Part shown: piece by piece, positions 1 through 45,686 of the stretch
Numbering within the stretch: the first letter of the stretch is position 1
How the letters are laid out: each line of letters opens with the position of its first letter
Assembly: GCA_964549075.1 (NCBI GenBank)
Contig: CAZJUB010000012.1
Coordinates: forward strand, 1 to 45,686
Source of the DNA: an uncultured archaeon
Lineage (GTDB): Archaea; Asgardarchaeota; Heimdallarchaeia; Heimdallarchaeales; Heimdallarchaeaceae
Length of the DNA: 45,686 bases
Direction of reading: 5' to 3'
The notes under the pieces: generated by a model
Databases searched by the model: none
The model's input: the letters and a program-made list of their open reading frames with translations, nothing else
Told to the model about the DNA's origin: nothing
Translations under genes and position numbers: made by a program

Positions 1-437
1 AAATAATGATATTTTAAAAGGAAATTTAGAGAAAATATACATAGTTTTTTATAGATTTTTAATGAATTTCCAACATAAAACAAATTAGAGTTTTCTTTTG
101 AAATTTTCTCGAAATATTCTCTTACTACTATTGTATCACTATTTCCATGTGTAAAGAAAATTGGTTTATTTAGCTTTGTAAGTATTTTGAAAATTTTTTT
201 TGCTGTTTTTATTTGAAAAGATGTGAACTTATCCAGGTATTTCGAGTAGACTAATTCAGTATATCTTTCTCTAGAAATTCTTTTTGTTTCAAAAATTGAT
301 TTAATGATTAAGGAGTATGAAATTGTTCCTGTGATGTCTCCAGTAATGAAAATTGTTTGACATTGTTTCAGTTTATTTTTAATTCTTTTTAGATTAAGAA
401 TACAACCATGTAAGTCTCCCAATATTGCATATTTCAC
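1..437 (-). CDS. Metallophosphoesterase (calcineurin-like), partial, runs off the left edge
   Basis: Not in the ORF track. A GTG at 437-435 overlaps the hutH TAG. Hand translation gives (M)KYAILGDLHGC...IFITGDITG...FFTHGNSD, matching the DxH, GD and GN motifs. Confidence 0.8.
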   Translation of the reverse strand, partial: MKYAILGDLHGCILNLKRIKNKLKQCQTIFITGDITGTISYSLIIKSIFETKRISRERYTELVYSKYLDKFTSFQIKTAKKIFKILTKLNKPIFFTHGNSDTIVVREYFEKISKENSNLFYVGNSLKIYKKLCIFSLNFLLKYHY

Positions 438-1975
438 TAAATATCACCAAACAATGGACCTGCTTCTGTTTCAATTAATTGAACAAGTTTTCTACTTGTA
501 ATTTGATCTCCAATCCAGTTAACTTCAATATCGAAAAATCTGTCTTCTTTCAGTGGTGGTATCTTTTGTCTAATAAAGGAATAAATCTTATTCAATCCTT
601 CAGATATAGTTCTATCTTTGTTAAATTTCAAAGCTTGGCATGCAGTATAAATCTCTACTGCTATCATTTTCGATACATTGTTTACAATTTTGTAAGCTTT
701 TTTACTTGCAGTTAATCCCATAGAAACATGATCTTCTTGATTTGCTGATACAGATGTATTATCTATAGATGCTGGTGACGCAAGAACTTTGTTTTCAGCA
801 GATATGGCTGTGTCAGCATACTGAAGGATCATCAATCCAGAGTTCAATCCAGGGTGTTCAGACAAAAATGGTGGGAGATCAGATATAGAAGCGTCAAGTA
901 GTAAATTAACTCTTCTTTCTGAAATATTACCAAGTTCAGTCATTGCTATTGCTAAATAATCCATAGTAAGACCAATGGGTTCTCCATGAAAGTTTCCACC
1001 AGAAGCAACAATAGAACAATCTAAATCAATTAGTGGATTGTCAGTTGTAGAATTAATTTCTATTTCTACTAAGTTCTTGCAGTGGATTATCGCATCTAAA
1101 ACAGCACCGTGAACTTGAGGAGAACACCTGATAGAATAGGGATCTTGAATTCTTTTTGGAGGATTTTTCATTAAATCACTTCCTTCGAGAATTTTCATGA
1201 GAGCTTTAGCAAATTCCTTCTGTCCTTGATGGGGTCTTAAATTCATTATAAAAGCTGAAAATGCTTCAATATTCCCATTAAAAGCTTCAAGCATTAAACC
1301 TACTGAGATTACTGAATTTCTCAAAACATTTAGAGCATCATACACGGTGTGAGCAGCGTAAGATGTGAGAACATGAGTTCCGTTGATTAATGATAATCCT
1401 TCTTTGGCACTTAATTCTAAAGGTGTTAGTTCTAATTGTTTAAGAATTTCAGAACCTTTGAGTATTGTATTCTTATATTTAGCTTCACCTTCACCAATGA
1501 GCATTCTAGCAATGTAAGCAAGAGGGGATAAATCACCAGACGCACCCAAAGAGCCAATACTTGGAACAAGAGGTATTACTCTATTATTAATAAGCTTCTC
1601 TAGCATTTCTACAACTTTTAAACGTATTCCACTTCCCCCTCTACAAAATGAGTTAATTTCAATTACCATGGCTCCTAATACAACCTCATCTGGAATGTGT
1701 GAACCAAAACCTATACTGTGCGACTTGATTAGATTTTTCTGAAGAACTCCTCTTTCAGCTGGAGATATAACTGTATCAGAAAGTTTACCGAATCCTGTTG
1801 ATACTCCATAAATTACTTCATTATTTGCAAGTTTCTCTTCAATAATTTTTCTAGATTTTTTAATTCTCTCTTTCCCTTCTTTACTGATTCTAATTTCTCT
1901 TCCAGAACGAGTAATATCTATTAAATCTTGGATATTCAAAGAATTACCATCTAAAACTATTGCTTTCTGGCTCAT
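437..1975 (-). CDS. hutH: Histidine ammonia-lyase (canonical type)
   Basis: YGVSTGFG loop, LIKSH, MIO-forming GASGDL, KEGLSLING, QDPYSIRC, GGNFHG, SANQEDHVSM. Confidence 0.93.
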   Translation of the reverse strand: MSQKAIVLDGNSLNIQDLIDITRSGREIRISKEGKERIKKSRKIIEEKLANNEVIYGVSTGFGKLSDTVISPAERGVLQKNLIKSHSIGFGSHIPDEVVLGAMVIEINSFCRGGSGIRLKVVEMLEKLINNRVIPLVPSIGSLGASGDLSPLAYIARMLIGEGEAKYKNTILKGSEILKQLELTPLELSAKEGLSLINGTHVLTSYAAHTVYDALNVLRNSVISVGLMLEAFNGNIEAFSAFIMNLRPHQGQKEFAKALMKILEGSDLMKNPPKRIQDPYSIRCSPQVHGAVLDAIIHCKNLVEIEINSTTDNPLIDLDCSIVASGGNFHGEPIGLTMDYLAIAMTELGNISERRVNLLLDASISDLPPFLSEHPGLNSGLMILQYADTAISAENKVLASPASIDNTSVSANQEDHVSMGLTASKKAYKIVNNVSKMIAVEIYTACQALKFNKDRTISEGLNKIYSFIRQKIPPLKEDRFFDIEVNWIGDQITSRKLVQLIETEAGPLFGDI

Positions 1976-2029
1976 GACTCTCTGATTCTTTTTGATTCTT
2001 ACTTATTTATCCATTATGATTTTTGTTAA

Positions 2030-2185
2030 TTGATAGATAAAGGTCAGTACAACATCGCACCTTGTAAGACCTGCGTTCAACAGGTTACTACTCATGAGAA
2101 TGCTGCTTTAAATATTGCTTCCCTCCAAGATAGTCCTCTTCCTTCTAATCCTTTCCCCTCAACGCACGTGAGGGGACAACCTTAA
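2030..2185 (+). pseudogene. tnpB: TnpB/Cas12f-like C-terminal remnant (IS200/IS605 family)
   Basis: Hand translation ...IAPCKTCVQQVTTHENAALNIASLQDSPLPSNPFPSTHVRGQP* shows CxxC followed by NAAxNIA, the TnpB Zn-finger/RuvC-III tail. There is an in-frame stop at 2027-2029 and no upstream coding sequence. Confidence 0.65.
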
Positions 2186-2235
2186 ACGACAGCTAAATTC
2201 CTTCTTGCAAGTTTAGCTAAGTTTCATAACGTGCA
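2154..2235 (+). ncRNA. Putative omegaRNA (reRNA) scaffold / IS605 right end
   Basis: Hairpin TCCCCTCA(2154-2161)/TGAGGGGA(2169-2176). Hairpin AGCTAAA(2191-2197)/TTTAGCT(2212-2218). Loop GCACG(2164-2168) is complementary to CGTGC(2230-2234), a possible pseudoknot. The structure overlaps the 3' end of the tnpB remnant. Confidence 0.5.
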
Positions 2236-2295
2236 TGGACAAATATTTTAAACATAATAATGAAAGGATTATAAAAATAGATGTGAGATTAAAAA

Positions 2296-3819
2296 ATGAC
2301 ATATGTTATTACAGGTAAAGGATTAACAATTGAGGATGTAGTAAGAGTTGCCCGTTATAACGAAAAGGTAGAAATCCATCCTGATGCTATGGAAAAAATG
2401 AGAAAATGCAGAGAAATGCTCGAAGAGAAGATTGAAGCAAAGGAAACTATGTACGGAATTACCACAGGTATCGGTGAATTTTCTGAAGTCGTTTTAACAG
2501 ATGAGGAAGTTTTACAATTCCAGAAGTATCTAATTTATAATCATGCAGCTGGGATAGGAGAAGCTGCACCTTTAGAACATGTTAGAGCTGCAATGCTTGG
2601 ACGTGTAAATGTACTAGCTAACGGATATTCAGGAAATAGACCTATAATTGCTGAAACTTATGTTGAAATGCTAAATAAAGGTGTAACCCCTGAAGTTTGT
2701 CGTAAAGGTTCAGTAGGTGCTTCTGGTGATTTAGCTCCTATGTCTCAACTCGCTCTTTTGTTAATGGGTGAAGGTCGAGCGTTTTACAAAGGTGAGCTTT
2801 TACCTGGTAAAGAAGCAATGGAGAAAGCTGGTATTAAAATTCCAGGATTAAAAGCAAGAGATGGTTTAGCTGCAATCAATGGGTCTAATCTTCTTACAGC
2901 AATGAGTGCTATTTTCTTATATGATGCTGAGCGTTTCATGAAACATGCAGAAATTGCATGTGCGATGACAATTGAAGCTTTAATGGGAAATATGAAACCT
3001 TATACTCCTAAACTCCATGAAATCAGAGGTTTTCCTGGAGCTGTAAGATGTGCTAAAGCTCTCTCCAAACTTTTCAAAGGAGGAGATCTTTATGAAGGCA
3101 AGCTAAAAGTAAAGGTTCAAGATGCCTATTCAATGCGTTCTGCTCCACAAGTATTAGGTGCTGCACATGACACCTTGGCTTGGGCTCGTTCTCAAGTTGA
3201 GATAGAATTAAATGGTGTTGGAGATAATCCTGTCTTCTTTACAGATGAAAAGCTGACATTAACTGGCGCTAATTTTCAAGGAACTCCTGTTTCTTTGCCT
3301 ATGGACATAGCTGGTGCCGCTATCACTATGGTCTGTGTTATGTCTGAAAGAAGAATGAATAGACTGAATCATCCAGCATTAAGTGTTGGATTACCCCCAT
3401 TCTTATCTAAACATGCTGGATTAATGTCTGGATTAATGCTAAGTCAGTATACTGCTGATATGCAAATAGTAGAAATGAGAATTCTATCAATGCCTGCAAG
3501 TATTCAATCTATACCCGCAGCTGCTGATCAAGAAGACTTTGTTTCTATGGGGATGAATACAGCACTTAAGAATTTCCAAATTCTTGACAATGCCTATGGT
3601 GTTTTGGGTATCGAATTTATGGCAGCTGCTCAAGCTTTAGATTACAGGGAATTCAAATTTGGTGATGGTGTAACTAAAGCAAAAGAAGTAATTCGAAGAC
3701 ATGTTGAATTCTTAGATATAGATAGGCCCTTATTTGATGATCATAATGCCATGAAAGCTTTAGTCAAGTCTTGTGAGATTCTAGAAGAAGTCGAAAAAGA
3801 AATTGGAAGTTTAAATTAA
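2296..3819 (+). CDS. hutH: Histidine ammonia-lyase family (MIO) aromatic amino acid lyase, second paralog
   Basis: YGITTGIG, LIYNHAAG, GASGDL, QDAYSMRS, GANFQG, AADQEDFVSMG. Lies directly upstream of hutI. Confidence 0.85.
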   Translation: MTYVITGKGLTIEDVVRVARYNEKVEIHPDAMEKMRKCREMLEEKIEAKETMYGITTGIGEFSEVVLTDEEVLQFQKYLIYNHAAGIGEAAPLEHVRAAMLGRVNVLANGYSGNRPIIAETYVEMLNKGVTPEVCRKGSVGASGDLAPMSQLALLLMGEGRAFYKGELLPGKEAMEKAGIKIPGLKARDGLAAINGSNLLTAMSAIFLYDAERFMKHAEIACAMTIEALMGNMKPYTPKLHEIRGFPGAVRCAKALSKLFKGGDLYEGKLKVKVQDAYSMRSAPQVLGAAHDTLAWARSQVEIELNGVGDNPVFFTDEKLTLTGANFQGTPVSLPMDIAGAAITMVCVMSERRMNRLNHPALSVGLPPFLSKHAGLMSGLMLSQYTADMQIVEMRILSMPASIQSIPAAADQEDFVSMGMNTALKNFQILDNAYGVLGIEFMAAAQALDYREFKFGDGVTKAKEVIRRHVEFLDIDRPLFDDHNAMKALVKSCEILEEVEKEIGSLN

Positions 3820-3835
3820 TCTTTTGATGTTTAAC

Positions 3836-3862
3836 AAGAAGGAATGTTCAAACCTCCTTCTT
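3836..3862 (+). terminator. Stem-loop after second hutH
   Basis: AAGAAGGA(3836-3843)/TCCTTCTT(3855-3862) 8-bp stem followed by a T-rich tract. Confidence 0.4.
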
Positions 3863-3912
3863 CTTACTATTTTTACAAACATAAGTTTAAAAATATCAAT
3901 TTAGCCTAAAAT

Positions 3913-5184
3913 ATGAGAATAATGCAAGATAATACAGAAAAAGAAGGTATCGTTATATCGAATGCTTCAGAGTTATTTCTAGGTCCTGTATCAAAATATG
4001 AACCTGTTTATTCAAATGAAAAAACTGATGCTGTTGTTATCAAAAGTGGAATAATTGAAGCAATAGGTGAAACTTCAACCATTTTAGCAAATTATTCAAA
4101 GTATGATTATACAGTTATTGATTGTAAAGGAAAACAAGCAGTGTGTCCTGGTTTTGTGGATTCACACACTCATCTTGTATTTGCTGGTGATAGAGCTCAT
4201 GAATTAAGAATGAAACTACAAGGTAAGTCGTATTTAGAAATTGCTGAAAGTGGGGGGGGTATTTTGTTTTCTGTTACTAAAACACGCGAAGCTTCTGCAT
4301 TAGAGCTTGAAAAACTTGCTTTGCAACGTTTAGATGAAATGCTCTTACATGGAACCACAACTATTGAAGCAAAATCTGGTTACGGATTAGATGCAGAAAG
4401 CGAAATAAAGATTTTAGAAGTAATTCAAAATATAAATGAAAAACATCCTATTGATATTATACCAACATTTCTTGGATGCCACATTACTCCTAAGGATTTT
4501 CTTGGAAATCAATTAGAGTATATTGATAGTATGATACAATTACTACCACAAATAAAATCTAGAAATTTAGCTGAATTTGTTGATATATGGACAGATAGAG
4601 GTGCTTTTTCTGTAGAAGAATCAACAATGTATTTAGAACAAGCAAAGGGGATGGGATTCAAGCTAAGGGTACATGCTGATGAACTAGAAAACGCTGGAGC
4701 AACAATTATGGCTGCAAATGTTGGTGCTGTTTCAGCAGATCATTTATTACTGTCTGAAGCTGTTTCTGCCAGCGCCATGGCAGAAGCTAATGTCGTAGCG
4801 AATCTTTTACCAGCAACACCTTTTGTATTAATGTCTAAAAAATATGCTAATTATCAGATGTTTAAAGATGCTGGAGTAACTGTAGCTTTGTCATCTGATT
4901 TCAATCCTAATTGCTATGTCTTAGATATGCAAACAGTTATTGCTTTGGGGTGTTTTATGATGAAGATGCTTCCTGAAGAAGCGATGATAGCTTCTACTTA
5001 TGGTGGAGCTGTGTCTCTTAATAGAGAACATGAAATTGGATCAATTGATTTAGGTAAAAAAGCAGATATTCAAATTCTAAATGTACCAACAATTGATTCC
5101 ATTCCTTATAGATTTGGTGTAAATCATGTCAACACTTTAATCAAGGATGGTAAAATTATGATAAAAAATGGTCAAAAAATCTGA
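3913..5184 (+). CDS. hutI: Imidazolonepropionase
   Basis: PGFVDSHTHLVFAG, GGGI, GTTTIEAKSGYGL, HADEL, SADHL, SSDFNP, GKKAD. Confidence 0.95.
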   Translation: MRIMQDNTEKEGIVISNASELFLGPVSKYEPVYSNEKTDAVVIKSGIIEAIGETSTILANYSKYDYTVIDCKGKQAVCPGFVDSHTHLVFAGDRAHELRMKLQGKSYLEIAESGGGILFSVTKTREASALELEKLALQRLDEMLLHGTTTIEAKSGYGLDAESEIKILEVIQNINEKHPIDIIPTFLGCHITPKDFLGNQLEYIDSMIQLLPQIKSRNLAEFVDIWTDRGAFSVEESTMYLEQAKGMGFKLRVHADELENAGATIMAANVGAVSADHLLLSEAVSASAMAEANVVANLLPATPFVLMSKKYANYQMFKDAGVTVALSSDFNPNCYVLDMQTVIALGCFMMKMLPEEAMIASTYGGAVSLNREHEIGSIDLGKKADIQILNVPTIDSIPYRFGVNHVNTLIKDGKIMIKNGQKI

Positions 5185-5192
5185 CTGATTTT

Positions 5193-6536
5193 TCACATAA
5201 AAGGGGAGATAAACAGAGATACACTTAACAAAATAGAAAATGTTAAGCAAGTTAAAATTGTCAATCCAGAAGCTGGGATCATAGCAAGGTAATTATCATA
5301 ATTTTTTATTGCGTTAAGCATAGCTTTTATTGGTAAAGGCAAAGATAAGAGAACAATCAGACTCAAAATTGGTAGTATCTGTAAAATTACAAAAAGAATA
5401 AGTAACACATAGGTTAAAACCAAGAAGAAAATATAAACAAAAGTACTTCGTTTTTTACCTAAAATTACTACCCAATTCTTTTTCTTTTTTGCTTTATCTG
5501 ATTCATAGTCTGGAAATTGATTGATAAATAAAATTAGGAAAATTAATAATCCAATTAATGTTGAAACAAATAAAGGTCTCCAACTGAAAACCTCATTTTG
5601 AACATAATAAGAACCAAATACAATTGCTGGTCCAAAGCTCAGAAAAATAGCTAGTTCGCCTAAACCATAGTATACTAATTTAAAAGGAATTCCTACGTAA
5701 AAAATACCAAGAAAGACACCTGCAATTCCGATATATAGTATTATATTTCCTTTTACTGTAAAATTGAGATAAAATCCAATAACTACACAGAAAACTAGGC
5801 TGATTATTGCAGCAATCAAAACTCTACTAGGTGCAAGCAATTTATTTTGTATCATTCTAGAACCTCCTGAGAAAGGAGTCTGTTGAGGATTTACTTCATC
5901 TAACCCAGATTTGTGATCGAAGAAATCGTTACTTAAATCTGCGCTAATATGAAAAAATGTTATACCTAAGAATGCTAAGATAAAATTAACCCACGAATTC
6001 ATGAATCCTGTCTCATAGAACGCAACTGCAGTTCCCACAATGACGCCCATAACACTTACAGAAACAAAAGGTAATCTTACAGCTCTTACCCAAAATTTTA
6101 ATGTAGATGGCAATTTGGTTAAGAATCTCTCTATTGCAGATTTCTTGTTTTCCACAAAAATGTGTCTGAATTTCCAAGCATCAACCTTTAATTCAACAAT
6201 CTTGATTTCAACTAATACTAAACCATATATGCCATAAGGATTTATTGAATCTTTTTCTGCTAGTTCTTCAAACGCTTTTTCTTTCAAAGAATGATTTTTG
6301 AGAATTTTTGCTTGACCTTGTATAGCTATACACAAATCCTGTGATATTATTTCGATAAAAACACTAGGATTGTATTTGATGTGCTCAATATAAACACTAT
6401 TTGAGAGACCTGCAATATAGAGATTATTGTTCTCAAAAATATATGATAATTGAACTATATTCTTATTTCTATAACTACTTGTAGAAAGCTGTAGAGTATT
6501 CTGATTTTTAAGAATATTTTGAGCTTGACCAAGCAT
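5193..6536 (-). CDS. menA: MenA/UBIAD1-like prenyltransferase (UbiA family) fused to an N-terminal pyridoxamine-5'-phosphate-oxidase-like split-barrel domain
   Basis: C-terminal multi-TM region with NDFFDHKSGLD, FSGGSR, GLGE, NQFPDYESD. N-terminal ~140 aa with LYI...IKYNPSV...IQGQAKIL. The likely start is the ATG at 6536. Confidence 0.8.
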   Translation of the reverse strand: MLGQAQNILKNQNTLQLSTSSYRNKNIVQLSYIFENNNLYIAGLSNSVYIEHIKYNPSVFIEIISQDLCIAIQGQAKILKNHSLKEKAFEELAEKDSINPYGIYGLVLVEIKIVELKVDAWKFRHIFVENKKSAIERFLTKLPSTLKFWVRAVRLPFVSVSVMGVIVGTAVAFYETGFMNSWVNFILAFLGITFFHISADLSNDFFDHKSGLDEVNPQQTPFSGGSRMIQNKLLAPSRVLIAAIISLVFCVVIGFYLNFTVKGNIILYIGIAGVFLGIFYVGIPFKLVYYGLGELAIFLSFGPAIVFGSYYVQNEVFSWRPLFVSTLIGLLIFLILFINQFPDYESDKAKKKKNWVVILGKKRSTFVYIFFLVLTYVLLILFVILQILPILSLIVLLSLPLPIKAMLNAIKNYDNYLAMIPASGLTILTCLTFSILLSVSLFISPFM

Positions 6537-6614
6537 TATAGTAAAAGCAAGAATTTTGTATTTAAAAGTTGTTAGAACTAACAAAAATAAAGAAAATAAA
6601 AGAAAAGAGAGAGC

Positions 6615-6623
6615 CTACATCAT
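6615..6623. repeat. 9-bp direct repeat CTACATCAT, copy 1 (att/TSD-like)
   Basis: Identical to 7137-7145, which on the minus strand reads ATGATGTAG, the final Met-Met-stop of the thermosome gene. Confidence 0.5.
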
Positions 6624-6644
6624 TCATTCACTTTTACAACAGAA

Positions 6645-7034
6645 TTAATCCTTTTTCTCTAGTTTATTAAGGAATTCAGGCAGAGAAGAGTGGATCTTAC
6701 CTACATCAAACAAACTCTTCTCAGGTGTTTGATAATGTACTCTTATGATTTCTATTACATCTTTACCATATTTATTAATTGCATTTTCGATATAACGCAA
6801 TCGTTTTCTTTCGATAGGATGGTTTTTGTTCCAACGTTGAAATCGATGAGAACGCTCAATTTGTGAATTCCAACGTTTTTCAATTGCAGTTTTTCCCTTG
6901 CCCTTTCTGCCTTCTTTAGCTTGGCCAATATAGATTTTCCCGTTTTTTGTATTAGTTACTTTGTATATGTAACCAAAAGGAACCTTATCTTTTGTTGTTT
7001 CATCCCTGTGTTCCTTCTCTCTATTCTCGACCAT
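6645..7034 (-). CDS. GIY-YIG nuclease domain protein (homing-endonuclease-like, probably truncated)
   Basis: GYIYKVTNTKNGKIYIGQ...IEKRW...NAINKYG. Confidence 0.8.
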   Translation of the reverse strand: MVENREKEHRDETTKDKVPFGYIYKVTNTKNGKIYIGQAKEGRKGKGKTAIEKRWNSQIERSHRFQRWNKNHPIERKRLRYIENAINKYGKDVIEIIRVHYQTPEKSLFDVGKIHSSLPEFLNKLEKKD

Positions 7035-7136
7035 TTTAGACTAATAAATTATTCAAGAATTGATATTTAAACCTAAAAAATAAAATGAAAAATGGAGGAA
7101 AAAGTAAAAGAAAATTATGAGTAACCATATCTTTTG

Positions 7137-7145
7137 CTACATCAT
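7137..7145. repeat. 9-bp direct repeat CTACATCAT, copy 2 (thermosome 3' end)
   Basis: Identical to 6615-6623. Confidence 0.5.
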
Positions 7146-8801
7146 ACCGCCCATACCTGGAGGCATTCCCATTCCACCTGGCATACCACCAGCACCTGGT
7201 GGCATAGCTGGTCTGTCGGATTTTGCTACGATAACATCGTCGATACGCATAATCATTATTGCAGACTCACTTGCAGATTTGATAGCTTGGGATATGACTC
7301 TATGTGGTTCAATAATACCTGCCTTGAACATATCTTCAATTTTACCATTTTTAAATAGATTCAAACCTTGAGAGATATTGCCTTCTGCATGAGCGGAACG
7401 GAGTTCATTAAGGATATCTAAAGGATCAATACCTGCATTTTCTGCTAGTGTTGTTGGAATAGAAAGCATCGAGTCTGCAAAAGCTTTTACTGCTAATTGT
7501 CTCTTGTCCTTAAATTCATCAGCATACTCATCAAGTCTGAGAGATAATTCAGTATAAGTTGCTCCTCCACCTGGTAAGTAAGTTTTATCTTCCACAACGT
7601 TTCTGACCACACAAAGCGCATCATGAATTGCTCTTTCTGCTTCATCTGTTACGTATTTGGTAGCTCCATAGAGAACTATTGAAACAGCTTTAGGATTTTT
7701 ACATTCACGAATGAAAACATGATCATCTTCCCCAATCTTGACTTGTTCAACTAAACCTGCATAACCAAGATCTTCTGCTTTTGCATCTTTTAAGTTAGTA
7801 ACAATTTTACCACCAGTTGCACGAGCAAGTTTTTCTATATCGCTTTTCTTTACTCTTCGAACTGCGAGAATGTTATTTTTAGCCATGAAGTACTGAGCCA
7901 TATCATCAATACCTTTTTGTGCAATAACGACAGTGGCTCCGGTTGCTACAATTTGATCAACCATCTCTCTTATAATTTGTTCTTCATTATCCAAGAAAGA
8001 TTTCATCTCTAAGGGATCATTTATGCGAATCTCTCTGTCCCATTCGCCTTTTTGAACTTCAACGTTGTAATTCAACAACAGAATTTTTGCCTCTTTAACT
8101 CTCTTTGGCATAGCTGTATGAACTATTTCTTTATCAACAATAACTCCTTCCACAAGTTCGGAATGAGCAAGATCTTTACCAATTTTTTGTAAAATCTTTA
8201 TATTATCGAGATCGACTTTGAAGTCACCATTTTCTTCATCAGCAACTTTCTTAACGCTGTCAACTGCTATCTTTTCAAAAAGCTCTTTAGCACCAAGAAC
8301 AGCTTTACTGTTTAAAGCTGTTCCAGCAATCTGGAGGAGTAGTTTCTCATCTGCAACAGGATCAAGCTGTTTAGCATATTTATCAAGAAGTTCTTGAGCT
8401 TTTTGAGAAGCAGCTTTGTAACCTTCAACAATTAATGAAGCGTGAATCTTCTTTTCTAAAAGTTCGCCTCCACGCTTAAGAAGTTCACCAGCAACAACGA
8501 CAGAACTGGTAGTTCCATCACCAGTTTCTTGGTCTTGAGCTTTTGCAATCTGGACCATCATTTTTGCAGCTGGGTGTTGAACATCAATTTCATCAAGCAA
8601 AGTAGCACCATCGTTAGAGATCAAAATGTCTCCAAGACTATCTACCATCATCTTATCCATACCTTTGGGGCCAAGAGTGCTTTTAATGGTATCAGCAACA
8701 ATAGTGGCTGCCATAATGTTATTTTTTTGAGCATCTCTGCCTTTGGATCGTTCAGTTCCCTCTTTGAGGATAATGACTGGTACTTGTCCTTGACCATACA
8801 T
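7137..8801 (-). CDS. ths: Thermosome (group II chaperonin) subunit
   Basis: TLGPKGMDKM, NDGAT, GDGTTS, AVRRV, PGGGA, LAENAG, and a GGM-rich C-terminal tail. Confidence 0.97.
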   Translation of the reverse strand: MYGQGQVPVIILKEGTERSKGRDAQKNNIMAATIVADTIKSTLGPKGMDKMMVDSLGDILISNDGATLLDEIDVQHPAAKMMVQIAKAQDQETGDGTTSSVVVAGELLKRGGELLEKKIHASLIVEGYKAASQKAQELLDKYAKQLDPVADEKLLLQIAGTALNSKAVLGAKELFEKIAVDSVKKVADEENGDFKVDLDNIKILQKIGKDLAHSELVEGVIVDKEIVHTAMPKRVKEAKILLLNYNVEVQKGEWDREIRINDPLEMKSFLDNEEQIIREMVDQIVATGATVVIAQKGIDDMAQYFMAKNNILAVRRVKKSDIEKLARATGGKIVTNLKDAKAEDLGYAGLVEQVKIGEDDHVFIRECKNPKAVSIVLYGATKYVTDEAERAIHDALCVVRNVVEDKTYLPGGGATYTELSLRLDEYADEFKDKRQLAVKAFADSMLSIPTTLAENAGIDPLDILNELRSAHAEGNISQGLNLFKNGKIEDMFKAGIIEPHRVISQAIKSASESAIMIMRIDDVIVAKSDRPAMPPGAGGMPGGMGMPPGMGGMM

Positions 8802-8877
8802 TTTTCTTACACCTTTTTAGTATTTTTTGTGTTTTTTATTAACACATTATACTCTTTCACTTTTTGTGTCTAATCAT

Positions 8878-8887
8878 TTATATATAA
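8878..8887 (-). promoter_or_regulatory. Candidate TATA box for thermosome gene
   Basis: TATATATAAA on the minus strand ~75-85 nt upstream of the ATG. A GGTG SD-like motif lies just before the start. Confidence 0.35.
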
Positions 8888-9017
8888 TTCTTACGATTTA
8901 TTGAAAATAAAAAATTAACGAATTTCTACTAAGAATTATCTCTCTCTGAGTTAGTTCAATGATTCCTCTGTCTAAAGGATTTTCTAGTCATCAAATAGAG
9001 ATCTAGCGTTAATTATC

Positions 9018-9680
9018 TTATCTGCGTCTTTCTTTTTGTTTCTTTTGTTGGAAAATTATGTCTCCCAAGACTATTGAACTCAAAACAAACGAAATTGTTA
9101 TTACATTGCTTAACTCGGGAATTGTGAATACGACAAAATCTGGATAGATGATTTTAATGTCTCCAGAACTTACTTCTATTCTTGTAAGAAGAATTTCTGC
9201 TGGATCTACCCACCCAAGACTAGATGCTGTGTTTACCGGTCTAAAAAGTGTATAGTTCCCATCTGGAAGTTGAGTCAAATCAGATTGATTAATATAAAAC
9301 TCTATTTTCTCATATTCGTGAGTAATTCCTGGATGATAAGAATAGTGCATTATAGTTGACTGACACATTATATCTTCTTCAAGCTCAAAAGCTTGATTTA
9401 CGAAAGTTGCATTGATAATTACTTTTGGCCAACAATCTGCCAAATCAATTACTGTATAATTCTCTGAATCTCTATTCAGAATTTCTGATGCAACATTCAT
9501 ACTAAACATAGTTTTATTTGGTAAAGTATTTTCTGAATAGATTATTCTAGAAATCTCACTGATTCCTGATACTCTAGAAGCAATCACTGGAACCTCACTT
9601 TTGACTAAGTAACAATTTTGAAATAATAATATTTGAATTACAATTACAAGGACAACAGTTTTCTGTATATATTTTTCCAT
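9018..9680 (-). CDS. Secreted, C-terminally anchored hypothetical protein
   Basis: N-terminal hydrophobic signal. C-terminal TIPEL, hydrophobic helix and KKQKERRR tail. Confidence 0.7.
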   Translation of the reverse strand: MEKYIQKTVVLVIVIQILLFQNCYLVKSEVPVIASRVSGISEISRIIYSENTLPNKTMFSMNVASEILNRDSENYTVIDLADCWPKVIINATFVNQAFELEEDIMCQSTIMHYSYHPGITHEYEKIEFYINQSDLTQLPDGNYTLFRPVNTASSLGWVDPAEILLTRIEVSSGDIKIIYPDFVVFTIPELSNVITISFVLSSIVLGDIIFQQKKQKERRR

Positions 9681-9855
9681 TTATTTTCTACTCACCAACT
9701 GAGTTAATAATTTCTAAAATAAATAATACACCTCTTTCTACATATTTCTTTTGGTTAATGTTGAGTAATATCATTGTTCATCTATTTTATTTCAACTCGA
9801 CTTTAAGAAAATCTTTTTATCATTCAACATTAAATATTCTTTACTGGGGTTATTC

Positions 9856-11430
9856 ATGTCTGAAGAAGAAACTTTCCAAGATACAGAAAGAATGCGATTA
9901 TTATTCTTCACTAGTCCTGACTGTTTTGCGTGTCCAGAAGTTGAGAGAGTAATTGAGAACATCGCTGGTACTTCTATGAAAGGCATACTTCATATTAGCA
10001 CTATTGATATCTCGGAAAATCAGGAGATTGCAGCACAATATGGGATTTTGAGTGTACCTGTAATAATGATGAATGATGAAAGGATAGCTGAAGGACTTAT
10101 CACTGAAGATGTTATACGTGAAAAACTTTGGTCACAAATTCTTCCTAATATTATTGAACGTGAGAGAGATACTCGACGAACTGAGAGTATGATGATTCTT
10201 ACTAAAAATACCATTAGTAGTATCATTTCTCAAGAATTAGTTCGTAAAAATCTTGGTGATTATGTTCATATTAGTGTTTATCAGCAAGTAATGATGTCAC
10301 TCTTACAACTAGATCCTTTGATACCTCAGCTTCTCTATCAAAATGGAAGAGAATTAGGTATTTTTGGTGCTGCGCCTTACTATCTTACTGTTCTTAACCC
10401 CAAAGTAGGTGCAGTTAAACCAGAAGAAAGATTCCAAGAAACATTAGTTGCACTAGCTCTGCTCTACAGTCATAATAACACTGTTCCACTCTATTATGCT
10501 ACACAATGTGATGTTGCACAAATGGATGGATATACTGCCACACTCCGAATATATGAATTAGCAAATAGTGCAGGAGCTATCAATATAGGAGAAACTCTTT
10601 GTCATTTTACAGCTGGTGAGATTGCTGGAACAATTGAAGCAATGATTGGTTCTGCAACAAGTGTTAAAGAAACTAAATGTAAAGGATTAGGTGATCCTTA
10701 TTGTGAATTTGAAATTGAAGTTTTTATAGGAAAAGAACCAGGGAAAGCTCCATATAGGGTTTATGAAACAAAGTTAGAAGATAGGCAAGTACAATTTCTG
10801 GGTGATTTTCCTCCTGAAGATCATCGTAGACAATTATTTTATGAGTTCATCCATGAAACTACTTTGCATGGTTATAATTCTCTGAAAATGACAGAAGCTT
10901 TACGACCAAATGATGTAGACTATGTACATATTAGTGCTCTACAACAGCAGATTATCTCTTTAAAATTCAAAGACAAATTCTGTGGAGCGTTATTATACTC
11001 TGCAGGAAGAGAGCTAGGAGTTATTGGTCCAGGTAAAGAGTTAATTTATGCTCTTTTAGCTAAAGAACAAGCAGAATTACCTATAACATCTTTAAAACAA
11101 GCTACTCGTATAATGAAGGAATATTATACACATCCAACAACATATCTGTCAAGAGGACATTCCTTTGTAGAGATTTTCGATGGGGAAGATGAGGATGAAA
11201 TGTTCCTTAGAATTTACGAATGTGCTTATGCTTCTGGAGCTAACTTTTCAGCTGAAACAGGTATGAATGAGACTCTATGTGATTTCCAAGCAGGATTTAT
11301 AGCAGGTCGATTAGCACTCATTCTAAAGGACCCACCAATTGTAACAGAAGTAAAATGTCATGGAACAGGACATAATTTTTGTGAATTTAGAATAGAAAAA
11401 GGATATTCATTTGAAGAGGAAGGCCATTGA
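9856..11430 (+). CDS. Thioredoxin-domain protein fused to two tandem V4R domains
   Basis: FFTSPDCFACP...YGILSVP thioredoxin fold. Two repeats of DYVHIS..QQ...LLY..GRELG...LC.F.AG.IAG...E.KC.G.G...CEF. Confidence 0.85.
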   Translation: MSEEETFQDTERMRLLFFTSPDCFACPEVERVIENIAGTSMKGILHISTIDISENQEIAAQYGILSVPVIMMNDERIAEGLITEDVIREKLWSQILPNIIERERDTRRTESMMILTKNTISSIISQELVRKNLGDYVHISVYQQVMMSLLQLDPLIPQLLYQNGRELGIFGAAPYYLTVLNPKVGAVKPEERFQETLVALALLYSHNNTVPLYYATQCDVAQMDGYTATLRIYELANSAGAINIGETLCHFTAGEIAGTIEAMIGSATSVKETKCKGLGDPYCEFEIEVFIGKEPGKAPYRVYETKLEDRQVQFLGDFPPEDHRRQLFYEFIHETTLHGYNSLKMTEALRPNDVDYVHISALQQQIISLKFKDKFCGALLYSAGRELGVIGPGKELIYALLAKEQAELPITSLKQATRIMKEYYTHPTTYLSRGHSFVEIFDGEDEDEMFLRIYECAYASGANFSAETGMNETLCDFQAGFIAGRLALILKDPPIVTEVKCHGTGHNFCEFRIEKGYSFEEEGH

Positions 11431-11516
11431 AAAACCACTTCTGTTCGAAAGGATAATCTTTTTAACTTCACCTTTCTGTTGATTTCAAGAACAGCTTTAT
11501 TCAAAGGAAGATTATA

Positions 11517-12002
11517 ATGAGTTCAAAAATAAGATTATTGGATAAACAATCGATGTGGCCTAGTGTTGTGGCGCTTTTTGCTATCTCATTCTTAGCTCAA
11601 ATTCCACATTTCTATTACTTACACGATATAGTTGAATTTAACACCTGGGAGTATCTTCCATTATTAATTGCCTTCCCAATTTTTGGAGCTTTTGTTTTAA
11701 CAGCTGTTTCTCTTCTGATATCTGAAACTCTTATGAATAGAGTCAGAGATGAAAGAGAGAGAAAACTATTTAGATATCTCTTAAGGGGGGCTTTAATTAC
11801 TGTTTTGCTCTATTTCCTTATTCAAATATTATTGGTCTTCTTTGGTTTCCAAGTTATCAAAGTTTTTGCAGATCTAATGCCAGCTGAAACTATAGATAAT
11901 GTTGCTTTCAAAGAGATTTTTGGAATGTCTTTAATGTTAATTGTTGGTATATTTATTAACCCTCCAATTCCAATTAGGGGAAGGCGTTCAAAGAAGAAGT
12001 AA
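11517..12002 (+). CDS. Hypothetical membrane protein (about 4 TM)
   Basis: Four hydrophobic segments and a basic C-terminus. Confidence 0.7.
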   Translation: MSSKIRLLDKQSMWPSVVALFAISFLAQIPHFYYLHDIVEFNTWEYLPLLIAFPIFGAFVLTAVSLLISETLMNRVRDERERKLFRYLLRGALITVLLYFLIQILLVFFGFQVIKVFADLMPAETIDNVAFKEIFGMSLMLIVGIFINPPIPIRGRRSKKK

Positions 12003-12072
12003 ATTAAATAATTTGTTTCAGCAATTTTTTAACTTATTTTGGGTTTTTATAATTTATTATTAATTTTCAATT

Positions 12073-12152
12073 GAAGCTAGCATGCCTCTCTGCTGTGGTT
12101 AAACATTTGTCTCTACCCCAAAATTTCGTTCACCATCTGGGAGGCTAGCTTC
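12073..12152. other. Long imperfect intergenic hairpin (structured ncRNA, MITE or bidirectional terminator)
   Basis: GAAGCTAG(12073-12080)/CTAGCTTC(12145-12152), with nested CCTC/GAGG and TGGT/ACCA pairings. It is a GC-richer island between convergent genes. Confidence 0.5.
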
Positions 12153-12224
12153 TCTTTCCATTTTAAAAAATAATTGTAAGCTAAAAATTATTAAAACAAA
12201 AATAAAAAGAAAATAAAAAGAAAA

Positions 12225-13757
12225 CTAAGGTAGTTCTTCTCCGTTTTCTTCCTTTTCCTTAAGTATCTTGTAAGATAAAACTAGATTTCTAACTGACCAT
12301 CCAGAATCTATCCTTCCAACTGCTGTCCATTGAGGTGCATGGTGTGCATATTCAGGATCAGCTTTTGCCTTTTCCATCTCTTCTGCTACTGCTTGAACAT
12401 ATTGATCCAATCTATCTTTGTTTTCATTTTCTGTAGGCTCAACCATCCAAGCTTCATGAGCAATGAGTGGGAAATAAACTGTCGGTGAATGTTTTCCACG
12501 ACTTATGATCATTTTGGCTATATCCATCCCAGAAACATCATAATTTCTTAAGAATGGAGTTGCTTCTAGAACTCCTTCGTGCTTTCTCGGGATGTCTTCA
12601 CCACCTGCAATTCTAAAACCATCTAGTTTTTCTAGCTTTCTTACAGCATAGTTAGCAGTTAGTACAGCTTGTTCAGCTGTTTGTACTAAACCTTTGTATC
12701 CTAAAGCTGCAATATAGGCATAAGCTCTTAGAGCAATTGCTGAGTTTCCATAATATCCATGGATTTTTCCAATAGATTTTGGTCTATTATAGTTGAAATA
12801 GTAGTAGTCTTTGTTTTTATCATAATCTATTGTTGGTACTGGTAGATAAGGTTCTAGTAAATCATTACAACAAACAGCACCTGCTCCTGGGCCTCCACCT
12901 CCGTGTGGTGTTGAGAAAGTTTTGTGTAAGTTAAAGTGTAAAACATCATAACCCATATCACCCGGACGTACCTTTCCTACAATTGCGTTAAAGTTTGCAC
13001 CATCATAGTAAAGCAGACCACCTGCATCTCGGACAACACCTGACATCTCAACAATATCCTTTTCGAATATACCAAGTGTATTTGGATTAGTGAGCATTAA
13101 ACCAGCTGTTTTATCTGAGGTAGCAGCTTTAAGTGCGTCCATATCTACTCTTCCGTCTTCTTGAGATTTGATTTCGATGAGTTTCATACCGTTCATTACA
13201 GTACTTGCTGGATTAGTTCCATGGCTTGAATCTGGGGCAATGATTTCATCTCTTTGAGTATCTCCTTGATCCATGTGATATGCTTTGATTAAAGATAAAC
13301 CAGTGTATTCTCCACTAGCACCAGCTGGAGTTTGGAGAGTTGTATGCTTAAGTCCTGCTAAATCAGCTAAAGCAACTTGCAGTTCATACAAAATTTCTAG
13401 TATTCCTTGAGTTGTTTCTTCAGGCTGATTTGGATGCATATACATCATTTTTTCTGAACGAGCAATTGTTTCATTGATTTTAGGATTGTATTTCATTGTA
13501 CAAGAGCCTAATGGATAAGTGTTGATATCAATACAGTAGTTCATATGTGATAAGCGTACATAATGTCTCATAACTTCTCCTTCATGAAGTTCTGGTAGTT
13601 CTGGAGGAGTTGTTCTTACCATTTTTTCTGGTATATTTATTCTATCTCTATCAAAATCACATCTTGGTGGGATATGAGCTCTTCTTCCTTTCTTACCTAA
13701 CTCAAAGATAAGTGGTTCATCATATTTAGCTTGCCTGTACATTTTTATTTCCTCCAT
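12225..13757 (-). CDS. gcvPB: Glycine dehydrogenase (decarboxylating) subunit 2
   Basis: YPLGSCTMKYNP, SSHGTNPAS, LTNPNTLG, YYDGAN, HFNLHKTFSTPHGGGGPG (PLP lysine), EPTE. Confidence 0.96.
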   Translation of the reverse strand: MEEIKMYRQAKYDEPLIFELGKKGRRAHIPPRCDFDRDRINIPEKMVRTTPPELPELHEGEVMRHYVRLSHMNYCIDINTYPLGSCTMKYNPKINETIARSEKMMYMHPNQPEETTQGILEILYELQVALADLAGLKHTTLQTPAGASGEYTGLSLIKAYHMDQGDTQRDEIIAPDSSHGTNPASTVMNGMKLIEIKSQEDGRVDMDALKAATSDKTAGLMLTNPNTLGIFEKDIVEMSGVVRDAGGLLYYDGANFNAIVGKVRPGDMGYDVLHFNLHKTFSTPHGGGGPGAGAVCCNDLLEPYLPVPTIDYDKNKDYYYFNYNRPKSIGKIHGYYGNSAIALRAYAYIAALGYKGLVQTAEQAVLTANYAVRKLEKLDGFRIAGGEDIPRKHEGVLEATPFLRNYDVSGMDIAKMIISRGKHSPTVYFPLIAHEAWMVEPTENENKDRLDQYVQAVAEEMEKAKADPEYAHHAPQWTAVGRIDSGWSVRNLVLSYKILKEKEENGEELP

Positions 13758-15130
13758 TCAGAAACTGCTTTTACGTAATCATTCAGATCTTCCTTACAAA
13801 GGAGATATGAAGTTGTAACAATATAGTCATAATTCTCTCCATCAAATGAGACTGGAATACCTGCGAAAATCTTTCTTTCAAGCATGAAATCTGTAAATTC
13901 TTTTTTCTTATTTTCAGGTATTTTCAAATCTAGTACAAAAGTATTGAAAAACTCGCTTTCAAAAATTCTTTTTATTCCTTTCTTCGCTAATTCTTCTGCT
14001 ACAAAATGAGCACTTAAATACATTGTTTCTGCGCTATCTTTATAACCTTCTGGTCCAAGAAGCGCTAAATGAACTGCACAACTCAAAGCAACTAAAGCTT
14101 CATTTGTACAGATGTTACTAGTAGCTTTCTCTCTTTTGATGTGTTGTTCTCTTGTTTCAAGAGTATTTGCATAAGCTCTTTCACCTTCATTAGATGTTTT
14201 TGTTATCCCAACAATACGACCAGGCATTTGTCTAGTTTCTCTTTTATCAAACTTCATTGATAAGACTCCTAAGAGTGGACCTCCGTAATTTAATGGACCA
14301 CCTCCAATTGTTTGAGCTTCACCTATGCAAATATCTGCACCATATTCGGCTGGTGGTTTTAATAATGCTAGTGAGTTCATGTCTGCGCCAACTACTACTT
14401 TGGCACCAACTTCATGAGCTTTAGCAACTATTTCATCTAATTCATCTTCAATAATTCCAAAGAAATTTGGATTTTCAATATAAATACCAGCAACGGTTTC
14501 ATCCAACATTTCTTTTGCTTTGTTAATATTCATCTTACCTGTTTTTGGATCATAAGGTATCTCTGATAGTTCTAAATTGGCACCAACTACATAGTTCTTC
14601 AATACAGCCTCTCTATTTGGAGCTGTTGCAGCTGTATAGATGAATTTTTGTCGTTTTGTGATTCTTGCAGACATTAGTGCAGCTTCACCTACGGCTGTGG
14701 CCCAATCATATAACGAGCAATTAGCAACATTCATACCTGTTAATTCGCATATCATACTTTGATATTCAAACAAACTCTGAAGAATTCCTTGAGATATTTC
14801 AGGTTGGTAAGGTGTATATGCACTATAGAATTCGGTTCTTCTAAGTAGTTCATCTTGGATAGCTGGCATATAAATGTCCAACACTCCTCCACCTATGAAA
14901 GATCTTACTTCTCTAGTAGTGATGTTTTTACTTAATTTAGCTTTAATAGCTTCAAGTAATTGATATTCACTTTCATAATAAGGAAGATCTAACTCACCTT
15001 TAAAGCGTATTTCGTCAGGTATATCGGAATATAATTCCTCAACATCTTTGATACCAAGGTATTCCATCATCTCATTAATGTCTTTTTGACTATTTGCTAG
15101 GTAAGGATGACCTTTAAAATCTTCTTTCAT
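13745..15130 (-). CDS. gcvPA: Glycine dehydrogenase (decarboxylating) subunit 1
   Basis: YTPYQPEISQG, FEYQ, NPNFFG, YGGP, MPGRIVG, TREQHIKREKATSNICTN. Confidence 0.96.
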   Translation of the reverse strand: MKEDFKGHPYLANSQKDINEMMEYLGIKDVEELYSDIPDEIRFKGELDLPYYESEYQLLEAIKAKLSKNITTREVRSFIGGGVLDIYMPAIQDELLRRTEFYSAYTPYQPEISQGILQSLFEYQSMICELTGMNVANCSLYDWATAVGEAALMSARITKRQKFIYTAATAPNREAVLKNYVVGANLELSEIPYDPKTGKMNINKAKEMLDETVAGIYIENPNFFGIIEDELDEIVAKAHEVGAKVVVGADMNSLALLKPPAEYGADICIGEAQTIGGGPLNYGGPLLGVLSMKFDKRETRQMPGRIVGITKTSNEGERAYANTLETREQHIKREKATSNICTNEALVALSCAVHLALLGPEGYKDSAETMYLSAHFVAEELAKKGIKRIFESEFFNTFVLDLKIPENKKKEFTDFMLERKIFAGIPVSFDGENYDYIVTTSYLLCKEDLNDYVKAVSEWRK

Positions 15131-15189
15131 TTTTTTTACCTTTTTGTTATTTATAAAAATAGAGGAGAAGAAATCGCCTCTGAAAAAAT

Positions 15190-15621
15190 TTAATGGGATC
15201 CTTCTTCTATTTCTTTTTCGACTTGTGCAGCGTATTGTTCAGCAGTGATTAAAACTTCTGTTCCAGCAGTTGGTTTAACTTTAAGTATCCAACCTTCACC
15301 ATAACAATCGTCTGTAATAGCTGATGCATCATCTTCTAATTCAGAATGAACTTCAACAACTTCACAATCGAAAGGAGCATAGAAATCTGAGACTGTTTTC
15401 AAAGCTTCAATTATACCCATTGAGTCTTGAGTAGAGAAAGTGTCTCCTACTGCAGGAAGTTCTACGTATGCTAATTCACCAAGCTCTACAGCTGCATAGT
15501 TTGTAACGCCATATAACCAGACGCCATTTTCTTCTTCAAGTACCCATTCATGTGTAACAGTGTACTTGTAGGGTTCTTTCAAGAATTTGTACTTGTCTTT
15601 TAATACAATTTCGTCAACCAT
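15190..15621 (-). CDS. gcvH: Glycine cleavage system H protein
   Basis: HEW, GVTNYA..LG..YVELP, lipoyl-lysine motif IEALKTVSD, YGEGWI. Confidence 0.95.
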   Translation of the reverse strand: MVDEIVLKDKYKFLKEPYKYTVTHEWVLEEENGVWLYGVTNYAAVELGELAYVELPAVGDTFSTQDSMGIIEALKTVSDFYAPFDCEVVEVHSELEDDASAITDDCYGEGWILKVKPTAGTEVLITAEQYAAQVEKEIEEGSH

Positions 15622-15669
15622 TTTGAATCCTCTTTTTGTGTAGAATTGAATTAACGGAAAGAACTTCAG

Positions 15670-15677
15670 TTTATAAA
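15670..15677 (-). promoter_or_regulatory. Candidate TATA box for gcvH-gcvPA-gcvPB
   Basis: TTTATAAA ~50 nt upstream of the gcvH ATG, plus a GAGGA SD-like motif before the start. Confidence 0.35.
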
Positions 15678-15723
15678 GCTTATCAATCCGATATGTTTCT
15701 ACAATGCTTTGAATGGTGCTTCT

Positions 15724-16164
15724 CTACAAATCTACGATTACATGAGCATACCACTCATTCTCTCGTTTTTCAAGGACAAATTTATGCATTGTAACAGCTT
15801 TTACGTCAGTAAGCATTTCATATTTATCATAATCGATTGTTACACCTTTAGCTTTACAACTAAGTTTGTAACACTTATCAATCTCATCCATTTTGATATC
15901 AAAATCATTGAATATAGCTTCCTCAACATCTTTAAAATAGATTAGCTCATCAAGAAAGTCATAAAGTAAAAGTTCAAGATTATCTGATCTTAATTCAAAG
16001 TCCCATGATTTCTCTGCAGATATTATATCCGTGTTTATCATCGCTTGCATCATAGCTATTCCTGCTCCTCTGAATAAATCAGAAAGAGAATCAGCAAATA
16101 CTTCAAATGCAAAATCAGATTTTACTTCTTCTGTAAGAATATTGTACTTGAACATTGAACTCAA
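15724..16164 (-). CDS. Archease
   Basis: SDFAFEV, LLYDFLDELIY, DVKAVTMH, C-terminal VDL. Adjacent to rtcB. The start may be the ATG at 16155. Confidence 0.92.
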   Translation of the reverse strand: MSSMFKYNILTEEVKSDFAFEVFADSLSDLFRGAGIAMMQAMINTDIISAEKSWDFELRSDNLELLLYDFLDELIYFKDVEEAIFNDFDIKMDEIDKCYKLSCKAKGVTIDYDKYEMLTDVKAVTMHKFVLEKRENEWYAHVIVDL

Positions 16165-16264
16165 TTTAGAATGTGTTTCTGCGATTAAAAATACTCCTTT
16201 TTAGGTTTTTTTATGTTTAATCACGAGATTTATTAAAACATAGATATTCTTTGAATTGAGTAAA

Positions 16265-17740
16265 ATGTCAACACAAAATATTCCTATGAATCAGATAAAT
16301 GAAACAACATGGGAAGTTCCTATATCATATAAAAAAGGAATGAAGGTTCCTGCAAGATTGATTGTTACACCTGCTTTGAAAAAAGGACTTGAAGAAAAAG
16401 TGGTTGATCAAATCACCAATGTAGCAACTCTTCCTGGTATACAAAAGTATGCAATTGCTCTTCCTGATGCACATGTTGGTTATGGTTTCCCAATTGGTGG
16501 TGTTGCTGCTATGGATATGGAAGAAGGTGTTATTAGTCCTGGAGGAGTAGGATTTGACATAAATTGTGGTGTCAGAATGCTTACTACCACATTAGAAGAA
16601 AAAGACGTTCTTCCTAAGATACAGGAGCTTGTTGAGAAATTATTTAGATATATTCCAGCTGGGGTTGGTGTTCAGCTTAAACATGATCCTAAATTAGCGA
16701 ATCTCTCTCGTTCTAAATTTGATTCAGTACTAGAAAATGGTGCTCAATGGTGCTTAGAAAACGGATACGCTCGTGAAGAAGATGTTCGTAGAATAGAAAG
16801 TCAAGGTAAAATGCCAGAAGCTAATTCATCTAAAGTTAGTGATAAAGCAAAAAATCGAGGTTTAAAACAACTTGGTACACTCGGTTCAGGAAATCATTAT
16901 CTTGAGATTCAGGTAATAAAACCTGGCGATTTATACGACTCTGAGATAGGAGCAAAATTTGGTTTGAACAAACCATATCAAATAACTACTATGATTCACT
17001 GTGGTTCAAGAGGTTTAGGACACCAAGTAGCATCTGATTATTTACGAACTTGTTTAACTGCCATGAACAAATACAATATTCCTGTGCTTGATCAGGAGTT
17101 AGCTAGTGTCCCCATCAATTCCAAAGAAGGTGAAGATTATTTTGCAGCCATGAGTTGTGCTTCAAATATGGCATATGCAAATAGACAAATCATCACCCAC
17201 AATGTTAGACAAGTCTTCACAGACGTATTCAAACAAGAAGAAGATGTGTTGGGTTTAAACCTTATCTATGATGTTGCACATAACATCGCAAAAATAGAAG
17301 ATCATTTAGTTGATGGACAAAAGAGGAAATTGATGGTACACAGAAAAGGTGCAACCAGAGGATTCCCACCAAATCATCCAGAAATACCTTTGGAGTATAG
17401 AGATCTAGGACAACCTGTCATAATAGGTGGTTCTATGGAGACTGGTTCTTATCTACTTACTGGTACTCAAAAAGCCATGGAAGTTAGTTTCGGTTCAACT
17501 GCTCATGGTGCCGGAAGAACAATGAGTAGAAGTAAAGCAAAAAGACAGGTTAGAGGAGACTTACTTCAACAAAAAATGAGACAGAAGGGTATTTATGTAA
17601 AAGGTGCGTCAATGCCTGGTCTAGCTGAAGAAGCAGGTTTTGCTTACAAAGATATCGACGAAGTTGTAAATGCCTTGAAAATTTCTGGAATAAGTCATCC
17701 AATCGTTAGAGTAAGACCAATAGGAAATGTTAAAGGATAA
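16265..17740 (+). CDS. rtcB: RNA 2',3'-cyclic phosphate/5'-OH ligase RtcB (tRNA-splicing ligase)
   Basis: LPDAHVGYGFPIG, GFDINCGVR, GTLGSGNHYLE, HCGSRG, DVAHN, HRKGAT, HGAGR, GNVKG. No intein. ATG at 16265, with an alternative TTG at 16256. Confidence 0.97.
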   Translation: MSTQNIPMNQINETTWEVPISYKKGMKVPARLIVTPALKKGLEEKVVDQITNVATLPGIQKYAIALPDAHVGYGFPIGGVAAMDMEEGVISPGGVGFDINCGVRMLTTTLEEKDVLPKIQELVEKLFRYIPAGVGVQLKHDPKLANLSRSKFDSVLENGAQWCLENGYAREEDVRRIESQGKMPEANSSKVSDKAKNRGLKQLGTLGSGNHYLEIQVIKPGDLYDSEIGAKFGLNKPYQITTMIHCGSRGLGHQVASDYLRTCLTAMNKYNIPVLDQELASVPINSKEGEDYFAAMSCASNMAYANRQIITHNVRQVFTDVFKQEEDVLGLNLIYDVAHNIAKIEDHLVDGQKRKLMVHRKGATRGFPPNHPEIPLEYRDLGQPVIIGGSMETGSYLLTGTQKAMEVSFGSTAHGAGRTMSRSKAKRQVRGDLLQQKMRQKGIYVKGASMPGLAEEAGFAYKDIDEVVNALKISGISHPIVRVRPIGNVKG

Positions 17741-17760
17741 TAATTTTTCTCTATTTTTCT

Positions 17761-18795
17761 CTATTTTTCTCTTAAGTCTAGTGTTTCAGCTTGTAAGTTC
17801 ATTTTTTTAGTCCATAGTAATATTTCAGCTATAGTTTGGTCTAGGTCCTTTAATTCAGCACCTGATGCTCCTTTATGACCACCACCATCCATCTGTTTAG
17901 CAAGTAAATCCACTCGATATTTTTCAACTTCATTAGGTTTGAGAGTTTTACTTAATCGAAGACTTATTTTAACATCTTCTGGATTTACAGTAATATAGGC
18001 AGCACCAATTGCACCTCTCTTCATAACTTCACCTGCAATAAATGCAGTGTTGTAATGTAATGGATGATCAATTATTATGATAAAATCTTTCATTTTGATT
18101 CCCTCTACAACCTCAAATGCTTTCTTTCTTGTTTGACGAAGAATTTTGACTCGATTAAGGATTTTATCCCCCCACACTCCCTTTAAACCTGAATCTGTAA
18201 GAATTCTGATAAGTTGATTGTGTTCTTCTATTGTATAAGCAGATTTACAGACGTCTTCTACAAGCCAAACTTTATCATTCCAATCCAAATCTTCAAAATT
18301 TCCTTTCAAATTCAACGGAGGAGGTGTTTTGTAGCTAGCTGTATCTGTGATTTCTGTGATATCTGCAAGTTCTTTAAGATAATTTGGTAATTTTTCTATA
18401 AAAAATTGTGCAATTAATGATGCAGCACTAGGAGCTTTTGGATTGAAGACATGTTTTTTAGCTTTGATACTAAATCCTATATTTGAGATGTGATGGTCAA
18501 AGAAAAACTCTATTTCCTTTACATTAAATGGACTAAGGTCCAAAATTGCAAACCAATTTGCTTTATCTAGATTCTCTTTAACCATCTTGTCTTTTAATAA
18601 AGGATAATCAATTGGAATGAAAATTAAATTGGAGGTTGAAAATAAATAGTTTATTAGTGTAGCTGAGATAATACCATCGGGACAGTTAAAATGGTATGCT
18701 ACTTTTTGAGTTGAGGAATCTTGTACTAACTTCAATATGCTAATGCGGTATTCTTCTTTACGTTTCATTAATTCTTCTAATTTGTTCATGTTCAT
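17761..18795 (-). CDS. DHH/DHHA1 family phosphoesterase
   Basis: YHFNCPDG, ILDL, FDHH, PSAASL, ISLR, GGGHKGASG. Confidence 0.88.
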   Translation of the reverse strand: MNMNKLEELMKRKEEYRISILKLVQDSSTQKVAYHFNCPDGIISATLINYLFSTSNLIFIPIDYPLLKDKMVKENLDKANWFAILDLSPFNVKEIEFFFDHHISNIGFSIKAKKHVFNPKAPSAASLIAQFFIEKLPNYLKELADITEITDTASYKTPPPLNLKGNFEDLDWNDKVWLVEDVCKSAYTIEEHNQLIRILTDSGLKGVWGDKILNRVKILRQTRKKAFEVVEGIKMKDFIIIIDHPLHYNTAFIAGEVMKRGAIGAAYITVNPEDVKISLRLSKTLKPNEVEKYRVDLLAKQMDGGGHKGASGAELKDLDQTIAEILLWTKKMNLQAETLDLREK

Positions 18796-18801
18796 AATCT
18801 C

Positions 18802-19581
18802 CTATTTTACATTTAGGTACCTTTCCAGGTTCTTTTGAAGAATTTGAGTAACTTCTTCAAGTTCAATACCAGTAGTCAGCGAGATTTTTTCAATAACTTT
18901 AGGAATAACACCAGGAGAACCTATCACTTTCTCATTATCAATTGTATATTTAACATTACCATCTGATTCAGTTAAAATATGATTTATAGGAGCTTCTTTT
19001 AGAACATTAATATGTGGAGAACCAGATAGAATTGATGGATTTATTGTGAAGAAATAACCTCTTTCTATGAATACTCTTCTGATATCTGTTGGACCTGAAT
19101 ACCAATGAATAAGAATATTATGAGAAGGAACGGAATATGAAGTTAGTATTTCTGAAGCTTTTTTTTCTGCACCTTTAAGGTGAAGATTTATTGGTAATTT
19201 TCTTTTTTCTGCAATTTGTAAGAAGAAACGGAAATACTGTTCTTGAAATAAATGTCTCTCTTCATTTTTAATGAAATGATGATCCAAACCAATTTCACCA
19301 ATAACTATTTTATTATTTTTTGCAAATAGTTGTTGGAATTTATCTTTTAATTCCCCACTAAGAGTTTTCTTAGCGTTCCAGGGATGTATTCCAATTCCTG
19401 GAATTATTTTATCATATTTTTTAGTTAACTCAAAAATTGCTTCTGATTCAGAATATTTTGTTGAAACTCCAATAACATAATTTAAACCCATTTCCTCCCA
19501 TAAAATCATCGATTTATCTAATTCAAAGTCTTTTTGGAAGTTTTTGCTTACAAGATGGCAATGTGCGTCATGGAATTTCAT
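18802..19581 (-). CDS. tatD: TatD family nuclease
   Basis: DAHCH, GIHPW, IGEIGLD, LH, IHW, LTESD. Confidence 0.92.
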   Translation of the reverse strand: MKFHDAHCHLVSKNFQKDFELDKSMILWEEMGLNYVIGVSTKYSESEAIFELTKKYDKIIPGIGIHPWNAKKTLSGELKDKFQQLFAKNNKIVIGEIGLDHHFIKNEERHLFQEQYFRFFLQIAEKRKLPINLHLKGAEKKASEILTSYSVPSHNILIHWYSGPTDIRRVFIERGYFFTINPSILSGSPHINVLKEAPINHILTESDGNVKYTIDNEKVIGSPGVIPKVIEKISLTTGIELEEVTQILQKNLERYLNVK

Positions 19582-19632
19582 TAATTAAACTTAAAACACA
19601 TCTTTTATATCTTTTCAGTTCTTTATAGAAGT

Positions 19633-19812
19633 ATGGACAAAGAACTATTACCTCTAGAAGAAAGAGTAAAAATACTCGAACAAGAGGTTGAAAGATTACG
19701 AAGTTTAATTGAATCTCATATTAGGAATCATGGAATAAATCCTCCATTCCATCCTGATAGCCCATTTCAACCAAAACATCCTGATGTGGGACCTCCTAAG
19801 AAGTACAAATAA
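19633..19812 (+). CDS. Small protein (59 aa): coiled coil plus Pro/His-rich tail
   Basis: Not in the ORF track. Hand translation MDKELLPLEERVKILEQEVERLRSLIESHIRNHGINPPFHPDSPFQPKHPDVGPPKKYK. It fills the gap and ends 13 nt before the GTPase gene. Confidence 0.7.
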   Translation: MDKELLPLEERVKILEQEVERLRSLIESHIRNHGINPPFHPDSPFQPKHPDVGPPKKYK

Positions 19813-19825
19813 TTAGTAACTTGAA

Positions 19826-20641
19826 GTGACAAAAATGCCAAAAGACGACTACGATACAATGGTCTATAAGATGATAAAAGAAAGCGATGTCGTTATAGAA
19901 GTAGTAGATGCTCGTTTTCCTAGTTTATCTCGAACCAAGAAATATGAAAATATGGTCCTCAGAGATTCCTCAAAAACTCTAATCATTGCTATGAACAAAG
20001 TTGACCTAGTACCAAGCCATGTAGTTACAAAATGGAAGAAAATTCTTGAAAAAGAGAAAATTACTGTTATTCCTACATCTGCAAGAGAAAGACTCAGTAC
20101 TTCGGTGCTGAGAAATCGAATAATTTCAGCTGTAAAAAAAGAGATTTTTTACATAACATCCTGTTTTATAGGATTGCCAAATACAGGAAAAAGTTCTCTT
20201 ATCAATATCTTGAAAGGAAGATCAAGTGCTCCAGTAGCACCTATTCCTGGATATACTAAAGCGTTACAATTACTTAGGATTACAACGAGATTAAGAATAT
20301 TTGACACTCCTGGTGTCATCCCAGTTAAGCTTTCAATGGCAGATCAAATTTTGCTCGGAGTTGTAAGACCAGAAAGATTAGATGATCCCGTTAAGGCTGC
20401 ATGGTCCCTAGTCAATAGAATAGATGAGATTAATCCAAAAGTACTATCAGAAACTTATGAGATAGAATATGAATCACCACCCGAGTTTCTCGAGAAATTT
20501 GCAGAAAAACGACACAAGAAGAAAAAAGGTGGGGTACTCGATCTAGAAACTGCTGCAAGGGTTCTTCTAGCGGAACATAATAACAAAGCAAGGATTCCAA
20601 TTTGGGAAGATCCAGATTTATATTTAAAGAAAAAAGAATAA
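19826..20641 (+). CDS. Circularly permuted ribosome-biogenesis GTPase (YlqF/RbgA/YawG family)
   Basis: DVVIEVVDARFP, then G4 NKVDL and G5 SAR before G1 GLPNTGKSSLIN, G2 PGYT and G3 DTPG. Confidence 0.93.
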   Translation: MTKMPKDDYDTMVYKMIKESDVVIEVVDARFPSLSRTKKYENMVLRDSSKTLIIAMNKVDLVPSHVVTKWKKILEKEKITVIPTSARERLSTSVLRNRIISAVKKEIFYITSCFIGLPNTGKSSLINILKGRSSAPVAPIPGYTKALQLLRITTRLRIFDTPGVIPVKLSMADQILLGVVRPERLDDPVKAAWSLVNRIDEINPKVLSETYEIEYESPPEFLEKFAEKRHKKKKGGVLDLETAARVLLAEHNNKARIPIWEDPDLYLKKKE

Positions 20642-20649
20642 ACGAATAA

Positions 20650-21750
20650 CTAAATTTTCTTCTTCTTATTTCGAATTTTAAGTATAAAATATAATGCTGT
20701 AATAACAATTATAGCTACAGGTACACCTATGTAAACTCCAATTAGGTTTAATTTTTTAGTGTCACTAACTTCGAAAACTAAACAAGTTTTTCCTATACTT
20801 CCACCTGCAATAAAAACATAATTATTCTTGAATTCAACATCATGAGCGGAAGTTATTCTTGTTCTATATTCAGCTTTTTTACTAATAGAAGGCAGACCAC
20901 TTATATCCAAATATTCAATGCCATAGTTATCTGCAATGTATAAATGTGTTCTATTCCCTTCAATTCCATGAGCTTCTCCTCCATCATCATCAGAATATAT
21001 CCCAAGAACAAGTGGGTTATTAGTTGTAGAAATATCCACAACTATAACATTACTTGAATAACAACTTACTGCAAGTAAATTACTAAAAGTATCAAGTCCT
21101 TTAGCTCCTCTTGTGGATGGTATAATACTAATATAGGTAGGAGATGAGGGGATTGTAACATTCAGAACTACAACACCGGACTCAGGAAATGCAATAAAAG
21201 CAATTCCATCGACAACTATTACATTGTCTGCTCTACCATAAACAGAATAAGATCCTACTTCTACTGGATTAGATAAATTAGTTATATCGACTATGTGTAA
21301 TCCTGTTTCATAACTTGTTACAAAGGCATAATTATCTTCAGTATAAACCGCATTTGAGATTCCCTCTATGTAACATTGGCCCATCTGAAAAGGATTTGAA
21401 GGATCACTTACATTTACAATCTTCAGTCCTTCTCCTCCTGCAGCTAGCAAAACTATATCATTTTCTATGTGTATTCCAAATCCATCCCCTCTATTTAGAA
21501 ATTCTCCTACTACTTTTGGTTTAATTGAATTTTCTATATCAATGATAACAAAACCATCATTTACAGTAACGTAAGCATAATTTCTTTGGATAGTGATTGC
21601 ATATCCAAAACCATAACCTGATACTTTAGCTACTTTGTTGAGATATACACCAGATTGAGCTTTTGAAGTTGTTATACAAGTTAAGAACATGATGAGAAAT
21701 AGAAAAAGCAATAGTTTAGCTCTATTAAAGAGTAATTTAGGTTTTTTCAA
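20650..21750 (-). CDS. LVIVD-repeat beta-propeller surface protein
   Basis: Repeats NYAYV...GFVIIDI, GLKIVNVSDPSNP, GLHIVDITNLSNP. Signal peptide and C-terminal TM with a basic tail. Confidence 0.88.
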   Translation of the reverse strand: MKKPKLLFNRAKLLLFLFLIMFLTCITTSKAQSGVYLNKVAKVSGYGFGYAITIQRNYAYVTVNDGFVIIDIENSIKPKVVGEFLNRGDGFGIHIENDIVLLAAGGEGLKIVNVSDPSNPFQMGQCYIEGISNAVYTEDNYAFVTSYETGLHIVDITNLSNPVEVGSYSVYGRADNVIVVDGIAFIAFPESGVVVLNVTIPSSPTYISIIPSTRGAKGLDTFSNLLAVSCYSSNVIVVDISTTNNPLVLGIYSDDDGGEAHGIEGNRTHLYIADNYGIEYLDISGLPSISKKAEYRTRITSAHDVEFKNNYVFIAGGSIGKTCLVFEVSDTKKLNLIGVYIGVPVAIIVITALYFILKIRNKKKKI

Positions 21751-21832
21751 TGGTTATCAGCTAACAGCTTTCCAAACGTATCTGCACTTATTAATTTTAT
21801 TTATTATAAATAAAAAAGAAATTGAGAAGTAA

Positions 21833-22996
21833 TTATGCTTCTCTTTTCCAACCATACTTGGTTGTATCATAGAAAGGCATTTTAACAACTTGAGCCTTAA
21901 CTTGATTCTTTCTGATTTGAACAAGAACTTCTGTGCCAGGTTCAGCATATCCGATATCAACAAAACCCATACCTATGCCTATATTTCCAATTGTTGGAGA
22001 TCGAACTCCATTTACCATATAACCTATCTTCTCACCTGCTGTATTGAAGATATCATAACCAGCTCTTGGAATCCCTTTTTCAAGTAATTTAATCCCAACA
22101 TGTTTGATTTTGACTCCTTCTTTTTTAGCTTTTAGAAGAGCTTCTTTGCCAAAGTAGAATGGTTCTTTGTCATGTTTACAGAAGATTTTGAAATCATAAC
22201 CTGATTCTACTGGATTGATTTCTTCAGTAATATCTTCACCATACAATGGCAATCCTGCTTCAACTCGAAGTGCGTCACGAGCTCCTAAACCACACAAAGC
22301 AATATTTGTTTCTTTTCCAGCTTCGAGAATAGCATTCCATACTTTGACACCTTTTGCAGGATTCTCTACACTTGAATCAAATATTACTACTTCAAAACCC
22401 ATCTCTCCAGTATATCCTGTACCAGTGAAAAGACATTTGCACCCTTCAATTTCAGCATCAACCATTTTCCATCTTCCTGTATCAGGTACACCTAAGTTAT
22501 CTAAAATTGCTTTATAATTAGGACCCTGAACAGCAAACATGGTTGTTTCTGCAGTCCAATTCTTGAATTCTATAGGTTCACCTGTAAATTCTTCGAAAAT
22601 TTTAACAAATTGACCTATCCATGCGAGTACTTTTTTTGTCTGACTACCGGCATTACATACATTAAAGAATTCAGTTTCACTCTTCTTACCAATAATTGTA
22701 TCGTCTCTGTAACCTGCATTTTCATTGAGATAATAGGTATAACCACACTTCATATCTTCCATAGCAGCTATATCTCTTGGTACAAGCATCTCCATTAATT
22801 TACTGGCATATTTACCTTTTAGGGAATAACGCCCCATATCTGATACTTCAACAATAGAAACATTCTCTCTTGTTTTCATGATCTCATCATCAATACCAGT
22901 GTAAGATTTCGGAAGGTAATAACCAGCAAAATCGAGCATACTTGCTCCAGCTTCTTCGTGTACTTTCCACATTGGAGTTTTAATTAATTCACCCAT
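21833..22996 (-). CDS. gcvT: Glycine cleavage system T protein (aminomethyltransferase)
   Basis: KTP...FAGY, AVQGP, TGYTGEMGFE, GLGARDALRVEAGLPLYG, GIPRAGY, PFY. Confidence 0.95.
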   Translation of the reverse strand: MGELIKTPMWKVHEEAGASMLDFAGYYLPKSYTGIDDEIMKTRENVSIVEVSDMGRYSLKGKYASKLMEMLVPRDIAAMEDMKCGYTYYLNENAGYRDDTIIGKKSETEFFNVCNAGSQTKKVLAWIGQFVKIFEEFTGEPIEFKNWTAETTMFAVQGPNYKAILDNLGVPDTGRWKMVDAEIEGCKCLFTGTGYTGEMGFEVVIFDSSVENPAKGVKVWNAILEAGKETNIALCGLGARDALRVEAGLPLYGEDITEEINPVESGYDFKIFCKHDKEPFYFGKEALLKAKKEGVKIKHVGIKLLEKGIPRAGYDIFNTAGEKIGYMVNGVRSPTIGNIGIGMGFVDIGYAEPGTEVLVQIRKNQVKAQVVKMPFYDTTKYGWKREA

Positions 22997-23230
22997 AATA
23001 ATAACACCTAATTGTTATATTTAACTGAAATTGACTTTTACTTTATAGATAAAAATGTTATCCATTGTAGATATAATTATTATTTTCTCTTTTTTCGATT
23101 TAATAAATTGTTTTTTAAGATTTGTAAGTTTTAAATTTAATAGTTTTAATTATTAAACTTTCAAAGAGAATTATGCTTACAAATTAGGAACAAATAAATA
23201 AAAAAAAAGAAAATAAACTGTATCAAGTTT

Positions 23231-24592
23231 TTAGTAATCTATCTTATACCTTCTTGCTTGCCCTTTATGACTATCAATGAAGATTTTTTCTCCATCAGGA
23301 CTATCAATAAATTCTATAGGCTGTCCAGGCGATGCAAAAGGTGGTTCTTTTGGAGCAATAAATCTATAACCTTTTTCATGTTTGAATATTTGCAAAATTT
23401 CAGTTGGGTCATCTGCTCCAGGTGCAGTTAATACAAGTTTTGGTCCTATTTGACTAAATAATGATGTTCCCCAATCTGATTTATAGATACCGATAATATC
23501 ATTGAAATCAGGCATTTTCTCTTCAGGTTTTAATTTGAGTTTTTCCTTTTCTTTCTCAATATGAGTAAGGATCTTAAAGATCCCCATATTCAAGGTAAGA
23601 GCGGGACCATCTACTGCATTTGTTAATACAATTACTATCGTTTTTTTATCTTGTATAAGTCCAGATCTTGTTATAAAACCAGGATATCCTCCTCCATGTC
23701 CTACTATTTTGATACCTGGTAACTCTGTTATACTAAATCCTAAACCCCAGTTTGTTTTTTCAGCTTTAAATTGAACTCGTTGCATCTCACGTTTAATATA
23801 ATCAGGAAATAGAGTGTTATTGCCAAAAATATGAGCTCTGTAGAATTTAATTAAATCTTCGACTGTACTACTTAAACCTGTAGCAGAATCCATAATCTTT
23901 GCAGGAACATGTTCAAAAGGTTCCCTTTCTTGGTTTGGATATTTTATTTTGTATCCTGTTGCATGTCGTGAACGATTAGTATCATTGATATCAATTATAG
24001 TATTTTGCATATCAAGTGGATTTAATATCTCTTTTCTAATATAATCAGCATAGTTCTCTCCTGAAGCAGCTTCAATAACTTGACCTAGAAGTGTATAACC
24101 AAAATTAGAATATTTTAAAACCTCACTAGTTTGAAAGAAACTTATTCCTTGTTCAACTTGAGATTTAATTTCTTCAATAGATGGAAACTTGTGATTATAC
24201 CAATGTCCTGTAGTTCCATCTCGTGTCATCCCACTTGAATGAGTTAGTAAATGACGAATTCTAATGTGTTCTAAATTCTCATCTTTTTCCGAAGCAAACC
24301 ATGGGAGAAATTTAGATACTTTATCATCTATGGAAAGTTTTTCCTCATGATATAACTTCATAATAGCTGTGGCAGTGAATAATTTAGAATGTGACGCAAT
24401 TCTGAATAAATGACTTTCATTGAGTTTTTCTTTTTTTTCTAAATTAGCATATCCATACTCTTTTTTGAATATAATTTCATCTTCCACAAAAATTCCAACG
24501 GCTACTCCTGGAATCTCTTTCATATATGTTTGAAAATCAAGCCAATTGTCTATGAGATGGATAGTTTGTTTAAACAACTTCTTTCTATGCAT
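23231..24592 (-). CDS. Serine hydrolase, beta-lactamase/AmpC-like peptidase (S12) family
   Basis: FRIASHSK (SxxK), LLTHSSG, YSNFGY, GHGG. Confidence 0.9.
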   Translation of the reverse strand: MHRKKLFKQTIHLIDNWLDFQTYMKEIPGVAVGIFVEDEIIFKKEYGYANLEKKEKLNESHLFRIASHSKLFTATAIMKLYHEEKLSIDDKVSKFLPWFASEKDENLEHIRIRHLLTHSSGMTRDGTTGHWYNHKFPSIEEIKSQVEQGISFFQTSEVLKYSNFGYTLLGQVIEAASGENYADYIRKEILNPLDMQNTIIDINDTNRSRHATGYKIKYPNQEREPFEHVPAKIMDSATGLSSTVEDLIKFYRAHIFGNNTLFPDYIKREMQRVQFKAEKTNWGLGFSITELPGIKIVGHGGGYPGFITRSGLIQDKKTIVIVLTNAVDGPALTLNMGIFKILTHIEKEKEKLKLKPEEKMPDFNDIIGIYKSDWGTSLFSQIGPKLVLTAPGADDPTEILQIFKHEKGYRFIAPKEPPFASPGQPIEFIDSPDGEKIFIDSHKGQARRYKIDY

Positions 24593-24689
24593 ATCAGTAA
24601 AATTCTAAGAGTCTTAAAAACTGTTTTTATCCAAGGAATTTTTACTCTAAAAGTTTAAGACAGTATTTGTTTATATTTATTTGTTTAAT

Positions 24690-26342
24690 ATGGAATTAAT
24701 TAACAAAATTGTATTTTTTCTAATAATTTCAGCTAATTTTGCAATTTATGTACCAAGTATACAACCAGATGAGTTTTCAGAAGCTTCTCTATCAGAATAC
24801 CCTCTTACTGGTGATTCTGAATTTTTATCATTAGATGAAACACAAAGCGCATGGATTATCCTAGCTGGTGATACAGAAGACCATGCAGACACAGAAGCAA
24901 TGAGATATGGTTGTAATAAAACCTATGAGATTTTAAGAGCTAAAGGATTTCCTTCTGAAAAAATATTCTATATGGGTCCAGCTGTAGATCCTATAGAACA
25001 ACCTTATGTTAACACTTCTTCCACAAAAATAAATTTGCAATGGGCTGTTGAAGAGTGGGCACCTTTACATGTAAACTCGTCCCAAAGTCTTGGTATTTAT
25101 ATACTCTCTCATGGTGCTATTAATGCTCTTGCAGTTATGGTAGCTGATTCTTTAAAAGATTATAATTTAAACTCTTATTTGAATAATTTCGAAGCTACTA
25201 CCGGTTGTAATAGAATATTTATTGTTATTGAAGGATGTCATTCTGGTTCTTTTATTGATGTATTAAGCAAAGAAAATAGGATAATTGTTACATCAACTGA
25301 TACTTATCATGGTGCAGCTTTTAATGCACTTCGAAACTGGGGTGCATTTTCAGAAAAGTTTTGGACTTCTATTGTATCTTGTAGAACTATAGGTGAAGCT
25401 TTTGATGCAGGAGTAGACCATGTACATGCACTAGGTAAGAATCAATATCCAAAACTTGACGATAATCATGATGGGGTAGGTCAAACTCCTTATCCAAATG
25501 ATGATTTACCAACAGGCTCAGAGGGATGGGATGCATATGAAACTAAGATACAGTATAAACCACTTAGTTGTCCTTCTATAATTGAAATATTGAAAGTTCC
25601 TCTTCACATTTTTGAGACTTATGATCCATTTACCTGTTCAGCAGTTCTTGAAGTTGAAATTGAAAATCCTGCATTAGTAGATAGCGTTTACGCAAGATTT
25701 ACACCAATAGATTGGGAGCCCTATGATCCATTGAATGGATTAATGTTTCCAATAAATGACAATGAAACAAAAATGATTGAACTTGAGAGTCCTACTATGA
25801 ATGGTATTTTTATGGGAGATGTAGCTTTTGATGGACTTACTTTAGGTGATACATTCAAGGTGAATATTCTTGCTTATGATACAAATGGGTATGTGGCAGA
25901 TATAGTTTCAACCTATCTTACTTTCAATACAGAAGGAGCAGCACCATTTGACAATGAACCTCCATCGGTTTTTATAATCAATCCAGATTCAAATGATGTG
26001 GTTAAAAATATAATTGAGGTCGTAGTAAAAGGAGACGATAATCAAAAATTAGAGAATATTGATTTATATTTGGATAACTCCTTGCTGAAAAGTATACCAA
26101 TGCCAAGTTATTATCCATATCCTGACTTAAAATTTGAATGCGATACAACAGTATATACAGAGGGCATTCATAATTTTACAGCTGTTGCAACAGATCATCA
26201 AGGATTAACAAATCAAACATCTATCTTAATTACTTTTGAAAATGAAACTGCTAGAGAAACAGCTAGTTTTTCAATTCTCTTTACAATTAGTTTAATTTTT
26301 GTTCTTGATATATTTGTAAAAAGAAAAAATCAGAAAAAATAA
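24690..26342 (+). CDS. Secreted, membrane-anchored C13 (legumain/GPI8-like, caspase-fold) cysteine peptidase with an Ig-like domain
   Basis: AWIILAG, ILSHG (His), IEGCHSGSF (Cys), RIIVTST. DNEPPSV...LYLDN...HNFTAVATD Ig domain. Signal peptide and C-terminal TM followed by KRKNQKK. Confidence 0.8.
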   Translation: MELINKIVFFLIISANFAIYVPSIQPDEFSEASLSEYPLTGDSEFLSLDETQSAWIILAGDTEDHADTEAMRYGCNKTYEILRAKGFPSEKIFYMGPAVDPIEQPYVNTSSTKINLQWAVEEWAPLHVNSSQSLGIYILSHGAINALAVMVADSLKDYNLNSYLNNFEATTGCNRIFIVIEGCHSGSFIDVLSKENRIIVTSTDTYHGAAFNALRNWGAFSEKFWTSIVSCRTIGEAFDAGVDHVHALGKNQYPKLDDNHDGVGQTPYPNDDLPTGSEGWDAYETKIQYKPLSCPSIIEILKVPLHIFETYDPFTCSAVLEVEIENPALVDSVYARFTPIDWEPYDPLNGLMFPINDNETKMIELESPTMNGIFMGDVAFDGLTLGDTFKVNILAYDTNGYVADIVSTYLTFNTEGAAPFDNEPPSVFIINPDSNDVVKNIIEVVVKGDDNQKLENIDLYLDNSLLKSIPMPSYYPYPDLKFECDTTVYTEGIHNFTAVATDHQGLTNQTSILITFENETARETASFSILFTISLIFVLDIFVKRKNQKK

Positions 26343-26367
26343 CAAGAAAGAGCTATATTCTTTCTTG
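26343..26367. terminator. Bidirectional stem-loop between convergent genes
   Basis: CAAGAAAGA(26343-26351)/TCTTTCTTG(26359-26367) 9-bp stem. Confidence 0.5.
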
Positions 26368-26369
26368 AA

Positions 26370-27743
26370 CTATCTCAAGAGTCTTCTTGCAACCATTTCT
26401 AGTGCTTGTGTAACGGGATAAATGGTTTCATTAATCGCTGGTGCATAACATAGATCCGCTTCTAAAAGCTCTTTGTATGTCATACAACTTTGCATAGCAA
26501 TTGCTGCGATGTTAAGATTATCTGTAACGTTATGATATCCTATACATTGGGCTCCAACAATTTTTCCAGTTTCTTTTAGAACTAGAATTTTAAAATAGAT
26601 ATCACGAGCATCAGGCATATACTGAGGTTTATCTTTTGTTCTTGCTTTTACTGCTAGAACATTACCTTTCCCATATTTTTCTTCTGCTGTAACTATATTA
26701 TATCCAACAGAGCCTACATTTAGTTCTAAAAATGGAACAATAAAGTTATTGAGAGTACCTGGAAATTTAATCTCACCTGGCTTAGCTAAAGTCATTGCTG
26801 CAACCCTACCCATTCTTACAGCGCAAGTAGCTAACATGGATGAAATAGGATCTCCTCTTATTAAATCAACAGTTTCAGTGCAATCTCCTATCGCAAGTAT
26901 ATCAGGATCTGAAGTAATTAGATATTCATTAACTTTTATTCCCCCTGTTTCTCCTATTTCTAAACCTGCTTCTCTTGCAAGGGTAGTTTCAGCTTTCACA
27001 CCTGCTGCAGTGAAAACAAAGTCAGTTTCTAGAACTTCATCTTCTGTAGTAATTACTTGAGTAGCCATTCCATTTTCATCAAGTACTATTTCCTTGGCAT
27101 TAACACCAACTTTGATATCTAAGTGTTCAGGATGATTTTCCTTAAGTAAGTCAACAATTATTTGACTGAAATCTGGATCCATTGCTCTTCTTAATACTCT
27201 TGAACGAACGAGAATAGTTACATCAATTCCTCTGTCAGCTAATTCGCATCCGACTTCAAGAGAGATAGCTGAAGCACCAACAATAACAACTTTTTTCGAG
27301 TGTTCAGCAGCTTTTCTGATTCTTTCTGCATCTTCTAACCATTTAAGGGAAAAGACGTTTTTACCTTCTTTTGCACCTGGAATGGGTGGTTTAGTCGGAA
27401 AAGAGCCAGTAGCTAATATTATCTTATCATATTCTCTTTCAAATCTCTCATCAGTATCAAGATTTCTGACTAATACCTTTTTGTTTTCACGATCTATTTT
27501 TTCTACTAAATGTCTGTGTAGATGCTGTACATTCATTTTTTCGTAAGGAATATCTTCACAAATGGCTTCTTCATTACCTTCATCACAGAATTTTCCTCCA
27601 ATAACGTAAGGAGTAGCACAAGGATGATATAAATCAATAACTTTGGTGTCAATATTTGTAATTTCTGCTTTCCTATCCCAAACTCTTAATGTACAGGATG
27701 CAGTCATCCCACCTGGACCGTGACCAATAATAATAACTTTCAT
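26370..27743 (-). CDS. FAD-dependent CoA-disulfide reductase / NADH oxidase family
   Basis: IIGHGPGG, single redox Cys HPCATPY, YDKIILATG, VIVGAS, AIGDC, C-terminal CYAP. Confidence 0.9.
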   Translation of the reverse strand: MKVIIIGHGPGGMTASCTLRVWDRKAEITNIDTKVIDLYHPCATPYVIGGKFCDEGNEEAICEDIPYEKMNVQHLHRHLVEKIDRENKKVLVRNLDTDERFEREYDKIILATGSFPTKPPIPGAKEGKNVFSLKWLEDAERIRKAAEHSKKVVIVGASAISLEVGCELADRGIDVTILVRSRVLRRAMDPDFSQIIVDLLKENHPEHLDIKVGVNAKEIVLDENGMATQVITTEDEVLETDFVFTAAGVKAETTLAREAGLEIGETGGIKVNEYLITSDPDILAIGDCTETVDLIRGDPISSMLATCAVRMGRVAAMTLAKPGEIKFPGTLNNFIVPFLELNVGSVGYNIVTAEEKYGKGNVLAVKARTKDKPQYMPDARDIYFKILVLKETGKIVGAQCIGYHNVTDNLNIAAIAMQSCMTYKELLEADLCYAPAINETIYPVTQALEMVARRLLR

Positions 27744-27879
27744 GGACGAAGAAAGTTGCTATTTCTTTATTAAAGTTATGAATAAGTCACAAATCTTTTG
27801 GTATTTTAATTTAAATCTAGAGAGTAAAATTTTTGATATCCTAATTTTGTGTATTCATATATGGAAGAGTGACGATAAA

Positions 27880-29769
27880 ATGCACTATCGAAATAAAATG
27901 GAAGAAATAATGAGTGGTAAACAACGTTTATCTGAAGATGATAGGTTGAAAATGGATTATAAACCAGAATCTATACCCCCTCTTCCAAAAGGGGAAGAAG
28001 CTTTAAAACCAACCACTAAAGCTGGGTGGGAAACTGAAGCAATTATCAGAGCAATGATTTCAAACCTTCATAATGGTAGAGATTGGGAGAAATTATACAT
28101 ATACGGTGGTTCAGGAAAGGTTGCAAGAAACTGGAAGGCTTTTTATGAGACAATTGATTTACTTAAAACACTAGAACCTAATGAAACTTTGTTTCTCCAG
28201 TCAGGCGTATCTTATGGCAAAATGCAGACAACAAGGTGGGCTCCTAGGTGTGTAATTACTAATAGCGTAATTGTACCCCACTGGACTCCATATTTTGAGG
28301 AATTTGTTGCTTCTGGATTATCTGTTTATGGTCAAATGACAGCTGGTTCTTTTATTTTTATAGGCTTACAAGGTATAATACAAGGTACTTATGAAACAAT
28401 TGTAGCTGCAATCAAAGCTGCTGAAAACAAAGCAATCTATAATAAACTAGATGCATTCGAGCAAAAACTGATTGTCAGTGCTGGTCTGGGACTTATGAGT
28501 GGTGCTCAACCTTTAGCTATCAAAATGTGTGGGAAAATAGGGCTTATAGCAGAAGTTAATCCGCACTTGATCGATAGAATGTATAATACAGGAAGAGATC
28601 AAGGGGCACCTTATCTAGACTACAAAACCGAATCTATTGAAGAAGCAATACAAATTGCAAAAAACGCAGCTGAAAAAGATGAAGCAATCTCTATTGGTGT
28701 ACTTTGTAATGCCGTCGAACTTCTACAATATCTTGTTGAGAAAGAAATCACCCCTCTTGTTCTTACCGATCAAACCTCTGCTCATGATCTCTTGAATGGC
28801 TATTATCCTATGGGTCTTAGTTATGCTGAAGCAGATGTTTTGAGGGTTGAAAGTCCTGAAGAGTATATAGAAAGGTCGAAGAAAACTGTAATCAAACATG
28901 TTAGCTTGTTGGTCGAGCTTAGTAAGAAAGGTGCTGAAACTTTTGATTATGGAAATAATATCAGACAACAAGCTTTTGAACTTGGTGTGAAAGATGCATT
29001 TGATTACTCAGGTTTTGTTTTAGAATACGTGCGCCCTCTTTTCTGTGAGGGTAAAGGTCCTTTTAGATGGATGGCTTTAAGTAATGATCCTCAAGATATC
29101 AGAACAACTGACGAATATGCAAAGAAACTATTTTATGATGATAAACAACTTGTAAATTGGTTGGAACTAGCTGATAAATACATTCCATTTGAAGGAGGAT
29201 TACCAGCTCGAGTCTTTTGGGCAGGATTTATTGGTAGAGCTGCTTTTGGAATGTTAATGAATAAACTTGTTGCAGAAGGAATTCTGAAAGCACCTGTAGT
29301 TATTGGTCGCGATCACTTGGATGGTGGTAGTGTCGCTTCTCCAAATAGAGAAACAGAAGGAATGAAAGATGGGAGTGATGCAATTGGTGACTATCCAGTT
29401 CTTAATTTGATGGGTAACGCTTTAAGTGGTGCAACATGGGTTTCTTATCATGGAGGTGGGGGGGTAGGTGTTGGTTACTCTCTCCATGCAGGACAGGTAA
29501 TTCTAGCTGATGGAACACCATTATCACAAGAAAAGCTTTTCCGAGTATTAACATGGGATCCAATGAGTGCAGTATTACGTCATGCAGCAGCTGGTTATGA
29601 AAAAGCTATTGATATTGGGAACCAACATAAATTAGTTATTCCGGGACGAAATGAAAACAAGACTTTTGATTACACGGCTTTGTATAAACATATTATTAAT
29701 TTGGTAAAAGAGAGAGTTGGTATAGATCTTTTTGAACCTATGGAAAATCTAGAGATTTCATTATTATGA
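27880..29769 (+). CDS. hutU: Urocanate hydratase
   Basis: IYGGSGK, YGQMTAGS, QGTYET, SGAQP, TDQTSAHD, FDYGNN, CEGKGPFRW, GRDHLD, SPNRETE, HGGGGVG. The ATG at 27880 is more plausible than 27742, which overlaps the divergent gene. Confidence 0.96.
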   Translation: MHYRNKMEEIMSGKQRLSEDDRLKMDYKPESIPPLPKGEEALKPTTKAGWETEAIIRAMISNLHNGRDWEKLYIYGGSGKVARNWKAFYETIDLLKTLEPNETLFLQSGVSYGKMQTTRWAPRCVITNSVIVPHWTPYFEEFVASGLSVYGQMTAGSFIFIGLQGIIQGTYETIVAAIKAAENKAIYNKLDAFEQKLIVSAGLGLMSGAQPLAIKMCGKIGLIAEVNPHLIDRMYNTGRDQGAPYLDYKTESIEEAIQIAKNAAEKDEAISIGVLCNAVELLQYLVEKEITPLVLTDQTSAHDLLNGYYPMGLSYAEADVLRVESPEEYIERSKKTVIKHVSLLVELSKKGAETFDYGNNIRQQAFELGVKDAFDYSGFVLEYVRPLFCEGKGPFRWMALSNDPQDIRTTDEYAKKLFYDDKQLVNWLELADKYIPFEGGLPARVFWAGFIGRAAFGMLMNKLVAEGILKAPVVIGRDHLDGGSVASPNRETEGMKDGSDAIGDYPVLNLMGNALSGATWVSYHGGGGVGVGYSLHAGQVILADGTPLSQEKLFRVLTWDPMSAVLRHAAAGYEKAIDIGNQHKLVIPGRNENKTFDYTALYKHIINLVKERVGIDLFEPMENLEISLL

Positions 29770-29851
29770 TTTCTCTTTCCTCTACCTATTAACAAATATT
29801 AAAAAATAAGTTCCTTGTTTATTTAATTATAAATATTTAGAGGTCTAAAAG

Positions 29852-31708
29852 ATGAAAGTTAGAAAAATACAAAAGTCATCTCTCTTAATTTTGCTTTGTA
29901 TTACATCGTTATCATATAATGTAATCAATATACGTGCTATAGATGTGTCAGATAGTTACTTTGATATTTATTATCAAGATATTCATGCTTTTCAAGTCAC
30001 AACAATTCATATTCATGCTGAAGGTTCTCAAGGGCATGTGGAAGGAGCATCAGTAAATGTTTCATCAATAGAAGGAACTTTCTTAGAAACTTCTGATACT
30101 TGGGTAACTGGAATAACAAATTCTTATGGAGTACTTTCAGTTCATTGGCAAGCTCCTGATACAGATAATGAAATTGATTCAAAAAACGTAACTTTAGAAG
30201 CTGAGATAATTTCTGGTGTAGATAGCACAACCATTGAGACTAATATTACTGTTCATCCAATTGATTTTGCATTGAGTGAATTCGAAGCTTATCCACTTGA
30301 TGAAGTCTACGAACTACATACAGCTACTCTCTTTGTAAGTTCAAATGGTACCTATAGTCCTATTGAGAATGCAACTGTAAATTTAAGCTGTGATGAAGGT
30401 GTGTTTGTAGCTACAAATACTACTTCAATTTCCGAGAATACTGGAGAATTGACATACGTAACAGTTGAATGGATTGCAAATCTTAGTGTAGTGATTGAAA
30501 ATCCTTTGGTTGTAAACTTTACTGCAGAAATTAGTTATACTGGAAAAATTGTTACTCTTATCCTAAATGAAACAATAACAGTAAATCCTATAGATTTCGA
30601 TTCCTCTACTTTGATACTTTCTGACTATGATGTTGGAGGAGATTATCCTGTTACAGTAACAACAACTGCTTTAGGTCTTTATGGCCCAGTATCTGATGCT
30701 GAGGTTTTTGTTGATGCTTTAGATGGTACTTTTCCAAATGCAATGAAAAATATAACTGGTTATACAGATATAAATGGTGATTTTGTAACTGAATGGACTG
30801 CTCCTGAGGTTGCTTCAGATATTAATATTACGCTGACAACTATCATCCGTTTTCCAACAACAACACTTTTTAAGACTATTAATACAACAGTTTTAGTCCG
30901 TTCTTTCTTACATAATTTTACCCAAATTTCTTTAAGTGCGGATCCACTTAGTGCAACTGTAGGTGATCTGGTCGATATAACTTTGCATACCACAAACGAA
31001 ATCGGTTTACACATTGCATTAGCTAATGCAACTTTCACAGCACCCGGTGGGGAATTCGTGGGGAGTGGAACAGATACCATTACAGTTCAAACAGATGAAA
31101 CAGGAACTGTTTTAGTGGTTTGGGATACTTCAAGTCTAGTTACACCTATTGGTGGGCTCTCCTATCAAATTGATATTGAATTGATAAAAGAACATTACAT
31201 TACAAATAATTCTGCTATTAGCATTTTCGTTGAACCAAATGTTCAGAAACTTGAAACTTCGTCAACAACTGAGCCTTCAACAATTATTAAAGGAGCTAAT
31301 GTTACTATAACAGTTTATGTTACAGCAGATAGTGCAAACATTGAAGGTGCTACAGTTCAGATAATTGCATTAGCTGGCAAATTCGCTAGTTCAGATGATG
31401 TTGTAGCAACTCTCAATACTGATGCATCTGGTATGGTTGAATTTGTTTGGATAACAGTGGACATGACTGTAACAGCAACTACCAATTATAACTTTGAAAT
31501 ACTTGCTACATTACCAGGTTTTGATACTTCAGATGTAGAATATGTAAGTGTAATAGTTAACCCTAGTGAAAGCGAAACAACTACTCCAACAAATGGTGGT
31601 GGTTTGAGTCAAAATCAAATGTTAGGCATTCTTTTAGGTGCTGTAGGTGGATTACTAGTAATTGGAACAATTGGTTATTTAATTATTAGAAAGAAACCAG
31701 TGTCATAA
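29852..31708 (+). CDS. Surface glycoprotein with tandem Ig-like (invasin/Big-like) domains
   Basis: About 5 repeats of ..GA.V......G.F......T...G.....W... Signal peptide, Thr-rich linker, C-terminal TM followed by RKK, many N-x-S/T sequons. Confidence 0.8.
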   Translation: MKVRKIQKSSLLILLCITSLSYNVINIRAIDVSDSYFDIYYQDIHAFQVTTIHIHAEGSQGHVEGASVNVSSIEGTFLETSDTWVTGITNSYGVLSVHWQAPDTDNEIDSKNVTLEAEIISGVDSTTIETNITVHPIDFALSEFEAYPLDEVYELHTATLFVSSNGTYSPIENATVNLSCDEGVFVATNTTSISENTGELTYVTVEWIANLSVVIENPLVVNFTAEISYTGKIVTLILNETITVNPIDFDSSTLILSDYDVGGDYPVTVTTTALGLYGPVSDAEVFVDALDGTFPNAMKNITGYTDINGDFVTEWTAPEVASDINITLTTIIRFPTTTLFKTINTTVLVRSFLHNFTQISLSADPLSATVGDLVDITLHTTNEIGLHIALANATFTAPGGEFVGSGTDTITVQTDETGTVLVVWDTSSLVTPIGGLSYQIDIELIKEHYITNNSAISIFVEPNVQKLETSSTTEPSTIIKGANVTITVYVTADSANIEGATVQIIALAGKFASSDDVVATLNTDASGMVEFVWITVDMTVTATTNYNFEILATLPGFDTSDVEYVSVIVNPSESETTTPTNGGGLSQNQMLGILLGAVGGLLVIGTIGYLIIRKKPVS

Positions 31709-31786
31709 CCTATCCTTTTTTTATTTTTTGTTTTACCTTTATAGATAATTTAAATAGAAATCCTTACAATAGTTTATTGGGTTCAA

Positions 31787-34549
31787 ATGTTGATTATATT
31801 TAAAAAAAGGAGAGCTGTTTCTCCAGTCGTAGCAACTATACTTCTTATAGGATTAGTATTAGCTGCAGCATCAATTGTTTTTCTTGTCGTACTTCCTATG
31901 CTTAATCCAGTATTAACTCCAAATTTAATCCTTGAAGAATCTACGAGTTTCATGGATTATGATAATGATGGAAATTGCGATTATATGGAATTTCAGATTA
32001 TGAATTTACAAGGTAGCGCAGATGCTAATATCTCGCAGATCATAATTCACTGGGTGTTAGGAGATACAGGAGATGATGCTTCGTGGAAACCATTTACCAG
32101 TAATTCAGCTTTTATAGGAGAAGGTTCTCGAAAGCAAGTTAGATTTATTGCAGTTGGTGATAATATTGACGAAATCCCAGATAGTGCTGATTTAACCTTA
32201 AGAATCACTTGTGGAGATTTTACATCAATACTTGATGTAGGAGATCCAGTCAATGTCCAACTTGGAAATCCTGTACGTGTAGAATTCTTAGATGGTTCTA
32301 GCAACCCTATCGTTGGAGGTAATATCAATTTCTATCGGGGCACTGGAGAATATGCGTATACAGGAGAAAAAACTGATATTAGTGGAATATCAACAACTTA
32401 TCTATTTCCAGGACGATATTATGCTAGAGCGTCAGACGGACTATCAATTTATTATACTGATGCTTTTCTGCATCCGGGAACAGGAATGTTACATCTAGCA
32501 GTTCAAGGCGGTATTTTAACTGTAATGGTAAAAGCTGGTTCATCACCAATCGAAAGCGCTGTAACTTATGTTTATGATATATATGGTCATTATGTTGGGA
32601 AAAGTGGTTTAACTGGAGAAGATGGTTTAGTTACATTTTCCCTTGAAAATGGTCTATATAAAATACGAACTGATGTAGCAGGTATTACTTATTATAGTAG
32701 TGATGTGAATTTTCCAGATACAAGTTATGTTGAAATTGATACTGGTGGGGGAGACATTTACTGTAGAGTTATTGATGGGGGAAATAATCCAATCTCCAAT
32801 GTACGTGTATATCTGTTTAGAGCTTCTGGTAGTTATTTTGGAAAGTATGCTACTACTAATACAACAGGACTTGCAGAATTTACTGCTGTTCCTGGTGGGG
32901 CTTTGTTCAAATTCCGTGTAGACTATTTAGCATACAGATTGTGGAGTCAAGAGTTTGGGGCATCGTTTGGATCTATCATAGATGTAAATGTGGGTGGTGG
33001 AACTATTTACGTAAATGTAACTGACGGATCTGGTTTAGCAATTCAAAATGTAAGGACTCACTTATTTACTCAAACTGGAAGCTACTCTGGAATATATGCG
33101 GACACAAATGCATCTGGAATAGCAACTTACAATAGCATTGCAGGTGGATGGTTTAAAATTAGAATCAGTTATTTAGCTCAATATTTCTGGTCACCAGTTT
33201 TCAATGCTACTAATGGATATATTGTCCAGGCATCATTAGGTGGAGGAACACTTTATGGTAACATAACTGCAAGTGGAAAACCAATTGTTAATACTCGTGT
33301 TCATCTCTATACTTCAACTAATTCCTATACTGGACGATATGGTGATACTGACTCTTATGGTATCGTAGAAATACAAGGTATTGGAGAAGGCTATTACAGA
33401 ATGAGGATTAGTTATCAATCAAAGTATTATTGGTCACCAGTCTTCTTCTTCAATGAGACAGCTGTTGTTCCATACGATATAGGCGGAGGAACAGTATATG
33501 CTAATGTTACTTCTGGTGGAACACCTATTAGCGGAGTAAGTGTTCATGTATTCACTCCTTCGGGCAGCTATGCTGGTGTTTATGAAGATACGAATGCTAG
33601 TGGAATTGCTGAATTTACCACACTTGGTGGTGGTGACTTCAAATTCCGAGTCAGTTACCTATCTAAGTATTTCTGGAGTGAAGTCTTTACTACATCAGAC
33701 GGATTAATTGTGGATGTTGATTTAGGTGGAGGTATTATCAACGTACACCTATTCAACAATTATGGCTACAACATTTCAGGAGTAAGAATACATCTCTTCA
33801 CAGAATCAGGCTCTTACGCACAAAAATATAGTGATACAGATGCTAATGGAATAGCAACATTTACAGGTATAGGTGAGGCTAATTTCAAGTTCAGAGCTAG
33901 TTACCTATCTAAGTACTACTGGTCAACAGTATTTTTAGCAACTGATGGTTTGAATTTCGACTTCAATATTGGTGGTGGAATTGTATATCTACATGCTTTT
34001 GATGGAAGTAGTACAGATATTATTGGTGCTAGTGTTCATTTATTCACCTCTTCAGGAAGCTATACAGGTTTCTATACAAATCTTGATGGTTCAGGAATGT
34101 TATCTTGTCCAAGAACAGGCGATGGTACATTTAAGTGGAGATTGAGTTATCTTGGTAAATACTTCTGGTCTCCTGAATTTGATGCTATCAATGGTTCTAC
34201 ATTGGAATTCAATATAGGTGGAGGAACAATATATGTGCATCTTACTGATAGTGAAGGTGACGATATTGTAGGGGGTCAAATCTATCTATATACTTCTACA
34301 GGTACTTATACTGGAAAAGTAGAATACACTAATTCAACTGGATGGGCAGTTTTTTATGGCATAGGTGATGGTGAGTATAGAGTAAGATATAGCGAAAGTG
34401 GAACTTCTTATTACGCATATTTCACTGCATCTATAGATCTAGTTATTGAATTCTCAATTCCTGTTGCTTTACCAATGCCACTATTAATGGTAACAATTGA
34501 TTTACCAAATAACAAGGAAGTTTATCTTCCTTCTTTTGTTTTTTCTTAA
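31787..34549 (+). CDS. Giant archaeal type IV pilin/archaellin-like protein with tandem beta-sandwich repeats
   Basis: Class III signal peptide KKRRA|VSPVVATILLIGLVLAA, a DYDNDGNCD loop, and 9 repeats of ~81 aa. Confidence 0.85.
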   Translation: MLIIFKKRRAVSPVVATILLIGLVLAAASIVFLVVLPMLNPVLTPNLILEESTSFMDYDNDGNCDYMEFQIMNLQGSADANISQIIIHWVLGDTGDDASWKPFTSNSAFIGEGSRKQVRFIAVGDNIDEIPDSADLTLRITCGDFTSILDVGDPVNVQLGNPVRVEFLDGSSNPIVGGNINFYRGTGEYAYTGEKTDISGISTTYLFPGRYYARASDGLSIYYTDAFLHPGTGMLHLAVQGGILTVMVKAGSSPIESAVTYVYDIYGHYVGKSGLTGEDGLVTFSLENGLYKIRTDVAGITYYSSDVNFPDTSYVEIDTGGGDIYCRVIDGGNNPISNVRVYLFRASGSYFGKYATTNTTGLAEFTAVPGGALFKFRVDYLAYRLWSQEFGASFGSIIDVNVGGGTIYVNVTDGSGLAIQNVRTHLFTQTGSYSGIYADTNASGIATYNSIAGGWFKIRISYLAQYFWSPVFNATNGYIVQASLGGGTLYGNITASGKPIVNTRVHLYTSTNSYTGRYGDTDSYGIVEIQGIGEGYYRMRISYQSKYYWSPVFFFNETAVVPYDIGGGTVYANVTSGGTPISGVSVHVFTPSGSYAGVYEDTNASGIAEFTTLGGGDFKFRVSYLSKYFWSEVFTTSDGLIVDVDLGGGIINVHLFNNYGYNISGVRIHLFTESGSYAQKYSDTDANGIATFTGIGEANFKFRASYLSKYYWSTVFLATDGLNFDFNIGGGIVYLHAFDGSSTDIIGASVHLFTSSGSYTGFYTNLDGSGMLSCPRTGDGTFKWRLSYLGKYFWSPEFDAINGSTLEFNIGGGTIYVHLTDSEGDDIVGGQIYLYTSTGTYTGKVEYTNSTGWAVFYGIGDGEYRVRYSESGTSYYAYFTASIDLVIEFSIPVALPMPLLMVTIDLPNNKEVYLPSFVFS
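32264..34463 (+). repeat. Nine intragenic ~81-aa repeats (carboxypeptidase-regulatory/prealbumin-like beta-sandwich)
   Basis: Consensus GG.IYV.......I....VHLFT.SGSY.G.Y..T...G...F..IG.G.FKFR.SYL..YFWS..F. Confidence 0.85.
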
Positions 34550-34613
34550 TTTTTTTATAACACAAATCTTTAGTTTTATAAAATTACTAAATCATAATTA
34601 TATGGTGATAAGT

Positions 34614-35309
34614 ATGAGTTCTGAAATACTAGACATTTTAGAGCAATGTGCGTCTCAAGGAAGAAAAATACTTACTTATGAAGAATCTAGAAAAGTAATG
34701 GATAGAGTAGGTTTTCCTTTAAATAAGATGTTTTTTGCTCAAGATGTAGAAGATTGTATAATTAAAGCATCTGAAATTGGTTATCCAGTTGTTTTGAAAA
34801 TTGTTTCAAAGGATGTTGTTCATAAATCTGATTCTGGTGGGATTAAAGTAGGAATTAAATCTGCTGAGGAGTTAAATACTGCTTGTTGTGAAATGTTAAA
34901 AACAGTTGAGGAATACCATCCAAACGCAAAAATTGATGGCTTTAGTGTTGAAGAAATGGTTGAAGGAGTAGAGCTTCTCATTGGAACTAATACTGATAAA
35001 CAATTCGGTAAAATGATTGCTTTAGGGATTGGTGGAATATTCGTAGAGGTGTATAAAGATGTATCTTTTCGTCTTATCCCAGTAACTAAATACGATGTTG
35101 AGGAGATGATTGATGAAATAGTTGGAAAAAAACTGCTAGAAGGTTATCGCGGAAAACCTAAGATTGATCAAAAAGAATTGATTTCTTTTGTATTGAAAGT
35201 ATCAGATCTCATAGAATCTTTTCCTCAAATTAAAGAAATGGATTTAAATCCAGTTGTAGGTACTTTTCAAGGTTTAAGAGCTATTGATGCTAGAATTATA
35301 CTGGAGTAA
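34614..35309 (+). CDS. acdB: Acyl-CoA synthetase (ADP-forming) beta subunit (ATP-grasp)
   Basis: IGYPVVLK, HKSDSGGI, EEM, GIGGIFVEVYKDVSFR, EMDLNP, IDARI. ATG at 34614 preceded by GGTGA. Confidence 0.92.
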   Translation: MSSEILDILEQCASQGRKILTYEESRKVMDRVGFPLNKMFFAQDVEDCIIKASEIGYPVVLKIVSKDVVHKSDSGGIKVGIKSAEELNTACCEMLKTVEEYHPNAKIDGFSVEEMVEGVELLIGTNTDKQFGKMIALGIGGIFVEVYKDVSFRLIPVTKYDVEEMIDEIVGKKLLEGYRGKPKIDQKELISFVLKVSDLIESFPQIKEMDLNPVVGTFQGLRAIDARIILE

Positions 35310-35375
35310 ACTACGTGACTTAATACTAAATAAAATACTTTTTAAAACCAAAGAATTAGAAGACTTGGTGATTGA

Positions 35376-35648
35376 ATGTCTAAAATCAAAATAAGTCATA
35401 TTCTAGTTAAAAAACGATCACAAGCTGCTGCTATTCTTGAAGAGCTTCAAAGTGGTGCAGATTTTGCAGAATTAGCGAAAAAGCATTCTTTGTGTCCTTC
35501 GAAGAAGAGAGGGGGAAGTTTAGGTTTTATCACTCGGGGAGATATGGTGAAAGAATTTGAAAAGGCTGCTTTCTCTTTAGCTAAAGGGGAGCTTTCTGGT
35601 ATTGTTAAGACTGAATATGGCTATCATGTTCTTAAGCGAACTAGCTAG
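35376..35648 (+). CDS. ppiC: Parvulin-type peptidyl-prolyl isomerase
   Basis: HILVK, FAELAKKHSLCPS, GGSLG, MVKEFEKAAF, VKTEYGYH. Confidence 0.93.
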   Translation: MSKIKISHILVKKRSQAAAILEELQSGADFAELAKKHSLCPSKKRGGSLGFITRGDMVKEFEKAAFSLAKGELSGIVKTEYGYHVLKRTS

Positions 35649-35731
35649 TTTTCTTTATTTTTTTCAGTAAGAAAGAAATATTTATATTTTGTTAGGTGTG
35701 TGATTATTCAGCACACACGATAGTGATTAAA

Positions 35732-36391
35732 ATGTCAGTAGAAGTTGATGATAATATCAAAAGACAAGTGAAAGAAATTTTCCAGCATATGGAAAAAGAA
35801 GTAATTGTCAAGTTATTTGTAGATAAGGATAAATGTTTGACATGTACTCAAACAAAACAAATCCTTGAATTATTAGTAGAACTTGCTCCAGAAGGAAAGT
35901 TGAAGCTTGATATATATAATAAGGAAGATAATCCCCCTGAAATTAACAAATATGAAGTAAAAAGATTTCCAACCATTCTAATACATGGGGATGAAGAACA
36001 CAAAGTTATCTTTACTGGAATTCCTAGTGGTTATGAATTTGGGACATTAGTTGAAGATATTCTAGATATCTCTGCTAGAAAGGTAACACTGAAACCAGAA
36101 AATCTAGAAAAAGTAAAGAAAATAGATAAACCTATTTCTATTCAGGTTTTTGTTACACCAACTTGTCCATATTGCCCATCAGCTGTTCGTATAGCTCATA
36201 AATTGGCTATGGCAAATCCTAATATAACTGGAGAAGGAATCGAAGCAACCGAATTCCCACTTTTATCCCAAAAATATTATGTTATGGGAGTTCCAAAAAC
36301 TGTTATTAACGGAGGAAAAGTTCAATTTGAGGGAGCTTATCCTGAAGATAATTTTGTAGAAAAAGTGCTTGAAGCTTATAAGGCAGCTTAA
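35732..36391 (+). CDS. Protein disulfide oxidoreductase (PDO; two thioredoxin folds)
   Basis: CLTC and CPYC active sites, GIPSGYEF, VMGVP, FEGAYP. Start at the ATG at 35732. Confidence 0.9.
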   Translation: MSVEVDDNIKRQVKEIFQHMEKEVIVKLFVDKDKCLTCTQTKQILELLVELAPEGKLKLDIYNKEDNPPEINKYEVKRFPTILIHGDEEHKVIFTGIPSGYEFGTLVEDILDISARKVTLKPENLEKVKKIDKPISIQVFVTPTCPYCPSAVRIAHKLAMANPNITGEGIEATEFPLLSQKYYVMGVPKTVINGGKVQFEGAYPEDNFVEKVLEAYKAA

Positions 36392-36409
36392 AGCTCCTCT
36401 AAGCGCATT

Positions 36410-37474
36410 TTATTTTTCTTCTTCTAGATCATCTTGAACGATTTCACTAGGATCTTGAAGTTCTTCTTCTTGTTTTTCGTCTAATCCATGTTCAGAAATT
36501 TCAGATTCATCATCTGATACTCCTTCATCTTGAGTTTCTAATTCTGGGATAGGTTCTTCTTGTTTCTCATCAACAATTTCTCCCTTTTCCTCAACATCCT
36601 CCTCAATCTCTTCATCTGGATCTTTTTCAAATTCTTTCTTTTCATCAAGCAATTTCCTTATATTTTGTTTAACCAATTCAATTGCAGTTTTCTTTTGCAT
36701 TTCTAATTCGCTGAGCTTATTTTTAACATCCTCTTCTGAAAGAATTTTCTTTGTTTCTTTCTTTGTTTCTATAGAAATTGATTCAATGTAATCTTTGATC
36801 ATATTCAATCTCATATCTAAAGCTTTGAAAGATTTATGATCATCAACGTCATTAATCTGTTTTGGTAAGCCTTGGAGCTCCAACAAATATTGTTGAACTT
36901 GAAAAGCATAATTATCTAGTTGATCAAGAGTTTGAAAGACTTTTTTCTCATATTCTTTTTCTTCCATATCCGCTTTTGTAGGTCTAGCTCTCTTAGTTTC
37001 TTTATCTGTAAAAAGAACAACATGAACCTTACCATAGACATACAGAAGGAGTGGCATTACAAAAATCATAATGAAAATAGGTATAAAACAGATTAGTGGA
37101 ATAGCTATTATCGGTTTCAATCCTTGGAAATTTACAAATAAATTTACCAAGGTTGCTTGAAAATTTGGGATAGTTTCATAAAGAATTACTATTATCATAC
37201 TATAAAATAAAACTACGGGAATAGATATCCCAAGAGATTTCAATACCGACTTTAACATATTGATAGTAGTATCAAGAGAAACTTCATCTTTGTAATGGTA
37301 AACACATTCAGTTACAGTTATTAATGCCACTAGAAAAGCAAGTGGTACCTCAAAAATTGCTAATATAAGAACATTCATTGAGAATATTGGAATTAGTAAA
37401 AAACTAAAGATTGCTGCAACAATAAATGAAAAAACACTCTGATTTAGATTTCTTGACATCCTTGCATGTGGCAT
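36410..37474 (-). CDS. Hypothetical membrane protein with cytoplasmic coiled coil and acidic tail
   Basis: 4 N-terminal TM segments, heptad-rich middle, D/E-rich C-terminal ~70 aa. Confidence 0.7.
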   Translation of the reverse strand: MPHARMSRNLNQSVFSFIVAAIFSFLLIPIFSMNVLILAIFEVPLAFLVALITVTECVYHYKDEVSLDTTINMLKSVLKSLGISIPVVLFYSMIIVILYETIPNFQATLVNLFVNFQGLKPIIAIPLICFIPIFIMIFVMPLLLYVYGKVHVVLFTDKETKRARPTKADMEEKEYEKKVFQTLDQLDNYAFQVQQYLLELQGLPKQINDVDDHKSFKALDMRLNMIKDYIESISIETKKETKKILSEEDVKNKLSELEMQKKTAIELVKQNIRKLLDEKKEFEKDPDEEIEEDVEEKGEIVDEKQEEPIPELETQDEGVSDDESEISEHGLDEKQEEELQDPSEIVQDDLEEEK

Positions 37475-37595
37475 AGTTATTACGTGTGTGAGTTTATAAA
37501 AAAAGGTTTTCCATGAAGGAAATCACTAAGTAGCTTTTCCAATCAACTATTTATTTTCAATAAAATTTATGAAGTTGAACTTAATTGTACAAATA

Positions 37596-38894
37596 ATGAA
37601 AAAAAACAAACTTTTCTCTCTATTAATTTTTTCAATTCTACTCTCCATTATTAATACAAATTACTCTTCTTATGCTTTGGATAATAGTGAACATATAGGT
37701 GAAAATTTACCCATCATCAATACTCAATATAATGCTACGTCTCCAACAGATTATTTTAATGAAACAACATACCCTAGATATGCACTTGCAACTAGACCTA
37801 TAGGTATGATTAAGTATCCTAACAAAGTAAATCCATCAATTGTAACCTATGGGAAAGAAATAAAACTGATAGTATCTGGTTCTTCAGAGATTACAAATTG
37901 GAATTTTACTTTAATAGATGACAATATTTCTTTTTCACTTGATATTATTAGTTCTAATTATGTAGAAAATAAATGGCATTTTACTACTTTACCTGAAATT
38001 GAAAGGGAAGGGCTCTATGATTTACAGCTCAATTGCAGTACAGGTGATGACTATCAGACCCATGCTGTGCAAATACTTGAGGAACAGCAATATCCTTTTA
38101 CTTTTGCACACATCTCAGATTCTCATTTTCCAGCGTATTATGAGGATTTTAATACCACCTCTATCAACCTAGAAACAATAGAAGATATCAAAGCAGTAGA
38201 TCCTGATTTTATTATTCATACAGGTGATCTAATTCAAGGTCCGACCTTGTATTTCTTGAACCCGGAAACTGGAAAACAAATGAGTTCTGAGATGCAGTAT
38301 AAACTCTCTCTTTGGGCTTTAGATTTGTTCGATAAACCTGTTTTCTTTATTTATGGGAACCACGAATTTATTTCATCATCTTTAATTCCTGATGACCCAA
38401 AAACGCAGTACTATAAGTACTTTGGAGATGTTGTCTATCAGAACTTTACTTATCTAGATTGGTCTTTTATAGGTTATGGTGCTGAATGGCCAGGATTATC
38501 TCAAATGGACTATGATGCTGTATTTGAAATTCTCACACAGAATTCTAATGGAGCAACAGTTCTTTATTATCACTACGATTTTGCAGGACATGCTTCTAAT
38601 TTATTGAAGAAATTTCCTATAGAATTAGCACTTTCAGGTCATATTCACCAAGAAGAACTATACATGAACAAAAATACTTTATACCATGTACAAGCTCCAT
38701 TATTTGAGCATGAATTTACACTTTTTACTATCCTGAATGAAACTAGTTTGAATGTTGATGCTCAGCTTTTTAATTTTGAACTACTTCCGTATGTACCACC
38801 AACTCCTATTGAGACTACAACAACAGCCTACGCTTTTGGACCTCTTATGATAATAATATTTAGCGTGATGGTATATTACTATAAAAGAAAGTAG
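37596..38894 (+). CDS. Secreted, C-terminally anchored metallophosphoesterase
   Basis: HISDSH, HTGDL, GNHE, SGHIH. Signal peptide, TTTT linker, TM and KRK. Confidence 0.88.
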   Translation: MKKNKLFSLLIFSILLSIINTNYSSYALDNSEHIGENLPIINTQYNATSPTDYFNETTYPRYALATRPIGMIKYPNKVNPSIVTYGKEIKLIVSGSSEITNWNFTLIDDNISFSLDIISSNYVENKWHFTTLPEIEREGLYDLQLNCSTGDDYQTHAVQILEEQQYPFTFAHISDSHFPAYYEDFNTTSINLETIEDIKAVDPDFIIHTGDLIQGPTLYFLNPETGKQMSSEMQYKLSLWALDLFDKPVFFIYGNHEFISSSLIPDDPKTQYYKYFGDVVYQNFTYLDWSFIGYGAEWPGLSQMDYDAVFEILTQNSNGATVLYYHYDFAGHASNLLKKFPIELALSGHIHQEELYMNKNTLYHVQAPLFEHEFTLFTILNETSLNVDAQLFNFELLPYVPPTPIETTTTAYAFGPLMIIIFSVMVYYYKRK

Positions 38895-38979
38895 TAAACT
38901 ATCTTTTTTTTCTTCTATATTAAACAAATTTATATTATTTATTTCTTAACTGATTCTTGTTTGAAGTAGAGGTAAGAAA

Positions 38980-40266
38980 ATGCTAGAGCTTGATAGATAT
39001 AAAACACCTTTAAATGAGGTGTTCTCTGAACAAAAGAAATTTGAATTACAGTTATTGGTAGAAAAAGAACTGGCTGATGCAAATTTTAAATTAGGAAAAA
39101 TACCTGAGGAAGCAAATAAAGTAATTCAAGAAAGATGTAATCCAAAATATGTAAAACTAACAAGAGTGAAGGAAATAGAAAAAGATGTTCATCATGATGT
39201 AATGAGTCTAGTTTATGCAATAGCTGAACAATGTGGAGATTATGGTGGTTATGTACATCTTGGTGCTACTTCCTATGATATCCAAGATACAGTGCGAGGT
39301 ATACAACTTACAACTGCAAAACAACAAATTCTTGAAGATTTACAAAAAACAATTGAAATTACCAAAGAATTAACATTAAAACATAAAAATCTGGCGTGTA
39401 TAGGTAGAACTCATGGTATTCACGCAATTCCCACAACTTATGGTATGAAATTTGGTAACTTTCTTAATGAATTAATTATTGCGAAAAAAGCTCTTGAAGA
39501 TGCTATCATTAATTTCGGAAAAATCTCAGGAGCAGTTGGAACATATGCTTCTTATGGTACCCAAGAAATAGAGGATATTGTTTTAAGTAAATTTAACCTG
39601 AAAAGACAACCTATAACAACTCAAGTAATCTCACGAGTTGTTCATGCAAAATTTATTCAATCGTTAGCTTTGATAGTTTCAGTTTTAGAGCATTTTGCAA
39701 AAGAGATAAGGAATCTTCAGAGAACTGAAATAGATGAAATAAGAGAATCTTTTGAGGGAAAACAAGTAGGGTCTTCCACTATGGCTCAAAAACGAAATCC
39801 CGAAAAAAGTGAACGAGTTTGTGGTATAGCGAGAGTAGTTAGAAGCTATTTACAACCTGCCATGGAAAATATCTGCTTAGAGCATGAAAGAGATCTCTCG
39901 AATTCTAGTACTGAACGTATAATCTTCTCTCAAACCTGTATTCTTACTCACTATGTAACTATACAGATGAATCAAATATTGTCATCTTTAAAATTAAATA
40001 AAGATAAGATTCAGTACAATTTGTATTTTAGAAAAGGAGCACAATGTGCTGAAAATCTTATGTTAAAATTATCTGATAAAATAGGTAGACAAAAAGCTCA
40101 CGAACTACTCAAAAACTTATCAAATGAAGATAATTTCACAGAAGCAGTCAAAAACAATGAAATCATAAATAATTACTTCGATAAAGAAGAAATTGATAAA
40201 ATACTTGATCCACTAAATTATCTTGGTTTATCACAAGATATTGTTGAAAAATTGCTGGATCTTTAG
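38980..40266 (+). CDS. purB: Adenylosuccinate lyase
   Basis: HHDV, HLGATSYD, GRTHG, SGAVG, GSSTMAQKRNP, EHERDLSNS. Confidence 0.95.
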   Translation: MLELDRYKTPLNEVFSEQKKFELQLLVEKELADANFKLGKIPEEANKVIQERCNPKYVKLTRVKEIEKDVHHDVMSLVYAIAEQCGDYGGYVHLGATSYDIQDTVRGIQLTTAKQQILEDLQKTIEITKELTLKHKNLACIGRTHGIHAIPTTYGMKFGNFLNELIIAKKALEDAIINFGKISGAVGTYASYGTQEIEDIVLSKFNLKRQPITTQVISRVVHAKFIQSLALIVSVLEHFAKEIRNLQRTEIDEIRESFEGKQVGSSTMAQKRNPEKSERVCGIARVVRSYLQPAMENICLEHERDLSNSSTERIIFSQTCILTHYVTIQMNQILSSLKLNKDKIQYNLYFRKGAQCAENLMLKLSDKIGRQKAHELLKNLSNEDNFTEAVKNNEIINNYFDKEEIDKILDPLNYLGLSQDIVEKLLDL

Positions 40267-40286
40267 TTTTCAAACTGCTTTTTAGC

Positions 40287-42803
40287 TTAACCATATAACT
40301 GCTGAAGCATTGTTTTTTCTCCTGCTAAAATCTCTTCAACAAATAGGTTTTTACTTATCTTATGTAAAATCTCAAGCAAAGCTGTCTCGGGTTTGTCATA
40401 TGTTTTAGGAGTTCCTAAAACTGATTTGATTGTTGTTTGCTGATTACCTTCCCATTCATTGATATTATATTGAATTGTTAAAAGTAAACTTCCAAATTCT
40501 TCGATACCTGTACTAGCAAAGTATTCTGAAGCTTGAACTATTATTTCATTGTAGTCTCTTTCTCCTTTTACAATAAAATTCCATAAAAGATCTATAAGAT
40601 ACAGAACTCCTTTTAAGTAGTAATAGTTTGCTTCAGTTACCAAACCATTTATTAAACCAATATAGTTATCAACTTCTTGAGCTACGAAAGGATCTTGTAA
40701 ATTGTCTTTGTTTATCTCTATTACAAGAAGTATCAAATTAAAAAGAATACCGGATGAAATTAGTTTATCGGTTTCAAGAGTTTTTTGAATTGTTGAAGCG
40801 AGAATGGTGTATGCTTCGACATAGTCATTCTTGTACATCTTCCTTAATGCCTCAAGATATACTATCCAGTTCGCTAGCTCCTTAATTTCATTTTGAGAAT
40901 CCTTAAGTTTTGCTAACATTTCTTCAAACAATTCTTCATTATCTTCAATAATGTATAATAAACCTTTTTCCACGTAAAGCTTGTTCAAAATTAGTCTTAA
41001 ATTATTATCAATTAAATATCTCTCAGCATATTTATAATTCTCTTTGGAATCCTCAAACCGATTCAAATACAGATTCACTTTTGCTTTATTCATATTAATT
41101 ATGACATTTTCTACATAATCTTCTTCTTCATTAAGTAATCCAAGAACTTTATTGTATCTTGCGAGGCTTTCTTTGAAATCTCCTTTAATAGCTAGTATAT
41201 CAGCTATTTTTCTTAAACATCGTATTCTCTTATTTTTATCAAACACATCAGAGTAGTGACTGTATGAAGATCTCAGTTTAACTAAAGCTTCATCAAATTT
41301 ACCTTGTTGAATATCAAATGATGCTTGTAATTCTTTGATTTCTGCAATTTTCATACTATCAGATATTCTTAAAAAGAAATTTTTAGCTCTTTCAAGATGA
41401 TTCTCTGCTTTCTTGATTTCTCCGAGTTTTGTATAAGCTTCTGCAATTACAATATCACAATTTGCTAAGCTGTCTTCATCTCCAACTTCATGATATAGAA
41501 TTTGACATGCTTGAAGGGAAAATATCTGTTTTCTTATATCCTCACTTCTATTAATCGCAATTTGTGCTCTTATCCGAAGAGCATCTGCTTTTCCTCTCTG
41601 ATACTGTATTTCCTCAGAAAGTGTTTCAATTTGGTCGGTTCTTTTAAGTGCTGAAACAAAATTTCCTTGTCTAAAATCCTGAACTGCAATTTGAACTAAA
41701 GCTTTAGCGAATTGTCTTTTATTAGCAATATTTACAATTTGACTGTATGCTTTATCATAAATTTCTTGTGCTTTTTCTTTTTCATTGGTTGTTGCATAGC
41801 TATCTGCTAGAGCCAGCAATGTCATGAAAGTATTATTATAATCTTTGTAAATTTTAAAAAGTGAATTTGCCATTTCTAAACTATTTCTAGCTAACTTGTG
41901 ATTCCCTAATTTAACTAAAATCTGCCCACGAATAAAATGACCTTTGGCTGCATAATATTGAGAAATGCCTTGTAGTTTATCATTTGTTTGTGCTGCTAGA
42001 ATATTGCCGTTTTTTAAATCTCCTTTGAGGAACTGTACATGTGCGAGTCCTACATCAGAAGCACCTATCAGTGGAATATTAGCTAGATTTTGTGCTAATT
42101 TTCTCGCTTGTGTAAATATTTTTTCAGAAGCTATATAATCTGATGAATCTAATTGTTGCTCACCTAACAAAAGCAGAGCAATTAATTGCCAGTATTGATC
42201 CTTTTCTTCTTTACGATTTTCAGCAAACTCTTCTATTTTTTTGATACCTGCAATATTGCTAGCAGATTGAAGTTCAACAAGACCTTCAATAAAGTCTTTT
42301 AATTCTAACACTTGTTGAGGAATTCTTCTTATACTTCTTGGATTGAAAATATCTTCTAATCTGTTTTTATATTTATCAATATTTTCAGTATCACCTATAA
42401 GTTGTTTAAGATATATTATCCAAAATATCGCTTCTATAAGAGGGATATAATCTGCAGTTTCAGTGTCAATAACTTGTTGCAGTAAGGAAATACATTCTTC
42501 AATCTCTCCAATCTCAAAAAGAGCAACGCTACCCCATACTTTTGTTCCTAAAATAGTGTCTGTAATAGATTTAATTGCTAGGTCATATTGACCAGTTATT
42601 ACACCAATCTTACTTGCTAAGTATCTTAGTTCTTCGTCAGTTTCATATACAGGATCATCAATAATGTTCCAAAGAATTCTCCCTATTTGTTTAGATGACT
42701 CAACAGTAAATCTTCCCTCAAGAGTTTGAACAATGAAATCAGTAAGCTCTGGACTTATACGATTTCTGTGTGCAGCAATTTCAGGAGGTATAGATTCAGT
42801 CAT
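40287..42803 (-). CDS. Large tetratricopeptide-repeat protein
   Basis: Repeating helical units such as LKGDLKNG, KLGNHKLA, RQGNFVSA, QQGKFDEA, IKGDFKES. Likely ATG at 42803. Confidence 0.82.
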   Translation of the reverse strand: MTESIPPEIAAHRNRISPELTDFIVQTLEGRFTVESSKQIGRILWNIIDDPVYETDEELRYLASKIGVITGQYDLAIKSITDTILGTKVWGSVALFEIGEIEECISLLQQVIDTETADYIPLIEAIFWIIYLKQLIGDTENIDKYKNRLEDIFNPRSIRRIPQQVLELKDFIEGLVELQSASNIAGIKKIEEFAENRKEEKDQYWQLIALLLLGEQQLDSSDYIASEKIFTQARKLAQNLANIPLIGASDVGLAHVQFLKGDLKNGNILAAQTNDKLQGISQYYAAKGHFIRGQILVKLGNHKLARNSLEMANSLFKIYKDYNNTFMTLLALADSYATTNEKEKAQEIYDKAYSQIVNIANKRQFAKALVQIAVQDFRQGNFVSALKRTDQIETLSEEIQYQRGKADALRIRAQIAINRSEDIRKQIFSLQACQILYHEVGDEDSLANCDIVIAEAYTKLGEIKKAENHLERAKNFFLRISDSMKIAEIKELQASFDIQQGKFDEALVKLRSSYSHYSDVFDKNKRIRCLRKIADILAIKGDFKESLARYNKVLGLLNEEEDYVENVIINMNKAKVNLYLNRFEDSKENYKYAERYLIDNNLRLILNKLYVEKGLLYIIEDNEELFEEMLAKLKDSQNEIKELANWIVYLEALRKMYKNDYVEAYTILASTIQKTLETDKLISSGILFNLILLVIEINKDNLQDPFVAQEVDNYIGLINGLVTEANYYYLKGVLYLIDLLWNFIVKGERDYNEIIVQASEYFASTGIEEFGSLLLTIQYNINEWEGNQQTTIKSVLGTPKTYDKPETALLEILHKISKNLFVEEILAGEKTMLQQLYG

Positions 42804-42873
42804 TTGTAATCCTTCTATAAGCAATAATTATAAAATAAAGAGAGATTACAATAAAAAAACTTTATGTAACTGT

Positions 42874-43122
42874 TTAATCAATTTTCAGTGCTTCAAGATT
42901 TACGTTTATTACCTTTTTTACACCAGGAATTCTTTCCTTTAGTATTCTTTCTACATAATCTGTTAATGTCAGCTGACTGTATGGGCAACCTCTACACGCA
43001 CCTTGCAGTTCTACTCTAACAACGCCAGTATCTTCATTAACTTCAACAAGTTCTATGTCTCCTCCATCTTGTTGAAGAGCAACACGAATTTCATTAAGTG
43101 TAGCTTGAACCTTGTCTTTCAT
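42874..43122 (-). CDS. NifU/NfuA-like Fe-S carrier
   Basis: IRVALQQDGGDIELV...LQGACRGCP. ATG at 43122. Confidence 0.92.
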   Translation of the reverse strand: MKDKVQATLNEIRVALQQDGGDIELVEVNEDTGVVRVELQGACRGCPYSQLTLTDYVERILKERIPGVKKVINVNLEALKID

Positions 43123-43209
43123 AATTATCACTAATTTTACTGATTGTTTTAGCATAGTGAGATGCATTTAAAGGTGTTTGTCTCGTACAAAATTTACATA
43201 AATTCATGT

Positions 43210-43767
43210 CTATGAGGTTCCAGTTTGTTCTAATTTTTGGTAAGTACTACTTGTAAAAGGAATTAATGCCATTAAAATAGCTCGTCTAAAAACATCTTTT
43301 CTCATAACTCGATTTCCTGTAAATATTGCAGTACACCCTCCTTTCTGCTTGACATTTTTTTCTTTTGAAATCCGATCCATTATGTCTCCTAATTCAATTT
43401 TCTTATTCTCTTTAAGTTCATTATAGACACTTTTAGGTAAGGGCATTCGACCACCACCTGCTAGAGATTTCTTACCATTTTTATCAATAATACAAACATA
43501 CCATGTTAGAAAAGCTCCGTAGATGTCTTCAAACATACCTCCTTCCATACTGACATAGTAATCTGCTTCAGTGAGATTTTGTGCGATTTCTACTCTTTTT
43601 ACAGCTGAATCTAAAGTCTCTTCTGAAGATAAAGGCTGCTGTAAAACTCCAGTGTGTTGAGAAACATCTATAGTTTCGACTTTTACATTAGAAAAATGGG
43701 ATCTAAATGCTTCTTTTGCAGCAGAAATCTTGACGGGATTTGTTGAGCATACAACTATTTTCATCAT
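43210..43767 (-). CDS. yjjX: Inosine/xanthosine triphosphatase (non-canonical purine NTP phosphatase)
   Basis: STNPVKI, QP, EGG, ELGD, KQKGG. Confidence 0.9.
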   Translation of the reverse strand: MMKIVVCSTNPVKISAAKEAFRSHFSNVKVETIDVSQHTGVLQQPLSSEETLDSAVKRVEIAQNLTEADYYVSMEGGMFEDIYGAFLTWYVCIIDKNGKKSLAGGGRMPLPKSVYNELKENKKIELGDIMDRISKEKNVKQKGGCTAIFTGNRVMRKDVFRRAILMALIPFTSSTYQKLEQTGTS

Positions 43768-43832
43768 TTTCAATCTCTAAATAATGATATCTTTTTTAAG
43801 CATGATGTACAAACATAATTTAGGTGTTTAGG

Positions 43833-44663
43833 ATGAATGAGTGCCACTATTGTAAAAATCCAGTGCAATCTCATTGGAACTTTTGTCGAAAATGTGGAGC
43901 AAGACTAGTTCATAAAGAAGAATCAGAGCTTGTTGTAAGATCAAACGAAGTCATTGAAACAGCAAAAGAAGACCCGGAGTCTCCAACAGGAATGATTTAT
44001 GAACCTCTAGAAGCAGAAGAAATAGAAGTTGAGGAAAAGGAAGAAGAAAAAAGAGAACTTACTGATGATGAACTTGTTGAAAGAATTGCGGATGTAATTA
44101 TAAAAAGAGAAGAATATAATGTACTTTTAAGGAAAAAAACAGAACTTGATGATGAAATAAACAAACTTCTTGATAGAGTTAAAAATAAACTGATTCCTAG
44201 AGATGAAGCCTTACCAAGGATTAAAAAATTAAAAGAAGAAGTAGAAGAAGTTACTTCTCAAGAAGAAAAATTCGAAAATTTCTCTGCAATCTTACCAATT
44301 GAAGAGATTATTGAGGATAGAAACAATGAACGTAAAAAACTCAAAAAATTAGGCGGTTTGAAAGGAGATAAAGCTGTAAGTAGAGCTACCTTGGAAGAGA
44401 TGGAAACTAAATTTCAGAAAAATATAGAAAATCTCACTACAAAATTAAATATTGAGTTAGCAAAAATGCGAAAGACCTTCGATGCCCTTGAAAGAAAAAT
44501 GAAATCTCTTCAAAGAGATTTAGAAGTTTTATACGTCAATTCACAAACAGGTGAAATTACAACAGTGGAGTATGAGCAACATAAGAAAGAGAAATCCAAA
44601 GAAATAGACAGAATGAAAAAAGTTAGTAAAACTGTTGCAAGCATCCTAGCTGAAGCGAGATAA
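43833..44663 (+). CDS. Zinc-ribbon plus coiled-coil protein, CdvA-like C-terminus
   Basis: CHYC...FCRKCG, an acidic linker, and helical hairpin units ending LEVLYVNSQTGEITTVEYE. Confidence 0.7.
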   Translation: MNECHYCKNPVQSHWNFCRKCGARLVHKEESELVVRSNEVIETAKEDPESPTGMIYEPLEAEEIEVEEKEEEKRELTDDELVERIADVIIKREEYNVLLRKKTELDDEINKLLDRVKNKLIPRDEALPRIKKLKEEVEEVTSQEEKFENFSAILPIEEIIEDRNNERKKLKKLGGLKGDKAVSRATLEEMETKFQKNIENLTTKLNIELAKMRKTFDALERKMKSLQRDLEVLYVNSQTGEITTVEYEQHKKEKSKEIDRMKKVSKTVASILAEAR

Positions 44664-44675
44664 GTAGGTGAAAAA

Positions 44676-45662
44676 ATGATATCGGATCCAATACATACAA
44701 TTAATGATAGGTTATCTGTTGTTGAAGGACCTTCAGGTGATGGCGGAGAACGCAACAGAGGATATCTACTTGGGAAAGATTCTTTTGCAATTATCAATAC
44801 TGGAAGAAAGGGAACTTTAGAACACGCTTTTCTTGAAGCAATTCATAACAAAGGAAAGGAAGCAAAAAATGTAAAGTATATTTTTATAACACATCCGTAT
44901 CCAGATGTAATCGGTGGAGTTTATCATTTAAAGAAAATATTTCCCAAAGCTCAAGTAGCTATTCATGAAAAATGCGAAGCAATAATGAAGGATCCGAATA
45001 CAATACGAACTGAAAATTTTAGGTTTACTAGAAAAGAAAAACTGTATTTTGCAGTGAAAAAAGATCCTTTTGATGATATAGAAAAATTTCAAGCAGATAT
45101 TTATTTCAAGGATGGAGACAAATTTGAGATTGATAATACAAAGTTAATGGTTATTAACTTTGACAGCGTCTGTAAAGGACATAGCATGTTTTTTGCAACT
45201 AATGAAAGAGTTATGTTTTCTGGAGATGCACTAAATCTTTATCCTGCACTACCAAGTAGCTACTTAATAGATTTCTCAGGCTCTTATAAAAAATGGTTGA
45301 ATAATTTGGAATTTCTTGAAAAAGCCCAGAATATATCTATGATTTGTCCTGCCCATGATAACTATCAGGAAGATAGACATGTTATACCTTACATTTCTGA
45401 TGTAAAAGAAGCATTTCATCAATTTGAAAATCAGTTAGAGATGGCAATGACTGAACAAAAATATCTAACTATGAATGAGCTGATAGAACGAGTGCATAAT
45501 TCACAAGGAATTGTTTGGTATCATCCATATTCTCTTTTAGCTCCAAAAACCAATATGACAGCTCATTTACAGAAATTATTGGATGAAGAAAAAATCCAAA
45601 GAAATGAAAAAACAGAGCCTATTACTTATACTTATATTGCGCAAAAAGATAATTTCTTCTAA
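44676..45662 (+). CDS. MBL-fold protein with degenerate metal-binding motif and probable C-terminal winged helix
   Basis: IINTG, ITHPYPDVIGG (vs HxHxDH), FSGDA, PAH, and C-terminal AHLQKLLDEEKI. Confidence 0.82.
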   Translation: MISDPIHTINDRLSVVEGPSGDGGERNRGYLLGKDSFAIINTGRKGTLEHAFLEAIHNKGKEAKNVKYIFITHPYPDVIGGVYHLKKIFPKAQVAIHEKCEAIMKDPNTIRTENFRFTRKEKLYFAVKKDPFDDIEKFQADIYFKDGDKFEIDNTKLMVINFDSVCKGHSMFFATNERVMFSGDALNLYPALPSSYLIDFSGSYKKWLNNLEFLEKAQNISMICPAHDNYQEDRHVIPYISDVKEAFHQFENQLEMAMTEQKYLTMNELIERVHNSQGIVWYHPYSLLAPKTNMTAHLQKLLDEEKIQRNEKTEPITYTYIAQKDNFF

Positions 45663-45686
45663 GCAAAATTGCTTAGAATCCTTCTA

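Follow-up and report, generated by a model that had tools for sequence, protein, structure and literature searches.

Between two divergently transcribed ammonia-lyase genes of an uncultured member of the Heimdallarchaeaceae lies what is very probably the right-hand stump of an IS607-family insertion sequence, surviving as an inert and fairly young relic at about positions 2036 to 2236 (forward strand) of the 45,686 nucleotides analyzed here (the window). Missing from the stump are the element's left end and promoter, the tnpA gene, and about 90% of tnpB; it retains the very 3' end of tnpB together with the right end of the element (Table 1). An open reading frame of 51 codons on the forward strand, from 2030 to 2185, reads LIDKGQYNIAPCKTCVQQVTTHENAALNIASLQDSPLPSNPFPSTHVRGQP up to its stop codon and ends in ...APCKTCVQQVTTHENAALNIAS...FPSTHVRGQP; the tnpB remnant within it retains the CxxC and THxNAAxNI motifs. 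The truncation point is at about 2030 to 2036, and homology to intact copies begins at about 2036, at about GATAAAGG.

The initial annotation of this DNA had described the 320-nt gap, the reading frame, two hairpins (8 bp at 2154 to 2176, and a second at 2191 to 2218), and a complementarity between the loop sequence GCACG (2164 to 2168) and CGTGC (2230 to 2234). All of these features are present, and the complementarity extends further, to A2162-T2236. The peptide had been read as the orphaned 3' tail of a tnpB gene, in agreement with its 63% identity (E value, 1.8e-13) to the C terminus of an intact TnpB-like protein, residues 485 to 533, encoded on contig C108 of the same genome.

Table 1. 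Coordinates of the stump, its RNA module, and the flanking features in the window
Feature	Position	Strand	Evidence
hutH (histidine ammonia-lyase), left neighbor	437..1975	-	NCBIfam TIGR01225, 596.6 bits (cutoff, 539.15)
Native intergenic DNA with genus-conserved hutH promoter motif TATTTATCCATTATG (about 2005 to 2019)	1976..2035	.	19 orthologous gaps compared
tnpB 3' remnant, last 49 codons and TAA stop (2183 to 2185)	2036..2185	+	63% amino acid identity to C108 residues 485 to 533
Right-end module, 3' part of reRNA/omega-RNA scaffold and IS right end	2150..2236	+	Covariance model R1, 102.2 bits; alignment A2
Hairpin 1, 8 bp, 7-nt loop at 2162 to 2168	2154..2176	+	98.5% of cells paired
Pseudoknot 5' strand (hairpin 1 loop)	2162..2168	+	Pairs with 2230 to 2236
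Closing helix around hairpin 2, AAAC (2184 to 2187) with GTTT (2221 to 2224)	2184..2224	+	Aligned copies
Hairpin 2, 7 bp, 2191 to 2197 with 2212 to 2218	2191..2218	+	Compensatory changes
Pseudoknot 3' strand, last bases of the element (CGTGCAT)	2230..2236	+	Aligned copies
Would-be guide, native hutH2 promoter DNA (GGACAAATATTTTAAAC...)	2237..2256	+	Empty sites of 19 relatives
hutH-like ammonia-lyase paralogue (hutH2), right neighbor	2296..3819	+	NF006871, 531.7 bits (cutoff, 524)

Genomic setting of the stump

The gap between the divergent hutH open reading frames extends from 1976 to 2295. The products of the two flanking genes are 36% identical to each other, and that of the right neighbor scores under the cutoff of the hutH equivalog model (502.8 bits versus 539.15). 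The same product also matches the model for tyrosine 2,3-aminomutase, at 369.5 bits and under the cutoff of 501 for that model; judging from these profile scores, the gene may encode a different aromatic amino acid ammonia-lyase or mutase instead of a second histidine ammonia-lyase. hutH was present in all 25 of the genomes of the genus that were examined, where the divergent hutH/hutH arrangement is a conserved feature and loci with the pair are frequent.

The orthologous gaps extracted from relatives (n = 19) measure about 140 to 190 nt and keep two motifs, one close to hutH, TATTTATCCATTATG, and one on the upstream side of hutH2, (T)TGGACAAATATTTTAAAC. The second of these, found at 2237 to 2253 in the window and in the gaps of relatives L064 to L084, is conserved across the genus at about 45 to 60 nt ahead of the hutH2 start, where it probably serves the second ammonia-lyase gene as a promoter or as a site for a regulator. 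On the other side of the stump, the stretch from 1976 to 2035 is about 20 to 26 nt shorter than its counterpart in the two closest relatives, with 17 nt of native spacer after the hutH motif versus 43 and 37 nt in those two genomes. Inspection of the window sequence and comparison of the orthologous gaps revealed no left end or element promoter in 1976 to 2035, and no TATA-type promoter like that of the mini-elements described below or that of the C108 copy stands ahead of the stump.

Independent metagenome contigs cross both stump junctions unchanged, including one contig of 569 nt (run X9) that covers 1884 to 2452 with 0 differences, and the stump is thus not a product of misassembly. In the four DNA runs examined, the contigs show no alternative allele and no joints at the locus. 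A covariance model search of the orthologous hutH loci of relatives found the right-end module in 0 of 24, and by this comparison the stump is specific to this species.

Full-length relatives and assignment to the IS607 family

Within the same genome, the gap sequence matched a stretch of contig C108 at 81% identity and, in addition, the edge of contig C197. The C108 stretch is the 3' end of a long open reading frame that ends in ...APCSKCGQQVNTHENATFNIAS...FPSTHVRGPP and encodes 647 amino acids from its true start, and the right-end module that accompanies it is identical to that of the window at 75 of 87 positions. When 60 relatives were searched with a 246-nt query, matches came from 23 of the 30 genomes belonging to the family (21 of the 24 that represent the genus) and from none of the 30 other genomes, with more than 100 related copies in the genomes concerned. 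Nearly all DNA matches end at query positions 204 to 208, which correspond to 2233 to 2237 of the window. The full tnpB copies and the right-end boundary that the initial annotation had proposed to look for were both recovered in this way. Among the 29 loci with long matches, 22 carry an open reading frame of at least 511 amino acids that reaches the locus edge and has this tail, 1 is cut by the locus end, and 6 are interrupted.

The full element is laid out as left end, serine-recombinase tnpA, tnpB of about 620 to 650 amino acids, and right end; the copies with tnpA sequence are about 2.73 kb long, and AC(C/T)GT stands directly before their left end. In the full copies that were extended (n = 16), an upstream open reading frame of about 200 amino acids with the start MLVRIGI...GVS.ST.RRWEKE was found in 3 (L135, L136, and L141), and fragments of it were found in 2 more. 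Its product contains a MerR-type helix-turn-helix domain (PF00376; E value, 9e-12) and a resolvase domain (PF00239; E value, 1.4e-21), and this serine recombinase places the full copies in the IS607 family. The initial annotation had assigned the tail to IS200/IS605, which has to be corrected on account of the serine recombinase; in addition, a search for the Y1 transposase (PF01797) gave no match in the genome, which is 89.7% complete, with controls positive in 6 of 14 genomes.

In the IS607 copies examined, the left flank closes with AC(C/T)GT and the right end with G(C/T)(G/A)T. The last bases of the element are CAT in the window and at loci L035, L040, L058, and L097 and CGT in most copies. 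An intact tnpA of the IS607 family was not found in the genome, only N-terminal fragments. Two near-identical left-end stumps, on contigs C94 (about 9700 to 9990) and C3 (about 39790 to 40100) (L152 and L153), consist of ACCGT, the left end, and the first 60 to 80 codons of tnpA followed by unrelated sequence, the mirror image of the stump in the window. Together with the lack of an intact tnpA, these stumps indicate that the IS family is decaying in this genome.

TnpB-like protein of the full copies

The C108 protein matches the C-terminal zinc finger/TNB family of Pfam (PF07282) at 27.4 bits, above the cutoff of 26.3, and a homologue from genome G013 falls just under it at 24.1 bits; the 51-amino-acid stump peptide alone had no Pfam match. 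The guided_TnpB model (NF040570) aligns with residues 284 to 513 of the C108 protein with an E value of 5.6e-9 and 35.8 bits versus a cutoff of 100. When a profile of 18 TnpB-like proteins was compared with the PDB, all 12 of the 12 matches were chains of the TnpB/Cas12f/TranC type (best E value, 1.1e-7). D435 and E534 are invariant, and the RuvC-III position is a histidine (H619) in 18 of 18 proteins, within the motif NTHxNAAxNI. This histidine aligns with the aspartate of NADxNAAxNI in the TnpB/Cas12f chains of the PDB, and the set is D-E-H in place of the canonical D-E-D catalytic triad. The account of the RIIIr-4 TnpB clades, whose RuvC-III site is rearranged, given by Altae-Tran et al. 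(2023; PMC10691335) includes the same RuvC-III Asp-to-His replacement in an otherwise conserved ...NTHxNAAxNI; the proteins found here resemble those clades in this motif and differ in retaining CxxC and an HxxC-like pair. AlphaFold2, given 18 aligned rows, modeled the C108 TnpB with low confidence (mean pLDDT, 54.3; pTM, 0.37), with values of less than 50 in the RuvC region.

A conserved RNA module at the right end

The fold of the right end was evaluated over the last 87 nt of 66 copies (60 distinct), the window row included, whose rows represent related genomes and are not independent events. Across these copies, 97.7% of cells in the structure of Table 1 are paired, and 9 pairs show double changes. 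None of 500 column shuffles reached any of the observed pairing or covariation measures, and controls in which the partners were slid by 1 to 3 columns were 22 to 41% paired. Covariation in the stems and the pseudoknot, which the initial annotation had put forward as a check, is seen as compensatory changes in 5 of the 7 pseudoknot pairs, with loop/end combinations such as ACACACG/CGTGTGT, ACGTACG/CGTACGT, ACGCTCG/CGAGCGT, and ATGCACG/CGTGCAT, and in 4 of the 7 pairs of hairpin 2. The stem of hairpin 1 is near-invariant, with 5 of 8 pairs never varying and compensatory changes in none, and is therefore uninformative for covariation. At one stem position G-U is the commonest pair (34 G-U versus 23 A-U), and G-U pairs also occur at five others, a pattern that an RNA of the tnpB sense strand would fit better than DNA. 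The family alignment thereby documents the reRNA pseudoknot in a large archaeal lineage of D-E-H TnpB proteins through strong covariation among natural sequences.

The window copy retains all of the pairs of hairpin 1 (8/8), the closing helix (4/4), and hairpin 2 (7/7) and 6 of the 7 pseudoknot pairs, the single mismatch being C2163/A2235. With this one exception, the earlier suggestion that the scaffold is still foldable, including the pseudoknot that adjoins the flank, is borne out by the comparison with the other copies. The covariance model score of the window copy lies close to that of C108 (104.8 bits) and among those of 16 full elements (92.5 to 112.3 bits), all of them training rows, window included, that match by construction. 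In a TnpB paralogue on contig C136, the complementarity of loop and end is kept with other letters (CGCATAC/GTATGCG).

The coding sequence bears on the same question. In codons for conserved residues, the entropy of the third position is about 1.0 bit over most of tnpB but only 0.21 bits over the final 20 or so codons, and the stop codon falls at three positions (in 10, 10, and 2 of 22 copies) within nucleotides that stay conserved. The drop in entropy and the shifting stop indicate that the constraint at about 2130 to 2236 acts on the nucleic acid and not on the protein. Folded as a single sequence, the 201-nt stump has an unremarkable energy (z = -1.27; 26 of 200 shuffles fold equally well), so the case for the module is built on comparison with other copies. 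Homology and covariation together argue that the features seen in the window are not due to chance. A search of Rfam over 1900 to 2400 returned only noise (best E value, 1.5), and the coding part at 2036 to 2130 yielded no conserved structure that was convincing. RNAalifold, applied to a 207-nt tnpB-linked alignment, paired the element end with the AATGCTGC (NAA) codons instead, and this pairing was rejected, having 0 double changes versus compensatory changes in 5 of 7 pairs for the pseudoknot with the loop.

The arrangement resembles that of ISXfa1, an IS607 element of Xylella fastidiosa, in the description given by Yoon et al. (2023; PMC10711439). The reRNA of ISXfa1 is about 150 nt long and runs beyond the element boundary, and a pseudoknot in which the apical loop of stem-loop 1 pairs with bases beside the guide is required. 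The RNA proposed here would likewise come from the tnpB 3' end and the right end, take its guide from the right flank, and combine stem-loops with an apical-loop pseudoknot next to the guide, and, as in ISXfa1, a serine recombinase would move the element, possibly at a short matching motif. In comparison with that description, the host here is an archaeon, the element ends in CGT or CAT and not in GG, the pseudoknot comprises 7 bp, and the window copy is just a stump, from which tnpA, the left end, the promoter, and the nuclease are missing.

The element end and the would-be guide

The element ends at 2236, where ...AACGTGCAT is followed by GGACAAATATTTTAAAC. The conserved hutH2 motif begins directly at this point, and it follows that the element stops at 2236 and that the DNA from 2237 onward is native promoter. 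The initial annotation had placed the source of a guide in the hutH2 upstream region, and the boundary agrees with this, the native sequence from 2237 being visible in the empty sites of 19 relatives. In the closest relative, ...ACGT stands before TGGAC at the empty site, which is compatible with a CGT-type target. The locus serves as a worked example in which the empty sites of relatives fix the boundary between element and guide to a single base.

A 17-mer of the would-be guide is unique in the genome, its sole perfect match being the flank of the stump itself, and the next best matches have 2 to 3 mismatches. There are 26 sites in the genome with 3 or fewer mismatches to this 17-mer, none of which has the left-flank motif in front of it. 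AT-rich sequence of the pattern TGAG.AAATAT.TTTAAA borders four independent copies on the right (window 2237 to 2253; C197:55-75 [L003]; L098; and L120), and this similarity accounts for some BLAST matches that extend beyond the element end. A longer element and a common promoter motif were each considered as the source of the likeness and set aside, as the 17-mer is unique and the empty sites show native sequence. The likeness may instead stem from chance, from a preference for certain targets, or from insertion close to promoters.

Protein-less mini-elements in the genus

Short matches were found at 40 loci, of which 26 had enough flank to judge; 24 of these 26 lack tnpB. Mini-elements are either about 400 nt (13 loci, one of them cut by a contig end; examples are L097 and L119) or about 335 nt long (9 loci, one of them cut; L123 and L114), and bare modules like that of the window occur at two loci (L094 and L098). 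The mini-elements share with the full IS only about 45 nt of left end and a right-end module of 82 to 92 nt. Their middle part contains a conserved TTTATATA box and about 200 nt of structured sequence unrelated to tnpB, and on these features they look like dedicated guide RNA genes. The module is present in every mobile form, whether full, tnpB only, or mini.

Protein-less PATE-like elements are described as carrying omega-RNAs for use in trans in a preprint by Meers et al. (2023; PMC10055086). Both the stump and the mini-elements of the genus, which have the same module of 82 to 87 nt, are like PATEs in presenting a scaffold with no nuclease gene in cis. In contrast to the stump, PATEs as described in that preprint and mini-elements retain both transposon ends, and the mini-elements also have a TATA promoter; with its right end only, the stump is neither mobile nor visibly promoted. 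As mini-elements that carry the module without tnpB are common in the genus, use of such RNAs in trans is plausible here.

The loop of hairpin 2 (2200 to 2211 in the window) reads CTTCTGGCAAG, or CTTCTTGCAAG in the window, and contains the motif CTTCT(G/T)GCAAG. This motif is an inverted copy of CTTGCCAGAAG, which lies about 30 nt inside the left end of both mini-elements and full copies. With up to 2 mismatches, the 11-nt left-end inverted motif was found in 14 of 20 mini-elements with a left part, and the right-end copy was found in 21 of 22. The loop motif, which lies within the RNA scaffold, is a candidate site for binding of the MerR-HTH recombinase.

Origin and fate of the stump

The comparisons suggest a simple history. 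An IS607 element of about 2.7 kb entered the space between the divergent promoters of the two hutH genes, probably at a CGT-like site, and a later deletion would have taken away about 2.5 kb of it (the left end and promoter, tnpA, and about 90% of tnpB), along with about 20 to 26 nt of native spacer. The last 49 codons and the complete right end would have been left behind, the latter encoding the 3' part of a TnpB guide RNA with hairpin 1, the closing helix with hairpin 2, and the 7-bp pseudoknot directly before a flank-derived guide. The relic may persist because further deletion would hit the hutH promoters.

Of all modules compared, that of the window has diverged furthest in primary sequence, with a median identity of 80% to the other copies versus 89% among those copies, and the stump carries Gly-to-Val and Asn-to-Thr substitutions at nearly invariant codons. 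The codon-position substitution ratio is 0.81 in the stump and 0.81 in intact genes, with second-position changes mildly elevated (5.5 versus 3.9). Because this pattern is the same as that of intact genes, most of the divergence is older than the truncation. The 51-codon frame also remains open, and an open frame with an equal codon-position ratio does not separate a young relic from a maintained RNA. There is no detectable selection on the window copy; the RNA module has not yet decayed, and the deletion was most likely fairly recent. Taken together, the missing left end and promoter, the absence from the 24 orthologous loci, and the high divergence of the module make plain decay more likely than a function in trans. 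As a relic, the stump matters little, marking one past IS607 insertion and a partial deletion in a promoter region, which is ordinary.

Given read-through transcription, RNA from the stump could load onto the intact C108 TnpB, and a role as a trans guide for this protein is possible. The corresponding alternative to a plain relic is a functional orphan guide RNA, in which the stump is transcribed, its scaffold binds the C108 TnpB, and the guide from 2237 targets an uninterrupted allele of the hutH2 upstream region; the effect could be homing or retention against alleles without the insert, or binding at the hutH2 promoter. The fold is intact, with a covariance model score in the range of full elements (the window row being part of the model), the same genome encodes an intact TnpB with conserved D435, E534, and H619 and a closely similar right-end module, tnpB-less elements with the module are widespread in the genus, and trans use of omega-RNAs from protein-less elements is accepted in the literature, as represented by the PATE preprint (PMC10055086). 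We nevertheless consider this alternative unlikely. Neither a promoter of the mini-element type (TTTATATA, about 200 nt upstream of the module) nor one of the C108 type precedes the stump, which is also missing from every orthologous locus searched; its module is the most diverged and has a mismatch in the pseudoknot; its sole perfect target lies in its own flank, where the element end and not AC(C/T)GT comes before it; and this IS is in general decay in the genome.

A still more specific form of the orphan guide would be a natural single-guide system whose spacer is the conserved hutH2 promoter core, with transcription arising, for example, from divergent initiation at the hutH promoter (about 2005 to 2019) and the RNA loaded on the C108 TnpB. 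We regard it as highly improbable. If true, such a system could eliminate or convert alleles without the insert, whether incoming or sister, and would amount to a drive in favor of this hut allele; should the D-E-H enzyme bind but not cut, TldR-like modulation of hutH2 transcription could follow. TldRs are TnpB-derived RNA-guided transcription factors that are nuclease dead and have dedicated guides and distant targets. The stump is similar to them in that a TnpB-type guide would match promoter DNA and unlike them in that the only match is the trivial one to its own flank. Should the stump RNA be expressed and used, it would be a guide RNA that has outlived its nuclease gene and is aimed at a host promoter.

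A further alternative to the relic with a foldable RNA scaffold takes the hairpins as DNA signals for the serine recombinase, forming a recombination site in which the complementarity of loop and end serves synapsis or the choice of cleavage site, with no RNA scaffold involved. The recurrence of the 11-nt motif of the hairpin 2 loop in inverted form near the left end, and the retention of the module in full, tnpB-only, and mini forms, would be expected of such a site. Serine recombinases work on double-stranded DNA and do not need hairpins, however, and the G-U pairs are strand specific and fit RNA. The C136 paralogue keeps its loop/end complementarity with different letters, and a pseudoknot between a loop and the 3' end beside the guide is a known and experimentally required part of the IS607 reRNA of ISXfa1 in the published description (PMC10711439). 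A DNA signal in place of an RNA scaffold is thus rather improbable, although the two roles can coexist in the same hairpins. Least probable of all is that the stump, any RNA aside, has been co-opted to serve the hut locus in cis, for example as a spacer or insulator that separates the divergent promoters. The end points of the deletion do spare both genus-conserved motifs, TATTTATCCATTATG on the left and GGACAAATATTTTAAAC on the right, but all 19 relatives examined manage with a gap of about 140 to 190 nt and no stump, and purifying selection on hutH expression would by itself be expected to spare the promoters just as well.

Additional observations

The TnpB paralogue on contig C136 (3158 to 4669; L032, 1147 to 3075 and about 80 nt downstream) is 45% identical and has its own right end with an analogous hairpin. 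ARAGORN called no tRNA next to this paralogue, and sequence resembling the 3' end of a tRNA lies on both sides. Within tnpB itself, synonymous-site entropy shows a second dip in the middle of the gene, to 0.44 bits versus about 1.0 (alignment A4, columns 281 to 320; about residues 275 to 315 of the C108 protein), which hints at an internal element acting at the nucleic acid level, such as a promoter or an RNA.
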